DNA from: Scenedesmus sp. PABB004
Lineage: Eukaryota
Length of the DNA: 64,000 nucleotides
NCBI GenBank assembly: GCA_014905635.1
Contig: JABVCE010000033.1
Span: 186,001 to 250,000 of the forward strand
Reading direction: 5' to 3'
How positions within the stretch are numbered: position 1 is the stretch's first letter; every line of letters begins with the position of its first letter. Shown piece by piece: positions 1 to 64,000 of the stretch. The translations under genes were made by a program, and so were the position numbers. Below the pieces are notes generated by a model. It saw only the letters and a list, made by a program, of their open reading frames with translations. It was not told the DNA's origin and made no database searches.

Positions 1-291
1 GTGCTGCCGCCGTCGGTGCCTGTCGGCGAGCGGCCGCAGCGGCGTCAGCAGCAGCGGCTGCCTCGGCGGGCGCCACGCGCGCCCATGCCAGCGCGCCCCC
101 CGGCGGCGCGGCGCACCTGCCGCCGCCGCCCGTCCGCCGAGCAGGCGCCTGCCCTTGCCGCAGGCGAGCCGCAGGCGCGCGAGCGGGGGGGGGGGGGCAC
201 CGCCGTGCTCCAAGCCCATCTCACAGGGCTCGCTGCACGCCCCCCGGGGCCCCGGTTGCACACGTCGTGAGAGGAGCAGCAGACGCTCCGC

Positions 292-921
292 TCAGCCTGG
301 GCGGCGGCGGGCGCGGCGTCTTGTGAGAGAGACGGCAGGCGGCAGCGGCGAGCGCGAGCGCCCCCGGCGGCGCGGCGCGGGCGCACCTGCCGCCGCCGCG
401 CCGCCGCCGCCGCCGCCGCCGCCGCCGTCGCCGCCCAGCGCGGGGGCGTGCGCGGGCACGCGCGCGAGCGCGTCGCCGTCGACCAGCACCGCGCCCGCGG
501 CGTCGCGGACGACCGTCGCAAACGCGACGCGCCCGCCCGACGCGCGCGAGACGGTCACCGTCGCGGTCACGGCCGCGCCGAGCGGCGCGGGGCGCCGGAA
601 CTTGAGGCTCTGGCCCAGGTAGAGCGCGCCCGGGAAGGCGGTGCCAATGAGGGCGGGGAAGAGGGAGGCGAGCAGCATGCCGGGCACGACCGGCGCCGCG
701 AGGCCCGCCGCGGCCGCCGCGGCGCGGTCGGCGTGGATCGGGTTGGCGTCGCCCGTCAGGGCGCCGAAGCCCGCCGCGTCGGCGGCGGAGAAGGCCCGCG
801 TGGTGCTCCAGGCCTGCCCCACGTGCAGCGCGCGCCGCTGCGCGCCAGGTGCCGGCGCTGCAGCGCCGGCGGGCGCGCGGCAGCTGCGCCGCCGCGCCAG
901 CGCCGCCGCAGCGCGCAGCAT
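292..921 (-). CDS. MaoC-like (hot-dog fold) 3-hydroxyacyl-thioester dehydratase, HTD2-like, probably mitochondrial
   Basis: Hydratase-2 motif FGALTGDANPIH...VPGMLLASLFPALIG..FPGALYLGQSLKFRRPA. Arg/Ala-rich presequence from ATG 921. Stop at 292-294 whether or not the likely intron 297-386 is spliced. Confidence 0.85.
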   Translation of the reverse strand: MLRAAAALARRRSCRAPAGAAAPAPGAQRRALHVGQAWSTTRAFSAADAAGFGALTGDANPIHADRAAAAAAGLAAPVVPGMLLASLFPALIGTAFPGALYLGQSLKFRRPAPLGAAVTATVTVSRASGGRVAFATVVRDAAGAVLVDGDALARVPAHAPALGGDGGGGGGGGGAAAAGAPAPRRRGRSRSPLPPAVSLTRRRARRRPG

Positions 922-1411
922 GCCGGGCGCCGCTGCAGTTGACACGCGGGCGAAGGCACTGGGCGACCCAGCAGCGGCGGCGGGGGAGCGACGCGGGCGC
1001 GCGCGCCGAGCGGCGGCGCCGGCAGCAGCGGCGGCGCCGGCGGAAGCAGCTGCGTCTGCCGCGCGGTGGTGCTGTGTTACAGAAGGCAGCTCCGCGCGCC
1101 GCTGGCGGAGACGAGGAGAGCTCCCCGGCGGCGGGCGGCCGCGGCGGCGCAGCCGGCGTGACGCGCGGCGCGGAGGTGTGAGCTCTCCGCGCGGCCTCCG
1201 ACGCTCCCAGGCCTCGGACCTGCCGCCTCCGCGAGCCGTCTCGGGACGCGTCCTATCTGCTCGTTCGTTCCAGCTTCGGCGTCCCGCGGTCGGCTGCCGG
1301 CGTCCCCCGTGCCTTGCGGACACCACCGGGGACCTCCCGGAACGCGCGTTCCACCTCTCGTCCGCGCCGCGCCGAGCCCCGGCTGCAGTCGGCCCCGCCC
1401 GGCCGCGCGGC

Positions 1412-3714
1412 ATGCCGGAGCAGCAGGCGGCCAGCGGCCAGGAGGCGCCGCGCATCCACCTGGTGGTGCTGCAGCACGGGCTGTGGGGCTCGCCCGACAA
1501 CGTGGGCCGCCTGCATGACTGGCTGGCCCAGCACCTGCCGGGCGCCCGCGGCAGCAGCGGCGGCGCAGACCCGGCCGCGCCCGCGGAGCAGTGGCGCCTG
1601 CTGAACAGCGACGTCAACGCGGGCCGCGCCACCTACGACGGCGTGGACGTCTGCGGCGTGCGGCTCGCGGGCCTGGTGCAGGAGGCGGTCGCCGCGCTCG
1701 CAGGGCAGGGCGCGCGCGTGACCAAGCTCTCCCTCATCGGCTACTCCCTGGGCGGCCTCATCGCCCGGTGAGGCCGCGCGCGCCGGGCGCACCGCCAGCC
1801 CGCCGCCCGGTTGCCCACCGCCCGGCCACGCGCCGCCGCGCGCCGGACAGCAGCAGCGTGCGCGGGGCAGCGGCGCCGCGCCGCGCTGCGGCGGCCGCCG
1901 CCACGCCCACGCTGACCCCTGCCGGCGCAGGTACGCGGCGGGCAAGCTCTACGTCGCGGGGCTGTTTGACTCGGTGGAGCCGGTCAACTTTATCACCATC
2001 GCGACGCCCCACCTCGGCTCGTTCAAGTGCGCTCAAACGACGCGCCGCCGGCGCCGCCGCCGCGCCCGCCGGCTCCCCGCCGCCGCCGCCACAGCTGCGC
2101 CCGGTCGCGTCGCTCACCCGCGCCCGCGCCCGCGCCCGCGCCGCCCGCCGCGCCCTGGACCCTCGGCGCAGGGACCCGACGAGCGTGTGGGCGCGCTTCT
2201 TCAACAGCCAGGTCCCCATCATTGCCAGCCGCACCGGCGCGCAGCTGATGCTGTCGGACGCCGACTACACCGTGCCCTGGCTGGACCAGCAGCAGGCGCT
2301 GCACGAGGCCGGCCGCGCGCGCGCGCGCGGCGGGCGCGGGGGCCGGCCGCCCGCGGCGCCGCCCGCGGCGCCCGACGGCGACGGCGTGCCGCCCATGCCT
2401 GGCGTGGCGCCCGGCGGCCCCGTGCCGCTGCTGCTGCTCATGGCCCACCCGCGCGGTGAGCCCCACACCCGCGCGCCGCGGGGCCCGCTGGCACGGCGCG
2501 CGCCCCTCCGCTCACGCACGTGCGCCGCTCGCGCGCGCGCGCTCACCCCGCCGCCGCCGCCGCCGCGCCGGCCAGGCCCGTTCCACCACGCGCTGGGTGC
2601 GTTCCGCATGCGCATCGCTGCGGCCAACATCCGGCACGACACGACCGTGCCCTACTGCACCGCCGCGCTGCGCACGGCAAACCCTTACGACGACGCGCCG
2701 CCGGCGCCGCTCGCGCCGTGCGGGCGCTTCCCCTCGGTCGTGCGCCCCGCGACGCGCGCCGAGGCGGCCGCGCGCGGCGGCGCCTTCCCCGCCGCCGCGG
2801 GCGGGCGGCTGCGGCTGTACATCCTCATGGCCTGCCTGCCGCTGCTGCCCCTGTGGCTGGTCTACCTCCACGTCAACGGCCTCGCCCACCGCCGCCGCGC
2901 GGCGCGGCGCACGCTCGACGTCGCCTGGCTGCACGCGTTTGCCGCGCGGCAGCAGGCGGAGCAGGCGCAGGCGGCCGTGGCCGCGGGGGCGGGGGAGGGC
3001 GCGGCGGCGGCCGGCGCCGGTGCAGCGGCGGACGGCGGCTCGCCGCCGCGCGCGCGGCCGACGCTCGCGGCGGGCGGCGCCGGCGGCGCGCCCGGGGCGC
3101 GCAGCGTGACGCGGCGCCGCGGCGCCGCGGCGGCGAGCTTCAGCACGTCCGCGTCGTGGTCGGACGAGGAGGCGGAGGCGGAGGCGCGGGACGCCGCGGA
3201 GCTGGCGCACGCGGGCCACGCGCTGCTGAGCGGCGACGAGGCGCGCGCTCTCGGCAGCAGCGCCGCCGCGGTGCGCGAGCACGAGGGCATGGTCGAGCGC
3301 CCCCTGGTGCTCCACGCGCAGCAGGCGTGGATGGTGGAGCAGCTGGTGGAGCGCCTGCCGCCCTGCTGGGTGCGGGACGTGGGCGCGGCCGGCGCGGGCG
3401 GCGCGGGCGGCGCCGCCGCGCCGCCGCCCGCCGACGACGACGCGAGCAGCCAGGACAGCCAGGGCAGCTGCAGCCGCGGCAGCAGCGGCGCCGGCGACGG
3501 CGCCGTGACCGTGGTCGGCAGCGCGAGCGGGGCCACCGGCGGCGCCGTCGCCGCGGCGGGCAAGGGCGGGGGCTGGAGCGAGGGCGGCTGGCACCGCGTG
3601 GACGTGTGGACGGGGCACCTGCACGCGCACGCGGCCATCGCGGTGCGCGACGCGCGCTACGAGACGCAGAGCCGTGACCATTTCCAGTACATCGCCGCGG
3701 TCATGGCGCTGTGA
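1412..3714 (+). CDS. DUF676 putative serine esterase/lipase (alpha/beta hydrolase), multi-exon
   Basis: HLVVLQHGLWG, nucleophile elbow IGYSLGGLIARY, NFITIATPHLG, ANIRHDTTVPYCTA, C-terminal HAHAAIAVR, one hydrophobic helix. GT-AG introns near 1768-1930, 2027-2171 and 2456-2575. Confidence 0.88.
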
Positions 3715-3849
3715 CGCGCCTCACGCACGCAGCGGACGGGGCGCGCCGGGCAGGCGGGCGCAGACGACGCGGGGGAGCGAGCGAGCGAGCAGGAGTTGTG
3801 CGGGGCGCCGCCGCCGTGCGGCGGGCCCTGAGGCTGAGCCCTGCTGCTG

Positions 3850-3854
3850 TGTAA
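3850..3854 (+). promoter_or_regulatory. Putative chlorophyte polyadenylation signal TGTAA for the DUF676 gene
   Basis: TGTAA about 135 nt after the stop at 3714 in otherwise AT-poor DNA. UGUAA is the established Chlamydomonas-type poly(A) signal. Confidence 0.45.
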
Positions 3855-4023
3855 CACGACGACAACAGACTCCGCAGCAACGCCCGCCCGCCCGCTGCGG
3901 CGCCGCCGCTTGCATCGCCCGACAACGCAGCCCCGCGCGTTCGCCGGCGCCGCGCGTGCGCGGGCCGCCGCCGCCGGCGCCGGCGCCGCCGCGGCGCGCG
4001 GCACGGCGCCGCGCCGGCGGCGC

Positions 4024-5501
4024 TCAGAGGATGCCCCACTTCATCTCCATGGCGTTTGTGATGCGCGCGAGCGCGTACGCGGCACTGAGCGAGTAGGCGC
4101 TGACCGCGACCTCCTCGTCCACGTAGCTCGCGTCGATCGCGCCGTGCGCAAACGCGCCGACCACAAACACGACCGGCACGCCCTCCGCCAGGTCGCTCTG
4201 CGCGCGGGCGCGGCGCGCGGCGCGCGGCGGCGGCGTGCGGCGGGCGGGCGGGCGGGCGTCGGCGGCGGCGAGCGGAGGGCCTGACCGCTGGGCGCCGGGC
4301 GCCGGGGCGCCGTGTGCGCTGCGCGCCGGCGGCGCGGTCGGCAGCGCGCCGCGGCGGCGGCGGCGCGCCTTGACAAAGTCGTGCATCGGCCGCAGGTTGG
4401 CCTGCACGCTGAAGCCGACGCGGCGCGCATTGGCGGGGAGGTACTTGGTCACGGGGCCCTTCACCACCTTGGTCACCGGTCGCCGACGGACGGGCGGGCG
4501 GGCAGGCGGGCGGGCGCGCGGGCGGGCGAGCGGTCAGCGCGGCGCGTGCGCGGGTGGGGCGGCGGGCAGCCGTGCGGTGCTCCTGCTCACCTTGAGCAGC
4601 TTGTCTGGCCCGTTGGTCGCGCGGATGCTGAGCTTCTGCAGCAGCTGGACCATGAGACCGCAGAAGCGCTTGAAGGTGCGGGGGATGCGGACCTTGGGGT
4701 TGACCTGAGCGCGCGCAGCAGGCGCCAGGCGGGGGAGCGCTCGGCGGCCGGCGAGTGCGCGCTGCGCCTGCTGCCGCGTCTGCTGCCGTGCCTGCTGCCG
4801 CGCCTGCTGTGCCAGCTGCGCCCGCTGGCCCGCCTGCTGCGCCCGCTGGCCCGCCTGCTGCGGCTGCTGGCCCGCCTGCTGCTGCGCCTGCCGCACCTGT
4901 ATGAGCACGTTGCGGCACGTGTGGATGTAGATGCCCTGCGATTGGGGGCGACGGCGCGGCGGGGGTCGCTGGCGAGACCTGACGCGGGTGCAGCTCGCGG
5001 CGTGGCGCCGCTGGCCAGGCGGGCCCGCCACGTGTCGCGCCCCCGCCGCTGCACCTTGACCTTGCCGGCCTTGTTCAGCGGGCTGTCCAGGATCATCAGC
5101 AGCGCCTGCGCGCGCGGCGCGGCGCGGCGCGTCGGCGGGCGGCGGCCGCGCGCTGCCGCCCGCGCCGCGCGCCGCCGCCGCCGCCCGGCGCGCGGCGCGC
5201 GGCGCGCGCCTGGTGCGTGATGTCTGGCCGGAAGAGCGCCGGATCCTTCTTGTGCTTCAGCAGGTAGGTGGCGTGGTCGTCGCAGTTGAGCAGCTGGTAC
5301 GTCTGCAGGGGGCGGGCGCGGCTGCCGAGTCGGCGGCGCCCCGCGCGCGGCGGCGGCGGCGCGCTCAGCTGGCGGGCGCACCTTGCCGACTTGCGCCGCC
5401 TCCAGCTGCGCGCTCTCCAGCACGAAGATCACCTCCCGCGCCGCGTCGGCCTCGCGCGCGGCCTCGTCCGCCTCGGCGGGCGGCGCGAGGCCGCCCACCA
5501 T
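4024..5501 (-). CDS. EMG1: 18S rRNA pseudouridine N1-methyltransferase EMG1/NEP1 (SPOUT family)
   Basis: Spliced: [104 protein letters not shown]. Confidence 0.96.
4765..4895. repeat. Degenerate CTGCTG-based 12-21 bp tandem repeat inside EMG1 intron 4705-4896
   Basis: ctgctgccgcgt/ctgctgccgtgc/ctgctgccgcgc followed by (ctgctgcgcccgctggcccgc)-like units. Confidence 0.75.
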
Positions 5502-5978
5502 CGCAGCGGCGGCCGCGGCTGCCGCTGGCGCGGCGCGCGGCTGCCGGAGCGCGGGCGAGAGGCGCGGCGCGCTCCCGGGCCAAAGACAACGGCCCTGACG
5601 CGACGCGACGGCGGCGCTGGGGCGCTGGGGCCTGCGCGGCGCGCTGCGGGCGCGTCGGGCGCTGGTCGCTGCTGCCGCCGCTCGCGCGACGCCGCTGGTG
5701 GGCGGGGGCTGCGTCTGACCACCGGGGCGTGACGGGCGGACTGCGAGCGAGAGGTGGACGCCGCGAGACCTCAGCGCCGCCGCAGCCCGGGTTCAGGTCA
5801 CGCAACGCGAACGCAGCGAGCGCCGCGCCGCCTCCCCGCCGCCCGGCACAGCGCCGCCCGCCCCGCCCCACACTGCACCCGCTCCATGGACCCGCCCTGC
5901 GCGCTCCGCAAGTGACCAGCGCCGCAAGCGACCAGCGCCGCCGCCACAGCAGCGCGCCGCGCCGAGCGCCGCGTTCAG

Positions 5979-6883
5979 ATGGGGCCGACGGCTGCCGCCA
6001 AGGCGCGCTCGCCGGCGGCCCGGAGTGCCAAAGCCGCTGCCAAGTCGTCGCCGGGCGGGCGGCGCGACACCGCGCCCGCGGCAGACACAGCGAAGCGGGC
6101 CGCGCCGCGCAGCAAGCAGCAGAAGCAGGCGCCGCCGGCGTCGCCGCCGAGCGGCGGCCGGCCCAAGCGCGTGCTCAGGCAGCAACAGGAGCAGCAGCAG
6201 CAGGAGCAGACGCCGGCCAAGAAGCCCGCCGCGGCGCGCGGCCGCTCGCCGGCGCCGCAGCGCCCCGCCGCGCCCACGCCGCGCAAGGCGGCGGCGGGCC
6301 GCGGCCGCGGCGCGCTGCAGCCGCTCGGCTCGCCGGCGGCGGCGGCCGGCTCCGGCGGCCCGGGCGCGCTCAAGACGCACCAGCGCCGCCGCAGCTCCGC
6401 GGCCGCCGCCGCCGCAACGACGCCGGCGGCCGCCGCGCCGCCGCCGCCGCGCGCCCGCGACGGCGGCGCGGCCGGCGCCAAGACGGCGCCCGCGGCGCTG
6501 GGCGGCGCCAAGCGCCGCGCGCGCACCGGCGACGACGACGCCGCGGCGCCGGCGGGCGCGGCCGCGCCGGCGGCGGCCGACGTCGCCAGCCCCGGCGCCC
6601 CCGGCAGCGCGCGCAAGCGCCGCCGCGCGACGATGCCGGCAGGCGCGCCGCACGTGGACGCGGCCGAGGCGAAGTACTGGCGTGACGTCGAGCAGGTGGG
6701 CTGGCGGCGGCGAGCGGCGGCGAGCTGCAGCGGCGCGCGTGCCGCTCTGACTGACCGCTGGCGGCGCTCGCGGCGCTGTCGCTGCCCCCACAGGAGGAGC
6801 TGCTGGTTGAGGACGACAACGGCAGCAGCGAGGAGGGCGGCGCCGACAACGCCGGCAGCGACAGCGACGACGCCGACAGCTGA
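5979..6883 (+). CDS. Disordered basic protein with Sororin-like C-terminal motif (candidate cohesin regulator), 2 exons
   Basis: Exon 1 5979-6695, GT-AG intron 6696-6793, exon 2 6794-6883 give ...EAKYWRDVEQ|EELLVEDDNGSSEE...DS*. Many SP/TP sites, RGALQPL and LKTHQRRR motifs. Confidence 0.65.
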
Positions 6884-7021
6884 CGCGCTGGCGCGCGCTG
6901 CGCTGGGCGGGCGGGGGCGGCGCGCGTGATCGGTGCGGGCGCGTCGGCCGCCGCGGCGAGGAGGCAACCGGTGTTGACCGCGCATCGCCCGCCGCCGTCC
7001 CGCGCTCTGGCCGGCGCTCGC

Positions 7022-8160
7022 TCAGCCGCCCTGCTTGACGTACACGAGCAAAAAGTTGTTGGCCGGCATCCGCACGCAGCTGCAGCCCGCCGCCGGCACG
7101 AGCCCCGCAGCCGTTGCCGCCGCTGAGATGTCTGCGACGTCGCGGTAGCCCCACTCCGGGTCCTGGGCCCGGAGCGTCTCGTCGAACGACCGATTGCTCT
7201 CTGTCGTGAAGCCGCCGTCGACCTGCGGGGCGCCGGCGCCGGGGTCTCGGGCGCCGCGGCCAGCCTGGTTGCCCAGGGCAGCTGGCAGGGCAACTTGCCC
7301 TGCCGCCAGCGCCTCGCCGCCGGTCCCTGGCCACCACCCCCCGCGGCGGGCTGCGCTCCGCCTCCCCGGCGCGGCGCCGCGGCAGCCCAAGGGCGGCGCA
7401 CCTTGAACGGTCCGTAGATGAGGAGTCGCCCGCCCGCGCGCAGCAGGCGCCCCGCGCCGGCGACGAGGCCGAGCGTCACGCGCCAGGGCGAGATGTGCGT
7501 GAGGTTGCACGCGAGCACCGCGGCGCACGACGCCGGCGCGCGCAGCGGCCACGTCTCGGGCGGCGCGGCCGCGTCGAGCACGAGCGGCGGCAGCACGTTG
7601 GGCAGGGCGGCGGCGTAGCCGGCGATGCTGGCAAACAGCTCGGACGTCACGTCGCTCGGCTGCCAGCGCAGCGCGGGCGAGAGCCCGGCCGCAAAATGTG
7701 CGACGTGCTGCCCCGTGCCGGACGCGACCTCGAGCACCAGCCCCTCCGCGTCGGGCGGCAGCTGGCGGCGCAGCTCCTCCAGGATGGGCTGCTTGTTGCG
7801 CTCTGTGCCTCGAGCCAGCGGGGCGGCGGCGGAGCGCGGGGGCCGGTGACGTGCAGCAGCGTGCGCGCCCGCTGCTGCTGCTGCCGCTGCCAGCCGCGGG
7901 CGGGCTGGCGCGAGCACAATGATCATGAGCCAGGACTGCTGCTTCCGAAACCGGCTGCGCAGCGGCTCTGCGCGCCCACCTGCGCTGGGCGAGACCACGG
8001 TCTGCGCCGCGGCGTCGCCGCCTCGCTGCCACGCGTCCCACCCGTAGCCCCCCGCGGACGCCATGCTGATCGGCGCGAGGCGAAGTGAGCCGACAACGCG
8101 CAACGAGCGGCGTGCGGCGAGGCGCCCGGCGGTGGCGGCGCGCTGCGGCAGCAGCAGCAT
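7022..8160 (-). CDS. DUF938 / METTL26-like SAM-dependent methyltransferase
   Basis: ERNKQPILEEL, VLEVASGTGQH, WQPSD, NLTHISPW, LLIYGPFK|VDGGFTTESNRSFDETLR..DPEWGYRD, MPANN. Start at 8160 (transit-like) or 8064. Confidence 0.9.
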
Positions 8161-8467
8161 CGACCGTTGGCCGCGTGCGGGCAGGCGGCTGGCGAATCGC
8201 GCCGTCCGTTATTGCTGCGCCTCCTCGCACGTCCGGATCGCAGCCCCGTCGCCAGACCCCGCCGCCGCGCCCTCGACCCCGCCGCCCGCCCGCCTCCCGA
8301 CTCCGAGCGTCCGCCGTGCCGCACTGCCCGTCCGCCGCCGAAGCAAAATGGGCCGGGCGCGCCGCCACGGCCTCGGCGCCCGCCGCGGCGGCCCCGCCTG
8401 TCCGCGCCGCCGTGCTCGCGCCGCCCACGCCACCTGGTAGGCTCGCCGCCGGCCGCCTCAGCTGGGC

Positions 8468-11400
8468 TCAGGCTTTCCGGCGGCTCTTCTTGCCGCCGAC
8501 CTGCTGGAAGCCGTCCGCCGGCGGCATCTTGGCGGCCTCCGCGGCCGACGCGGGCCGCGGGCGCGGCGGCGCGGGCGCGGCGGCCGGCGCGGCCGGCGCG
8601 GTGGGCGCGCCGTTGCTCGCGGGCGCGGGGCCGACCGGCCCCGGCGCGCCCGCGGGCGCCGGCGGCGGCGTGATCGGGCCGAGCCCGCCGCCGCCGCCGG
8701 CCGGCGGCCGGCCGCCGCCGGGCGGGCCGAACGCGCCGGGCGCGGGCACGGGCGGCGCGCCGCCGGGCGCGTAGGGCCCCGTCGGCGGCCCGCCCGCGCC
8801 GCCGGCGGGCGCCTGGCCGCGCACGGCGGCCATGGCGAGCTCGTACTGGCCCCGGATGTGTGACATCATGTCCTCGACCTCGTACGCCGCGGTCGACAGT
8901 GCCGCCTGCTGCTCGGGCGTGAACGCGGGGAACCTGCCGCGCGGCGCGCGTGAGGGAGGGAGAGGGGGGGGGGGAGGCAGGCGGGTGAGCGAGCGAGCGA
9001 GCGGGAACGGGAGCGAGGGCCGGCGCGGGCGCGGCGGGCGGCGCGGGCGGCGCGGGCGCGGCGGGCGGCGCCCCCTCTCGCTCTCGTTCTTGCTCGAGTG
9101 AGAACGCGAGCGCGAGTCGTCGCTGGAGCAAGAACGAGAGCGCGGGAGGGAGCGGGCGCGGCGGGCGGCGCGGGCGGCGTGGCGCACCTGCCGCGCATGC
9201 CCTCCAGCGCGCTCGTCGCGCCGGCGAGCATCTCCTCGCAGTGCTTCACCGTCTCCGCCAGCATGCGCTCCGAGTCGTCGCGCTGCTTCGCGCTGCGCTC
9301 CTTGTTGGGCCCGCCCAGGCTGCCCAGCTTCTCAGCCTGGGGGAAGGGGGGCGGCATGCGGCGCATGGGCAGAGGCTGAGCGCGCGCGCACGCGTGCCTG
9401 TGCGCCGCCGCGGCCGGCCGGCTGCGCGCCGCGGCAGCTGGCCGCACCTGCGCGATGCGCTGCCTGCAAAACACCACCTTGCTCGGCACGTCGGCAAGGC
9501 TGCTGCTGGACATCTGCAGCAGGTTGCGCACGCTCGCCATGTAGGCCTGGCGCGGGCGGGGCACGTTGGCAGCCAGCGGCGGCAGCGCCCGGGCGCGCGG
9601 CAGCGGGCGGCCGCACGCGCGCGAGCCGCCCAGCCGGCGCGCGCGGGGGCCCGGCGCGCACCTGCGCCGCGTCGCCGTGCTCCTCCTGCGCCGCCGCGAG
9701 CTGGCCCGCACCCACCGACACGCTGCTGGGGTCCACGAGCGCCAGCAGGCTGTCAGTGGCGGCGAGCTCGTTGTTGTAGTGCTGCGCGCTCAGGCCCTGC
9801 GCCGCACGGGCGCGCGTGCGCGCGGGTGAGGGCACGCGGGCGCGGCACGCGGGCGCGCTGCGCGTGCTGCATGGCGCGGGCGCGAGCGCCATGCTCACCG
9901 AGACCTTGCGGCCGGACGCCGAGTGCAGCGCCTCGAGCGCCGCCGCCTGGCGCTGCTGCAGGCGCACGCGCTTGTCCTCCACCTCGGCCGCCTGGCCGCG
10001 CAGCTGCGCCAGCTGGCTCTCAAGCTGCCGGATCTGCGCAGACAGCGGCGGCGGCAGTGGCGGCGGCGGCGGCAGTGGGCGGCCGCCGAGCCGCGCGCGG
10101 CGCGGCCGCGGCGCCGCGCCGCGTGCGCCCAGGCGCTGTGCGCGCCTGGCCGTTGATCTCGGACGCCTGCGCCGCCAGCACGCCCTCCTCGCGGCGCAGC
10201 GCCGCGACCGCCTGCGCGCGCTGCGCCTCCTTGGACCCGGCCGCGCCCTTGACGCTCTCCTCGATGGACCGCGCCTCCTGCGCGGCGCGGCGCGGCGCTC
10301 GCGGCGCTCGCGGCGCGCCACGCCCGGCCCGCCGCCGCCGGGCGCGGCCGAGCGCTGGGCGCCGTCCAGCCGGCAAGAGGCGCGCGTCGTGCCGGCCCCC
10401 TGCGCCGGCCGCTCCCTCCCGCACCTGGAGGTGGTTGCTGATGATGCCCTTCAGCTCCTCGAGCGCGCGCACCGTCGCGCCGCCGGCGCCGGCGCGCGCC
10501 GCCGCGGCGCCCGCGCCGCCACCGGGGCGCAGCAGGTCGAACTTGGTGCCGTAGAGCTTGGCCAGCTCGCGCGCCGAGTCGACGTGCGCCCTGCGGGCGT
10601 GAATGTGTGTGTGAGTGTGAGCGTGAGTATGTGTGGTTGGGTGGGAGGGGCACGGCGCACCGCGGCTCAGCCCGCTGGCGCGCACGCAGCGCCGCCGCCG
10701 CAGCTGTCGCGCCGCGCACTTGGTGATGCCGGAGCTCTGCCCCGTCACGCGCGGCTTGGTGGGGTCGGCCGGCACCAGCAGCTTCTCCACACTGGCGAGG
10801 AAGCCGTGCGCCTTGGCGGCGTCGCGGTCGATGGCCGCGAGGCGCTCCTGCGTGCGCGGCGCGGCGCGCGGCAGGGGTCGGCGGAGCGCCAGCGGAGCGC
10901 CACACATGCCAACCGCGCCCGCGCGCGCGTCCTGCGAGCGCGAGCGCGAGCGCCGCGCCGCACCTGCAGGCTCGCGGGCTTGGCGGTCGCGTGCGCGGCG
11001 CCGTCGCGGCCGGCCTTGAGCGTGGCGACGACGTTGTGCACCGCGCGCTGCGCGGCGCCGATGGTGTCGAAGCTCTGCGTGTCCTCCGCGAGCAGCTGCG
11101 CGAGGCGTGTCACCGCCGACGCGAGCGCGGCGGGGTCGACGCGCGGGATGAACGCGGCGACCAGCTGCTGCAGGTTGGCCGCCTGCTCCGCCGTGAGCGC
11201 CGACGTCACGCAGCCCTCGACGGTGATCTCGAGCGCGCGGCTGCGCAGCATGAGCTGCGCGCGGCATGCGGCGCCGGGCGGGGCGCGCGCGCTCGGCGCC
11301 GGCGGCGGCGCGGGCGGCCCGCCAGCGCGCACACGCGTGTCCTGCGAGCGCGCGTCCTGCGAGCGGTGCGCGCACCTCCTTGAACTGGATGAGGCTCCCG

Positions 11401-11679
11401 TCGTCGGCGCGGTACTTCAGGGCCTTGCCGCCGCGGTCGCCCGCCTGCGGTGCCCGCGCGCGTGCGCGTTGGCTGGGCGCGTGGGCTGTGCGCGTCGCCG
11501 GGCCGGGCGGGCAGGGCGGGCGGGGCGCGGGCGCAGGCGCGCGCGCCGCGCCTGCTTGACCCAGTCCTTCCAGAGCTTGATGCGGTCGCCGCCCGACTTG
11601 AACGTGCGCGCGCTCTTCTCCAGCACCGCGCACGCCTCGCCCTGCTCGACGACGACGCTGCCCTCGGCGGCGGGCGCCT

Positions 11680-11710
<31 letters not shown>

Positions 11711-11854
11711 GGGCGCGCCGCCGTCGGAGCCGCCCGGCGCGGCGTCGCCGTCGGCCTTGGCCTTGGGCTTGTTCTTCTTCTTCTTCTTGGCGGCGTTGAG
11801 GTTGACCTGCCCCGCCTGGTTCAGCAGGTCGAACGCGTTGAGCGTGGACGCCAT
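8468..11854 (-). CDS. Uncharacterised coiled-coil protein, about 10 or more exons, Pro-rich C-terminal region
   Basis: Consistent exon chain from MASTLNAFDLLN..KKKKKNKPK through helical segments (EQAANLQQLVAAF, QIRQLESQLAQLRGQAAEVEDKR) to ..DGFQQVGGKKSRRKA*. No family recognised. Confidence 0.75.
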
Positions 11855-12350
11855 GGCGCCGAGAGCTCACTGGCGGGTGATGGGATGCGCCTGCTGCTGC
11901 TGCCGCCGACACGCGCGCCGGGGACCCGATCCGCGGACCGGAGCGTGCGGTCAGGGGCGAGACCTCGGACCAGGGCCTCCGCAGCCGCGCGCGCGCTGCC
12001 CTGGGCACGCAGGGGCCGGCAACAGCAGCGAAGGTTGGGTTCGTCGGTTGGGTCACGAGGGCGGTCCAGTCGGCGGTCGGGAGGCGCGGGTGTGCCGCGG
12101 GGACCACGGGAGCGGCAGCGGGAGCGGACGCGCAGGCCGAGAGAGACCAGGGCGCGGGCTCAACCGAGCCGGGGCTTCCGGGCCGCTCCCCTCGCGGTGG
12201 CGGACGCCCGCGTCCCGCGCAGACGAGCCGCCGCAGTGCTCCAGAGCGGACGCCCGGACCGGCGCCGCCAGCAGCCGCGCAAGGCACCGCGCCGCGGCAG
12301 CAGCGGCCAGCGCGTCGGGCGCAGCGGGCCGCGGCGGCGGCGGCGGGCCA

Positions 12351-13977
12351 ATGCAGGCCGCCAGCAGAGCCCAGGCGCAGGGGCGCCGGCCCCTGGCAGC
12401 GGAGCCGTGGTGAGCGGTCGCCGCGTGCGGCGCGCGCGACGGCCGCCGCTGCCGCGCCGGGCCTGCGCGAGCGCTCGCCGCGCCGCCGATTGCTCACCGC
12501 GCCGCCGACTGCTCACCGCGCCGCCGATTGTTCACCGCCGCGCCGCCCGCGCCGCGCGCAGGCCGCGGCCGCGGCGCGCCGCCGCGCGCGGCCCGCCGCC
12601 GCAGCGCGCGGCGGGGCTGCGCAGCGCGGGGCCGCCAGCGCCGCCGCCCGACTACGCCCCGATCGACGCGTCGCCGCTGAGCGTGGTGGTCATGGCCCTA
12701 TTCCGCCGCAAGATGGTCGCCGCGATCGGCGCCGACTCGAGCGCCCCGGGGTGGGCGCGCGCGAGCGCGCTGGGCCGCGAGGCCGCACCGCGCGCCGCGC
12801 GCCCACGCGGCGCGCGGCACACACCACGCGCGCCGCCGCCGCCGCCGCCGCCGCCGCGTCCGGCGCCCTAAACCCCCGCGCCCTGAAACCCCGCGCAGCT
12901 ACGCGGGCATCATCGACCTCACGCGCCGCCTCAACGCCAAGTTTGGCGACGCGCGCGACGTGCAGCTCGCGACGCGGCGCATCCTGAACTCCCTCTTCCC
13001 CAGCTGGCTGCCCGGCGCGTTCAAGGCGCGCGCGGCGCGCCGCCGCCGCCCGCGGCGCGCCCGACCCCGCACCGCCGCCGCCCCCGGGGCGGCGCGGGCG
13101 CCCGACCCCGCGCCGCGCGCCGCGCCGCGCCGCAGGTCATGTTCAGCCGCCCGCTGCCGGCGTTCTCGTGCCGCCTCAACGCGCTCGCGACCGCGGTGGC
13201 CTGCGAGTGGCTCATGGGGCGCTGCAAGGTCAACGACGTGGAGCTGGACGACGGCAGCGTGAGCGCCCCGCGCCGCCCGCGCCCCGCGCGCCGGGCCCTG
13301 CCGCGCCTGCGTGGGCCGCGCCGCCGCGGGGGGCGAGCCGCCGCCGCCGCCGCGGCCGCTGCGCTGCCCAGGTGGGGACGGGCATGGGCGTGCTGGTCGA
13401 GCGCTGCCGGTACCTGGAGGAGTCCGGCTGCGCGTCGGTCTGCATCAACAGCTGCAAGGTGCCCACGCAGGTGACGCGCGGCGCGCGCGCGGCGGCGCCG
13501 GCACGGCGCGCGGCGCGCGCTCCCGTGCGCCTGCGCCCGTTTCACGGCGTTGTGGGGTGGGTGGGGGCGTGCCCGCAGGAGTTTTTTGCGGTTGACATGG
13601 GCCTGCCGCTGACGATGACGCCCAACTATGATGACTTCAGCTGCCAGTGAGCGCGCGCAGCGCCGGCGGGCTGCCGCCGGACGCCCACACGGGCTGGGCC
13701 CCGAGGGCAGCGCCGCGGCCGGGCCCGGCGCGTGCGCCGGCCGCCGGACGCCACGCGCGCGGCCCGCCGCCGCCGCCGCGCGCGCCCGCCCCGCAGGTTT
13801 GCGTTTGGCAAGACGCCGCGGCCGCAGCACCTGGACGAGGCGTTTGCAACGCCCTGCTTCCAGCAGTGCCCGAGCCGAGCGCCGCGGTACGCGGACGTCG
13901 CGGCGACCAGCGGCGGCGGCAGCAGCGGCGCGGCGCCGCCGAACAACTGTCCGAACATCCTCCGATCTCAGGGCTGA
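12351..13977 (+). CDS. D27: Beta-carotene isomerase D27-like (DUF4033), plastid-targeted
   Basis: LFRRKMV, ILNSLFPSWLPGAFK|VMFSRP, CEWLMGRCKVN, VLVERCRYLEESGCASVCINSCKVPTQ|EFFAVDMGLPLTMTPNYDDFSCQFAFG, PCFQQCP. Confidence 0.92.
12479..12538. repeat. About 20-bp tandem repeat x3 in D27 intron 1
   Basis: cgcgccgccgattgctcac / cgcgccgccgactgctcac / cgcgccgccgattgttcac. Confidence 0.8.
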
Positions 13978-14515
13978 CGTGCCAGGGCCGCCTGAGAGAG
14001 TAACAGCTTACCAGCGGCCCGCCCCGCCCGCAAGCCGCCCGCCGGCTGGGGCCGCCGCCCGGGGGCTCAGCGGCCCCTGCCGACCAGTGCATCGCCGGCA
14101 GGGCGCGTGCTCGCGCGGCACTGCCAACACAAGAGTGCATGCGCCCGCCGCCCCCACGCTCTCGCTCTCGCGCCCCCCGAGCTCGGCCACGCAGCGAGCT
14201 CGCTGCGGCCGCATGACGCGCCTGTGTGGGTGCCGTTGTTATGTGCCCACACGGCCACTCGCAGGCAAACGCGGTGCCCCAGCGGCCTCGGCTTCGCGAC
14301 AGCCGCGCATGGCGGCGCGCGCGGCCGAGCGCCCGCTGGAGCGCCGCCGCCGCGGGGCACGGCACCGGCGCGCCATGCAGCACCGCCCGGCGCAATCGGC
14401 GTCCACTGGGAGCGCAATCAAAGGCATGGCGTCGTGACGTTTGTCGGGTTGTTCGCGACGTTTTTCGGGTTGTGCTGTACAAAAGCCCCCGCCCCTGCAC
14501 GCGCCGGGCACCGGC

Positions 14516-15235
14516 TCAGTCCGTCTTGTTCGCCGCCGCCGCCGCCGCCGGCGCGGCGTCGACCTCGTAGCCGCAGCCGTGCAGCGTCTCGCGCTCGTCC
14601 GCCTGGGGCGCAAAGCAGCAGGGGAACATGAAGCGCAGGCCCTCGCCCTTGTTGGCCGCCTTGTCCTTCTGCGGCGGCGGCGCGCGGCAGCCGCGGGCGG
14701 CGGCGGGGACGGGTCAGCGTGAGCGCGCGCCCCAGCTGCTCGCGCCGCCCGGGCGGGGGCTGGCGCGGCAGGGCAGGTTGGTGCTCCCGCGACGCTCCCC
14801 AGCTGCTGGGCGCGCCGGGGGGCGGGCCGCGCGCGCTGCCGTTCGCGGCGTCACCCGGGCGGCGCGCCGCCGCACCTTTCTGTGGTGCTCCAGCGGGTCG
14901 TACTCGGGCGCCTGTGGGGTGCGGAGCTTATGCTCAGTCGCCCGCGCCATCGGGGGCCCCCCGTGCGCGAGTCTGGGCGGCGCGCCAACGCTCCGCGCGC
15001 TGCGCATGGGCACTGCGCGGGCGCCTGCCGTCGCGCCCGCCGACCGGCGCGGCCGACGCACCTCGACGTAGAGGTTGTTCCCGGTCGGGCTCTTGACCAG
15101 CTTGTAGGACTTGGTGGACGGCAGGCTGCTGCTCGCCTCCACGTCCACCGGCGCGCGCGTGTCGGCCTTGCCGGGAGCCTCCACGGGAGCCTGAGCCGCC
15201 GCCGCGAACGCGGAGTCGCCGGCCGGCGCAGCCAT
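14516..15235 (-). CDS. Small (~120 aa) hypothetical protein, 3 exons
   Basis: Exons 15235-15062, 14911-14876 and 14668-14516 join in frame through GT-AG sites: ...SYKLVKSPTGNNLYVE|APEYDPLEHHRK|KDKAANKGEGLRFMFPCCFAPQADERE...NKTD*. Confidence 0.7.
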
Positions 15236-15561
15236 TATGCGCAGCTGCTGGAGGGCAACGGCTGGTGCGGCGCCTGTGTCGCCGTGAGCGCCTGTCGAGG
15301 TCAGCCCGAGTCAATTGAACGACAAAGGCGCACAACGGGATGCGGCGCCAGCGCGCGCGGCCCAGCGGCAGGGCAGGGCGCAGCGGGAGCAGCAGCTGCG
15401 CGGGCGCTGATGACCATCCCCTGCTCCGCGCCTCCCTCCCAGAAAGAGCGGCTTCGCGCAAACTCGACACCGCACCCGCTGCGGCGCCGCGGCGATGTGA
15501 GGCGGTGGCGCCGGCGGCGGCGCTGCTGCCGGCGCGCGCGCGCCCGCGCGCGGCCGCGTCC

Positions 15562-16465
15562 ATGGCCGAGCAGCCTCAGCCGACGCTGCTGCTGTTCAAG
15601 GGCCACCCCGGCGTGGGAAAGTCGACGCTGGCCAGGTGCGCGGCGCACCCGGGGCCGCGCCCGGGGCGCCCGGAACGGCGCTGCACTTGCCGCGCCGCTG
15701 CCTGTGCGCGCGCCGCGCAGGGCGGTCTGCGCCGCGCTGCGCTGGCCGCTGGTCGACAAGGACGACGCAGGCGACGTCCTGCACGCGGCCGCGGCCGCAG
15801 CCGGCGGCGGCGGCGGCGCGGCGGGCGGCTTTGACGCCAACGGCGCGGCGTATGCGATCATGTTTGCGGTCGCGCGGTCGCAGCTGGCCCTGGGCCTGAG
15901 CGTCGCGCTGGACTGCCCCTTTGCGCGGGTGCAGCTCTACGACGAGGCCGCAGCGCTCGCGCGCGAGGTGGGCGCGGCGCCGCCGCGACGGCGCGCGGCG
16001 CACGCCCCGGCGCACCCGCCGCGCCGCCTGCCGCGCGGTCGGCGCAGTTTGGCGCGCGGCTGGTGCTCGTCGACTGCATCGCGCGCGACGGCGCGGCGTG
16101 GCGCGCGCGGCTCGAGGCCCGCGCCGCGGCGGACGCCGGCGGAGCCGCCGCGCACAAGCCGCAGAGCTGGGCCGCGCTGCAGCAGCTGCTGGAGCGGTGC
16201 GTGGCCGCGGCGAGGGGGGGGGGCTCACGGGGGAGGGGCCTGCTGCTGCGCGGGCCGACCGGGCGGCCACCGCGCGCGCCGCGCCGCGGCCAGGTACGCC
16301 GGCTGCTGGCGCTGGAGCAGCGACGGAAGCCGGAGCCTGTCGCACCGCCTGGAGCTGGACACCACCGCGCCGGCCAGCGGCGGCGGCGGCGCGGCGCGGG
16401 CGGTGCTGGCCTTCCTGCGCGCGGCCGGCGTGCTGTGCCCCGGCGCGCTCGAGGCCGCGGTTTAA
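15562..16465 (+). CDS. P-loop nucleoside/nucleotide kinase-like protein (AAA_33 family)
   Basis: LLLFKGHPGVGKSTLA (Walker A), WPLVDKDD, QLALGLSVALDCP, WRARLEAR..HKP.SW. Three GT-AG introns. Confidence 0.88.
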
Positions 16466-16931
16466 CTCGCGGCGGCGGCGCTCTCTCGTTGCCCGCGTGC
16501 GCCTCAGCACAGCAAACTTGCGGCCAGCCGGGGCGCACAGCGGCGGCCGCGCGCGTGGCCGGGGCGCGACCGGCGCACGCGCAGCAGCAGCAGCGCGGTG
16601 CGCCGCCAGCCCCGCCGCCGCGTGGGGCTCAGCCGCCTGACGCTGCGACAGAGCGCTTTGGTGGCAGGCCGCCGGAGCCTGCGGAGCGCGCAGCAGGCGC
16701 CACACCACGCGGAGCAGCCCGCCAATCGTCGCGATGGGCGCCCCGCGGGCCGCACGCGGCCGCCGTGGCGTGCAGAGGCCCCGGTAGCGGCCCTGGTACG
16801 CCCGTGGGCGCGCAGGGCCGGCGAGAGCGCGCCGTGGCGCCCCGGCGGGGCGGCGCGGCGGCGGCGCAGCAGCGGCGCGCCAGCAACCCGCCGCGTGCCG
16901 CGCCGCGCCGCAGGCGCTCGGTGTGCGCGCC

Positions 16932-17490
16932 ATGATGCGCTTGGAACTTCCCGTCACCGCTGGCCTGGAGGGCGGCCTGCCGACGCCCCAGCTGCTGATG
17001 CTGCTGCCGCACCACCCCGACGACGAGGGCACCGACGCGGTGCAGTCCACGCTCGATCGGCTGCTGGTGCGCGCGTGCGGCGCGGGCCGCCATCGGCGCG
17101 CGCGGAGCGGCGGCACGAGCGTGGCAGCTCGGCGGCAGCCAACGCCCGCGCCCCGCCCGCAGGCCTGCGGCGACGACGCGCCGCCGCGCGGCGCCGACGC
17201 GCCGCCGCGGTGCGGCCGGCCGTGCGGCGGCGGCGGCGGCGGCGGCGGCGATGATGTGCTGTCGGATGGTGACCTGGCGCTGCTGCCCGACGTGCTGCAC
17301 GACGGCGGGCTGGAGCTGGGCCTGGAGCTGGAGCTGGGGCTGGGCCTGGACGGGGGGCTGGGCCTCGGTGAGCTCAGCGACAGCGTGCTGGCGCCGCACG
17401 ACGCGCCGCTCGGCCCGGAGCTCCTGGCGCACCTGGTCGCGGAGCTGGCGCCGGGCGGCTTCACGAGCCTGCTGGGCGCGGAGCCCACGC

Positions 17491-17524
<34 letters not shown>

Positions 17525-17891
17525 GCCGCTGGAGGCGACGGAGCTGCAGCAGCGCGAGCTGCTCCGCCAGCGCCTGGGGCAGCAGCAGCGCGCGCGCGCG
17601 GCGCAGCAGGGTCTCGCCCAGCAGCTGGCCGCGGCGGGGCTGCCGCGCCTGCACGACCCGCTGCGGCCGCGCGTGGTGCTCGACCTGCGCCGCGGCACGT
17701 CCACGAGCGCGGCGGCCGCGGCCGCCGCGCCCCCGCGGCGCGGCCGCGGCCGGCGCCACGGCGACGGGGCGCAGGGCGTCTTTGAGCGGCTGGAGGAGGC
17801 GGTGGCCGCGATCGGCCGGAAGGTGGGGCAGCAGCGCGCGCTGGCCACGCGGCTCAACCTCACATACCAGCTGCGCCGCTTCAACGACGGG

Positions 17892-17929
<38 letters not shown>

Positions 17930-20900
17930 GGGGGCGCCGGCCGCGGCCGCGGCAGCAGAGCAGGGGCCGGCAGCAGGAGCGGGAGCGGAGCAGGGGCCGA
18001 CGCAAGCAGCAGCAGCGGAGCAGCCGACAGCAGCAGCAGCAGCAGCAGCAGCGGAGCAGCCGACAGCAGCAGCAGTGCAGGAGCCGGCGCACGACTCGGC
18101 GCCACCAGCAGCAGCACCAGCGGCAACAGCAGGCACCTCTTTGGCAGCAGAGACGCTGGGCGGCGCGGCCACTGGCGCCTGCGCCGGCCCCTCGGCGGCG
18201 GGCGACGCGCCGCCGGCGGATCTGGCCGCCTACAGGCCCTGGCTGGCGGCGCAGGTGAGGGCGGCGAGCCTGTCGCTGGGAGACGTGCTCGCCCTCGAGT
18301 CCGCCCGCCGCGCCGAGGCCGGCGGCGCGCGCGGGTCCAAGCTCGAGCTGGAGGGCCGGCTGCAGTGCGGCGCCGCGCCCGCTCCGCTCGCGGCGTCGGC
18401 GCGGGACGTGCGTGCCGGCCGGCAGCAGGACGCGACGGCGGTCGCGGCGTGGCGGCGCGACGAGGCCGCCGCGCGGGGCGACGCCGTCGCGGCCGCGCTG
18501 GAGGCGAAGCGCGAGGCGGAGCGCTATGCGCGGCTCATCCTCGCGGCGGGCAGCAGGGAGGCGGCCGACCTGCTGGCGGTGCAGGCGCTGCGGGCGAGCG
18601 CCTTCCGGCACGCACAGCGCCTGCACCCGCACAAGCGCGCGCAGATCAGCGACGCGGCGGTGGCGCGCGCGCGCGAGGCGCTCGCGCGGCAGCGCGCCGC
18701 CGAGGCGCGCCGCGAGCTCGCGGAGCAGCAGGCACGCGCGCAGGCGTGCTCGGGCGCGGAGCAGGAGCAGCAGAGCGCGGAGCTGGCCGCCGCCCTGCAC
18801 GGCCTCGGCGAGCAGCTGGCCACGGACTCGCCGGCGGCTGCGGCGTCGACGTCGCTGCCGCCGCCGCCGCGCAGCGACCTGCAGCAGCTGGCCGCCATGC
18901 TGGCGGGGCTGCGGGAGTCTGAGGACGGCACCCTGGTCCAGGAGCACGGCTCCGCGGCGACCGCAGAGCAGCTGCAGCACCTGGACAGGCTTTCGCGGCG
19001 GCTCCAGCGCGACGTCGCGCGCCAGCTGCAGCGGCGGGCGCGCGGCGCGCAGGCGGCGCCGCCGGCTGCCTCACCGCGGCGGCCGCTGCTGCTCATGACG
19101 CAGCTGGCGCCCCAGCTCATCAGCGAGCTGATGCAGCGGGCCGCGATTGCGGTCGGCGCCAAGGCCGGGGGCGCCAAGGCTGGTGGCGCCGGCGGCGCAG
19201 CGCAGCAGGCCAGGGGCGGCGGCGGGTCCAGCGGGGCAGCGCGCGGCGGCGACGGCGGTGGCGGCGGCGGCGGCGCCGGTGGCGGCGGCGGCGGCGATGA
19301 CAGCGGCGGCTGGCCACCGCGGCAGGTGCCTGCTGCGGGGCACTACGCCGACGCGGCAGTGCTGCTTGACGAGGCATTTCGCCCGTCCGCCGGCGCGGCG
19401 GGCGGGCAGGCGCAGGCTGGCGCTGGCCGCGCTGCGCCGGCGCTGCACGGGGCGCACGCGCCCTGCGCGGGCGGCTGCTTCAGCGGCGCGCCGCTGGCGT
19501 GGCCGCTGGCGCTCGTGCCCGTCTGGCCTGCGGGTGCCGCGGAGGCGCAGCAGGCCCTGCAGGGCCTGCCGCTTGACGGCACGGCGCTGGCGGGCGTGCT
19601 GGGTCGGGTCGGCGCCGGCAGCAACGCGAGCGCCGGCCTCGGCGGCAGCTCCGGCGAGCTGCCGCCGCTCCTGACGCCGAGCTTTGGCGGGCTGGCAGAT
19701 TTTCTGGTCGACGACGACGGCGGCGCAGCGCCGATGCAGCTGGACGGCGGCGACTGCGGCGACGGCAGCGCGCCGATGCAGGTTGACAGCCACAGCGCCA
19801 GCCCCTGCCTGCCGCACGAGCGGCTCGGCACGCCCGGCGGCGGCCCGGGGCGGCGCGGGACGCCGTGGGCGTCGCTGCCGCAGGCGACGGCGGGTGCGCG
19901 CGAGCGGGAGCTTGAGCGCACGGCCAGCCTCGGCCTGCTGGGCCAGCTCGGCGTGTCGTTTGACGCGCTGGGCACCATCCGGCGCCTGCCCGGCAGCAAG
20001 AGCGCCAGCGGCAGCCCACCGGCGCCGGGGGACGAGAGCATGCCCCAGGCGAGCGCGGGCGCGGCGGCGCCGCTCGCCAGCCAGCACTCGCTGCGCAGCT
20101 GGGGCTCGGGCGCGGGCGGCGCCCGCGAGCGCAGCACGTCGCCGGGCTCGGACGCGGCCGTCGAGGGGCGCGCCGCCGCGGCGGAGGCCGCGCCGGCGGC
20201 CCCCTCGGAGGCCGCGCCCGCGCCGCCGCAGCCGGCGCCCGGGGACGGCGCCGGCGCCGGCGCCGGCCAGGCGGTGCCCGCCGCGCCGGAGCTGCTGCCG
20301 CGCTGGTCGATGCTGGCGCAGGCGGCGTCCCAGGTCGCGTACTACGCCGGGGCGGCCGCGCAGCAGGGGCGGCCCGACGGCAGCAGCGTGCCGCGCGCTG
20401 CGCTTGACGCGGCGGCGGCGGCGGCGGCCGAGGCGCGCGCGGCCGAGGCCGCGCGGCGCGCCGCCGTCGTCGAGGCGGCGGGAGCGGCGGCGCAGGGTGC
20501 GGACAAGCCGGCCGTGGACCTGCGCATTCTGCTGCCTGGCGGCACGGCGACCGTCGCGGCCAAGCGCGCCCGCGCGCCAGAGGCCGCGGCGGCCGCCGCC
20601 GCAGCTGGCGCCGCCCGACCCAAGCGCGCGCGGCGGCAGCCGGCGACGCTGCGGGACCACCTGGTGGGGCACGAGACGAACGAGGCGGTCGGCGCGGACG
20701 AGGCGGCGGAGCGCGCCAGCCGCGATGGCGCCGCTGCAGCTGGGGCCGCCGGCGCCGGCGCCGCCGGCGGCGACGAGAGCCCAGCCGGCAGCGACGCCGC
20801 CACGTCTGGTGCGTGCTGTGCGCGCGCGGCGCTGCGAGTGCGGCAGGCTGCCGCGCCGCCGCCGCCGCGCACGGGCCCGACGCTCCGCCGGCGCCTCCCG

Positions 20901-22037
20901 CGGGTGCGCCCCGCCGCCGCAGACCCATACGCCAGCGGCGACGAGCCGGGCTCCGACGAGGGCAGCGTGGACGGCGGTGCGGAGGCGCTGCTCCTGAAGA
21001 CGCGCTTCGTGCGCAAGAGGCGCGCGCCCGGCGACCGCGCCGGCAGCGGCGCCCAGGGAGAGAGGGAGCGCGTCGTCATAACGCTTGAGCGGCTGCGCCA
21101 GGCGCGTGCGCGGCGCGCTGCTTGCCGCCGCCGCCGTCGCGCCCGCCGCCCCTGGCGCCGCCGCGCGGACGCCGCGCACGGCGGCCACACCTGCTCACGC
21201 CCCAGCACGCCCGCCCGCCCGCTGTCGCTCTGTGCTCGTGCCCGCGTGATGCAGCTCTTTGACATGCCCATCTCCAAGGCCGCCCGCCTGCTCAACGTCG
21301 GCACGACGGCGCTCAAGCGGCGCTGCAGGGACTTTGCGCTCGAGCGCTGGCCGTACCGCAAGCGCCGGAGCCTCACCGTGCTGATTGCCAAGGTGGAGGC
21401 GTACGCCGCCGACAACCCGAGCCAGGCCGAGCAGGCGGCGCTCGTGCTCGAGCAGCTGCGGTGCGCGGCGGGCGCGGGGGCGTGCGCGAGCGTGCCGGCA
21501 GCAGCGCCGGCACGCTGCGACGGCGCCGAGGGGCCGCCGCCGATGCTGCTGCTCCCGCTGCTGCCGCTGCAGCACCTGGCTGGACGAGGTGACCAGCAAC
21601 CCCTCCAAGGCGCTGGACAGCCGCATCAACCGCCTGCGCAAGGTGCGCGCGAGCGCGCTTGGGCCCGTGCGCTCGAGCCCGTGGCCTGCCACGCCACGGT
21701 GAGCACAGCGTCACCCCCCGGCGCTCCCGTCGCTGCCCTGCCGCCGCCCCTGCCGCCGCCCTGCTGCTGGCAGGCGATCTTCAAGCAGGAGTATAAGGCC
21801 CGCGCCCGCCTCGCGGGCGCTGGGGGCGCCGGGGACGGCGCGCGCGGGCGCGGCGGCGGGCGCGGCGGCGGGGGGCGCGGGCGCGGGCCCGGGCGTGGGC
21901 GCGGCGGCCGCGGCGGCGCGGCCGCGGCGCCCCGCAGCGACAACGAGGAGGAGGAGGAGGAGCAGGACGCACTGGAGGCGGGGCTGGCGTGCCTGGGCGA
22001 CGAGGACGTGCGCTGCCTCTTCACGCACATCCTTTGA
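16932..22037 (+). CDS. Large RWP-RK domain transcription factor
   Basis: After splicing 21102-21254: VITLERLRQ|LFDMPISKAARLLNVGTTALKRRCRDFALERWPYRKRRSL. The long low-complexity N-terminal part has an uncertain start and exon structure. Confidence 0.82.
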
Positions 22038-22727
22038 GCCCGCCTGGGCGCCAGGGCGGGCCGCATGGCCGGGCCCTCGCGCGCTCGCGCGGCGCACTGT
22101 GCTGGTGGTCCGGTCGTTTGAGCGCGGGCACGCGTGTCGGCGGAGTGGATTGTGTGGCGGTGGCGGTCGTGGTTGGCGTCGTGGTCAGCGTCGAGTGACT
22201 GCGGGCCGTGGCCCCCCTGCTGAACTTGGTCGTTGTTGCACCAAAACTTCGCTCTCTCCCTGCAAACACTGGCGGCTTCCCCCATGCAAGCTGTGCACGT
22301 CCCGCACTGCACGTCGGCGTGGCGCTTCGCGTGCGCGAGGCCTGGCTGTCAGCGCGGCGCCGCGTCCGTGCGCCGCGTCCGTGCTCCCCCGGGGAGACCC
22401 TGCTCCTTGTCGCAGCATCGCACATTGCACTGACAGACTCACCGGCACACTGGCAAACTCACATCACAACGCATGGTGCCGGCGAAGAAGGGTTCAGGGC
22501 GGTTGCAACGCGCAACGGCGCGCAGGGTCCGGCGACGGCGCGCAGCCGCCCCAGGTCAGTCTCGAGCTCCTAGACGTCACCGCAGCGCCGCCACCCACTG
22601 ACGCCCGCAGGAGGCCAGCCGGAGGGCGCACTGCTGCCCGCCGCAGCGCCGGCGGCGGCGCGGCGCACCGAGCTGCCGCAGCTGTCGTCTCTGGCGGCTG
22701 GACTGCGCCCGCGCTTCGCGCAGATAG

Positions 22728-24122
22728 ATGCAGGCGCCGTGGGGGCGCGCGGCGCTGCAGTCTCGCTGCCCGTCCGCCGGCCGCCGCCCCGCGGCGAGCC
22801 ATCCGCCCGCGCCCTCCTCGTCATTGGCAAGAGGCAGCACCAGTGCAGCGTCCCGGGGCGCAGCGGCGGTCGGCAGCGGCGAGGCGGCGCCGGGCAGCGG
22901 CGCGCCGACTGCTGCTGCTGACGGCGGCGTGCCGCGCGGGCCCAAGCCCAAGCCGGGCGGCGGCGCTCCCTGGGCGCAGAAGAAGCAGAAGGGAAAGATG
23001 CACGGTCAGCGGCAGCACCAGCGCCCAGCCCGCGAGCAGCCGCCGGGGCAGCGGCCGCCGCAGCAGCATCAGCATCAGCAGCAGCAGCAGCAGCAGCAGC
23101 GAGGCGCGGCAGACCCGGCGGCGGTGGCGGCCGCCGCGGCCCAGGCCGTGGAGGCGGCGCGGCGGCTGCTGGAGGCGGCTGGCAGCGGCGGCGACGCCCA
23201 CGGCGGCGTCAGCAGCAGCACATCTCTGCTGATGCCCAAGCCAGCCCGGCCGCAGCCAGCGCCCCCCGGCCGCGGTCGCGGCGGCGGCCGCAGCGGCGGC
23301 GGCGGCCGCGGCGGCCGCGGCAGCAGCAGCAGCAGCTCGACGGCCGCCGGGCCCGGCAGGGGCACCGGCAGCAGCCACCGGGGCGGCCGCGGCGGCGGGG
23401 AGCGCCGCAGCGGCGGCTCGGGCGGCCAGGGCCTGGCCGGCATCTCGTTCCGCCTGCCGGCGGCGGCGTACGAGGAGTACCGCGCTGCAGGTCCAGCCGC
23501 GCGGCGCGGGGCGTGGGGTGCTGGGCGCAGTGCTGCGCGCGCCCGCCGCCGCCGGCGTGCCGCCGGCAGCGTGCCGCCGACGCGCGCCGCCGCCGCTGCC
23601 CCCGGGGCGCAGGCGTGGTGGTGTTTGACTTTGACCAGCCGGGACCTGCCGCCGCCGACGGGCCCGCCGCTGCCACTGCTGACGGCGGCGTCCGCGTGCT
23701 GCTGACGCGCGAGAAGGCTGAGCGCTGGTCCTTCTTTGCCGGTGCGGCTGCCGCGGCCATCGCCTGCCGGCAGTCGCCGCGCCGCACGCACGGCGGTGCG
23801 CACCACCTGCCGCGCCGCGCCGCGCAGGCAAGGTGGACGCGGCCACCGACGGCGCGCGCAGCCCCGCGGCGACCGCGGCGCGCGAGCTGGAGGAGGAGAG
23901 CCACGGCCTGCTGCCCGCGGCCGTGACGCGGCCGCTGCTGCCGGCGTGCCCGCAGCTCTGGTGGGCGAGCGGCAAGATGGTGCTCTATTTCCTGCGCTAC
24001 CAGGGCGGCGAGGCGCTGCCTGACATGCAGGCCGCGCGGCTCGCGGGTGCGCGGGGCCCCGGGGGCGCGCGCCGCCGCCGGCGGGCCCGCGCGCCGCTGA
24101 CGCCGCCGCTGACGGCGCTGAC

Positions 24123-24153
<31 letters not shown>

Positions 24154-24909
24154 CCTCGCGCAGCCGGGCTGGGGCGCACCGAGGCGGCCGCGCTGGACCG
24201 GATGGCCTGGGTGCCGCTGTCGGAGCTCGCGCGCGCGGTGTCCGGCAAGTGGAGCCGCCACGCCGTGCGGAGGCAGGCCGCGCCAGAGGCGCCCCCCGCG
24301 GGCGGCGACGTCGAGGGGCAGCTGGTGGCGGAGCTGGACGCGCTGGCGCTGGAGGGCGCGGCGGCCGAGCGCGGCGCGGGCGAGGAGCGGCCGCAGCAGG
24401 AGCAGCCGCAGCAGGAGCAGCCGCAGCAGGAGCAGCCGCAGCAGGAGCAGCAGCGCGAGCCGTCGCGAGCGGGGCAGCAGGCGGTGGCGGAGCAGCAGGC
24501 GCAGCAGGACCCGCCCCGCCGCGGCGAGCGCCTCCTGCTGCGCATGCCACTGGCAATGACGGGCCACATCATCAGCCGCTGGCTGCGCGCACTGGCGGCC
24601 GGCGCAGCGCCAGCGCCGGGGCTGCGCATGCGCCCGCCGCGCGGCGAGCAGGGCGCGGCGGCCGAGCGCGGCGCGGGCGAGGCGCCCGCCGGCGACGGCG
24701 CCGCGCTGTGGCTGCTGGGCGTGCCCATGGTGGAGGTGCTGCACGCGCCCGCGCTGGCTGCAGACGCAGCTGTGGCCGCGGCGCAGCAGCCGCCTGCGCC
24801 GCCGCGACCAGCTGCTGGGGCGGGCGCGCGCGTCGCTCCCGAGGCGCCGGCGCCCGAGGCGGCGGCGGTGGCGCCGCCCGAGGCAGCGCCGCCCTGCCTG
24901 ACGCGCTGA
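22728..24909 (+). CDS. Nudix hydrolase family protein with Q/G/R-rich disordered N-terminus
   Basis: Spliced core YRAA|GVVVF...VLLTREKAERWSFFA|GKVDAATDGARSPAATAARELEEESHGL (Nudix-box-like), then KMVLYFL and MAWVPLSEL. Confidence 0.75.
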
Positions 24910-24986
24910 ACGCGGGCGGGGTGGGCGGGGCGGCAACAGAGCTGGCCCATGGGCTTTTGCAACTGCCTCGCCACGCGTTGGCGCGC

Positions 24987-27533
24987 CTACAGCTTGCCGC
25001 GCGGCCGCGAAGCTCCGGCCGGCGCCTGCGCTGCCGCCTCGCCGCCGCTCTCCTGGCCCCCGCCCGACAGGCTGAGGTCTGGCAGTGCCTCCTCGTCCGG
25101 CTGCGGCAGCGCGCCGTCGTGGCTGATGCTCGCGCGGCAGGCCTGGTCGTGCTCCGCCGCGCTCAGCACAAACGGCCCCAGCACGCGCTCCCTGAACTCT
25201 GAGAGCTCCAGCACGCACGGGTTGGCTGCGCACGTGCGTGAGCGGCGACGCAAGCGGTGGCGTGAGCGGCGACCAGCGCTGGCCAGCGGCGGCCAGCGGC
25301 GGCGCCCGCACCTCCCGCACCTTCCGACGCGCCCGGCAGCGGCAGCGGCTGCTTGTTGTACAGCACGCGCACGACGAACTCGCCGCGGGGCGTCTCAGCG
25401 GCAGCGGCGCCGCCGCCAACCGCGGCCACCGCGGCTGCGCCCGGCGGCGGCGGCGCCATCGTGCTGCGCCCGCTGCGCGGCGGCGGCGCAAGCTCCCACA
25501 GCTCGAAGACTAGGCTGCTCGCATACGGCGGCCACGTGTCGAGCTCCACGCCCAGCGCTGCGCGCACCGCCGCACACACGGCGAAGGTGGAGTCAACTTG
25601 CCGGGCTTAGTGCGCGACGCGGCGGCGGCGGCGGTCGGGCCTGCGCCCCCCGCCTGGCTGCTCACCGGTGAGGAGCGGCATGATGGTGGAGTCGTGCCCC
25701 GAATACAGGAACATCTTTGGCGGGCCCTGCTGCCCCTCCTGCTGCCCGTCCTGCTGCCCCTGCTGCTGCGCGTGCTGCGCCTGCTGCGCGGCGGCGGACC
25801 GCGCGGCATCCATGTTGGCCAGCAGCATGTCGAGCAGGCGGCCCATGCTCAGCCGCAGCACCGCGTGCCCGTGCTCGTCGACGAGCGCCGGGCAGATGAA
25901 GCTCGAAATCTCCTCGGTCGCCTGCGGCGGGCGGCCGCCACGCGTGAGCGCCAGCCGCCGGCGGCGGTGGCGGCGGGCGCCGCGGCCCCGCCGGCGACCG
26001 CCCGCCGAGCCCGCCCCCGCCCGCGGCCGCCGCCGCCGCGGGCGCGCACCAGGCGGTTGACGGCGTCGCGCGTCTCCTGCGTGAGCCCTGCCGGCAGCTC
26101 CTTGCCGTGCGCGGCGAGGGAGGTGAAGGCGTCGTGGATATCGGTCATCATCCAACGCCGCTCCCAGGCGCCCTCCGGCAGGCGCAGCAGCGCGCTCAGC
26201 CGCTCCTGCAGCGCCCGGATGGCCGGCGCGCGCGCCGTCGACTCCCAGCGCGCTGCGGGCGGGCGCGCGCGCGCGGGCCGGGCGGCGCGCCGTCGGCGCC
26301 GGGGCGCACGGCCGCCGCGCTGCAAGCTGCAGCCCAAACCGGTCCACCGCCGCTGGACGCGCTGCTCCTGCGCCCGGCCCACCTTTGAGCATCGCCTCTG
26401 ACGCAGCCATGAGGACCTTGAGGTGGGGGCAGCGCTTGGTGTCGGCGTAGAGCACCTGCGGGCCCGCCGCAGACCGCGGGCGTCGACGCACGGAGGAGAG
26501 CGAGCGAGCGGCGCCCGCCCCCGCGCGCGCGCGGGGAGTGCCGCGGGGCGCCGGCGGGGCCGCGGCCGGGGCCGGGCGGCGCCGTGTGCGCGCGGGCGGC
26601 CGGCGCGACGTGCGCCCCCCGAGGGCCCGTGCGGCGCGCGGCGGCGTGCGGCGGCAGCGCTGCACTCCTCCAGGGCCGCTGGCTGGCTCGGGCGGCGGCG
26701 GCCGCACACACCTCGTCGAGGTCGCCCGACGTCGTGACCGGCACGTCAGCGGCGCCGGGGTAAAGTCCGGTGAGCACGCCAGCCAGCGTCGCGCGCGTGC
26801 GCGAAAAGTTGGTCGTCCGCGCCGCGAGCACGCCTGGCTCGTAGCTCGCCGGCAGCAAGCCGTGCTCGTCGATGAACCTCATGCGTAGCCAGTAGCCCAG
26901 CTCCAGCGCCTGCAGCTGGCCCACGAGCGTCTGCGGGGCGCGCGTCGCTCGGCGGCGCGCTCAGGCGGGCACAGCGCGGCGCGGCGCGGCGCGGCTCGGC
27001 GTGGCGCGGCGCGACACGGCGCGGCGCGCGCACCAGCTCGCCCTTGCTTGTGCCGCCCGGCAGTCTCGTCGCGACCTGTTTGAGGTCGTGGTCATTCGGG
27101 GGCGCGGGGCCGCCGTGCACGTCGAGCAGGCGCAGAGTGACCGGCTCGTACGCGCGCCCGCCGACGGCCCAGGTCTGCCCCTCCCACAGGTGCGACGCGT
27201 CCGTCAGCGGCGTGCGCGCGCCGTGCCTGCGGCAGCGTGCATGAGCGTGCGCTGTGCAGGCACGCGTCGAGCGCGGCAGGGCGCGGCGATCGCAGTGCGC
27301 GGGCATCGCCGCAGCATCGCGCGCCGCTGCTGCGCCGGCGCAGCCTGCGCCGGCGCGCACCGAAACACGGCCTGGACCTGTCGCAGCTGCGCGTGGCGCC
27401 GGTCCAGCTTGACGGGTGCCGCTGCCAGCAGCGGAGGAGGAGGCCTGGGCGGCGCGTCGGCTGCCGCTGCCGTCGGCGCCGCTGCCCAGCCGCCCAGGAC
27501 GCCGGCCGCGCCGAGGGCGAGGCGGCGGTGCAT
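24987..27533 (-). CDS. Histidine acid phosphatase (branch 2), lysophosphatidic acid phosphatase ACP6-like
   Basis: VQAVF|RHGARTP catalytic motif, GELT..GQLQALELG, RTTNFSRTRAT, LYSGHDSTIMPLL, WPPYASSLVFEL, VRVLYN. Confidence 0.9.
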
Positions 27534-27736
27534 GGCGGCTGCTGTGCGTGGCGGAGCAGGTCGGGGGTGTGGGGCGCCTGCAGCGGAGCGGAGGCGGCAG
27601 GCCGCGACGCGCCGCGTTCGCAGAACCGCAGCGGTCAACGCCCGCCGCTGAACCACCGCTGCGCCGCCGCTCCAGCAGGCACACACAGGGGTCGTGCCCC
27701 TGCCAGACGCTGCCCGGCGCGGCGCGGTCAACCGCG

Positions 27737-28726
27737 ATGGGCGACGGCGCAGCAGCCGAGCCCCCGCCGCGCGCGCTGCTGCCCGCGCGCCCGGTCTCCC
27801 TCGGCGCCGTGGGGCGCGCGGCGGACGCGTCGCTGTTCGTCGCGCGGCCGCCCGCGCCGATGGCATTCTCGCCCGCCGCCGGCGGCCTGCTGGCGGCCGC
27901 GCCGCAGCGCCCGCCGCCGCGCCTCCGCGCGGCGCAGCTGGACCGGCTGTGCGTGCCCAAGGTGCGGGGCGGCCGGCTCGCGGCAACGCCGGTGGCGGCG
28001 CTGCCGTCCGCCCGCTGACCGCGCTGGCCACGCGCGCCGGCGGCGCAGGCGGTGCGAGCGCGTGCGGCCGTGCCTGGCCGGTCCGCGGCTGGGCAGCAGG
28101 TGCAGCAGCCGGCGCAGCAGCAGCCGCCAGCAGCTGGAGCACCAGGTGCTGGCGGGCGCTGCCGCGGAGGCGGCCCGCCCTTGCTGCCGCGCCGGTCGCA
28201 CGTGCCGCCGCGCGGCGACGGCGGCGGCACTCCCGGCGCGGTGGCGGCACTGCAGCAGGAGCGGCGCCTGCTGTCGCAGTCATTCCGCTGGGGTGGCCGC
28301 GTGTGGCAGAGGCACCGCGGCCGGTGCGAGATGCGCACGAGCGCCGCCGGCGGGCAGGCGGCGCAGCCCGCGGCGCGGCCGGTGGCCAGCAACTCGCGCG
28401 CAGCGCTGCCCGAGCGGCTGCATGGGGGGCCGGCGCCCGACGCCGAGATTGCGGCAGCGGCAGCAACGCTGGCGGTCAACGCAGAGCGGCTGCTCAAGCA
28501 CCTGGGCCGGCGGCGAGCGGCCAGGGAGGCGACGCAGCGCCCGCGCAGCGCCGCTCGCAGCCTGCAGCCAGCGGCCGCCCGGGGCGGCGCCGCGCGGCCT
28601 GACAGCGCGCGCAGCAGCAGCGGCAGCTCGCACGGCGCCACGGCGAGCGAGGGCGAGGGCGAGGCGCAGGGTGAGGGCCAGGGGCAGGCCGAGGGGGAGG
28701 CGGGGTGCGGGCCGGAGGGCGAGTAG
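27737..28726 (+). CDS. Hypothetical protein, 2 exons
   Basis: ATG 27737, GT-AG intron ~27962-28048 joining QLDRLCVPK|AVRAR. Non-repetitive segments LQQERRLLSQSFRWGGRVW and EIAAAAATLAVNAERLLKHL. Stop 28726. Confidence 0.5.
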
Positions 28727-28792
28727 CGGCCTCGACGGCGGCCCGGAGAGAGAGCTCAATTGCAAGAGCGCCTGCGCGTGCGCCCGCTCCGC

Positions 28793-31700
28793 TCACGCCG
28801 CGACGCCGCGCGCCGCGCCCGCCGCCGCCCGCGCCGCCGCGCGGCGCGCCTGCTGCGCCTGCAGCCCGCGCTCTACGTTCTTGGCGTTGGCGATGTTCAG
28901 GTCGAGCTGCTCCCACAGCGGCTTGACCAGGCGCGTCAGCGGCGCCTTGGCGCCCGGCTCGCACGCCGCGGTCAGGCGGTTGAGCACCTCGTAGCAACCG
29001 TCCATGGAGCGCTGCGCGCGGCGCGGCGCCTGTCACTCTGCTGTGTGACAGCGCAGCCAGCCGCGGAGCCGCCGCGCGGCGCCGCGCGGGCGCGGGGGCC
29101 CGGCGTCGAGCGCACCTGGATGCGCCTGAACTTGGCCACCTTCTCCTCGGTGTTGACGGGCAGCAGCATCCAAAAGTGCCGCAGCAGCTCGTCGATCTGC
29201 GCGCGCCGGCGGCCGCGGCCGCGGCGGCGGCGTCAGCGACGCTGGGGTGCCCGGCCCGCGGAGCGCGCCGACGGCAGCGGCTCCGAGCGAGCCCCCATCT
29301 CACCACCATGGCCTGCTGCTGCACAAAGTCCAGCACGTCCTGCGGCAGGCTGGCGGGGCCGCCGCGCCCGCCCACGGCGGCGAGGTCGCTGCCGCACAGC
29401 TCCTGCAGCGCCTGGCGCGCGCGAGGGGCCGGCGCAGGGGGGCAGTACGCACGGTTGGCGGCGGCGGCGGCGGTCGCGGCCGCGCGCCGCGCGGGCCGCG
29501 CACCTGCTTCGCCGCCGCCGCCGGCATGGGCGGCTCGAGCAGCGCCGCGGCGTCGATGGCCTCGATGGCCTCCAGCGCGGCGGCGGCGCCGCCGCCTGGC
29601 CGCTGCGCCTGCCCCTGCTGCTGCTGCTGCTCCCCCGCGCCCGGCGGCTGGCCCTGCGCCGCCGCCTGCGCCTGCTGCGCCGCCTGGAAGTACAGGCGCG
29701 GGTCGTTGACGCGGAGCTCCTCAAACACCTCCTGCAGCGGCGCCTGCAGGTCCTCCAGCCCCGAGCCTGGCGGGCGGCGCGGGGCCGCGGCCGCGTGAGC
29801 GCGGGCGCGGCGCAGCGAGCGGGCGGGGCCGCGTGGCCGCCGGCGCCGGCGCGTGCGGCGGTGGCGGCGGCCGCACCCGCTTGCTCGCGGTACTGCTGCG
29901 CCTGCGCCTCGCTCAGCTCGCCGCCGTCGGCGGCGGCGGCGCCGCCCGCCGCCGCAGCGGACGCGCCCGCGCCGTCGGCGCCCGCGTCGCCGCCGGGGCC
30001 CGGCGGCAGCTGGCCGATGACGGCGGCGCTGTGGACGTTGTACTCTTGGACCAGCTGCTGCGACAGACCGCAGTACCCCGGCACACCGTCCTGCAGCGGC
30101 GGCGGCGGCAGCAGCGGCGGCGCTCGCGCGGCGGGCGCACGCGCGCGGGCGAGGCGCGCGCGAGCGCGCGGGCGAGGTGCTGCGCCGCGCCGCCGCACCG
30201 CCTCGCTGCGCGCCGCGTTGTGCGCGACGCCGTGGCCCTCGCCGGTGAGCCTGTCCTCCGCGCCGGTCGCGAGGTCGACCAGCGGGTTGAGCCGCCGCTT
30301 GAGCGACCGCCGCGCCGCGGCGTCCATGCCGGCGCTGCCGTCCACGGCGGAGAACAGGGCTGCGGCGCGCGCGCACACACAGCGGCGGGCGGGCTCGGAC
30401 GCGCGCCGCGGCGGCCGCACGGCGAGCCCTTGCGGCCCCGACTGCCGCGGCCGCTGGCAGCCGCGGCCGCCGTCGCCGCCGCCGCGAGCCGCCGCCCCGG
30501 GCGCACCCGCCATCTCGTGGTCGTCCATGTCGGCGTCGCCGCCGCCGCCGGCGCCGCCGGCCATGCCGGCGACCGCGGCCGCGCTGCTTGCGGTGAGGGA
30601 CGCCTGCAGCGCCTTGAAGCGCCCCGCCGCCTTGTCACGCTGCGCCTTGCGCGCCATGACGTAACGAAAGTAACGCGTCCAAAACTCCTCCCGCGACATG
30701 AGGTGACCGACCTGCGCGGGGCCCCGGCGCGCGGGCGCGGCGGCGGCGCCCGCGGCGGCGGCGTGTCGCGCGCGGCCGGCGGGCGGCGGGCGCCGCGCGG
30801 GCGGGCGCCGCGCAGGCCGCGGGCCGCGGCGCGTGGGGCGCGAGCGGCGCGGCGGCGCGGCGGGCCCCCCTGCGCGGCGAGCGCGCCTGCGCGTCGTAGA
30901 CCTGCCGCAGCGCCGGCTTCTCTGCCAGCAGCTGGCGCTCGTCGTCCGCCGTCATCGTCAGCCGCGCGACCTGGCCGTCCGCCGTGGTCTTGTTCTGTGC
31001 GCGCCGCGGGCGGCGGCGGGCGGCAAACGGCCGTCGGTCGGCGGCAGGGCGCACGCCAGTCCGCGCCCTGCCCCGCCCCGCCCCGCCCTGCCGCCGCCGC
31101 GGCCGGGCGCCTCCCCGTGCCGCGCGCCGTGGCCGCTGCGCACCTGGCGCGCGAGGTCGACGAGGCGGTTGGCCAGGCCCCTGCGGCTGCTGCGCGCCGT
31201 GGGCGCGGGCGGCGCGCCCAGCCCCGCCGCGCGCTGCAGCGCCGCGCTCGACCAGAACTCGTCCTCCGTGAGCGCGCCCGAGTCGACCACGAGCGCCCTG
31301 TGCTGCGCCGCGATGGACCTGCGCGGCCGCGCAGGCGCGCGCGCGTGAGCCGAGGCGCGGAGGGCGCGGGGGCCGCGGCCGAGCGCGGGGCCGCGGCCGA
31401 GGGGCGCGGCGGCAGCGGCGGCGCACTTGTTGCTCGCCAGCAGCGCCTGGCGCTGCTCGGGGGTCAGCCGCACGGCCTGTTGCTGCTGCTGTTGCGTCTG
31501 CGCCGCCGCGCCCGCGCCGGCGGCCGCCGGCTGCTGCGCCGCTGCGGGCGCCGCGCCGCCGGCCGCCGCGGCGGCGCCGGGCGCCGCGCCGCCACCGGCC
31601 TTTGCCTCGCCGGCTTGCGTGATGGCGGCGGACACCGCCTCGCGGTCCTCCTGGCTCGCAAAGCGCAGCACCAGCCTGCCGCTGCTGGCGGTCTCGAGCA

Positions 31701-31990
31701 TCAGCAGCGGGTTGGTCTTGGAGCGCTTCTGGCCTGCGGGGCGCGCGCGCGAGCGGCCGGCGTCGGCGCGCCCGTCGCCGTCGCGGCTGCCGCGGCTGCG
31801 CGCGCGGCGGCGGCGGCGCACCCTTGACGTCCGCGATCGCCAGCTCGACGCGCTGCCCGCCGCCGCGCGCCATGAAGCGCGCGAGGCTGCTGAACACGTA
31901 GAGCGTGCCATCCACGTAGCTCTTGTCCGCGTTCTGCAGCGCGCAGGGGCGGCTGCACAGCACGCGGTCGTCCGCCAGCGCCGCCGCCAT
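28793..31990 (-). CDS. TFB1: TFIIH subunit p62 / Tfb1 (PH domain plus two BSD domains)
   Basis: N-terminal PH-like region (GTLYVF...IADVK|GQKRSK...LRFASQEDRE), BSD motifs LVVDSGALTEDEFW and EKPALRQVYDAQ|VGHLMSREEFWTRYF, later ELLRHFWMLLP. Confidence 0.88.
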
Positions 31991-32442
31991 CGGCGCCGCC
32001 GCCGTCTGCTGCTGCTGCGTCGCGCCGCGCCCCTAGCGCTGGCGTGCGCCGACGGCCGCGCCGCCGCGCATGTGACAGGGGGCTGCCGCACTCCCGCGAC
32101 GGCTGAACGGGCGCGCGGGCTGTGCGCAGGGCAGCGCCGCGAGCGAGCGCCGCTGCCGCCGCCGCGGCCTGCGTGGCGAGAGGGCCTGCGCGGCGGGCCG
32201 GGGCTGCTGCCCGCTGCTGCTGGGTGCGGTCGGCGCGCGCGCTGAGCCGCCGAGCCGCGCTGCGGCCGCGCGTCGCCGCCGCCGCCGCTGCTGTCGCGGT
32301 CGCGTGTCGCGTGGAGCAGGGCGCGGCCCGCGTGTGTTCAGCGGGTAACACGTCTCCAGCAGTGAGCGTCAGTCAGTTCTGTGGTCGGCGCCGCTTGGGG
32401 TTCACGCGCCAGTGCAGTGCCGCCGCGTGCAAAAACCCGGTC

Positions 32443-33478
32443 TCAGGCACCGTGCGGCACGGTGACGGGCGCGAGCGCGCTGCGCAGCAGGGCCTCCTGC
32501 TTGCTGGTGAGGCTCGCGCTCATGCCCTCGCCCTTGTCAACGTCGAGGTAGGTCAGGCTCAGCCGCACGTTGTGCCCGGCAAAGGAGATGCTCATGCCGT
32601 CCACCACCTCGTCCAGCACGCTCAGCATCAGTGTCATCACATTGACTGCGACCGCCCGGTCGGGCGGCGGCGGCGGCGGGCGCGGCTCAGCGCGGGCCGG
32701 GCGCAGGGGCCGGGACCCGTGCGACGTCAGCGGCGCGCTCTGCCGCCGCCGCGACCGCGACCGCGCGCGGCGCAGTGCTGCTGCGCGTGCGGGCCGCCGG
32801 CTCACAGTAGAGCATGCGCTCGAGGGGGTCGGGCAGCCACCAGATGTTGACCTCCTTGTTTGAGAGCATCGAGTCAACCATGCCCAGAATGACAGCCTTG
32901 TTGATGCCCTGCGGCCGCGTTGGACGAGGCAGCGTCGGCTGGGGCGGCCACGTGCCGTGCGCGCGGCCGCAGCGGCCGCAGCGGCACCCCAGCGCGCGCG
33001 CCTTGGTGAAGCGCAGGCGCATGCTCTTGTACGCGAGCGGCTCGAGCTTGACGAGCAGCTGCTGCAGCTCCTCCACCTTGCCGCGCAGGGCCGCGTTCTC
33101 CAGGGACGTGGTGTCCGAGTCGACCGACTGGCGCAGGTTGGCCTCCGCCGCCTTGGAGATCGCGAGGCCGGCGACCACGCCCACGGCGCACACGAGCGCG
33201 AGCGCCCACCACGGCCAAGCGCCCAGGCCGCCCAGGAAGGCCGCCACGGCGCTGCCGGCGCCGCCCAGGGCGCCGCCGGCCGCCGCCACGGCGACCGGCC
33301 CTCGCGGGCGCGGCGCGAGCGGACGCGGCGCGAGCTGGCGCGGCGGCGCCGCCCGCTGCTGCTGCTGCTGCCACCGCTGAGCGCGCGCGCACGGGAGCGA
33401 CGTCGAAAAACACGCGGTGAGGCAGCGCGGGGCTGCGGCGACGGCGCACGACCGCGCCGGCGCGGTCGCGGCCCGCAT
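32443..33478 (-). CDS. Hypothetical organelle-targeted membrane protein (transit peptide, TM helix, short coiled coil, conserved-looking C-terminal domain)
   Basis: MRAATAPARSC... presequence, WPWWALALVCAVGVVAGLAI helix, LENAALRGKVEELQQLL. Spliced C-domain LRFTK|GINKAVILGMVDSMLSNKEVNIWWLPDPLERMLY|..ISFAGHNVRLSLTY. Confidence 0.75.
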
Positions 33479-33730
33479 GCCGCGCGCTGTCGAGTCCGGC
33501 CCGCGCGTGCAGGGGCTGCGGAGGTCTGGCGTGCCCGCGAACGTCGTGAGTAAGCTTTGTAAAAGCAAATGGAGACGACTTGGAGACGAGGGGGACGGGT
33601 TTTCGAGGGCGGGCAACGGGCGAGCGCGCGAAAGCCCGGGCCGGCGCAGGTGCCAGCCCCCGAGCTGCGCCGACGCGACGAGGAGCTCAAGCGGGACTCA
33701 AAGGCGAGCTCAACAAGCTCGCGAGATCGG

Positions 33731-35044
33731 CGCACCTCGAGGTCGAACAGCGCGCTCGGCGCGCGGCGGTGGGCGGCCCGCGCGGCCATTCCTTGGCCGA
33801 AACGCCCCCGCTGCGCGTGCGGGGCGCCGCCTCGCGCGCGCCCGGCTGGGGGATGGGAGACCCAAACCGCGCGCCACCCGGCGCCGGGTCCTGGCGGCGG
33901 CGCGGCGCGGCCGCAGGGCGGGCTGCTGGCGCGACGCGGGCGGGCCGGCTGCGTCGTCGGTGTTGGTGGCGCGACCGAGCGCGCGGCGGCTGGTGGGGTG
34001 CTGTTGTGCGCCGGGGGCGAGCTGTGGGGAGGGGGAGGCGCGGCACGGCGGCTTTGGGGCGCCGGCAGCAGCAATCACAGCTGCCCGGCCAGGTGTCAGC
34101 CGCGTCTGACTCGCGACCACGCGCCGCCGCAGCGCCGCCCGTCACGTTGCACCGCCCTGCTGCGAACCCGCGCGCCTGCACCGGTCCTTGCTGGCGCAGC
34201 TAGGCGTGCGCGGGGCCCAAACTCGCCAACTCAAAAATGTGATGCCCGCCGAGCCGTTCCGCCGGCGCGCCACGCACGGGCGTGCAGCCGGGCGCCGAAC
34301 AAGGCCGGAGCGGCGCCGCGCGGGCCCCACACGCGCGCCCCGCGCCGGCCGTCAGACGCGCAACTGCGACGCGGGCCAGCCCGACGCGGCCGGCCCGCGC
34401 ACGGCCGCGCGCACCGCGCCGCGCCTGAAGCCTCGCGCGCCGCCACGCCCCGGCTGCCGCGGCGCGCGCTCTCGCGCGGTGCGGGCGGGCGGGCGGGCCG
34501 GTCAAGGCGGTCAAAGGCGCACGCCCGCGGCCGCCAGGTGCGCGTCCACGCCCGCGGCGGGGCGCCGGAACAGGCGGCCCAGGTCCAGGTCCAGGCCGGC
34601 CAGCGCGTCCGCCCGGCCAGCGCCGCCGCGCCGCGACGCCGCCGCTGCGGCCGCGAGCGCGGCAAAGTGGGCGTCCCCTGTGAGCGCGGCAGGCGGGGTG
34701 AGTCAGGGCGTCAGGCCCCGGGCGACGCCGCGGCCCCCTCGTGACGCGCGGGCGCCCCCGCTGTCAGCTGCGACGCGCGCACCCGCCACCAGCCAGCGGC
34801 CCACGGCGCCCGACGCCAGGCCCGCGGCCGCCTGCGCCGCCAGGCCCGGCTGGCCCGCGCACGCGGCGCCCAGCTGCGCCGCCCGCGCCGCCACGCGCGC
34901 GGCGTCCAGCGCCAGCAGGCGCGGCGCGTGCAGCACGGCGCGCCGCAGGCAGGCGTCGCCCCCGCCGCCCGCGGGTGGCCGCTGCTGCGCGCCGACGTCG
35001 GCGCCGGCGGCGGCCGCGACTGCGGCGCTGAGCTCGTCAAGCGC
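33731..35044 (-). repeat. Left arm of 1.3-kb inverted duplication (partner 39278-40587)
   Basis: Reverse complement of 39278-40587. The 1314 vs 1310 bp length difference equals one 6-bp deletion plus one 2-bp insertion in the right arm. Confidence 0.96.
33736..33789 (-). pseudogene. Orphan duplicate of DUF506 gene exon 1 (MAARAAHRRAPSALFDLE) with its GT donor
   Basis: Same sequence as 40529-40582 in opposite orientation. Homology stops 5 nt into the intron. Confidence 0.8.
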
Positions 35045-38000
35045 CGCCGCCAGCTGGCCCACGCGCTCGGCCAGCTTTTGCCGGCGGTGTCCGAGCAGGT
35101 GCGGCGCGCTGCGCACCAGGCGCTGGAGCTCGCTGTCCGTCAGCGCCAGCTGCTCCTGCAGCCCCGCTGCCGCCAGCTCCAGTGCGCCCGGGGACAGCGC
35201 GAGCGCGCTTTGCAGGTAGCCAGCGCTGTTCAGGCCGCGGCGCAGGACCTGGGCTACGCTGGTGCCGCCGAGCGCTGCCAGCGCAGACAGCCGGGCCAGG
35301 CCCGTCTCGGGCCGCATGGTGAGCAGCTGCCTGCCGGCCTTGGTCTGCAGGCACGCGGCCAGCAGCCGCTGCCCGCCCGCCTGCTCCTGCCCCCCATTTG
35401 CAGCCAGCTGCTCCTGCTCTGGCGCCCGAGCCACCCCCTGCTCCAGCTCCAGCTGCTGCTGGTGCTGCCGCTTGATCTGCACCAGGCGAGCCATGGCTGC
35501 CACCTCGCCGGGCTCGTACGCGTCTGCCGGCAGGTTGACGGCCGCGCCGGGCCCCCGCACCGCCAGGCGCACCAGGTCGAAGGCGCAGGCAGCCTGCAGC
35601 GCCGACGCATGGCTGCTTGTGAAGAGCTTGCCGCCGGCGTACACCAGCTTGCTGCGCATCTCCCACGCCCGCCACTTGCTCTTGCGCACGCCCCTGGTGC
35701 CGTGGGCGACCGCGCCCCGAACGGCCGCCCTGGCGGCTGCTGCTGCCACAGCTGCCACAGCCGCCGCCGCCACCGCCGCCGCCGCGTCGGGCTGCTGGTG
35801 CAGGCGCCTGCGGCTGTCGCGAACTGCTGGGGGCGTCGGCGCCAGGACGGGCTCCGCCGCAGCAGGCGACTCGTGGTCGGCTGACAGAGCGGCCTGCAGC
35901 GCCGCCAGCTGCGGCTCAAACGAGCCGGCCCCTGCCTGTCGCACGAGCAGCAGCACCTGCGCGGGTCGTGCGAGCCGCAGTCAGCTCGCATCGCGCGCAG
36001 CACGCAGCGCTGTCAGCACGCAGCGCTCCCAAGCACGCGAGGAGCGCCGCACCCACCTTGGGCTCCTGCAGCACCAGCCGCCGGGCCACGTCGGCGCCCA
36101 CGAGCCCCGCCAGCTCTCCCGTCAGCTGGGCAATGGTCGGCGTCTGCAGCAGCAGCAGCTGCGGCGCGCGCAGCGCTAGCCGGCCCGCCTCGCCCGGCGC
36201 CAGTGCCAGCGCGGCCTCCAGCACGGCCAGGCGCTTGCGGCAGGTGTCGACTTGCAGGTGGGCAACCTGGACGGCGCGAGTGGGCGCGCACATGTGGGCG
36301 GGCGCCACGGCGCGGTGCGCAGCGCGGCGACGCCGAGGCCCCCCCCCCTCACCCATGGGCAGCGCTTGAGCATCCGCATGACCTCAGGCGACAGCACCGT
36401 CGCCTCCTGCTGCGCCTCCTGCTGCGCCTCCTGCTGCGCCTCCTGCTGCGCGGCGTGGCGCTGCGCGCCGCCGCCGCCGCGGCCGAGCAGGCCCTGCAGC
36501 GCGCCGAGCCTGATGTGGCTGGTCAGCTCGTCGCGCAGCGCGCCACCCGCCGACCACCGCACGAGGCGCGCCACCTCGTCCTGCGACAGCCCGCGCATGC
36601 TCACGAGCTTGCTCGCGCGCGCCAGCACCACCTGGGCCGGCTTCAGCAGGGTGAACAGGCCTTGTCGGCGTGTGGTGAGCTCCAGCTCTGGAGCCGGCGC
36701 CGGCAGGGCGCCGCAGGCGGCGGCGGCTGCCGCGCCGCCCCCGCGGCGCGCCCCGCGAGAGCGCGCCGCCCGCCTCGCGGGCGGCTGCAGCAGCTGCCGC
36801 ACGAGCGCGGCTGGGCTCGCGGCGCCGTAAACCGCCGCCGACACGCGCAGCGAGGCCACCACGTCGTCCACGCTCGCGCTGCGCACCACGGCGTGTGCCG
36901 AGCACAGCAGCAGCAGGTCGGCCGCCGTCAGCGGCGCCTCGTCGCCTGCGGCGCGCCGCCGTCGGTCAGCGCGCGCCGGCCAGCAGCCGGCGCAGCGCGC
37001 CCGCACACGCAGCCGGCCCGCGCGCCGCCTCACCCGCGAGCGCGTTGCGCAGCCGGGAATACGTGTCGGCCAGCGCGGCAGCGCTTGGGTAGCGCAGCAG
37101 TTGCGGCCGCGCCAGGAGGCTGGGCAGCAGCTGCTGGAGCGGCAGGCCCAGCGCGCCCGGCGCCGCGGCGACAAACGCCTCGGTGTGCGCCAGCTGCCGC
37201 GGCGTGCGCGCCAGCCAGGGGTGGCGCAGCAGCAGCTCCGCCGCGTCCGCGCGCTCGATCACGAGCGCCGCCGCGACGCGGCCCGCGCGCCCCAGCAGCG
37301 CCGCGCAGCTGCTGCTCACGAGCACGCCCGTGTGCGCCGCCGCGAGCGCGCGCGCGCGGCCGCGCTCCGGCACCAGCTCCGCGAGCGCCGCGAGGTGGCG
37401 CGCGAGCGCGCCGTCGGGCAGCCGCATCGCCTTGGTGAAGGTCTGGGTGTCGCTCAGCACCACGCTCGGCGGCGACATGCCCAGCGCCGCCTGGAACGTG
37501 GCGACGATGCTGGCGACCTGGGCGCTCACCTCCGGCAGGTCTGCGCGGCGGGCGCGGGGGCCGGCGGAGATGTGTGTGTGTGTGGGGGGGGGGGGGGGTA
37601 TCGGCGGGCCGGCGGCCGGGCGGGCCTGCCGGAGCGGCCGAGGCGGCGGCGCCAGCGCGCGCCGCCGCCGCGGCCGCGCACCCTTGGCCAGCACCTCGGG
37701 CGCGAGCTGCGTGTCGGGCAGCATGCGCCGGAAGCTCTGCGCCGTCGCGGCCGGCTGCTGCATCTGGGCGATTGCCGGCGTCAGCAGGTCGGTCGCGCGC
37801 AGGCTCGGGTGGTCGCGGCTCAGCTGCAGCGCGTGCTTGATCGCCCGCCCGAGCAGCTCCTCCGGCAGCAGCCGGCGCGCCACGCGCTGCACGGCGGCCT
37901 GGAGCACGTCCGCCGCCTCGGGCGTGTCGATGGTCACGCCCTCCCGCGCCAGCTGCTGCTGCAGCTGCTCCCGGCCGGCGGCGGCGCCGAGCCCGGCCGC

Positions 38001-38459
38001 GCCGCCGGCCGCCGCCGCGTCGCTCAGCAGGCCGGCGCCCGCGGCCTCAGCGGCCCGGCCCGCCAGCAGGCCCTCCATGCGCTGCCTGCGGCGCTGCCAG
38101 GTCGCCGCGCTGCTCTGGCGCGCCTGCGCCGGCTGCTGCTGCTGCTCGGCGCCGCCGCCCGCCGCGGCGGGCGGCGCGCCGCTGCCATCGCTGCCGCCCC
38201 CCGCCGCCGCCGCGCCGCGCGGCCAGATCGCCCGCGCGCCTGTGCCGGCGCCGTCCCGGACGATGACGCTGGGCAGCTCCGCCGCCGCGGCGCGGCCGCG
38301 CCGCCGCCCCGCGCCAGCCGCGCCGCCGCCGCTGCCCGGCGGCCCCGCCTCGCCGCTCGCCTGACGCGCGCACGCCGCCAGGCGCGTCAGCAGGGACGCC
38401 CAGGCGCCTGGCAGGCTGCTGGAGCTCAGCACCGGGCCGCCAGCGCACCGCAGCAGCAT
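34511..38459 (-). CDS. mTERF-like repeat protein containing an embedded AP2/ERF-like domain, organelle-targeted
   Basis: Repeated mTERF-type units (AELLLRHPWLARTP, SLLARPQLLRY, MLKRCP, LALRAPQLLLLQ, LVLQEPK, LVRSAPHLLGH, AVLHAPRLLALD). AP2-like block at 35516-35698. Presequence-like MLLRCAGG.. at 38459, though an upstream exon is possible (acceptor near 38577). Confidence 0.75.
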
Positions 38460-38797
38460 GCGCAGCTGGCGCGCGCTGCAGCGGCGGACGCGCGTCGCTC
38501 GCTCGCCGCTTGCTTCTGCTGCCGCGCCGCTTGCTGCTGCTGCGGCTGCTGCTGCGCTGCGGGCGAACGGCACACCTGCAGAACCGGCAGCAGCGCGTTA
38601 GTCGCAACAACGCGTCGCGACCGCTGCTGCGCGCTGCCGCCGCGCCTGCTCAAAGCGTCCTCCCGCGCTCCCTGCCGCAGCTCTCCCGCGGTTCCCAGGA
38701 GCGTCCACTGTCGTGACCGGCGTCCGAGCGCCCTGCGTCGCGCGCGCGTGGCAGCAGCGCCGCCGACCGTTCGAGCAGCGCCGCCGAGCGCCCGGCC

Positions 38798-39143
38798 ATG
38801 GCGAGCCCTCCCGGCGACCCCCTCCGCGCGCCCGCGATCCCGGGCGTGCACCTGGAGAAGCGCGACTGGGCGGCGGCGTGCCCGCAGCAGCACGTGGCGT
38901 GGCTGCAGTGCACGCTGCACGGCGGCAGCGCGTCCGTGGTGGCCTGCCAGGCCGAGCTCGAGGCGCTGCAGGCGTGCGTTAACGCCGTGAAGCCGCCGCA
39001 CCTGCGCGCGGGCGCGCCGACGGCGGCCGGCAACTGGTGGCGCGGCACCGGCGAGCCAGCGCTGCGCGACACGCTGGCCGCCGCGCGTGCCAGGGCGGCG
39101 CGCTGGCTCGGCGGGGGCGAGCCGGAGCAGCAGGGGCAGCAGG

Positions 39144-39189
<46 letters not shown>

Positions 39190-39205
39190 CGGGGGCGGCG
39201 TATAA
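38798..39205 (+). CDS. Small twin-CX9C (CHCH-fold) protein with C-terminal polyQ
   Basis: Single-exon 135 aa ORF in a GCCATGG context with C-PQQHVAWLQ-C and C-QAELEALQA-C, each exactly CX9C. Confidence 0.72.
39136..39188 (+). repeat. (CAG)n microsatellite encoding polyQ
   Basis: CAG run read directly. Confidence 0.9.
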
Positions 39206-39277
39206 ATCAATGCGACCGCGCCCGGCGGACGCGCCACGCAGCCGGGCGGGGCACGCTCCGTGGTGCAGCGGCAACGT

Positions 39278-39807
39278 GCGCTTGACGAGCTCAGCGCCGC
39301 AGTCGCAGCCGCAGCCGGCGGCGACGTCGGCGCGCAGCAGCGGCCACCCGCGGGCGGCGGGGGCGACGACTGCGCCTGCGGCGTGCCGTGCTGCACACGC
39401 CGCGCCTGCTGGCGCTGGACGCCGCACGCGTGGCGGCGCGGGCGGCGCAGCTGGGCGCCGCGTGCGCGGGCCAGCCGGGCCTGGCGGCGCAGGCGGCCGC
39501 GGGCCTGGCGTCGGGCGCCGTGGGCCGCTGGCTGGTGGCGGGTGCGCGCGTCGCAGCTAGCAGCGGGGGCGCCCGCGCGTCACGACGGGGCCGCGGCGTC
39601 GCCCGGGGCCTGACGCCCTCGCTCGCCCCGCCTGCCGCGCTCGCAGGGGACGCCCACTTTGCCGCGCTCGCGGCCGCAGCGGCGGCGTCGCGGCGCGGCG
39701 GCGCTGGCCGGGCGGACGCGCTGGCCGGCCTGGACCTGGGCCGCCTGTTCCGGCGCCCCGCCGCGGGCGTGGACGCGCACCTGGCGGCCGCGGGCGTGCG
39801 CCTTTGA
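39278..39807 (+). pseudogene. 5'-truncated, frameshifted copy of the mTERF-like gene 3' end
   Basis: No start. GACGACTGCGCCTGCGG versus GACGCCTGCCTGCGG in the intact copy (+2 frameshift near 39370). LDLG versus LDLDLG (6-bp deletion). Retains the last intron and stop. Confidence 0.85.
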
Positions 39808-40587
39808 CCGCCTTGACCGGCCCGCCCGCCCGCCCGCACCGCGCGAGAGCGCGCGCCGCGGCAGCCGGGGCGTGGCGGCGCGCGAGGCTTCAGGCGCGGC
39901 GCGGTGCGCGCGGCCGTGCGCGGGCCGGCCGCGTCGGGCTGGCCCGCGTCGCAGTTGCGCGTCTGACGGCCGGCGCGGGGCGCGCGTGTGGGGCCCGCGC
40001 GGCGCCGCTCCGGCCTTGTTCGGCGCCCGGCTGCACGCCCGTGCGTGGCGCGCCGGCGGAACGGCTCGGCGGGCATCACATTTTTGAGTTGGCGAGTTTG
40101 GGCCCCGCGCACGCCTAGCTGCGCCAGCAAGGACCGGTGCAGGCGCGCGGGTTCGCAGCAGGGCGGTGCAACGTGACGGGCGGCGCTGCGGCGGCGCGTG
40201 GTCGCGAGTCAGACGCGGCTGACACCTGGCCGGGCAGCTGTGATTGCTGCTGCCGGCGCCCCAAAGCCGCCGTGCCGCGCCTCCCCCTCCCCACAGCTCG
40301 CCCCCGGCGCACAACAGCACCCCACCAGCCGCCGCGCGCTCGGTCGCGCCACCAACACCGACGACGCAGCCGGCCCGCCCGCGTCGCGCCAGCAGCCCGC
40401 CCTGCGGCCGCGCCGCGCCGCCGCCAGGACCCGGCGCCGGGTGGCGCGCGGTTTGGGTCTCCCATCCCCCAGCCGGGCGCGCGCGAGGCGGCGCCCCGCA
40501 CGCGCAGCGGGGGCGTTTTGGCCAAGGAATGGCCGCGCGGGCCGCCCACCGCCGCGCGCCGAGCGCGCTGTTCGACCTCGAGGTGCG
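39278..40587 (+). repeat. Right arm of 1.3-kb inverted duplication (partner 33731-35044)
   Basis: See left arm. Contains a copy of the mTERF 3' end, the intergenic region and the functional DUF506 exon 1. Confidence 0.96.
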
Positions 40588-42560
40588 TTTCCCGGAACTG
40601 GGGCCCGCGGGCCCGGGCGCCTGCCCGAGGTGACGCGGCCGAACCGACCCACGCGGATGCGTCGAGACCCCGGCACGCGCCGCCGCCTCACGCCCCGCCC
40701 GCGGCGCGCCCGCAGCTGGACGCGGACCCCCACAGCGCGCCGGACGCCGTGGCACATGAGCTGCGCGGCCTGCTGGCCGCCGGCAGCAGCGCCGCACGCC
40801 TGAGAGTGAGCGGCGTGCGCGCGCCGCGCGCGCGCCGCGCAGCTGTACCGGCTCCTCGCGCATTGGGCCGGGGGTTGGTGCTGCACGGGCGCCGCTCGCG
40901 GGCAGCTGGCGCAGTGGCCGCGCGCGGCGGCCGCGGTCAGCGCGCGCGCGCGGTACGCAGGACCAACCGCACCGCTGGCGCCGCGCCGCCGCCGACGCCG
41001 ACGCCCGCCGCCGCCGCCGCCGCCCGCTTCTTCCGCAGCTCCTGCGCGACGCGGAGCAGGCGCGCGAGCTGGCGCTGGACGGCGAGGCGGTCGACCTGCA
41101 GACGTTTGCCGAGGTCCTCGCGTCGCGCGGGCACCGCGTCTGGCTGCGCACGGGCAAGCCCGACAAGTGCTGCTCCCACGTCGCCGTGCTGCGCCACACG
41201 TTTGTCGTCGCGGGCGTCGCACGTGCGCGGCGCAGCGGGGGGCGCGGCGCAGCGGGCGCGCGGCGCCGCGAGCGCTGCCGCTGACTCGCCGGCCGCCGGC
41301 CGCCGCCGCGAACGCGGACGCGCAGGCGCGGCCGCCGCGCAGCCGCTCGGCTCGTCGCCGGACAGCCCGCTGTCGCCGGCGGCGGCGCAGCTGTACGTGG
41401 TGGACCCGGCGTTTGCCGACAGCTTTGCCCTCGCCGCCTCGCCCGCCTGGTACCAGGCGCTCTGGGCTGCGCTGCCCGCGACCTTTGTGGGCAGCGCGGA
41501 GCAGATCGTGCCGATCGTGGAGCTCATGTGCACGCAGGTGCGGCGGCGGGGGGGGGGGGGGCTGCGCGCAGCGGCTGCGGAGCCTGGCAGCGGCAGCGCC
41601 CGCGCCTGCGGCTGGCGCCGGCGGCGCACCGCCCGCGCGCTCACGCGCCCCGCGCCCCGCGCGCCCGCGCGCCCTGGCGAGCAGATGCAGCTCGCGTTTG
41701 CCGAGATCGCCAGCAGCTGCCCGCCCTGGCGCCAGCCGGCCTGCATGCTCAGCAAGTGGCTGCCGGCCAGCGCGGACGACGTCCCGGTCGTGCCAGGCCC
41801 CAGCGTGCGCGCCGCCGACGCGTGCGCCGCCGGCGGCAGCTCGCCCAGCAGCGGCGCGCTCGCGCTCGCCGCGCCGCCGGGCGCGCTGCGCACGGTGGGC
41901 AGCGGCGGCAGCGGCGGCGCCAACAACGCCGCGCTCGGCCCGGAGCCGGCCTACACGCCCCGCGCCGCGCTGCGGCCCTTTGAGCGCAGCGACGCGAGCA
42001 ACAACCTGCTGCTCGCCGGCAGCGCCGGCGCGGAGGGCGCCGCCGCGGCGCTGCTCGCGGGCTCGCCCGATGGCGCGTTTGGCGCGCTCGCGTGCGGCAG
42101 CGACGAGCTGGTCTTCACCTTTGGCAACTACTCGCCCGACAGCTGGGGCGGCCGCGCCGGCTACCTCGGCGCGGCGAGCTGGGGCGGGCGCGGCGCCGCC
42201 GCCGCGGACGACGCCGCGTGCGCGGCCGCCGGCGGCGTCGCGATCCGGCCGACCGTGTCGGCGAGCGCGGCGCTCGCGAGCCAGATGGCGGCGGCGGCGG
42301 CGCGCCAGCGCGGCGCCGCCGCGCGGCCCGGCCCCGCCGCCGCCGCCCTGTCGGTGGGCGGCGGCCTCGCGCCGCTCGACATCCGGCGCCTCAACGCCGC
42401 GGTGCTGGAGGACGACGGCAGCGACCTGTTCAGCCCGCGCGCCGCGCGCGCCGACGCGGCGGCCGGCGCGCCGGCGCCGCACGTCGCGGTCAAGCGCCGC
42501 GCCGGCGGGCTGGCGCAGCCGAGCGCGCTCAGCGCGGCGCTCGCGGGCGGGCTGCCGTGA
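40529..42560 (+). CDS. DUF506 / PDDEXK_6 plant-type protein
   Basis: LRHTFVV, LYVVDPAFADSF....AWYQALWAALPATFVG, ELMCTQ|MQLAF....CPPWRQPACMLSKWLP (PPWR..SKW signature). Confidence 0.9.
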
Positions 42561-44272
42561 CGGCGGCGCGCGACGCGCGCCGCGCCCTGCACAGATTGTG
42601 CGCCTGTACTTGTGTGGGGAGCGCCGGGGGCCGCCCCGCGAGCGCTTGCAGCGTGCGCCTGACCCGCGCGCTGGCGTGTGAGCGACGAGGAGGCGGGCGC
42701 CGGCGCCGGTGCGCCGCGCGCCCCCGCCAGTGATCGATCGAGGGCCCCGCGGCCGCACGCGCGGGCGCCCCCGTCGCGTTGACACTAGTAGTAGCGTGTA
42801 GGAGGGCCTGGCGGGCGGGGGGCCTGCAGCGGCGCCGCCGTCCGCGGCTCTGGGCCATATGGATGGATGCGCGGCACGCGTGTGGCGCCGGCAGCGCGCG
42901 TGCCAGGGTTTGAGGCAGCGCACCAGTGCGCCGCCGGCGGGGCCCTCATTGGGCGCGCCGCGCGGCCGTGCTGCTGGGCAAGCAGCGCGCCCGGGGAGGC
43001 GGCGCGCGCTGGCGTGACTGCGCGGCCGCACTGCTCCGCGTATGCGCATGGTGGCGGCGGCTGCAGCACTTGGCGCCCCTGCATCGCCGTGCGCGCGCGT
43101 CCCGCCGCCCTCGGCGGCGGCGACGCGCGCGTGGCGTCCCAGCGGGCGCACGTGTGTGACGTGGGGGCCGCGTTTTGCTGTGTGTGCGTGCCCGCACGAC
43201 CGACGCAACGCGGGCTGCCGCCCTGGCAGCAGCGGCGCGACGCGTGCGCGTCGCGCAGCTGTGTCCAGGCTAGGCTGAACGCGCGGCAGGTGGTGCCCGC
43301 GAGGGCAGCCTGCGCGCGGGATGGATGGATGGTCGATGGTTCGGTCTGGCGCGTGTGGCGCGTGTGGGCATGGTCCGGTGTGTGCGAGCGGCGCCGTGCC
43401 GCGGTGCGGGTGTGGGTGCAGGCGTGGGCTGCTAGCTGCTTCTCAGAGCATTCAACGGCTGCCTGCCTCGGCCGGCCACCATTGAGGACGACCGCCCGTG
43501 ACTTGCCGGCGCGCCCGCGGCGTCCTCCTGCGCCGCGGGCGCAACGGTCCCTTTTTGCCGTCGCACGCGGCGCATTGCGCGTCGCGCGTCGTGCCCGACC
43601 CTCGACGCTAGCTAGGTAGCTCCTCTGACGCGCGTTCTCTAGTCTAGGCGGGCTGCTGCGACGCAGGTCCATCCATCCCATTCACGCAGGCATGGCACGG
43701 CGGCTTGGCTCGGCGCGCGCCCCGCGGCGCGGCGGCCGCGATGAATGCTGCCGCGGGGCGCGCAGCTCGACGACGGCTTGGCTTGGCTTTGGGGCCCCGC
43801 CCTGCGCTTGCAGGGACGGCGGCTTGGCCGGGCGGCCGCCCTCCACGCGGCGCCCACCATCACCTTTTTGCCAGCGGCGGGGGCCGAGGCGGGAGCAGGG
43901 AGCAGGGAGCAAGAAGCGCGGGTGCGCCGCGCAGCAGCTTGTCGGGGCGGTGTGCACAACACATATTCGGAAAGAGGCTGCCGCAGCTTTTGCTTTTGCC
44001 TGCGTGGACGAGACCTAGCGCACGGTGCGCGCGTGTGGCAAACCCGCTGCAGGGCTCAGCGCTGGCGGTTGGTGGTCCTGGGCTTGGAACGACCCGCAAC
44101 CTCTCACGCCCGCCCGCGAGCCAGCATCCCCCGAGCAGGCTCGCCGCAGCAGCAGGCGCAGCCGCCGGCAGCAGCAGCGGCGACCGCACGGCCAGCAGCG
44201 GGCCCGACAAGTCGCTGCTGCCGCGCAGGCCCCGGCGCCCGCTCGAGCGTGCAGGTTGCCCGCGGCTCGAGC

Positions 44273-46590
44273 ATGCTGAGCCTGGAGCGGCTGCTGGCCC
44301 AGCGCTGCGGCCGCGAGCTCGTCCAGCAGCGCCTCGCGGGGCGGCGCCGCGCCCTGTCAGGCCGCCGCCCGGAGCAGAGCTACGAGGAGCGTCTGGCGCA
44401 GGCTCGGGGCGCGTTCGACGCGCTGGCCGCCGCTGCGCCGCAGCCGCCGACGCTCGGCGCTACGCCACAGCCGTCGATGGCGGCGCCGACCGGTGCGCCC
44501 CCGCGCAGCCGGCCCGCAGCCTGCCCGGCGCCGCTCGGCCGGCCCGCTGACGCCCCCAGCGCCGGCGCCGTCGGCGCCGGCGCGCAGACCGCGACGTGGA
44601 CGACGTGCTGCGGCGCACCAAGTCGAAGCGCCGGCACAAGGCCGGCGCGCCCCTCGACGAGGCCGCGGAGGCCGCCATCCGCGCCAAGATCGCCGCCAGC
44701 ATGGCGCGCAAGGCCGCGCGCGCCCGCCACACCTGCCCCGCCTGCGGCGTCACGCTCACGCGCGCCGACAGCGTGCTGCCCCACATGGCGCGCTGCTGCG
44801 GCGACCTGCTGCCCGCCGGCGCGCTGGAACCGGCGGTCGGCGCCGCCACGGACCCCGGGCGCCTGGCGGGCATCCTGGCGGACGCGGGCGCGCTGGAGCA
44901 CGCGCGGCGGCGGGCGGCGCTGGAGCTGACGTTCCTGCCGCCCGGCGGCGCCACGCAGCTGCTGGGCGGCGCGGGCGGCGCGGGCGGCGCAGCGGCGGCG
45001 CCGGGCGACCCTGCGAGCAGCAGCAGCGACGACGACGACGGCGGCGACGACGGCGACGACGCCACTGGCGACGCGGGCGCACGTGCGCCAGGCGGCCGCG
45101 CGGGCGAGGAGGAGGAGGAGGAGTATGAGGGCGGCTACAGCCGCGCCACGCGCGCGCGCATCGCCGCCGCGCCGGCCGACATCGCGGCCGCGCTGGGCGT
45201 GCCGCTGCCGAGGTGAGCGCGGGGCGCCGTGCGCCCCGGCGCCGCGCCGGCTGCCGCCGCGCCGCCGCCCGGCGCGCCCGCCGCCCGGCGCGCCGCGCCC
45301 GCCGAAACGCCGCGCCCGTGCGCCGCGCCGCGCCGCAGGGCGGAGCGCCTGCTGCGCGCGGCGATGCGCTCGGTGCCGATCGCGGTGGACGCGCGCACGC
45401 CGCTGGACGTGGTGGCCGAGGACGGCGACTTTGTCGCGGTGAACAAGCCGGTCGGCTACCACACTGCGCCCATCCATCGCTGGGCGGGCGGCTCCATGGT
45501 CAACATGCTCCTCGCCCACCTGGCCGGCCTGGGCCCCTCCGCGCAGCGGGCGCCGGAGCAGCAGGCGGCGGCGCGGGAGGCGCCGGAGCAGCAGGCGGCG
45601 GCGCAGCAGGCGCCGGCGCGGGAGGCGCCCGAGCAGCAGCACCAGGCGGCGCAGCACCAGGCGCACGCCAAGCCGTACGTGCTGCACCGCCTCGACTACA
45701 ACACCAGCGGCCTGCTGCTCTTCGCGAAGCGACGTGAGGTCGTGCCGGGCGTGGCGGCGGCGTTCAGGTGCGCGCCCGCGCCCGCGGCGCGGCGCGCGAG
45801 CCGCGCCGGCGCGCGCCGCCGCCGCGGCGCCGCGCGCGCCCACGCCGGCGTGCCGCGCGCCGCGGCACGCCGCGGCAGGGAGCGGCGCGTCCAGAAGGAG
45901 TATCTGGCGATCTGCCTCGGCGTCCCCAGCGCCGCGTCCTTCACGGTCGCCGCGCCGATCGACCGCCACCCCGGCCACGCGACCGCGCGGCGCTGCGGCG
46001 CGGGCGGCAAGCCCGCGGAGACGGCGTTCGAGGTCGTATCGGCGAGCCCCGCCGCGCAGCTGCTGGCCGGGCCGCCGGGCGCGCCCGGCGGCTGGGCGGC
46101 AGGCGAGCTCTTCCACGAGCGCGGCGGCCCGCCTGACGCGGCGCTGCGCGGCGCCGCGCTCGTGCGCTGCTTCCCCAAGACCGGGCGCACGCACCAGATC
46201 CGGCTGCACCTCGCCGCCGCGGGCCACCCGCTCTTGGGCGACGAGGTCTACGGCGCCACGGTGCGCCGCAGCGACCACGCAGCCAGCGCGGCGGCACGCG
46301 CCGCGGCCGTCGCGGGCGCGCCGAGCGAGCGGCGCGGCGAGCGCCGGGCGCGGCGCACCCCGCGCCGGCCCACCCCGCGCCGGCCCCGCGCGACCCGCGC
46401 CGCCGCCGCGGCCGCGCCGCAGGGGCCGTGGATCGGACGGCAGGCGCTGCACGCGCGCGCGCTCGCACTCGCGCACCCGCTGAGCGGCGCGCCGCTGCGG
46501 TTCACGGCGCCGCTGCACGACGACTTTGCCGCAGCGCTCGCGGCGCTGGGGCTGGCGCTGCCGCCGGACGAGGAGACGCCGGCGCGGTGA
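44273..46590 (+). CDS. RluA/RluD-family RNA pseudouridine synthase with N-terminal extension containing a zinc-finger-like motif
   Basis: [23 protein letters not shown] (catalytic Asp), [50 protein letters not shown] near 44734-44799. Confidence 0.93.
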
Positions 46591-47169
46591 GAGGGTCCAG
46601 CGGCACGAGGTTAACCTGTGCTGCGGCCCGTCGGCCAAGGCGCCCGCCGTGCACACACCCGTGCACGCCAGCCAGCTGGGAGCATGGCAGCAGCGCCAGC
46701 GCCAGCGCCAGCGCCAGTCACCTGCGGCCCGCCTGGGAGCTGGGCACGCCCGCAGTGGGGCACAGCGTGGGTTCGTTCGTTCGGGGCCGTCGCCAGCAGC
46801 CCGCAGCAGCCTCGCAGCCTTCAGCACGCAGCACAGCCGCCGCGCAGTCACGCATCGTTCCCGACCAGACGGAACCCTCATTTGTCGATGCCCCCGTGCA
46901 TATATGCGTTGGATCATGGTACACAGGCATACAGGAATGAGTCAGCAGTGCCCGATCGTGCGTTCTACGCTGGCCATGCCAGCTTCCCTTATGCGCCAGT
47001 GCGCAAGCGATTGCCAAAAGCCCGCAGCCGCGGACGCCCAACCAGGGCCCCGCCGTCACTGTACTTGCGAGGTGGCCGTGAAAAGGCAGGCAGCCGCACA
47101 CAGTAGTTGTGGTCACAGCATGCTCTCCCCCCCCCCCCCCCGGCGCGGGCGTTGCGCCGCAGCGCCCGC

Positions 47170-48387
47170 TCAGCCGAGCGCCGCCACGAGGCAGGCCACG
47201 CACACGCCGCACTCGCCGTCGGCGTCCACGATCTGCGTGACGCCCGTGAGGCCGCGGCCGGCGCCCTGGCCGACGCAGTCGTTGGCGCCAAAGGTCTGGA
47301 TGCCAAACGCGGGCCCGTCCTCGCCGCCGAGCAGCACGCGGCCGCCGCTCTCGCCCATGCAGCCCGAGAGCGCGTACGCGACCGGCAGCCCGCCCGCGCC
47401 GCCGTGGGCGTTGAGCGGCGCGGCGCGCGCGGCCGTCGCGTAGCGGCGCTGCTCGTCGACGCCCACGAAGCACCCGCGGTCGTCCCAGGTGCGCGCCGGG
47501 AACCCGTCGAGGTACAGCTCCCCCGGCGGCACGACGGCGGGGAAGATGCTGCCTAGGGCCTGCGGCACGGGCGCCACCGCCTCCGCGCGCGGCGCGCCCG
47601 CGCCGGCGCCCGCGCGCGGGGGCAGCCACGGCTCGACCCGGATGACGGCGCCGTCGTTCGCGCTCGCGAGGCCCTCGAGCCAGCCCGCGGTCGTGATCCA
47701 CGCGCGGAGGCGGAAGCGGCGCCCCGGCAGGCACGCGCGCGACGACGCGTCAAAGCCGCAGCAGAGGCTGCCGGGGCTGCGCGGGTCGAGCTTGTAGTGC
47801 CCCCGCTCCGCGACGCAGTGCCCCGCAGTCACGACTGCGCGGCGCGCGCGCGGCGGGCGGTGCGTGCGGCGCGCGGCGCGTGGGTGGTGCGCGCGGCGCG
47901 CGGCGCGCGGCGCGTGCGACGCGTGCGGCGCGTGCGGGATCTCACCGTGCTGCGGTGAAACGAACCACGCCGTGCAGAGCGCGGGGCCGGCGCGCTGGAA
48001 GTTGACAAACAGGCGGCACGTAGTGTTGCTCGGCGGGGCCGCCTCAAACGGCGGGTCCTCGGGGCACACCGAGGCCGGCGCCGCAGCGCCGGAGCGCGCG
48101 CCGCCGCCGCCATTGCGCGGCAGGGCCTCCAGCGCGGCCAGGACGTCCGGCTCCGGCGGCGCGCGCCACGGCGCGCGCGAGAGGCCGCCGCCCGGCCGAC
48201 TGTCCGGCACGGGCGCCGCCGCCGCGTCAGCGGCGGCCGCCGCGGCGGCGCCGCGCAGGCTGCCCGCCCGGTGAGCTGCCGGCTCGGCCGCCCCGGAGCC
48301 GAGGCAGCGCGGCGCGCCGCGCGCAAGCGGCGCCGCGGCGGCGACGGCCAACAGCAGCAGCAGCGTCACCGGGGCGCGGCGCCGCAT
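47170..48387 (-). CDS. Secreted trypsin-like (clan PA, S1) serine protease, paralog 1
   Basis: Signal peptide VTLLLLLAVAAAA. CTAWFV, VVTAGHC (His), NDGAVIRV (Asp), GCMGESGG (Ser). One intron near 47837-47945. Confidence 0.87.
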   Translation of the reverse strand: MRRRAPVTLLLLLAVAAAAPLARGAPRCLGSGAAEPAAHRAGSLRGAAAAAAADAAAAPVPDSRPGGGLSRAPWRAPPEPDVLAALEALPRNGGGGARSGAAAPASVCPEDPPFEAAPPSNTTCRLFVNFQRAGPALCTAWFVSPQHGEIPHAPHASHAPRAARRAHHPRAARRTHRPPRARRAVVTAGHCVAERGHYKLDPRSPGSLCCGFDASSRACLPGRRFRLRAWITTAGWLEGLASANDGAVIRVEPWLPPRAGAGAGAPRAEAVAPVPQALGSIFPAVVPPGELYLDGFPARTWDDRGCFVGVDEQRRYATAARAAPLNAHGGAGGLPVAYALSGCMGESGGRVLLGGEDGPAFGIQTFGANDCVGQGAGRGLTGVTQIVDADGECGVCVACLVAALG

Positions 48388-49202
48388 CGCAGCGAGCCGG
48401 GTCGCCGGTCCGGTGCGAGCTCAGGACACACACCCTCCTGCGGGGCGCGGCGTGCCGGCGCCCGGATCGGTCGGGCCGGGCCGGGGCGGGCTCGCGAGGG
48501 TGCGCGCATTTCGCCCTGTCGCCCTGGGACGCCAGCGGCGTCGCCGCGCCCCCGCGAGTGCCGCAACCGCACAATGGCACTGTCGGTCGTCCTTCGGCGA
48601 GCGGCGGGGCGCTGCGGGCGCTACGGGCGCTGCGGGCGCTCCGCCGGCGAGTAGCGGCGCCCGGGTCGGGCCGTTCGCGCCGCCGATCGGCGCGTCTGTC
48701 GTGGCGAGGTGGACCGGAACCGCGGTGACCGCGGCGGCGGCGCGGTGCGTTGGTGCGCAGCGGCGGCCGCCGGTGACGCGCGACTGCTCGGCCGCTCGCG
48801 CTCTGCCTCGTCGCGGCCGCGTCCAGCGGCGGTGGGACTCAGCTGCATCGCGTTGCAGCGCCGCGGGCGCGCCCCCGCGCCCGCCCGAACCAGATAAGCT
48901 GCTCGACAGCATCACGTCACCCGCGCGCCGCCGCCGCTCGCGGCGCGGGCGGCGGCGCCGGCCCGCGACGAAATAGGGTGTACCGGATGTACCACAAAAT
49001 CAAAAAGATACTTGAGCTGGCGCGTCAAACGACGCTCACGCGCGTCGGCGCGCGCTGCAATGCGTCGGCGCGCGCGCGGCGCGCCGGCGGGCTGGCGCCC
49101 GCCCGCGGGCAGTGGCAGTCCTGCGGTGCCGTCATTTAGAAAGCCCGCCGCAGCTCCAGCGAGGGAGGGAAAAGGCGCTGCGTGTCGAACGCGGCGCGGC
49201 GC

Positions 49203-50859
49203 TCACGGCGCGGCCGACGCCTCCGTCACCACCGCGGCCGCGCTGCGCGCCGCCGGCGGCGCGGGCGACGGGCTCGCCGGCGCCGGCGACGGCGACGGCG
49301 AGCCCGCGTCGGCGGCCGGCGGGCTGACCGCCGCCTGCAGGCACGGCAGGCACACGCCGCACGCGGTCGCCGTCGTCGTGACCTGCGTCACGCCCGACGA
49401 GCCGCGGCCGTCGATGCAAATGGTGAAGCCGTACGTCTGCAGCCCGTACACCGTGCCGCGCGGCCCGCCGCGCATGACGCGGCCGCCGCTCTCGCCCATG
49501 CAGCCCGCGAGCTGCAGGTCGACGGGCCTGCCGTCGACGCCGCCGCTCGGGTTCGTCGGCGCGACGCGCGCGGCGGTGAAGTAGCGGCGCGTGATGTTGT
49601 TCCCAGTGCACCCCGTGTCGCTCGCGTCATTGCCGGGGTAGCCGTCAAGGTAGGCCTTGTGCTCAGGCACCTGCGGCACCCAACAGCAGCGGCGGCGGCG
49701 GCGGCGTGCGTTCAGAGAGTGCGTCGACGGCGCCGCGGCTGGCCCACGGGCGGGCGGCGATGGGCGTCGAGGCGCTGCCGGCGGCGCGGGGCGGGCGCGC
49801 GGGCCGCCGCGGTCGACGCGGCCGCCGCCGCGGGGCGCACCGGGCGGGGGTAGAAGCTGCGGATCTCCGAGGGCTCGCCCGGCTGGTAGCCGGTCTCCAT
49901 GTAGGGCTCGACCTCGAGCACCGAGCCGTCGTTGGTCTCCATGTTGTCTGCAGGGCAGAGGCGGCGGGGCGGCGCGTCGGCGGCGCGTCGGCGCGTGGTG
50001 CGGCGCGGGCGCGGGCGCGGCGGCGTGCGGCGTGCGGCGGCGCGGCGCGCTCACTCGCGAGGAAGCCGACGGAGGTGACCCAGCGCTTGATGCGCCAGCT
50101 CGCGGGCCGGCGGCACGCGGTCGCGTTCTTGAAGTTGCAGCACATCATGCCCGGGTCGTCGACGTCCAGCATGTAGCGCCCCTCGCTCGCGACGCAGTGC
50201 CCCGCGCTCACGACTGCGCGGCGGTGCGGTGCGGTGCGCGTGGGCGGCGGCACGCGTGGGCGGCGTGCGGCGGCAACGGCGCGCGCGCGCAGGCTCGAGC
50301 GGCACGCGGGCGCGAGCTCGGGCAGCACGCTGGCGCTGGCGCTGCGGCGCGCACCGTGGCGCGGGCCCATGAACCAGGCTGTGCAGAGGTAGCTGCTGAT
50401 GCTGCCGCCGGTGCGGAAGTTGACAAAGAGGCGGCACGTGGTGCGGCTGGGGCTGGTCGGCACAAAGGGCGGGTCGCTCGGGCAGATGGACGCCGGCGTT
50501 GCGACCGCGTCCTCGGCGCCGCTGCTCGCCGCGGGGAGCCCAGAGGGCGACCGCCGGCGCGGGCGCGGGATGGCGGTCGCGCCCTTGGGCAGCAGCACGG
50601 CGTCGTCGTCCTCGCCCGGCCCGCGCGGCCGGCCGCCGGCGGCCGCCGCGGCCGCGGCGCGCGCGGGGCTGGCGTAGTCGCTCGCCGTCACGGGCGTGGC
50701 CGCCCAGCTGCCGTCGCAGCCGGCCAACAGCTGCACCTGCGCCAGCCGCCGCGCGCGGCGGGCGCCGAGGCTGCCCGGCCGCGCATGCAGGCAGCTGGCC
50801 TGCAGGCACAGCCACAGCGCCAGCGCTGCCAGCTGCGCGCTGCGCCGCCGCTGGCCCAT
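49203..50859 (-). CDS. Secreted trypsin-like (clan PA, S1) serine protease, paralog 2
   Basis: Signal peptide LAALALWLCLQA. CTAWFM, VVSAGHC, NDGSVLEV, YLDGYPG, GCMGESGG. Pro/Ser-rich tail. Confidence 0.87.
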
Positions 50860-51568
50860 GGTCGGGCCTGTGTGTCCGCCGGCGGTCGGCGAGGGAGCCG
50901 CGGGCTCGCCGAGCGCCGCGCGTCGCCTGCGCAGCAGCGGCGAGGGCGGCGCCGGGGGTTACGATCGCCGCGGCGGCGCGCAGGATGGCGCGGTGGCACC
51001 GGCCGAGCTCCATGAGCTCGTAGCCGCGCCGCGCCGCGCGCGCGTGGCCCGCACGCGGCGTGGGGCTGCGTGTTCTGGCGTGCTGCGGCAGCGCGGTGCC
51101 GGACCGCCCGCGGCGCTGCGCGGCTCAGCCGCCGGCTGGGAGCCCACAGGCGCTATGCCGGACGCCGCGCCGCTGCTGCTGCGCGGGCGCGGGGGGTGCG
51201 GCCATCGCGGCTGGCCCGCGCCGCGCCGTGTGACCCCGCCTCCGGCGGCGCGCCGCACCTTCGCGTTTGTCGATCTGGCGGCGAGCTCCTGCCGAGTACT
51301 GGCGCGCGCTGCTGTTGGGCGAGGCGGGCTGCTGCCTGAGGGTGCGCGTCAGCTGCGGAGCTGCTGCGAGTGCGTGGATGACGCGCGTGCTGGTCTGCGA
51401 GACTGGAGCGACGGTCTGGTGGCAGCGCGAGCCCGCGGCGGGTACACTTGCCGCTTTCAGGAAGCTCGGCGGGCATCGACTTCCGCGCCGGTTCGCTCGC
51501 GGGCGTGAAACACTCCAGATAAGAGCACGGTGAGCACGTCCGGCAGGTCCTCCGAGCTCTCCTGGTCC

Positions 51569-52852
51569 TCACTCCAGCTGGAGCACCTTGAGCACGGCCG
51601 GCAGGTCTGCCAAGCTCTCCAGCACCGCCAGCCGCCCCGGCGGCGCGCCGGCGGCGGCGGCCTCGAGCTCCGCCCGCGAGCAGACGCCCGTGGTGACGCC
51701 GACCGCGACCGCGCCCGCCGCGAGCGCCGCCCGCACGTCCGCCGGAGTATCGCCGACGTGGTACCTGGCCTGGACGCCGCCTGCGCGGCGGCGGGCGCAG
51801 CGGCCGGTGGCCAGCTGCGGGCTGGGGAGGCGGGACCCGCGCCGCGCGCCCGCGCGCACCTGGGAACCTCGCCGCCGCGCGCTCGCCCGCGAGCTTCACA
51901 AACTCGGCGCGATCGCGCCACATCTCGGCCGTGTTGCCGCTGCAGACGTCGCTGCCAAAGCCGCCAAACGGCGGCTGCGAGAACAGGTGCTCCAGCCCCA
52001 GCGCCCGCATCTTGCCCCAGCCAATGGGCTCGAGGTTGCCCGTGACGAGGCACGTGACGACGCGGTCGCCCCGCGCCGCGAGCGCCTCGAGCAGCGCGCG
52101 CACGCCCGGGAGCAGCGCGAGGCCGAGCCCCGCGCGCTGCGCCGCGTGCGCGGCAAAGTGGCGAGCCATTGCCGCCTCCACCGCCTTGAGCCGCGCCTCG
52201 GCCTCGGCCCGCGGCACGCCGCAGTGCTGCAGCACCGCGAGCGCGATGAGCGGGTCGGTGCCGCCGTGGTGGGGGATCACGTCTGCGCCGCGCGGCGCGC
52301 GTGAGCGGCGGCTCAGCGGCGGCTCGGCGGCGGCGCCGCTGCCGCGCGCGTGCAAGGACTGCTGCGCGGGCACGAGGGGTGCGGGCGCGGCGCGGGCGCG
52401 CGCGCACCGATGTTGGTGTCGAGGCCAAAGACCTCGAGGAAGGCGGCCGAGAAGGCCTCCTTGTGCAGGCGGTTGGCATCCGGGCCGACCGAGTGAATGA
52501 GCGTGCCGTCGACGTCTGCGTCAGGGTTTGGGTTGTTAAGGCGGGAGAGGGCGGCGGTCGGCGGCGCCGCCGGGCGCGTGCTCGCACGCGCGCTCCGCCA
52601 GGATGGAGGGGCAGCAGGGCGGTGGTGGGCGTCCTGCGCTCGCTCACCGAAGCTGACCAGCGTGACGGGCTGCGCGGCCGGCGCGGCGGCCTGGCCTTCC
52701 TTGACGGTCATCGCTGCCGGGGCGACGCCGGCGCGGCGCCGGACGCGGGCGCAACGCCCCGCTGGCAGCGGCGGACGCGCGCGAGCAGCGGCGGCACCGG
52801 CGGGCGCGGCGGCGGGGCGCGGTGGCGTTGCCCGGCGGCCTGGAGCGTGCAT
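51569..52852 (-). CDS. HAD-superfamily hydrolase (phosphoglycolate phosphatase-like), likely plastid-targeted
   Basis: LVSF|DVDGTL (motif I), HHGGTDPLI, LVTGN (II), GFGSD, HVGDTPADV (IV). Start at 52852 (transit peptide) or 52711. Confidence 0.92.
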
Positions 52853-53174
52853 GGCAGGCGGGGGCGGCGGTGTGGCAGGCGGAAGGGGAGGCGGCAGCTC
52901 AGGGCGGCGCGCGGCGTCGCCGAAAGCGCACGCTGCCGAGAACCCCGGTGCCTCCTGGGTTGCCGAGACGACTTCCCGAATGCATTGCCCAGTCGCGGCG
53001 CTCTGACGCGCATTCTCATAAGCCCACAGGCCCCGCGCCGAGCGGCTGCGCCAGCAACAGCAGCAGCGGCCGCGCCGCGCCGGCGCACGGCCGGCGCAGC
53101 AGCCTGCGCCCCTGCGCCCCCGCATGCGCTAGCGCATCGGGCGGCCGCCCAGCGCGGCGGGCGGTGCGCCCGAG

Positions 53175-56100
53175 ATGGAGGCGCCGCCGGCGGCCGTGCT
53201 GCGCGGCGTGCCGCTGGTCCAGGGGCACCTGCCCTGGGCGCTGGCGCCGGGGCAGAGCCTGGTGCTCGGGCGCGGCCCCTCGACCGCCATCACGCGCAAG
53301 TCTGTGAGCCGGAGGCATGTGCAGCTCGTCTGCGCCGCGACGCCCGGCGGCGGGCTCGCGGCCGCTGCCACCGCGGCGGCGGCGTTTGAGTACGTGCGCG
53401 ACGGGCAGGCGCACGCCGTGGGGGCGGGCCAGACGGTGCAGGTGCGCGGCGGCGGCGCGCGCGGGCGCGCGCGGGCGCTGCAGCGCCGCGCGGCGCCAGC
53501 ACAGCACACGCGCGCGCTCACACGAGCGGCGCGCGCCCGCAGCTGCTCCCCGGCGACCTGATCTACCTCTCCCGGTGCCAGGCCGAGGTGTACGCGGGGT
53601 ACAAGCTCAAGCGCAGCAGCAGCGCCGCGCCTCCCGCCCCGCCCGCCGCTGGCGCCGCTGCGCCGCCCGCGGTGGCGACGCCCGGCCGGCGCGCGGGCGG
53701 CAGCCCCGCCGCTGCCGGCCAGCAGCAGCAGCAGGAGGCGGCAGGCGGTGCGGCGGCGGGGGCCAGCCCCGCCGTGGCGGCGGCGGCGGCGGCTGCCGCC
53801 GGCGGACTGGACAGGGCCGGCAGCGGCGGCCGCCCGCCCGTCTTTGCGGGCGTGCGGCTTGCGGTCTGGGACAAGCACCACACCAGCCGGGCCGTGGGCC
53901 TCGCGGTCGACGAGGGCGCGTGCCTGCTGCCCTGGCTGGACGCCTCGGCCACGCACGTCATCGCCAGGTCAGCGCCTGCGCCTCTGCCGCGCCGCCGCGC
54001 GGAGCCGCTCCGCGCCGCGTCGCGCCGTGGCTGCCCCGCCGCCGACGCGCCCGCGCCGGCCTGCCGCGTCTGCGCCCCGCAGGCACGAGATGACCTCGGA
54101 CGACGTGCAGCGGCACCTCGCTGCGGACGCGGAGCGCGCGCAGGGCCAGCAGTGGCCGCGCGGCGGCGGCGGCTTACCGGCTGCGCCGCCGGCGGCGGGG
54201 GGCGCGCCGGCGGTCGAGGTGGCAGCCCAGTCGCCGCGCGCGCTGCAGCAGGCCGTGACGCGCAAGCTTCAGTTCACGCCCGCGGACGCGGCCGCGGCGC
54301 CGGCGTCGCCCGGGGGCGCGCTGCGCGGCTGCAGCCAGGACGAGGGCGACGCCCTGCTACCGCAGGGCATGCACTTTGTGTGCGCGCGCTGGCTGTCGGA
54401 CAGCCTCCGCGCCGGCGCACTGCTGCCCGAGCGACCTTACCTCGTGCAGCTGCAGCTGCAGCAGTCCCCGGGCGCAGACGGCGCCGCGTTCGCGGGCGCG
54501 GGCGCTGCGGCGGGCGCCGAGCAGCTGCCGAGCCCCGCGCCGGCGGCCGCTGTGCGGCCGGGGGCGGCGGCGCGCGGCGCGGCGCAGGAGGGAGCGCAGC
54601 GCCAGCAGGAGGCGGTGGCCGGGGGGAGCCAGGCGGGCTGGGCTTGGCACTCTCAACAGCAGGACGGTCCGCGGCTGCGGCTCAGCGACGGCGAGGCGAG
54701 CAGCGGCGGCGAGGGCTCCGACGACGCGGCGCCCGGCGGCTCGCAGCTGACGCTGGCGCAGCGCCGCGCGGCCATCGCCGCGCAGCGGGCGGCCGCCCGG
54801 CAGGCGGCTGCGGCTGCGGGCGCGGCCGTCGTTCCGCCGAGCGCGCCGCTGCTGTCGCCTAAGCAGCCGGCAGCCGCGCCGCCGCTGGCGCAGCAGCTGC
54901 AGGGTGTCGTGCTGCCGCGCCCGGACCAGGTTCGGCGGCCCGGCGAGCCCTGGGGCACCGGCGGGCGCTGGATTGAGCCCTGGGACGAGGAGGCGGCGCT
55001 GCGCACCGTGGACCGACTGCTGGAGCACTGGGCCGGGTGGGTGCTGCACGCACGGGCGCGGGCGGGCGCCGCCGACGGGGACCTGGGCCGCGGTGCGCAT
55101 TGCTGAGAGGCTGCCCCCGCCGCCGGCCCGCAGCTCGCGGCACCGGCGCAAGGAGAAGGTGGCGGCCCGCGCGGCGGCGGCCGCCGCTGCGGACGCGGCG
55201 CTCGCCGCGCGCGGGGGCGGCGACGCGCCCCGCAAGCGCTTGCTGGAGGGCTCTGCGGACGACACCCCCAGCGGGAGCAGCGACGACGACGACAGCGACG
55301 ACGGCGGTGGCGGCGGCGCCGCCGCCGCGCCCGCGGCCGCGCCGGCAGCAGGCTGCCAGCTCGGGCACATTGCCTGCGGGCGGCAGCGGGTTTGCTTTGT
55401 GGAGCAGATGCAGCGCGTCATCGACAGCTGCTACGGCAACTCAAACCAGAAGCAGTTCCAGTGAGCGCGGCGGGCGCGCGCGTGTCCCCCGCCGCCGCCG
55501 CCGCGGCCGCCGCCGCTGCACGACTCAACGCCGCGCCGGCGCGCCGCCCCGCAGGATCAAGGCCGCGCGCGTGGCGCTGCGCGCGCTGGAGCAGATGGAC
55601 AAGCCTATCGAGGGCCACCAGGCGCGGCGCGGCGGGGGACGGGCCGTTGGCCGCCGCGCCCTCGCCCTTGCCCGCCGCCGCCGCCGCCGCCGCCGCACCC
55701 GCCGCACCCGCCGCCGCCGCACCCGCCGCCGCCGCACCCGCCGCCGCCGCCGCCTCAGGGCGCTGCGCCTGACGCCGCCGCCGCCGCGGCCGCCGCGACC
55801 CGGTGCGCAGGACATTCACGACATGCGGCTGGGCCCCAAGACCACCGCCAAGCTGCTGGAAATCTTTGACACCGGCCGCGTCGGGCGCGCAGAGGCGCGC
55901 GAGGCCAGCGCCGAGGCGCGCGCGCTGGGGATCTTCCAGCAGGTCTGGGGCGTCGCGGCGGAGACGGCGCGCGGCTGGTACTGCAAGCACGGCGCGCGCA
56001 GCCTCGACGACGTGCGCGCCGCGGCCGCCGCGGGCACGCTCGCCCTCACGTCGATGCAGGTGCGCCCGCCGCGGCGGCGGCCCGCGGCCCCGCCCGTCCG

Positions 56101-57886
56101 AGCGCACCGCCCGCCCGCAGGGCCGCCGCCGCGTCCGTCGGCGCGACCCCGTGTTGCGTTGCGCTGACCGCCCGCCGGCCGCCGCGGCGCAGGAGGCGGG
56201 GCTGAAGTACTTTGATGACTTCCTGTGCCGCATCCCCCGTGCCGAGGTGGCCGAGGCGGAGCGCATCGTCGCCGAGGCTGCGGCCGACGCGCTGCGGGTG
56301 GGCGGCCGGCGCGGTGGCGCGCGCGGCGCGGCGCCGCCGCGGCGGCGCGCCCCGCGGGGCGCGTCCGAGTCACCCCGCTGCCGCGCCCGGCCCGCGCCCG
56401 CCGCCGCCGCCGCCGCGCCGCGCAGGGCCTCGCGCCCGGCCGCGGCGCCGGTGAGGTGGCGGAGCAGCTGCACGTGCGCGCCATGGGCAGCTACCTGCGC
56501 GGCAAGCCCGACTGCGGTGCGCGCGCGCGGCGCTGGACCGGGCGCGGGCGCGCGGGCAGGGTGCGGGGGTGCGGGCGTGCGCGCGGGCGCGGGCGCGGGT
56601 GCGAGGGGCGAGAGCTCGCGCTCCCCGGGCCACCGCGCGCAGCCGCCGCCCTGCGCGCCCTGGGCCCTGACGCCGCTGCGCGCCGTTGAGCCCTGCTGAC
56701 CCCTGAGCCCTGAGCCCTGAGCCCTGAACCGCCCCGCCGCCGCCGCAGGCGACATCGACATCATCATCAGCCCCGACCCCGCCGCCGGCCTCGGCAGCGG
56801 CCCGCTGCTCGTGGCGACGCTCAAGTGGCTCGGCAGGCACGGGCACATCACGCAGGCGCGCCGCCGCGCCCGCCGCGCCCGCCGCGCCCGCCGCGCCCGC
56901 CGCGCCCGCCGCGCCCGCCGCGCCCGCCGCGCTGCCGCCGCGCTGCGCTGCGGCCCCGCGCGCCCCCCACTCCGCACCCCACGCCCGCCGCGCCGCACGC
57001 GACCGCACCGCGGGGGCGTGCCGCGCACACGCGCCTCTGCGCCGCCCCCGTCCCTCTCTCCCCCACCCAACCCTCGCCCAACCCTCGCCCAACCCTCGCC
57101 CTGCAGGACATGCTGCCGCTGGACCACAAGCGCGCGACGCGCGGCCCCAACGAGCCCAGCACCTGGTCGGGCGTGTACCGCGGCCCGAGCAGCCCCTGCC
57201 ACAGGCGCGGACGCGGGCCCTGCCACAGGCGCTCACACTCACACGCTCACCTCTCCGCACACGCTCACACGCTCACACACACTCACACACACACTTGCAC
57301 GCTCATCATCAACACACACACACACACACGCTCAACATCATCAAATCATCAGCACATCACGCACACACACACACACACACACACACGCAGGCGCATCGAC
57401 ATCAAGTTCTACCACCGCACCCAGCTCGCGTGCGCCGTCAACTACTTCTCGAGCGGCCAGGACATGTGCCGCGCGCTGCGGTACGCGCGGCGGCACACGG
57501 GACACGCGCGGCGCGCGGCGCGCGGCGGCAGGCGGGGCGCGTCCGCGCCCGCCCACGCGCGCCGCCGCGGCCGCGGCGCAGCCACTGGGGCAACTCTCCG
57601 AGGCCCGAGGTCGCCGCCGCCGCGGCGCGGCTCAACCCGGAGGGCAACGCCTTCCGGCTCGGCGACCAGGAGCTGGTGCGAGGCGCGCGCCGGGGCAGGG
57701 GGGCGGCGCCGCCGCCGCGCGCCAGCCGGCGGGCGCCCCGCGGCCGCGCCGGCGTCGCCGCCGCCGGCCCCAACCGGCCGGCCGCTGTGTGTGCCCGCGC
57801 CGCCGCCAGGTGGTCATCCGCCGGGAGTTCCTCACGCGGCCGAAGACCAAACGCCGGCGCGGCGGCGGGCGCGGCGGGCGCGGCGA

Positions 57887-57918
<32 letters not shown>

Positions 57919-58145
57919 ATGGCGGCGGCGGCCCGCGCGGCGACGGCGACGGCGACGGCGCGCCGCCGGTCGTCGCGCCGCTGGCCAAGGTCGGCGACAC
58001 CCGCAACGCCCTGTCGGGCAAGTCCAGCACGGTGATGGAGAGGCTCGTCGGCCCCGCGATTCGCTGCGAGTGTGAGACGGACATCTTCCGCGCGCTCGGG
58101 CTGGACTACGTCCCGCCGCACATGCGCGGGCTGCTGCAGGGCTGA
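53175..58145 (+). CDS. POLL: X-family DNA polymerase (Pol lambda-like) with N-terminal FHA and BRCT domains
   Basis: FHA: LVLGRGP...SVSRRHVQL. BRCT: FAGVRL...ATHVIA...FVCARWLSDSL. PolX: LGPKTTAKLLEI, FQQVWGV, GLKYFDDF..RIPRAEV, GSYLRGKPDC|GDIDII, RRIDIK, ETDIFRALGLDYVPPHMR. Confidence 0.9.
56697..56729 (+). repeat. (CCCTGAG)n heptamer repeat, degenerate telomere-like, in a PolX intron
   Basis: ccctgagccctgagccctgagccctgaacc just upstream of the acceptor at 56748. Confidence 0.75.
56862..56930 (+). repeat. (CGCCGCGCC)n 9-mer tandem repeat in a PolX intron
   Basis: About seven adjacent units read directly. Confidence 0.85.
57232..57387 (+). repeat. CA-rich / (CA)n microsatellite filling a PolX intron
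   Basis: Extended ACAC runs, compositionally unlike the surrounding DNA. Confidence 0.9.
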
Positions 58146-58613
58146 GCGGGCGCGGGAGCGGCGAGGCGGCGCGCGAGGCGGCGCGCGTGAGTGCGGGGAG
58201 GGGTCCAGCAGGATGGAGGCAGGATGACAGCAGTTGGCAGCGGTTGACGCGGGGCGGCGCTCGGCGGTGGGCGGCGGCGCTCGGCGGCGCGCGCGGGGCG
58301 GTTTTGCGCGCGCCGGCGCCTCGCAACGTTCCCTCTGAACGAGACCGTTCGAGCCACTGTCGGTACTAGCAGCCCCGAGGCCAGACAGGGCAGCAGTCCT
58401 GCTGCAGCCCGCAGCAGCAGCAGCGGAGATGGGCGCGCCGCCGCCGCAGCATGTTGCCGGCGATCTGCGGCGCGGCAGCGCGTGAGGCGTCGCTTATGGT
58501 CGTCGTGTGCGGGCGCAAGTGAGCTCACGGCGCGCCGGCTGGGCGCACGGCCGTGCCGGCATCGACGCTCGCCAACCCTCTCGCCCCCCGGCCTGCGCAG
58601 GCTTGCAGGGAGC

Positions 58614-61466
58614 ATGGCACTGACAGGACGATCACCTGGAGCGCCGCACGCCATGGCGCTGAGGGCGCACGGCAGCCTGGCCGCGCTGCACGGAGCGCCG
58701 CTGCAGCGGCCGCCGGCCGACGCGCCGCCCTGCACGGCGCGGCGCCCCAGCATGCCCGGCGCCCTCGCCCAGCGCCGGTGCAGTGGCGCCGCCGCGACCG
58801 GGGCCGGCCTGTACAGCCTGCTGGGCCCGGCGCGGGGCGCCGGCCTGCCGGGCGGCGCAGCGCTGCTGTCGGCGCGCAGCAGCGGGCGGCGCCTCGCCCC
58901 GCGCCTGCCGCCGGGCCTGGCGAGCCGCACCAGCGTGCGCACCTTCTCCAGCGGCAGCGGCGAGCCGCCCGCGCAGCCGCCCGCCGACGGCGGCGCGCCC
59001 GGGGGCGAGGCTGCGGGCAGGCCCGGCAGCGCCGGCGGCGGCAGCCCTGACGGCGAGCACGGCCACCACGGCGGCGAGCACGGCCACGGCGCCGAGCACG
59101 GCCACGGCGGCGCGCACGGCGCGGTGCACCAGCTGCAGCACCGCGCGGCGGAGAAAGCAACGTTCCAGTTCCTCGAAAAGGCGCGGCGCGGCGCGGCGCT
59201 GAGCGCCCTCCCGGGCGCAGCGAGCCGGGCGCCGCGGGGCCGCGAGCTGAGCGGCGGCGCCGCGCCGCGCAGGTGGCTGAGCGCATGACCGAGCGAGTTG
59301 GCGAGCGGGTGCGGCGCGCGCGGGCGCCGCGGCAGCGCCCGCGCCGCGCGCGTGGCCCACGACGCCGTCGCCGCTGGCTGCGATGCTCGCAGCGCGCCCG
59401 ACGCACGCCGCCGCCGCTGCGTGCACGCGCTGCGCGCAGGTCACTGAGCGCATCGCCGAGCGCGCCGGCGAGCGGGTGCGCCGCGGCTGCAGGGGCACGG
59501 CACGCAGTGCGCAGCGCGCCAGCCCCCGACGCCCCGCCGTGCTGCCGCCCGGGCCGCCGCAGGTGGCGGAGCGCGCCGGCGAGCGCCTGCTGGAGCGCGC
59601 CGGCGAGCGCGCAGTCGAGCGCGCGGCCGAGCGCGGCCTGGAGCGTGCGGCCGAGCGCGCGGCCGAGCGCGGCCTGGAGCGCGCCGCCGAGCGGGCGGCG
59701 GAGCGCGGCCTGGAGCGTGCAGCCGAGCGCGCGGCCGAGCGCGGCCTGGAGCGCGCCGCTGAGCGTGCGGCGGAGCGCGGCCTGGAGCGCGCGGCCGAGC
59801 GCGCGGCCGAGCGCGGCCTGGAGCGCGCCGCTGAGCGTGCGGCGGAGCGCGGCCTGGAGCGCGGTCTGGAGCGCGCCGCCGAGCGCGCGGGAGAGCGAGC
59901 GTTTGAGCGCACCGCCGAGCGCGCCCTGGAGCGCACCGCCGAGCGTGCCGGCGAGCGCGTCGTGGAGCGTGCTGGCGAGCGCGCGCTCGAGCGCGCCGGC
60001 GAGCGCGCAGGCGAGCGCCTGCTGGAGCGCGCCGGCGAGCGGGCGCTGGAGCGCACGGGTGCGCCAGCCTCGCGGCGCAGGCTGCGGCCATCTCTGTCGC
60101 AAGCTGCACGCTGGGAACCGGCGGCTCGCCGCCAGGCCGCCCCGCTCACACGCGCTGCCGCCCCGCCGCCGCAGCCGAGCGCACCGCCTCTGCCGCCGGC
60201 GCGCGCGTCGGCGGCCACGCCGCGGGGCGCGCCGCGGAGCGCGCGGGCGAGGCGCTCGCCGCGCACGGCGGCGACGTCGCCGCGGCCGCGGGCGCGCGCC
60301 TCGCGGGCGCGCACGGCGCGGCGGCCGCGCGCGGGCGGGGCGCCGTGGCTGGCGTGCTGGACAAGCTGGTTGACAAGCTCCTTGGTAGCGGACTCATGCG
60401 GCGCTTCGCCTCGCCCGCGGTGGGTGTGCCGGCGCGGCGGCGGCCCACTCGCGGCACGCCGCGGCCCCGCCGCACGGGCCCGCGCGACGCCGGTGCCGCC
60501 GTGCAGCGCCGGGGCCGCCGTCGCCGAGCCGCCGCCGAGCGGCGCCCGCCGCCCGCCGCCCGCCCGGCGCCCGCAGCTGATGTCGCGCATCGGCCGCGGC
60601 GCGCTGGTGGGGCTGCCCGCCGTCGGCGCGCTGTTTGTGGCGCACCTCGCACACCAGGACTGGGACCGGATGCGGGAGGAGCGCGCGGCGGGTGCGGCCG
60701 CGCTGGCGCTGGCGCCGGGCTCGCCGCCGCCTCGGCGAGCTGACCCCCCGGCCGCCGCCTGCCGCGTCTCGCTGCCCGCTGCCCGCGCGCCGCGCGCCAG
60801 GGAACCGGGCGTCGGCGGGCGCATTTGCGGTGGCGCTGCTCGGGGACGTGCTGGACGTGGCGGCGCACGTCGTCGTCGTCGCCGGCCTGCTGCACACGCA
60901 CTTCCAGGTGCGGCGGGCGGCGCGCGCGGGCGGCAGGGCGGCTGTCACCGCTGGCTTGGCGGCCAGCCGCGGGTGCTCGCCGCGCCGCCGCGCTCACCCG
61001 CCTGGCGCCCCGCCCCGCCCCGCGGCAGCTCGGTGTGCACGTCGATCACCACCTGCTGCACCTGGTCGAGCGCGGCGGGCTGCTGGTCGCGGCGGTGGGC
61101 ACGGTCGCGGCCACGCTCGGCGAGGTGCTGGCGGTGCGCGCGGCGCTGCGGGAGGAGCGCGCCGAGACCAAGGCGCGCGTGGAGGCGGCCGCGGCGGCCG
61201 CGGTGGAGGCGCTCGACGCGGCGGCGGCGGCCCAGGCCGAGCGGCCTCGCGATGGCGGCGGCGAGGCGGGGGCGGAGCTGGCGGAGGCGGCGGCAGAGGC
61301 AGCGGTAGATGAGCTGCACGCGGCAGCCGCCGAGGCGGAGGCGGCACGCAGCCTGGGCGGCGACGCCGGCTGGCGCTGGGACGGCGACGGCGCCCGCGGC
61401 AGCGGCAGCGCCGGCGCGCCCCTCCAGGCGAGCGTGGAGCGCAGCAGCAGCAAGACTGAGCTGTGA
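58614..61466 (+). CDS. Uncharacterised organelle-targeted membrane protein with His-rich segment and long ER-x-x repeat
   Basis: Presequence ending ..RTSVRTFSS, HGHHGGEHGHGAEHGHG, microexons 59273-59308 and 59440-59475, repeat exon 59563-60058, then about three hydrophobic helices (GALVGLPAVGALFVAHL, AFAVALLGDVLDVAAHVVVVAGLL, GLLVAAVGTVAATLGEVL). Confidence 0.8.
59563..60057 (+). repeat. Coding tandem repeat of 12-nt GAGCGNNNNNNN units (ERAA/ERGL/ERAG), higher-order 36-nt period
   Basis: About 40 consecutive ER-x-x units. The core is (ERAAERAAERGL)n. Confidence 0.95.
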
Positions 61467-61540
61467 GGAGGGCGGCGCGGGTGGCGGGGACCTGAAGTGA
61501 CGTCGGCCACTGGCCGCGCTTCAGCCGCCGGCGGCGGCTG

Positions 61541-61605
61541 CAGCGGCCGGGCGCGCTCCTTGACCGCGCGCGTCAGCGGCCGGGCGCGCTCCTTGACCGC
61601 GCGCG
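61541..61605. repeat. 33-bp direct repeat x2 in the convergent 3' intergenic region
   Basis: cagcggccgggcgcgctccttgaccgcgcgcg occurs at 61541 and 61574. Confidence 0.85.
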
Positions 61606-61907
61606 CGCGTCTGCGCGACCATTCTGTTGCACGGCGTGCACTCGTGTACATCAATTCAAATGCGTCCCCCGCGTTCCTGCCGGCCTCGCGGCGCGTAAGC
61701 GGGGCGCGCGCGCCCGGGCAGCCCCGGCCAGCGCGCTGGCTGTAGCAGCAGTTCGGCCCCCCACCCCAATCCCGGCCCCTCGGCTTCCTCTCAGCTCGTG
61801 TACAGGCAGCGGGGCAGCGCGCCCGCCCCTGCGCGCCGCGCAGCGCGTGTGGGACGGCGCCGCGCCCCTCCCCTCGCGCGGCGCCGCGGCGACGGCCTGC
61901 ACCGCCC

Positions 61908-63882
61908 TCACGCCGCCGCGACGCGCACGCCATTGGCGCCGACCGGCACCGCCTTGGCCGCGCCCGCCTTGGCGGCGGGGCCGGCCTTGGCGGCGGGGCC
62001 GGCGCCGAGCGCGTCGCGCAGCGCGGCCCGCGCCCCTGGCGTCAGCGGCCAGGTCTGCACAAACTCCTCGGTGTCGTACGCCAGCAGGCCGCCCACGTGC
62101 ACCGCCTGGTCCTCGAGGAAGAGCTGCCGCGTGATGCCTGGGCGGGGCGGCCAGGCGGCCGTCAGGGAGAGTAAAGCGCGCGCGGGGGCGCCCCCAGCCG
62201 AGCAAGGGCGCGCCCAGCCGGGCCCGCAGCCCTAGGGCTTGCCGCGCCGCGCCGCGCCGCACCCGCAATGAGCTTTGGCATCGCCGCCTTCATGCCCGAC
62301 AGCGCGCTGCCGCTGAGGCCGAGGCTCGGCAGCGCGCTGTAGTTGTACGCAAACAGTCCGCCCACCCACGGCGCCGCGCCCGGCGTCTGCGCGGAGGCGG
62401 GGCGGCAACGCCGGGCTCGGGAGCGTGCGGCGGCGGCGCCGACGCGGCGACCGCGGCGGCGCGCAGGCGGGCGCTGCGTGCAGGCGCGCAGGCGGGCGCG
62501 GGGGCGCGCTGCGTGCGCGCGCCAGGCGGGGGCGCGTGCTGCGCTCGCAGCACGCGCCTTCTCTGTGAACTCAAACGCCGGCCCGAGGTAGGGGTGGGCG
62601 TCGATGAGCGCGTTGCGGCGCTGCCCCGGCGCGAGCGCGCCCGGCGCCGCGTCGACGCGGTCGCCCCACGTCGCGATGTGCGGCGCCGCGGCGGCGAGCT
62701 CGGGGCGCAGCCGCGCGTCGGTGAGCAGGCCGGTGGAGATGATGGCAAAGTCAAACAGCCCCGCGTCGCCGGCGGGGGTGGTGATGCGGATCTGGCGGGG
62801 TTTGGAGTTTAGGGCGTGGCGGCGGCGGGGCGCGGCGCGGCGCGCGTGAGGCGGGCCCGCCTCACGCGTGAGGCGCCCCCGGGGGGCGGTTGCACAGCTG
62901 GGCGAGGGCCGCGAGCAGCTCAGCCCGCCGCGCGCAGCCCGCCGCGCGCCGCCGCCGCGCGCCGCCGCCGCGCACCCGGCCGCCCTCCTCGGCGACGCGC
63001 TCCCACGGCGCGCCGGTGTGGAGGTGGAACGTGTCGAACCGCGCCGCGCGGGAGAAGGTGTCATTTGTTGCGGGCTGGTTGTATGACATGAAGAAGTCGA
63101 TGCCGGCATACTGCAACGATAGAAGGCGAGGTAAGATAGAAGATAGAAGATAAGCGAAGTGGTCGGGTCACACGAGGCAGCGCGCGGTCGGGTTCGGGGT
63201 GAGTGAGCGGCGCGCGCGCGGGCGGGAGAGGCGCACTGGTGCGAGGGCGGGGTGCGCCTCGCGGCGGGCCGCCGGCCGCCGCGCGTGCGCGCGCGCGCGC
63301 ACCTTGGTGGCGTCGTCCAGGTCCGAAAAGTGGCGCAGGAAGCCTGGCGGGCGGTGCGGTGTGGAGCGGGGCGGCGGGCGCGCGGGTCGGCGGGGAGGGC
63401 GCGGGCGGCGCCTCACCCCGCCCGGCCTGGCCGCGGCGGCGGGGCCCGGGTGCCGCGCCGGCGGGTGCCGCGCACCGGCGGCCTCCATGTAGCGGATGGG
63501 GTTGATGCGCGGCAGCTCGGTGCGGCGCACAAACACGTGGACCTCGCCCGCGCCGGCCTCGAGCGCGTGCTGCGCGTTGTCAAACGCGCTCGCGCCGCCG
63601 CCGAGGATCGCGAGGCGCTTGCCCGCGAGCGCGGCAAAGTCGATGTCGGCGCACGTGTGCGCGTAGAGGCGGCGCGGCAGCGCGTCGCTCACGACGCACG
63701 GGACGTGCCACTCGCCGCCGCCCTGGATGCCGGTCGCGAGCACCACCTTGCGCGCAAACAGGACGCCGCCCGCGCCGGCCGCGGCCGTGCTGCTGGTGGC
63801 GAGGCGGAAGCCGCCGATCGCAGGCTCGGGCGTGATGGCGTCGACGCGCGTGCAGTTGACCACGGGCAGCTTGAGCACCGCC
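61908..63882 (-). CDS. NAD(P)/FAD-dependent oxidoreductase (flavin monooxygenase-like, bacterial HpyO-like family), 5' end beyond the window
   Basis: RKVVLATG, YAHT...IDF, LAILGGGASAFDNA (NAD(P)H Rossmann motif), VHVFVRR, FDFAIISTG, HPYLGPAFEFTEK, SGMKAAMPKLIA|GITRQLF. Upstream acceptor near 63883. Confidence 0.88.
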
Positions 63883-64000
63883 CTGCGCGACGCGACTTGC
63901 GTTCAGCGCCCTGTCCAGCCGTGCGACCACAGCGGCGCCGCGGCTGCGCAGCGGTGCTCGCGCAACAGCTGCACCCGCGTGGGCGGCGTGGCGGCAGCAG

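Follow-up and report, generated by a model that had tools for sequence, protein, structure and literature searches.

A candidate Sororin-like gene with a degenerate, intron-split C-terminal box in Scenedesmus sp. PABB004

A gene in the genome of the green alga Scenedesmus sp. PABB004 probably codes for a Sororin-like cohesin regulator, a stand-alone protein whose C-terminal box is degenerate. Sororin keeps copied chromosomes together. The gene lies in a 64-kb stretch of DNA with a GC content of about 80%, here called the window, and its features are collected in Table 1. We filed it as Sororin-like rather than as a member of the family because the two-aromatic pattern of the box, a defining feature, was looked for and is missing; the gene is probably an unusual variant of the known Sororin family. 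In the available text of two papers, Sororin is described from both fungi and plants (PMC11148194), and the family is said to be widespread and to have existed already in LECA (10.1101/2024.01.07.573240). The surprise is therefore limited, since the family is known and has already been described as broadly eukaryotic.

Table 1. Features of the candidate gene and its neighbours, in window coordinates
Feature	Position	Strand	Remarks
EMG1/NEP1 methyltransferase gene	4024..5501	-	PF03587; head to head with candidate; no functional link shown
Upstream ATG	5886..5915	+	Short uORF or alternative first exon; donor 5912, acceptor 6112
Exon 1	5979..6695	+	239 codons; low-complexity, basic, Ala/Pro/Gly/Arg-rich; start codon uncertain
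CDK-type sites TPAK (6210-6221) and TPRK (6276-6287)	6210..6287	+	Two full sites among nine [ST]P
D-box-like RGALQPLGS	6306..6332	+	Residues 110-118; weakly supported
PDS5-interaction-motif-like LKTHQRRR	6369..6392	+	Residues 131-138; His at aromatic position
K/R patch RKRRR	6612..6626	+	Residues 212-216; 16 residues upstream of box (Y233)
Degenerate Sororin-like box	6675..6811	+	Residues 233-245; split by intron
Predicted intron	6696..6793	+	GT-AG, 98 nt, phase 0; interrupts the box; donor CAG|GT, acceptor CAG|
Exon 2	6794..6883	+	Second half of box, acidic/Ser tail of about 23-24 residues, stop
DUF938 methyltransferase-like gene, part	7022..7821	-	PF06080; tail to tail with candidate

The predicted protein and its two motifs

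The predicted product of 268 amino acids contains 75 Ala, 32 Pro, 28 Gly and 43 Lys plus Arg residues and just two aromatic residues. From this low-complexity composition we infer a disordered protein, in agreement with its description in an earlier, sequence-only reading as disordered and basic. A basic low-complexity body is followed by LKTHQRRR, the K/R patch, the C-terminal box and the acidic tail, an arrangement shared with the Sororins of plants and picoalgae. As in Sororins, a K/R stretch and a linker of 10 to 20 residues precede the box, the short box stands at the C terminus (in the predicted spliced product only), and no other known domain overlaps it: Pfam scans of exon 1, the read-through frame and the exon-2 frame returned 0 families. 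The length (268), the distance from motif to box (102), the K/R patch (5 of 6), the tail (24) and the charge all fall within the range of stand-alone Sororins. For these, 34 non-redundant proteins gave lengths of 179 to 565, K/R patches of 1 to 6 and tails of 1 to 25, and the 18 proteins with a strict motif gave motif-to-box distances of 68 to 111.

The CDK-type sites named in the sequence-only reading are all present. Shuffled sequences reached at least nine [ST]P sites with p = 0.003 and at least two full CDK sites with p = 0.11. Its D-box-like RGALQPL is likewise present and is weakly supported: p was 0.54 for plain RxxL, 0.034 for RxxLxx[LIVM] and 0.004 for a longer pattern, the last two being patterns that we assume to describe D-boxes. 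RGALQPLGS is also unlike [RK]x[PA]Lx[DE]xxN, the form present in 31 of the 50 stand-alone proteins retrieved. This N-terminal form and a V-Y-x-R-R-type motif that many plant Sororins (P0171-P0218) have about 60 to 90 residues ahead of the box were not seen described in the available text of the literature searched. The FGF motif and the KEN box, features of vertebrate Sororin, are absent from the candidate; they are absent from AtSORORIN too and are not needed in plants, according to the available text of PMC11148194.

LKTHQRRR, which had been read as a variant Pds5-type motif, scored 15.2 bits on a profile trained without the candidate, and members left out in turn scored 9.5 to 17.3. The profile comprised 24 motifs, from the 27 of 50 non-redundant proteins that bear one. 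This score lies within the green-lineage range, and the motif may bind PDS5; the vertebrate form K/R-T/S-Y-S-R-K/L has Tyr where the candidate has His. LKTHQRRR is nearly repeated at the N terminus of chlorophyte Haspins, where the motif reads LKTFERRR in the Scenedesmus Haspin and [LIM]KTFQRR in three further proteins. The pattern hydrophobic-K-T-[FYHL]-[QE]-R-R, designed after both had been seen, occurs at two places in the 40-Mb genome (the candidate and Haspin) and once in the reversed control. A loose aromatic PDS5-type pattern occurs at 52 places, the candidate not among them, and at 160 in the reversed control. The KTHQR motif proved a stronger clue to the Sororin-like reading than the box. 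As a separate observation, the textbook form RTYSRKR is present twice, in stretches that resemble each other and lie on separate contigs (L023:6745-6770 and L024:6925-6975, both on the reverse strand); one frame closes directly past the motif and the other has no Pfam match.

Matched by spacing, W234 of the box corresponds to human F241, E238 to E245, E245 to E252, E240 to F247 and V226 to W233. The Trp-for-Phe substitution that had been noted is present at the F241 position; the Glu at the second Phe position had been missed. The two-aromatic hydrophobic pattern (F241/F247 in human, F299/Y305 in Schizosaccharomyces pombe) is thus absent, with W234 followed by Glu240. Phe or Tyr occupies the second aromatic position in 44 of the 48 best-scoring boxes, a set biased by seeds selected for that residue, and the position of W233 is Val in the candidate versus Phe, Tyr or His in 46 of 53 boxes; the near-invariant Asp and Phe/Tyr of the comparison boxes are partly built in by the selection pattern. 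Three green-type Haspin or Haspin-like boxes (P0055, P0100 and P0127) also lack the second aromatic, and its loss therefore has natural precedent. The available text of the published work gives the weight of these positions: the human double mutants F241A/F247A and W233A/E252K lost binding to the RAD21-SMC3 gate (PMC12976308), and S. pombe Sor1 F299A, V302A, D303A and Y305A each failed to complement, with reduced expression (PMC11148194).

On a profile of 35 distinct boxes trained without the candidate, the spliced box scored 14.3 versus -1.5 unspliced. Profile scoring of the spliced C terminus, a check of the kind that the sequence-only reading had suggested, placed it above shuffles and genome background; it also placed it below all 35 canonical boxes, each left out in turn (19.4 to 37.7), and HMMER with a Haspin-box profile did not detect the candidate box. 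Seven of 5,000 local shuffles matched the box score alone, and an acidic tract of scallop Haspin reaches 14.4 by chance. PF25220 (Sororin_C) gave no match on the unspliced candidate pieces or on the genome, the latter result being uninformative because the canonical, intron-split box of Haspin was missed too. A search of PDB sequences with the box profile returned one irrelevant match (E 0.92). An alternative register, which places VDAAE (residues 226 to 230) on the box, was rejected for its lack of aromatic or hydrophobic anchors.

Haspin relatives and the chance background

PF12330 identified a single Haspin locus in the Scenedesmus genome (G000:C36, about 115028-118600; L002:3029-3670, L001), on a contig other than the candidate's. 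In this Haspin a D-box-like stretch, LLADISN, lies N-terminally, the motif LKTFERRR is at residue 21, and about residues 138 to 150 form a canonical Sororin box that is split by a 109-nt phase-0 intron; the closest named relative of its exon is from Tetradesmus obliquus (78%). A Sororin box lies N-terminal to the kinase in 14 of the 120 Haspin relatives listed, many of which are fragments or animal proteins. The box-bearing proteins are P0016 (Raphidocelis), P0029 (Volvox), P0031 (Pleodorina), P0047 (Chara), P0053 and nine without a name, and those with a name are all from green algae. PF25220 matched 3 of the 26 Haspins scanned, with a best E of 1.5e-4, below its cut-off. According to the available text of PMC11148194, Arabidopsis Haspin has a Sororin domain that other organisms' Haspins do not share; the Sororin box and PDS5-type motif of green-algal Haspins extend that remark. 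No algal Sororin or algal Haspin box is named in the available text of the literature searched, and a prior listing of algal members in the supplements of PMC11148194 and 10.1101/2024.01.07.573240 is quite possible. Moth Haspins (P0082, P0104 and P0106) show weak box-like stretches of the DLKAFDLLIE type N-terminal to the kinase (9.6 to 11.8 bits), which could reflect either chance or a degenerate box of insect Haspins.

The candidate has no Haspin-type kinase domain, and since the stop of the DUF938 gene is only 138 nt from its own stop, there is no space for one downstream. It might instead be a kinase-less offshoot of the N-terminal region of Haspin (D-box-like stretch, PDS5 motif and Sororin box) whose box has decayed, in which case it would be mainly a PDS5-binding competitor and not an inherited Sororin orthologue. 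Green Haspin profiles do fit the candidate better than stand-alone profiles (16.9 versus 8.1 for the motif; 10.9 versus 3.2 for a 21-column box), but this comparison is confounded by lineage, as the Haspin set is mostly algal and the stand-alone set mostly from land plants. Candidate residues 112 to 250 are collinear with residues 4 to 155 of the Scenedesmus Haspin at a score of 103, reached by 36 of 1,000 local shuffles; with the motifs masked, however, the similarity disappears (68 versus 75.8 +/- 8.9; 829 of 1,000 shuffles). Both genes have a phase-0 intron within the box, but the two introns lie three codons apart, and the acidic tail and terminal box of the candidate fit stand-alone Sororins. 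We consider such an origin unlikely.

No homologue of exon 1 was found at E <= 10 among 8,000 candidates, and the homologue, profile and metagenome searches retrieved no core-chlorophyte orthologue. When metagenomes were scanned with the final 60 residues encoded by exon 1, there were 599 pattern matches, of which 0 were confirmed, and an atlas search with residues 200 to 239 gave no usable match. Scanning for synteny with EMG1 found three distant loci at 56 to 67% identity, with no box score above 10.3. Compared over its whole length with three picoalgal and two plant proteins, the candidate showed similarity at shuffle level; a collinearity of the mid-protein with picoalgal proteins was rejected, as it shifted when a different aligner was used and its score did not exceed that of shuffles. 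A picoalgal box protein had no match in the Scenedesmus genome.

With the box as query, a profile of 10 Haspin boxes run against 1.84 billion representatives returned 22 proteins. Eight were Haspins that had been collected before, another 6 were Haspins or fragments resembling them, 6 were stand-alone proteins or fragments of such, and the remaining 2, false coiled coils, were dropped. The final box search gave 52 proteins. The named ones are all from land plants, AtSORORIN included, and none is a named core chlorophyte; seven without a name resemble a 188-amino-acid stand-alone protein of Chloropicon roscoffensis (P0137 cluster) with a canonical terminal box, and the W/E variant of the candidate occurs in none. 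These searches are biased against degenerate boxes because they were seeded with canonical words. An atlas search with the Chloropicon C terminus led to a PF25220 cluster at 0.78, as a lead only. Further records like the Chloropicon protein are P0136, P0153, P0198, P0205, P0207 and P0209, with PF25220 scores below cut-off. The sequence-only reading had called the candidate the chlorophyte member of the family; that claim is not supported, given the lack of a core-chlorophyte orthologue, the box without its second aromatic and the canonical stand-alone protein of Chloropicon.

The composite score of motif plus box is 29.5 bits versus 13.7 unspliced, and none of 5,000 whole shuffles and none of 5,000 local shuffles reached it. 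By the same measure 43 box-less Haspins scored at most 21.4, and the 34 stand-alone proteins scored 35.7 to 55.2 (by resubstitution), all above the candidate. Among 230,698 six-frame positions, candidate-level scores occurred only at the candidate's motif, the motif of Haspin and the half box of Haspin. To allow for freedom of intron choice, we enumerated junction peptides in 474 kb, made up of the window, the locus of Haspin, 20 stretches chosen because they contain loose motif matches and 20 unselected stretches; only 2 of 14,520 scored at least 12, namely the Haspin box (30.3) and the candidate box (14.3). From these 474 kb, the 95% bound on chance boxes of at least 14.3 beyond that of Haspin is about 250 per genome. 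A motif score at the level of LKTHQRRR was reached twice in 200 kb of unselected DNA, about 0.001 per in-frame window of 210 residues. If the scores of the candidate itself serve as thresholds, box and motif together are expected by chance at most about 0.3 times per genome, a product that excludes the terminal position, the K/R patch and the tail.

These figures bear on the view that the product is an unrelated nuclear protein, basic and disordered, which matches the two motifs through coincidence or convergence. Each motif is short and imperfect alone, the box score is attainable by chance in acidic tracts, and no profile HMM, Pfam or atlas match was obtained; the available text of 10.1101/2024.01.07.573240 also cautions that Sororin-type motifs are not always unique. 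The joint chance, however, is small, and we regard coincidence as quite unlikely. The Sororin identity first proposed thus survives the shuffle and genome-background tests as a Sororin-like reading, and falls short of membership because the second aromatic is missing.

Gene model and predicted splicing of the box

On the forward strand, joining 5979-6695 with 6794-6883 gives an open frame from the ATG at 5979 to the stop codon at 6881-6883. We reproduced the coordinates and translation of the sequence-only reading, including the C-terminal motif and acidic tail that it had obtained by splicing 6696-6793. Splice sites were scored after training on 16 introns of 79 to 192 nt taken from conserved genes in the neighbourhood; of 19 introns placed by hand, 3 had been dropped for wrong ends. 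The donor at 6696 is the top GT or GC donor in 5800-6900, at 9.5 bits (training range, 6.8 to 12.3). The acceptor at 6793 is the top of 11 AGs in 6740-6950, yet its score is modest (5.0; training range, 3.0 to 9.3), and the alternative AG at 6796 scores 0.1. Two CTGAC branch-like words lie inside the intron, at 6747 and 6751. A codon model built on 1,079 codons of conserved exons of the same genome gave exon 2 +1.50 bits per codon in the spliced frame versus -1.65 in the read-through frame, and gave the intron -0.71, comparable to real introns. By these splice-site scores and codon usage the predicted gene model holds, and the 98-nt intron is probably real. It is very improbable that the intron is not removed as modelled, leaving no box and a 316-amino-acid read-through product or another splice form: although the acceptor scores low within its training range, the core box would score 6.0 instead of 11.5 if the AG three bases on were used, and the intron is a prediction from sequence, the region's top donor, the top downstream acceptor, a typical length and a clean switch of codon-usage frame argue for the model.

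The N terminus is less certain, since the upstream ATG at 5886 reads into the candidate's frame through an intron at 5912-6112; both LKTHQRRR and the box are independent of the choice of start codon. Two further observations concern the surrounding sequence. GC-AG introns are common in the Scenedesmus genome, accounting for 3 of the 16 training introns (window 5106-5209 on the reverse strand, L001:513-652 and L005:1921-2111), and imperfect tandem repeats with CTG/GCC-rich units lie at 4760-4890 of the window, within an intron of EMG1.

Proposed function and comparison with known Sororins and Haspins

The Scenedesmus genome has RAD21, a second kleisin (L004), PDS5 with a YAPDTPY (APDTP) loop and SMC genes, one exon of which we take to be SMC3. 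A family search that found RAD21, PDS5 and SMC gave no first-look candidate for WAPL, which does not imply its absence, and among the ORFs at nine loose-motif matches (some with approximate starts; one Pfam-scanned, with 0 families) none was recognisable by eye as WAPL. Prediction of a complex between PDS5 exon 1 and candidate residues 118 to 149, run without alignments, scored 0.00 and gives no verdict. The sequence-only reading had suggested SMC1/RAD21 for structure prediction; in the available text of PMC10656103 and PMC12976308, Sororin docks on the N-terminal gate of SMC3 and RAD21, not on SMC1.

By analogy with the Sororin family, the protein would be nuclear and disordered. LKTHQRRR would dock on PDS5, in competition with WAPL-type and Haspin motifs, and the C-terminal box would cover the SMC3/RAD21 N-terminal exit gate and hold it shut after replication, until the CDK sites and the possible D-box release and destroy the protein in mitosis. 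Binding to the gate would probably be weaker, or made through other contacts, because the second aromatic is Glu, and the canonical box of Haspin may share the gate-locking job. A broader scheme, unlikely though not negligible, has two Sororin modules in green algae: Haspin, which carries a canonical PDS5 motif plus Sororin box across chlorophytes and streptophyte algae, could combine the H3T3 kinase with an exit-gate lock, and the candidate would be a kinase-less copy of the module, its box missing the second aromatic, that competes for PDS5 and leaves gate locking to Haspin. If so, two activities recently assigned to human Sororin would be divided within one cell. If the Sororin-like reading itself is right, synchronisable green algae would gain a candidate cohesion protector that standard profiles overlook because of its degenerate, intron-split box, and the gene would offer a natural test of the need for an F247-type residue at the SMC3-RAD21 gate.

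Human Sororin (CDCA5) and S. pombe Sor1 share with the candidate the spacing of the box and an aromatic at the F241/F299 position, and the human E245 and E252 are kept (available text of PMC12976308, PMC10656103 and PMC11148194). Unlike in these proteins, the F247/Y305 position is Glu and the W233 position Val in the candidate, which has neither FGF nor KEN. Cohesin binding and WAPL antagonism have been tested for the human and S. pombe proteins, whereas the candidate is known from sequence alone. Several green-algal and plant Haspins resemble it in having [LIM]KTF[QE]RR and a Sororin box about 90 to 260 residues later, and the Scenedesmus Haspin also has an intron inside the box. They differ in their canonical box and C-terminal kinase, whereas the kinase-less candidate ends 23 residues past the box.

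The Chloropicon-type proteins (P0137, P0136, P0153, P0198 and P0207) are chlorophyte proteins of 188 to 237 amino acids that, like the candidate, have an upstream motif (LRVY[ST]PRR in their case), TP/SP sites and a terminal box; unlike it, they have a canonical box (PF25220 E 4e-5 to 4e-4, below cut-off) and almost no tail. AtSORORIN (At3g56250; P0190) and the land-plant Sororins (PF25220; PMC11148194) have the box YFAE[IV]DAFEL, whose F, D and F correspond to W, E and E of the candidate, and an N-terminal D-box form that the candidate lacks; whole-protein similarity is absent. Like the candidate, these plant proteins are short, basic and of low complexity, lack FGF and KEN, and run from a K/R patch through a C-terminal box to an acidic/Ser tail, and many carry a V-Y-x-R-R-type motif about 60 to 110 residues upstream of the box, where the candidate also has an upstream motif.

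Follow-up and report, generated by a model that had tools for sequence, protein, structure and literature searches.

In the human Xq28 FLNA-EMD region, inversion recurs by non-allelic homologous recombination between long, near-identical inverted repeats. In the Drosophila melanogaster group, inversions that carry inverted duplications at their breakpoints are accounted for by a staggered-break model, and the outcome in which one breakpoint is duplicated is described there for 12 inversions, with duplications of 46 bp to ~1.9 kb (Ranz et al., 2007; PMC1885836). We describe here a locus within a 64-kb window (the whole stretch of DNA that was analysed) in which a 4.2-kb segment lies between two inverted 1.3-kb arms, and we propose, with a probability of roughly 0.65, that it is a fixed micro-inversion of ~5.5 kb in a very GC-rich, probably green-algal nuclear genome, accompanied by a 1.3-kb duplication of one breakpoint. 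The features on which the argument depends are as follows.

32687–33478, minus strand: left-flank gene L; its ATG at 33478 and the outer end of the left arm are 252 nt apart
33731–35044: left arm (D'), with weak homology on to 35063
33731–34680: near-identical, apparently homogenised tract of the left arm (partner 39644–40587); 1 substitution in 944 aligned nt and a 6-bp indel
33736–33789, minus strand: orphan copy of DUF506 exon 1, 18 codons; ATG at 33789, last codon GAG at 33736
34511–38597, minus strand: large mTERF-like gene, also with an AP2-like domain; its 5' boundary, taken where the open frame ends, is approximate
34681–35044: diverged tract of the left arm (partner 39278–39643); 14 substitutions in 364 nt and a 2-bp indel
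35045–39277: segment between the arms (S'), 4.2 kb, with the mTERF-like body (minus) and the twin-Cx9C gene (plus) divergently transcribed
38798–39205, plus strand: small gene for a putative twin Cx9C (CHCH-like) protein; its CX9C profile match (E 0.066) is below the cut-off
39278–40587: right arm (D), with weak homology from 39259
39278–39807, plus strand: dead copy of the mTERF-like 3' end; intron copy 39542–39646, stop copy 39805–39807
40529–42560, plus strand: DUF506/PDDEXK_6 gene; exon 2 40716–40805, exon 3 41039–~41221, last exon ending in the stop at 42558–42560
40529–40582, plus strand: DUF506/PDDEXK_6 exon 1, functional copy (MAARAAHRRAPSALFDLE); intron from 40583, arm edge at 40587

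The locus resembles the Xq28 region in having high-identity inverted arms around a short gene-bearing segment, in that the genes would be intact in both orientations, and in that the arms have apparently been homogenised by conversion. Its arms, however, are some 10 times shorter and are built from parts of the flanking and enclosed genes, and it is known from one assembled orientation, with no polymorphism or recurrence observed. The likeness to the Drosophila inversions (PMC1885836) lies in the structure: the arrangement L - D' - S' - D - R corresponds to the scheme with one staggered breakpoint; genic sequence that would have been ancestrally unique and non-repetitive is inverted at both ends of the segment; a single breakpoint region appears to be duplicated, its 1.3 kb falling within the reported size range; and, of the two copies of each gene part, one is decaying. 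In contrast to the Drosophila inversions, the block is tiny (~5.5 kb) and belongs to an alga-like eukaryote with 79% GC DNA, both breaks of the proposed staggered pair fall inside genes, the arms are 98.3% identical overall (99.9% in the outer tract) and sharply mosaic where the Drosophila mean is ~88%, and the inverted state is deduced from the layout.

Extent and gene content of the arms

Aligned by MAFFT and by a base-by-base global alignment, 33731–35044 and 39278–40587 are reverse complements of each other, and together with a repeat search these alignments place the mirror-image arms almost to the base where the preliminary description had put them. All three pairs of inverted repeats of at least 100 nt in the window are pieces of this one arm pair: 33731–34589/39729–40587 (859 nt, given as 100% identical by the repeat search), 34582–34950/39374–39742 (369 nt, 97%) and 34949–35063/39259–39373 (115 nt, 89%; piece I3). 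The arm pair is the only long repeat within 64 kb, so that the region is neither repeat-rich nor transposon-rich, and a chance origin of the match is excluded. Sequence that is otherwise unique within the 64 kb and unrelated to transposons is thus inverted at both ends of the segment. The outer edge is sharp, with no homology above shuffle level found by local alignment beyond either arm edge (scores of 20 and 21, for shuffle means of 18.8 and 20.0 respectively). At the inner edge the alignment of the extra 19 nt (to 35063/39259) is poor, 6 of its columns being different.

Both arms contain the same unit, namely the last 1.5 exons of the mTERF-like gene with its last intron and stop, an intergenic stretch, and DUF506 exon 1 followed by 5 nt of intron. 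This content had been claimed in the preliminary description, as had the pairing of a working half with a dead one in either arm, and both claims are borne out by gene models based on codon periodicity, splice motifs and homology. The left arm runs on into the intact mTERF-like gene and the right arm into the intact DUF506 gene, while the second half of each arm is an orphan fragment; every copied gene part is therefore joined whole to its own gene in one arm and is a mere remnant in the other. In the left arm, read on the minus strand, the mTERF-like 3' end comprises a GT donor at 34782, the intron at 34678–34782, and the last exon at 34511–34677 with TGA at 34513–34511, and ~720 nt of non-coding sequence separate this stop from the copy of DUF506 exon 1. 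That copy preserves its donor GTGCG (33735–33731), ends exactly at the arm edge at 33731, and aims at the 5' end of the neighbouring gene with its ATG at 33478. In the right arm these parts recur on the plus strand, with GTGCG following exon 1 at 40583–40587. Ahead of gene L, the orphan exon 1 has an intact splice donor and there are in-frame acceptors downstream. At the other end of the segment, the Cx9C gene stops with TAA at 39203–39205, 72 nt short of the right arm, so its 3' UTR must extend into the dead mTERF-like fragment. The poly(A) signal TGTAA occurs between 32 and 43 kb as one plus-strand copy (33558) and is absent from the minus strand there, which is uninformative.

The codon periodicity of the mTERF-like gene reaches ~38350, and its frame is collinear across the inner boundary of the left arm with two homologues, P0001 (E 3.8e-58) and P0002 (E 3.1e-45). 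The copy in the right arm is cut off from the gene body, and its frame is shifted by a 2-bp insertion in the exon copy at 39374–39375, as the preliminary description had stated. Membership of the mTERF family, after which that description named the gene, is weakly suggested. Resemblance comes from the ESM Atlas, where mTERF is the first named cluster for residues 205–398 (score 0.90, 182 shared features) and the third for another part of the gene (0.86). In Pfam, on the other hand, the PF02536 gathering score is not reached: the five different minus-strand frames of the gene that were scanned gave no match at E up to 10, and the homologues score 18.1 bits (P0002, E 1.3e-3) and 10.2 bits (P0001) against a cut-off of 23.1. 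A profile search of PDB returned MTERFD2 at E 1.7–2.4, phmmer against PDB gave no relevant match, a word-index search with 36966–38360 found no homologues, and the AlphaFold model (mean pLDDT 49) is too poor for a fold search.

The DUF506 label stands on firmer ground, since the gene exceeds the cut-off of Pfam PF04720 (39.1 bits against 25, E 1e-9), a profile that its homologues P0007 and P0009 match at 65.5 and 65.9 bits. Exons 1, 2 and 3 when joined are collinear with the N-terminus of the full-length homologue P0007 from residue 2 (score 249). The motif LFD[LIMC]E is found in five of the nine full-length homologues fetched (P0007, P0022, P0029, P0054 and P0093), P0038 has the near-variant LMFHLE, and three of the nine lack the motif. 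Judged by this homology, exon 1 in the right arm is the genuine, conserved DUF506 N-terminus, and in the sequence read there is no other in-frame ATG ahead of exon 2 or exon 3.

Mosaic divergence between the arms

Between the two arms there are 15 substitutions and two indels, one of 6 bp and one of 2 bp. One substitution lies at 33799/40519 and the other 14 all fall within 34681–35015; the 6-bp difference at 34579–34584 is a slippage indel, the left arm having one CCAGGT unit more. The split between the outer tract (1 in 944) and the inner tract (14 in 364) is best placed at 34681 and gives a Fisher p of 1.6e-7; this point was picked after seeing the data, and allowing for ~1200 possible splits still leaves p near 2e-4. 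Seven of the inner differences lie in the 105-nt intron, seven in 262 nt of exon, and none in the 167-nt last exon, although the contrast between intron and exon is not significant alone. The differences are distributed as evolution would distribute them and not as sequencing error. Such sharply mosaic divergence points to later gene conversion between the arms, by which the outer tract would have been homogenised. Mutagenic repair synthesis was also considered as the cause of the inner divergence and rejected, the differences being densest in the intron and not beside the junction.

Proposed origin and competing explanations

Because the unit is collinear in both arms it must have been copied as one piece, and from this it follows that the mTERF-like 3' end and DUF506 exon 1 were once neighbours on one strand. 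Inversion of the segment together with the unit, with the unit retained, yields the present layout in a single step. We propose that the ancestral order was gene L (minus), the Cx9C gene (minus), the mTERF-like gene (plus) and the DUF506 gene (plus). A first break would have occurred 54–72 nt 3' of the Cx9C stop, and the second would have been a pair of breaks 1.3 kb apart, one in the penultimate exon of the mTERF-like gene and the other 5 nt into DUF506 intron 1. The 1.3 kb between the paired breaks would then have been copied onto both new ends, by staggered-break fill-in or an equivalent template switch, and the block rejoined upside down to give L - D' - S' - D - R. The copied unit would have kept both broken genes whole, each on a different arm, at the cost of leaving each arm with an orphan half. 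Afterwards, conversion from arm to arm may have homogenised the outer 950 nt while the inner 364 nt went on diverging, and the dead exon copy would have acquired its frameshift. A one-step staggered break, a two-step route and a replication template switch cannot be told apart. The staggered-break inversion put forward in the preliminary description is consistent with the layout in one step, whereas the tandem it placed at the start, with the mTERF-like gene directly upstream of DUF506, is a matter of logical deduction. Two metagenome scans yielded no orthologous locus showing that tandem: one with the mTERF-like C-terminal alignment gave 255 pattern-matching stretches, none of which was confirmed, and one with two homologues gave a single locus (L001, 47% GC) that matched in the AP2-like stretch only and in 0 of 7 other query pieces, and is useless for synteny. 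The homologues found in the mTERF-like and DUF506 searches were single-exon fragments.

A different history, which we regard as unlikely, is that recombination between the arms continues, whether they were formed in a single step or an inverted duplication came first; the 4.2–5.1-kb segment would then be present in both orientations in the population or culture, and the assembly would record one state. In favour of this, 848 nt with a single mismatch lie inverted just 5.1 kb apart, and the near-identity of the outer tract would itself be a sign of recent exchange. From the layout we reason that a crossover in the near-identical tract would restore the tandem and leave the mTERF-like, Cx9C and DUF506 genes undamaged, in which case nothing obvious selects against either orientation. 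However, conversion without crossover accounts equally well for the identity of the arms, and the only sequencing runs listed with parts of the region are two sparse metagenomes, in which no contig bridges an arm. The preliminary description had added that a crossover internal to the 2-bp insertion would give the mTERF-like gene the frameshifted end. This is formally right, but the target is small, roughly 95–115 nt, and the stretch is 89% identical in piece I3 and, counted inside the arm proper, has 4 substitutions over 94 nt; with a crossover in the 848-nt stretch the intact exon would move with the segment and the coding sequence would be unchanged.

A more speculative and rather doubtful extension of recurrent exchange is that the arms form a neutral two-way switch in which all genes are intact both ways and the 'dead' halves are reused, selection on the borrowed parts together with conversion holding the outer 950 nt at 99.9% identity and the inner 364 nt, being of no use, left to decay. 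If so, the Cx9C transcripts would be ended by the last exon, 3' UTR and terminator of the mTERF-like gene, present there as a sense copy, and the orphan DUF506 promoter and exon 1 would serve gene L, whose ATG is 252 nt downstream on the same strand.

Long-read assembly is known to produce inverted duplications in error, and the second copy, or one of the novel junctions, could have come from a chimeric long read or a haplotype misjoin. We nevertheless consider such an artefact improbable. The 15 substitutions and two indels between the arms are clustered in an intron and a low-complexity exon, the 4.2-kb unique spacer is unlike a fold-back chimera, and the Cx9C 3' end lies beside the dead mTERF-like fragment, a junction that is absent from an uninverted haplotype and from a simple inverted one alike and that haplotype mixing would therefore not create. 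The two runs with matches are both freshwater metagenomes from one study, each with 0.05 of the sampled words, and neither is RNA. At 90% likeness they gave contigs of 150–356 nt from a relative 95–98% alike, along with many low-complexity matches from other organisms. One contig (X1 record 3, 33404–33748, ~95% alike) follows the L flank for 18 nt into the left arm, those 18 nt without mismatch, which falls short of the 31 nt set as the rule for bridging and is a weak hint against an artefact. Among the contigs listed from the two runs none bridges 35044, 39278 or 40587, and neither run contains a read or independent assembly that bridges either of the novel junctions (33730/33731 and ~39259–39278). 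The 'joints' listed in these data were disregarded, their sides being 20–24 nt and GC-rich or CAG-rich.

It is highly improbable that no inversion took place and that a copy of the 1.3-kb unit was merely placed, in reverse orientation, 4.2 kb from the original. Such insertions do occur, and the arms by themselves look the same in both cases, but the mTERF-like gene depends on the left arm for its last 1.5 exons and stop, and DUF506 depends on the right arm for its conserved first exon and start codon. The parts needed by the two genes sit in different arms, and hence a simple inverted copy-paste from an intact ancestor fails. An origin as a transposon or a fold-back element, with the arms as its long terminal inverted repeats, was rejected, as each arm is a collinear continuation of a host gene on one side, and a site-specific invertase switch is unlikely, the arms being 1.3 kb of genic DNA from intron-bearing eukaryotic genes.

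Significance of the rearrangement

Read as a micro-inversion with one duplicated breakpoint, the locus is a clean example of an already known kind of rearrangement and involves no new kind of biology. What it offers is a legible and compact case in which an inversion that would have broken two genes was made harmless, the breakpoint copy giving each of them one good end. A full-text literature search found no natural nuclear inversion with an inverted breakpoint duplication in a green alga. If confirmed, the locus would add a case from the very GC-rich nuclear genome of an alga to the staggered-break class, whose descriptions come mainly from flies and mosquitoes, and its near-identical arms of ~0.85 kb around a spacer of roughly 5 kb would provide a small natural substrate for measuring ectopic recombination and conversion.

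Gene content and the inverted repeat

A repeat search of 30-44 kb and of the whole window returned one long inverted repeat in three pieces, split by two small indels, and together with a base-by-base alignment of 33731-35044 (left arm, D') against 39278-40587 (right arm, D) it shows that the inverted duplication proposed in the preliminary description is real. All three pairs listed are pieces of these arms, and no other inverted repeat of at least 100 nt was found in the 64-kb window. The aligned arms are separated by 15 substitutions, by a 6-bp indel at 34579-34584, where the left arm has three CCAGGT units, one more than the right arm, and by a 2-bp insertion in the right arm at 39374-39375. 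The outer edge is sharp (33731 / 40587), the inner edge lies within 35044-35063 / 39259-39278, and no homology was found past either edge, where local alignment scores are at the level of shuffled sequence.

Features of the repeat and the adjoining genes (window coordinates)
33731-34589 / 39729-40587, inverted repeat, outer piece, 859 nt
34582-34950 / 39374-39742, inverted repeat, middle piece, 369 nt, 97% identity
34949-35063 / 39259-39373, inverted repeat, innermost piece, 115 nt
33478, minus strand, ATG of the left-flank gene L, 252 nt from the left arm
33789-33736, minus strand, orphan DUF506 exon 1 in the left arm
~38.6 kb down to 34511, minus strand, mTERF-like gene
34782, 34679-34678 and 34513-34511, minus strand, GT donor, AG acceptor and TGA of its 3' end, after the motif GRWL(V/A)xG (from splice motifs)
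35300-35760, minus strand, AP2/ERF-like stretch of the mTERF-like protein
38798-39205, plus strand, small Cx9C gene, divergent from the mTERF-like gene
40529-40582, plus strand, DUF506 exon 1, 18 codons (MAARAAHRRAPSALFDLE), followed by GTGCG

The G+C content of the window is 79%, with third codon positions of coding stretches at 0.9-1.0, and because open frames are present on all six frames the coding frames were located by three-base G+C periodicity and then by homology. TGTAA occurs once over both strands in 11 kb (32000-43000), and the whole-window search also revealed a tandem array at 59496-60100 with a 12-nt period (a 216-nt reference that recurs every 12 nt in at least 35 overlapping copies).

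The PDDEXK_6/DUF506 gene lies on the plus strand on the right side, and its label is supported by a Pfam match of 39.1 bits against a cut-off of 25. An exhaustive HMMER search gave 163 relatives at E up to 0.001; the N-terminal motif LFD[LIMC]E is present in five of the nine full-length relatives inspected, as the variant LMFHLE in one, and absent from three. When exon 1 is joined by script to 40716-40805 and 41039 onward, the product is collinear with the full-length homologue P0007 from residue 2 (HARAPSVALFDIELDD..., score 249), which marks exon 1 as genuine and conserved. The right arm stops exactly 5 nt into intron 1 of this gene.

The body of the mTERF-like gene lies in the 4.2-kb segment between the arms (S'), together with the Cx9C gene. 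Its frame 34787-35980 matches the homologues P0001 (E 3.8e-58) and P0002 (E 3.1e-45), both of which stay collinear with this frame past the inner boundary of the arm and as far as GRWL(V/A)xG. The name mTERF, as used in the preliminary description, is only a reasonable guess: five different frames of the gene gave no Pfam mTERF match at E up to 10. In the ESM Atlas, residues 205-398 have an mTERF cluster as their best named match (score 0.90, with 182 features shared), and for a second part of the gene such a cluster comes third (0.86). P0002 is sub-threshold against that family (18.1 bits versus a cut-off of 23.1, E 1.3e-3), and a profile of the three sequences reached chains of MTERFD2 at E 1.7-2.4. 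An AlphaFold model built on three sequences is of low quality (mean pLDDT 49). The AP2/ERF-like stretch (RGVRKSKWRAWEMRS...AAVNLP) is conserved in both homologues; the three-sequence profile matches WRI1 (E 6e-4) and ERF096 (E 0.094), and three strands and then a helix make up the only moderately confident part of the model there (residues 98-145). To find an AP2-like domain within an mTERF-like repeat protein is unusual.

Each arm carries one working and one dead half, as the preliminary description stated. In the left arm, the intact mTERF-like end is accompanied by the orphan DUF506 exon 1, which is followed by the same five intron bases and then by unrelated DNA. In the right arm, together with the real exon 1, the mTERF-like exon, intron and last exon stand on the plus strand, cut off from the body of their gene, and the 2-bp insertion forces a frame change between ...GGGGDDCA and LRRAVLHTPRLL.... 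The Cx9C gene, whose product has two Cx9C motifs (Pfam CX9C match below cut-off, E 0.066), ends in a TAA 72 nt short of this arm, so that its 3' UTR must extend into the dead mTERF-like fragment and is probably made of it (gene and fragment together 38798-39807, plus strand); this presumed UTR would include the copied intron, whose GT..AG is intact, together with the terminator copy. On the other side, the orphaned exon 1 of DUF506 and its 5' region face gene L on the minus strand with the donor GTGCG kept (33478-33789). Splicing to an AG acceptor at 33685 or 33664 would be in phase with the open frame of L, and promoter capture or a chimeric first exon for L is a possibility.

Uneven divergence of the arms

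The differences are concentrated on one side, with one substitution in the outer 944 aligned nt (33731-34680) and 14 in the inner 364 nt (34681-35044; Fisher p = 1.6e-7, the split having been picked post hoc and about 1200 alternative splits still leaving p near 2e-4). The best split, at 34681, is the 3' end of the last intron. The diverged part holds seven differences in the 105-nt intron and seven in 262 nt of exon, small numbers whose direction is that expected if one exon copy is still constrained. Our reading is that the duplication is older and that gene conversion recently homogenised its outer part. Repair-synthesis errors as the source of the inner divergence are rejected, since a burst of them should peak at the junction and the differences are densest in the intron. 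Selection by itself would not keep UTR and spacer, ~700 nt in all, at 99.9%.

Proposed origin by inversion with a duplicated breakpoint

The present order is L - D' - S' - D - R, where R is the right flank with the rest of the DUF506 gene; the mTERF-like gene requires S' and D', and DUF506 requires D and R. Both arms show the mTERF-like end, the spacer and DUF506 exon 1 in collinear order, and this unit (D) was therefore copied as a single piece, so that its parts must at one time have been neighbours on the same strand. The sole intact one-event ancestor would then be L - S - D - R, with Cx9C (minus), mTERF-like (plus) and DUF506 (plus), and we propose that inversion of S and D with retention of D would have produced the present order. 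A plain inverted copy-and-paste is excluded because both arms are needed by intact genes, and removal of either decapitates or truncates one. Three routes are indistinguishable from the sequence: a staggered break in one step, template switching during replication, and two steps, with an inverted duplication followed by recombination between the arms. The layout corresponds to the staggered-break outcome at one of two breakpoints drawn in Ranz et al. 2007 (PMC1885836), where inverted duplications are given for 17 of 29 inversions, with a single breakpoint region duplicated in 12 of the 17 and sizes up to ~1.9 kb. The interpretation given in the preliminary description is partly supported, inversion with duplication being the most economical model and fitting a described class. 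A long CAG run at 39134-39190, which encodes the glutamine tail of the Cx9C protein, lies ~70-90 nt from the right-arm inner edge, close to the inferred left breakpoint, and could be a fragile site.

Independent sequence and possible exchange between the arms

Two metagenome scans yielded no orthologous locus. The run search listed no RNA runs matching the region and two freshwater metagenome runs, both of the same study and each containing 0.05 of the sampled words. Metagenome contigs on 32.0-42.5 kb are short, cover several parts of the region and come from a relative with 95-98% identity, so that a near relative of the source organism seems to inhabit such freshwater, although the word share is small. 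One of these contigs (X1 record 3, 356 nt) spans 33404-33748; it starts in the L flank and ends 18 nt inside the left arm, its last listed difference being at 33697. Such an end is expected in k-mer assembly where a junction leads into a repeat. Because the 18-nt overlap is below the 31-nt bridging rule, it is taken only as a hint of the left junction outside the present assembly.

Over 848 nt the arms differ by a single mismatch, and homologous exchange between them is therefore plausible. The earlier suggestion that the mTERF-like gene would receive a frameshifted end from a crossover on the inner side of the 2-bp insertion holds from the layout, for a target of only ~95-115 nt that is 89% identical in the innermost repeat piece and has four substitutions over 94 nt of the arm proper. 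If the crossover fell in the 848-nt tract, the diverged inner parts would travel with the segment, the tandem order would be restored without damage to any of the three genes, and the dead fragment would come to lie beside L. We regard the locus as a neat addition, of moderate interest, to a known class of rearrangement.
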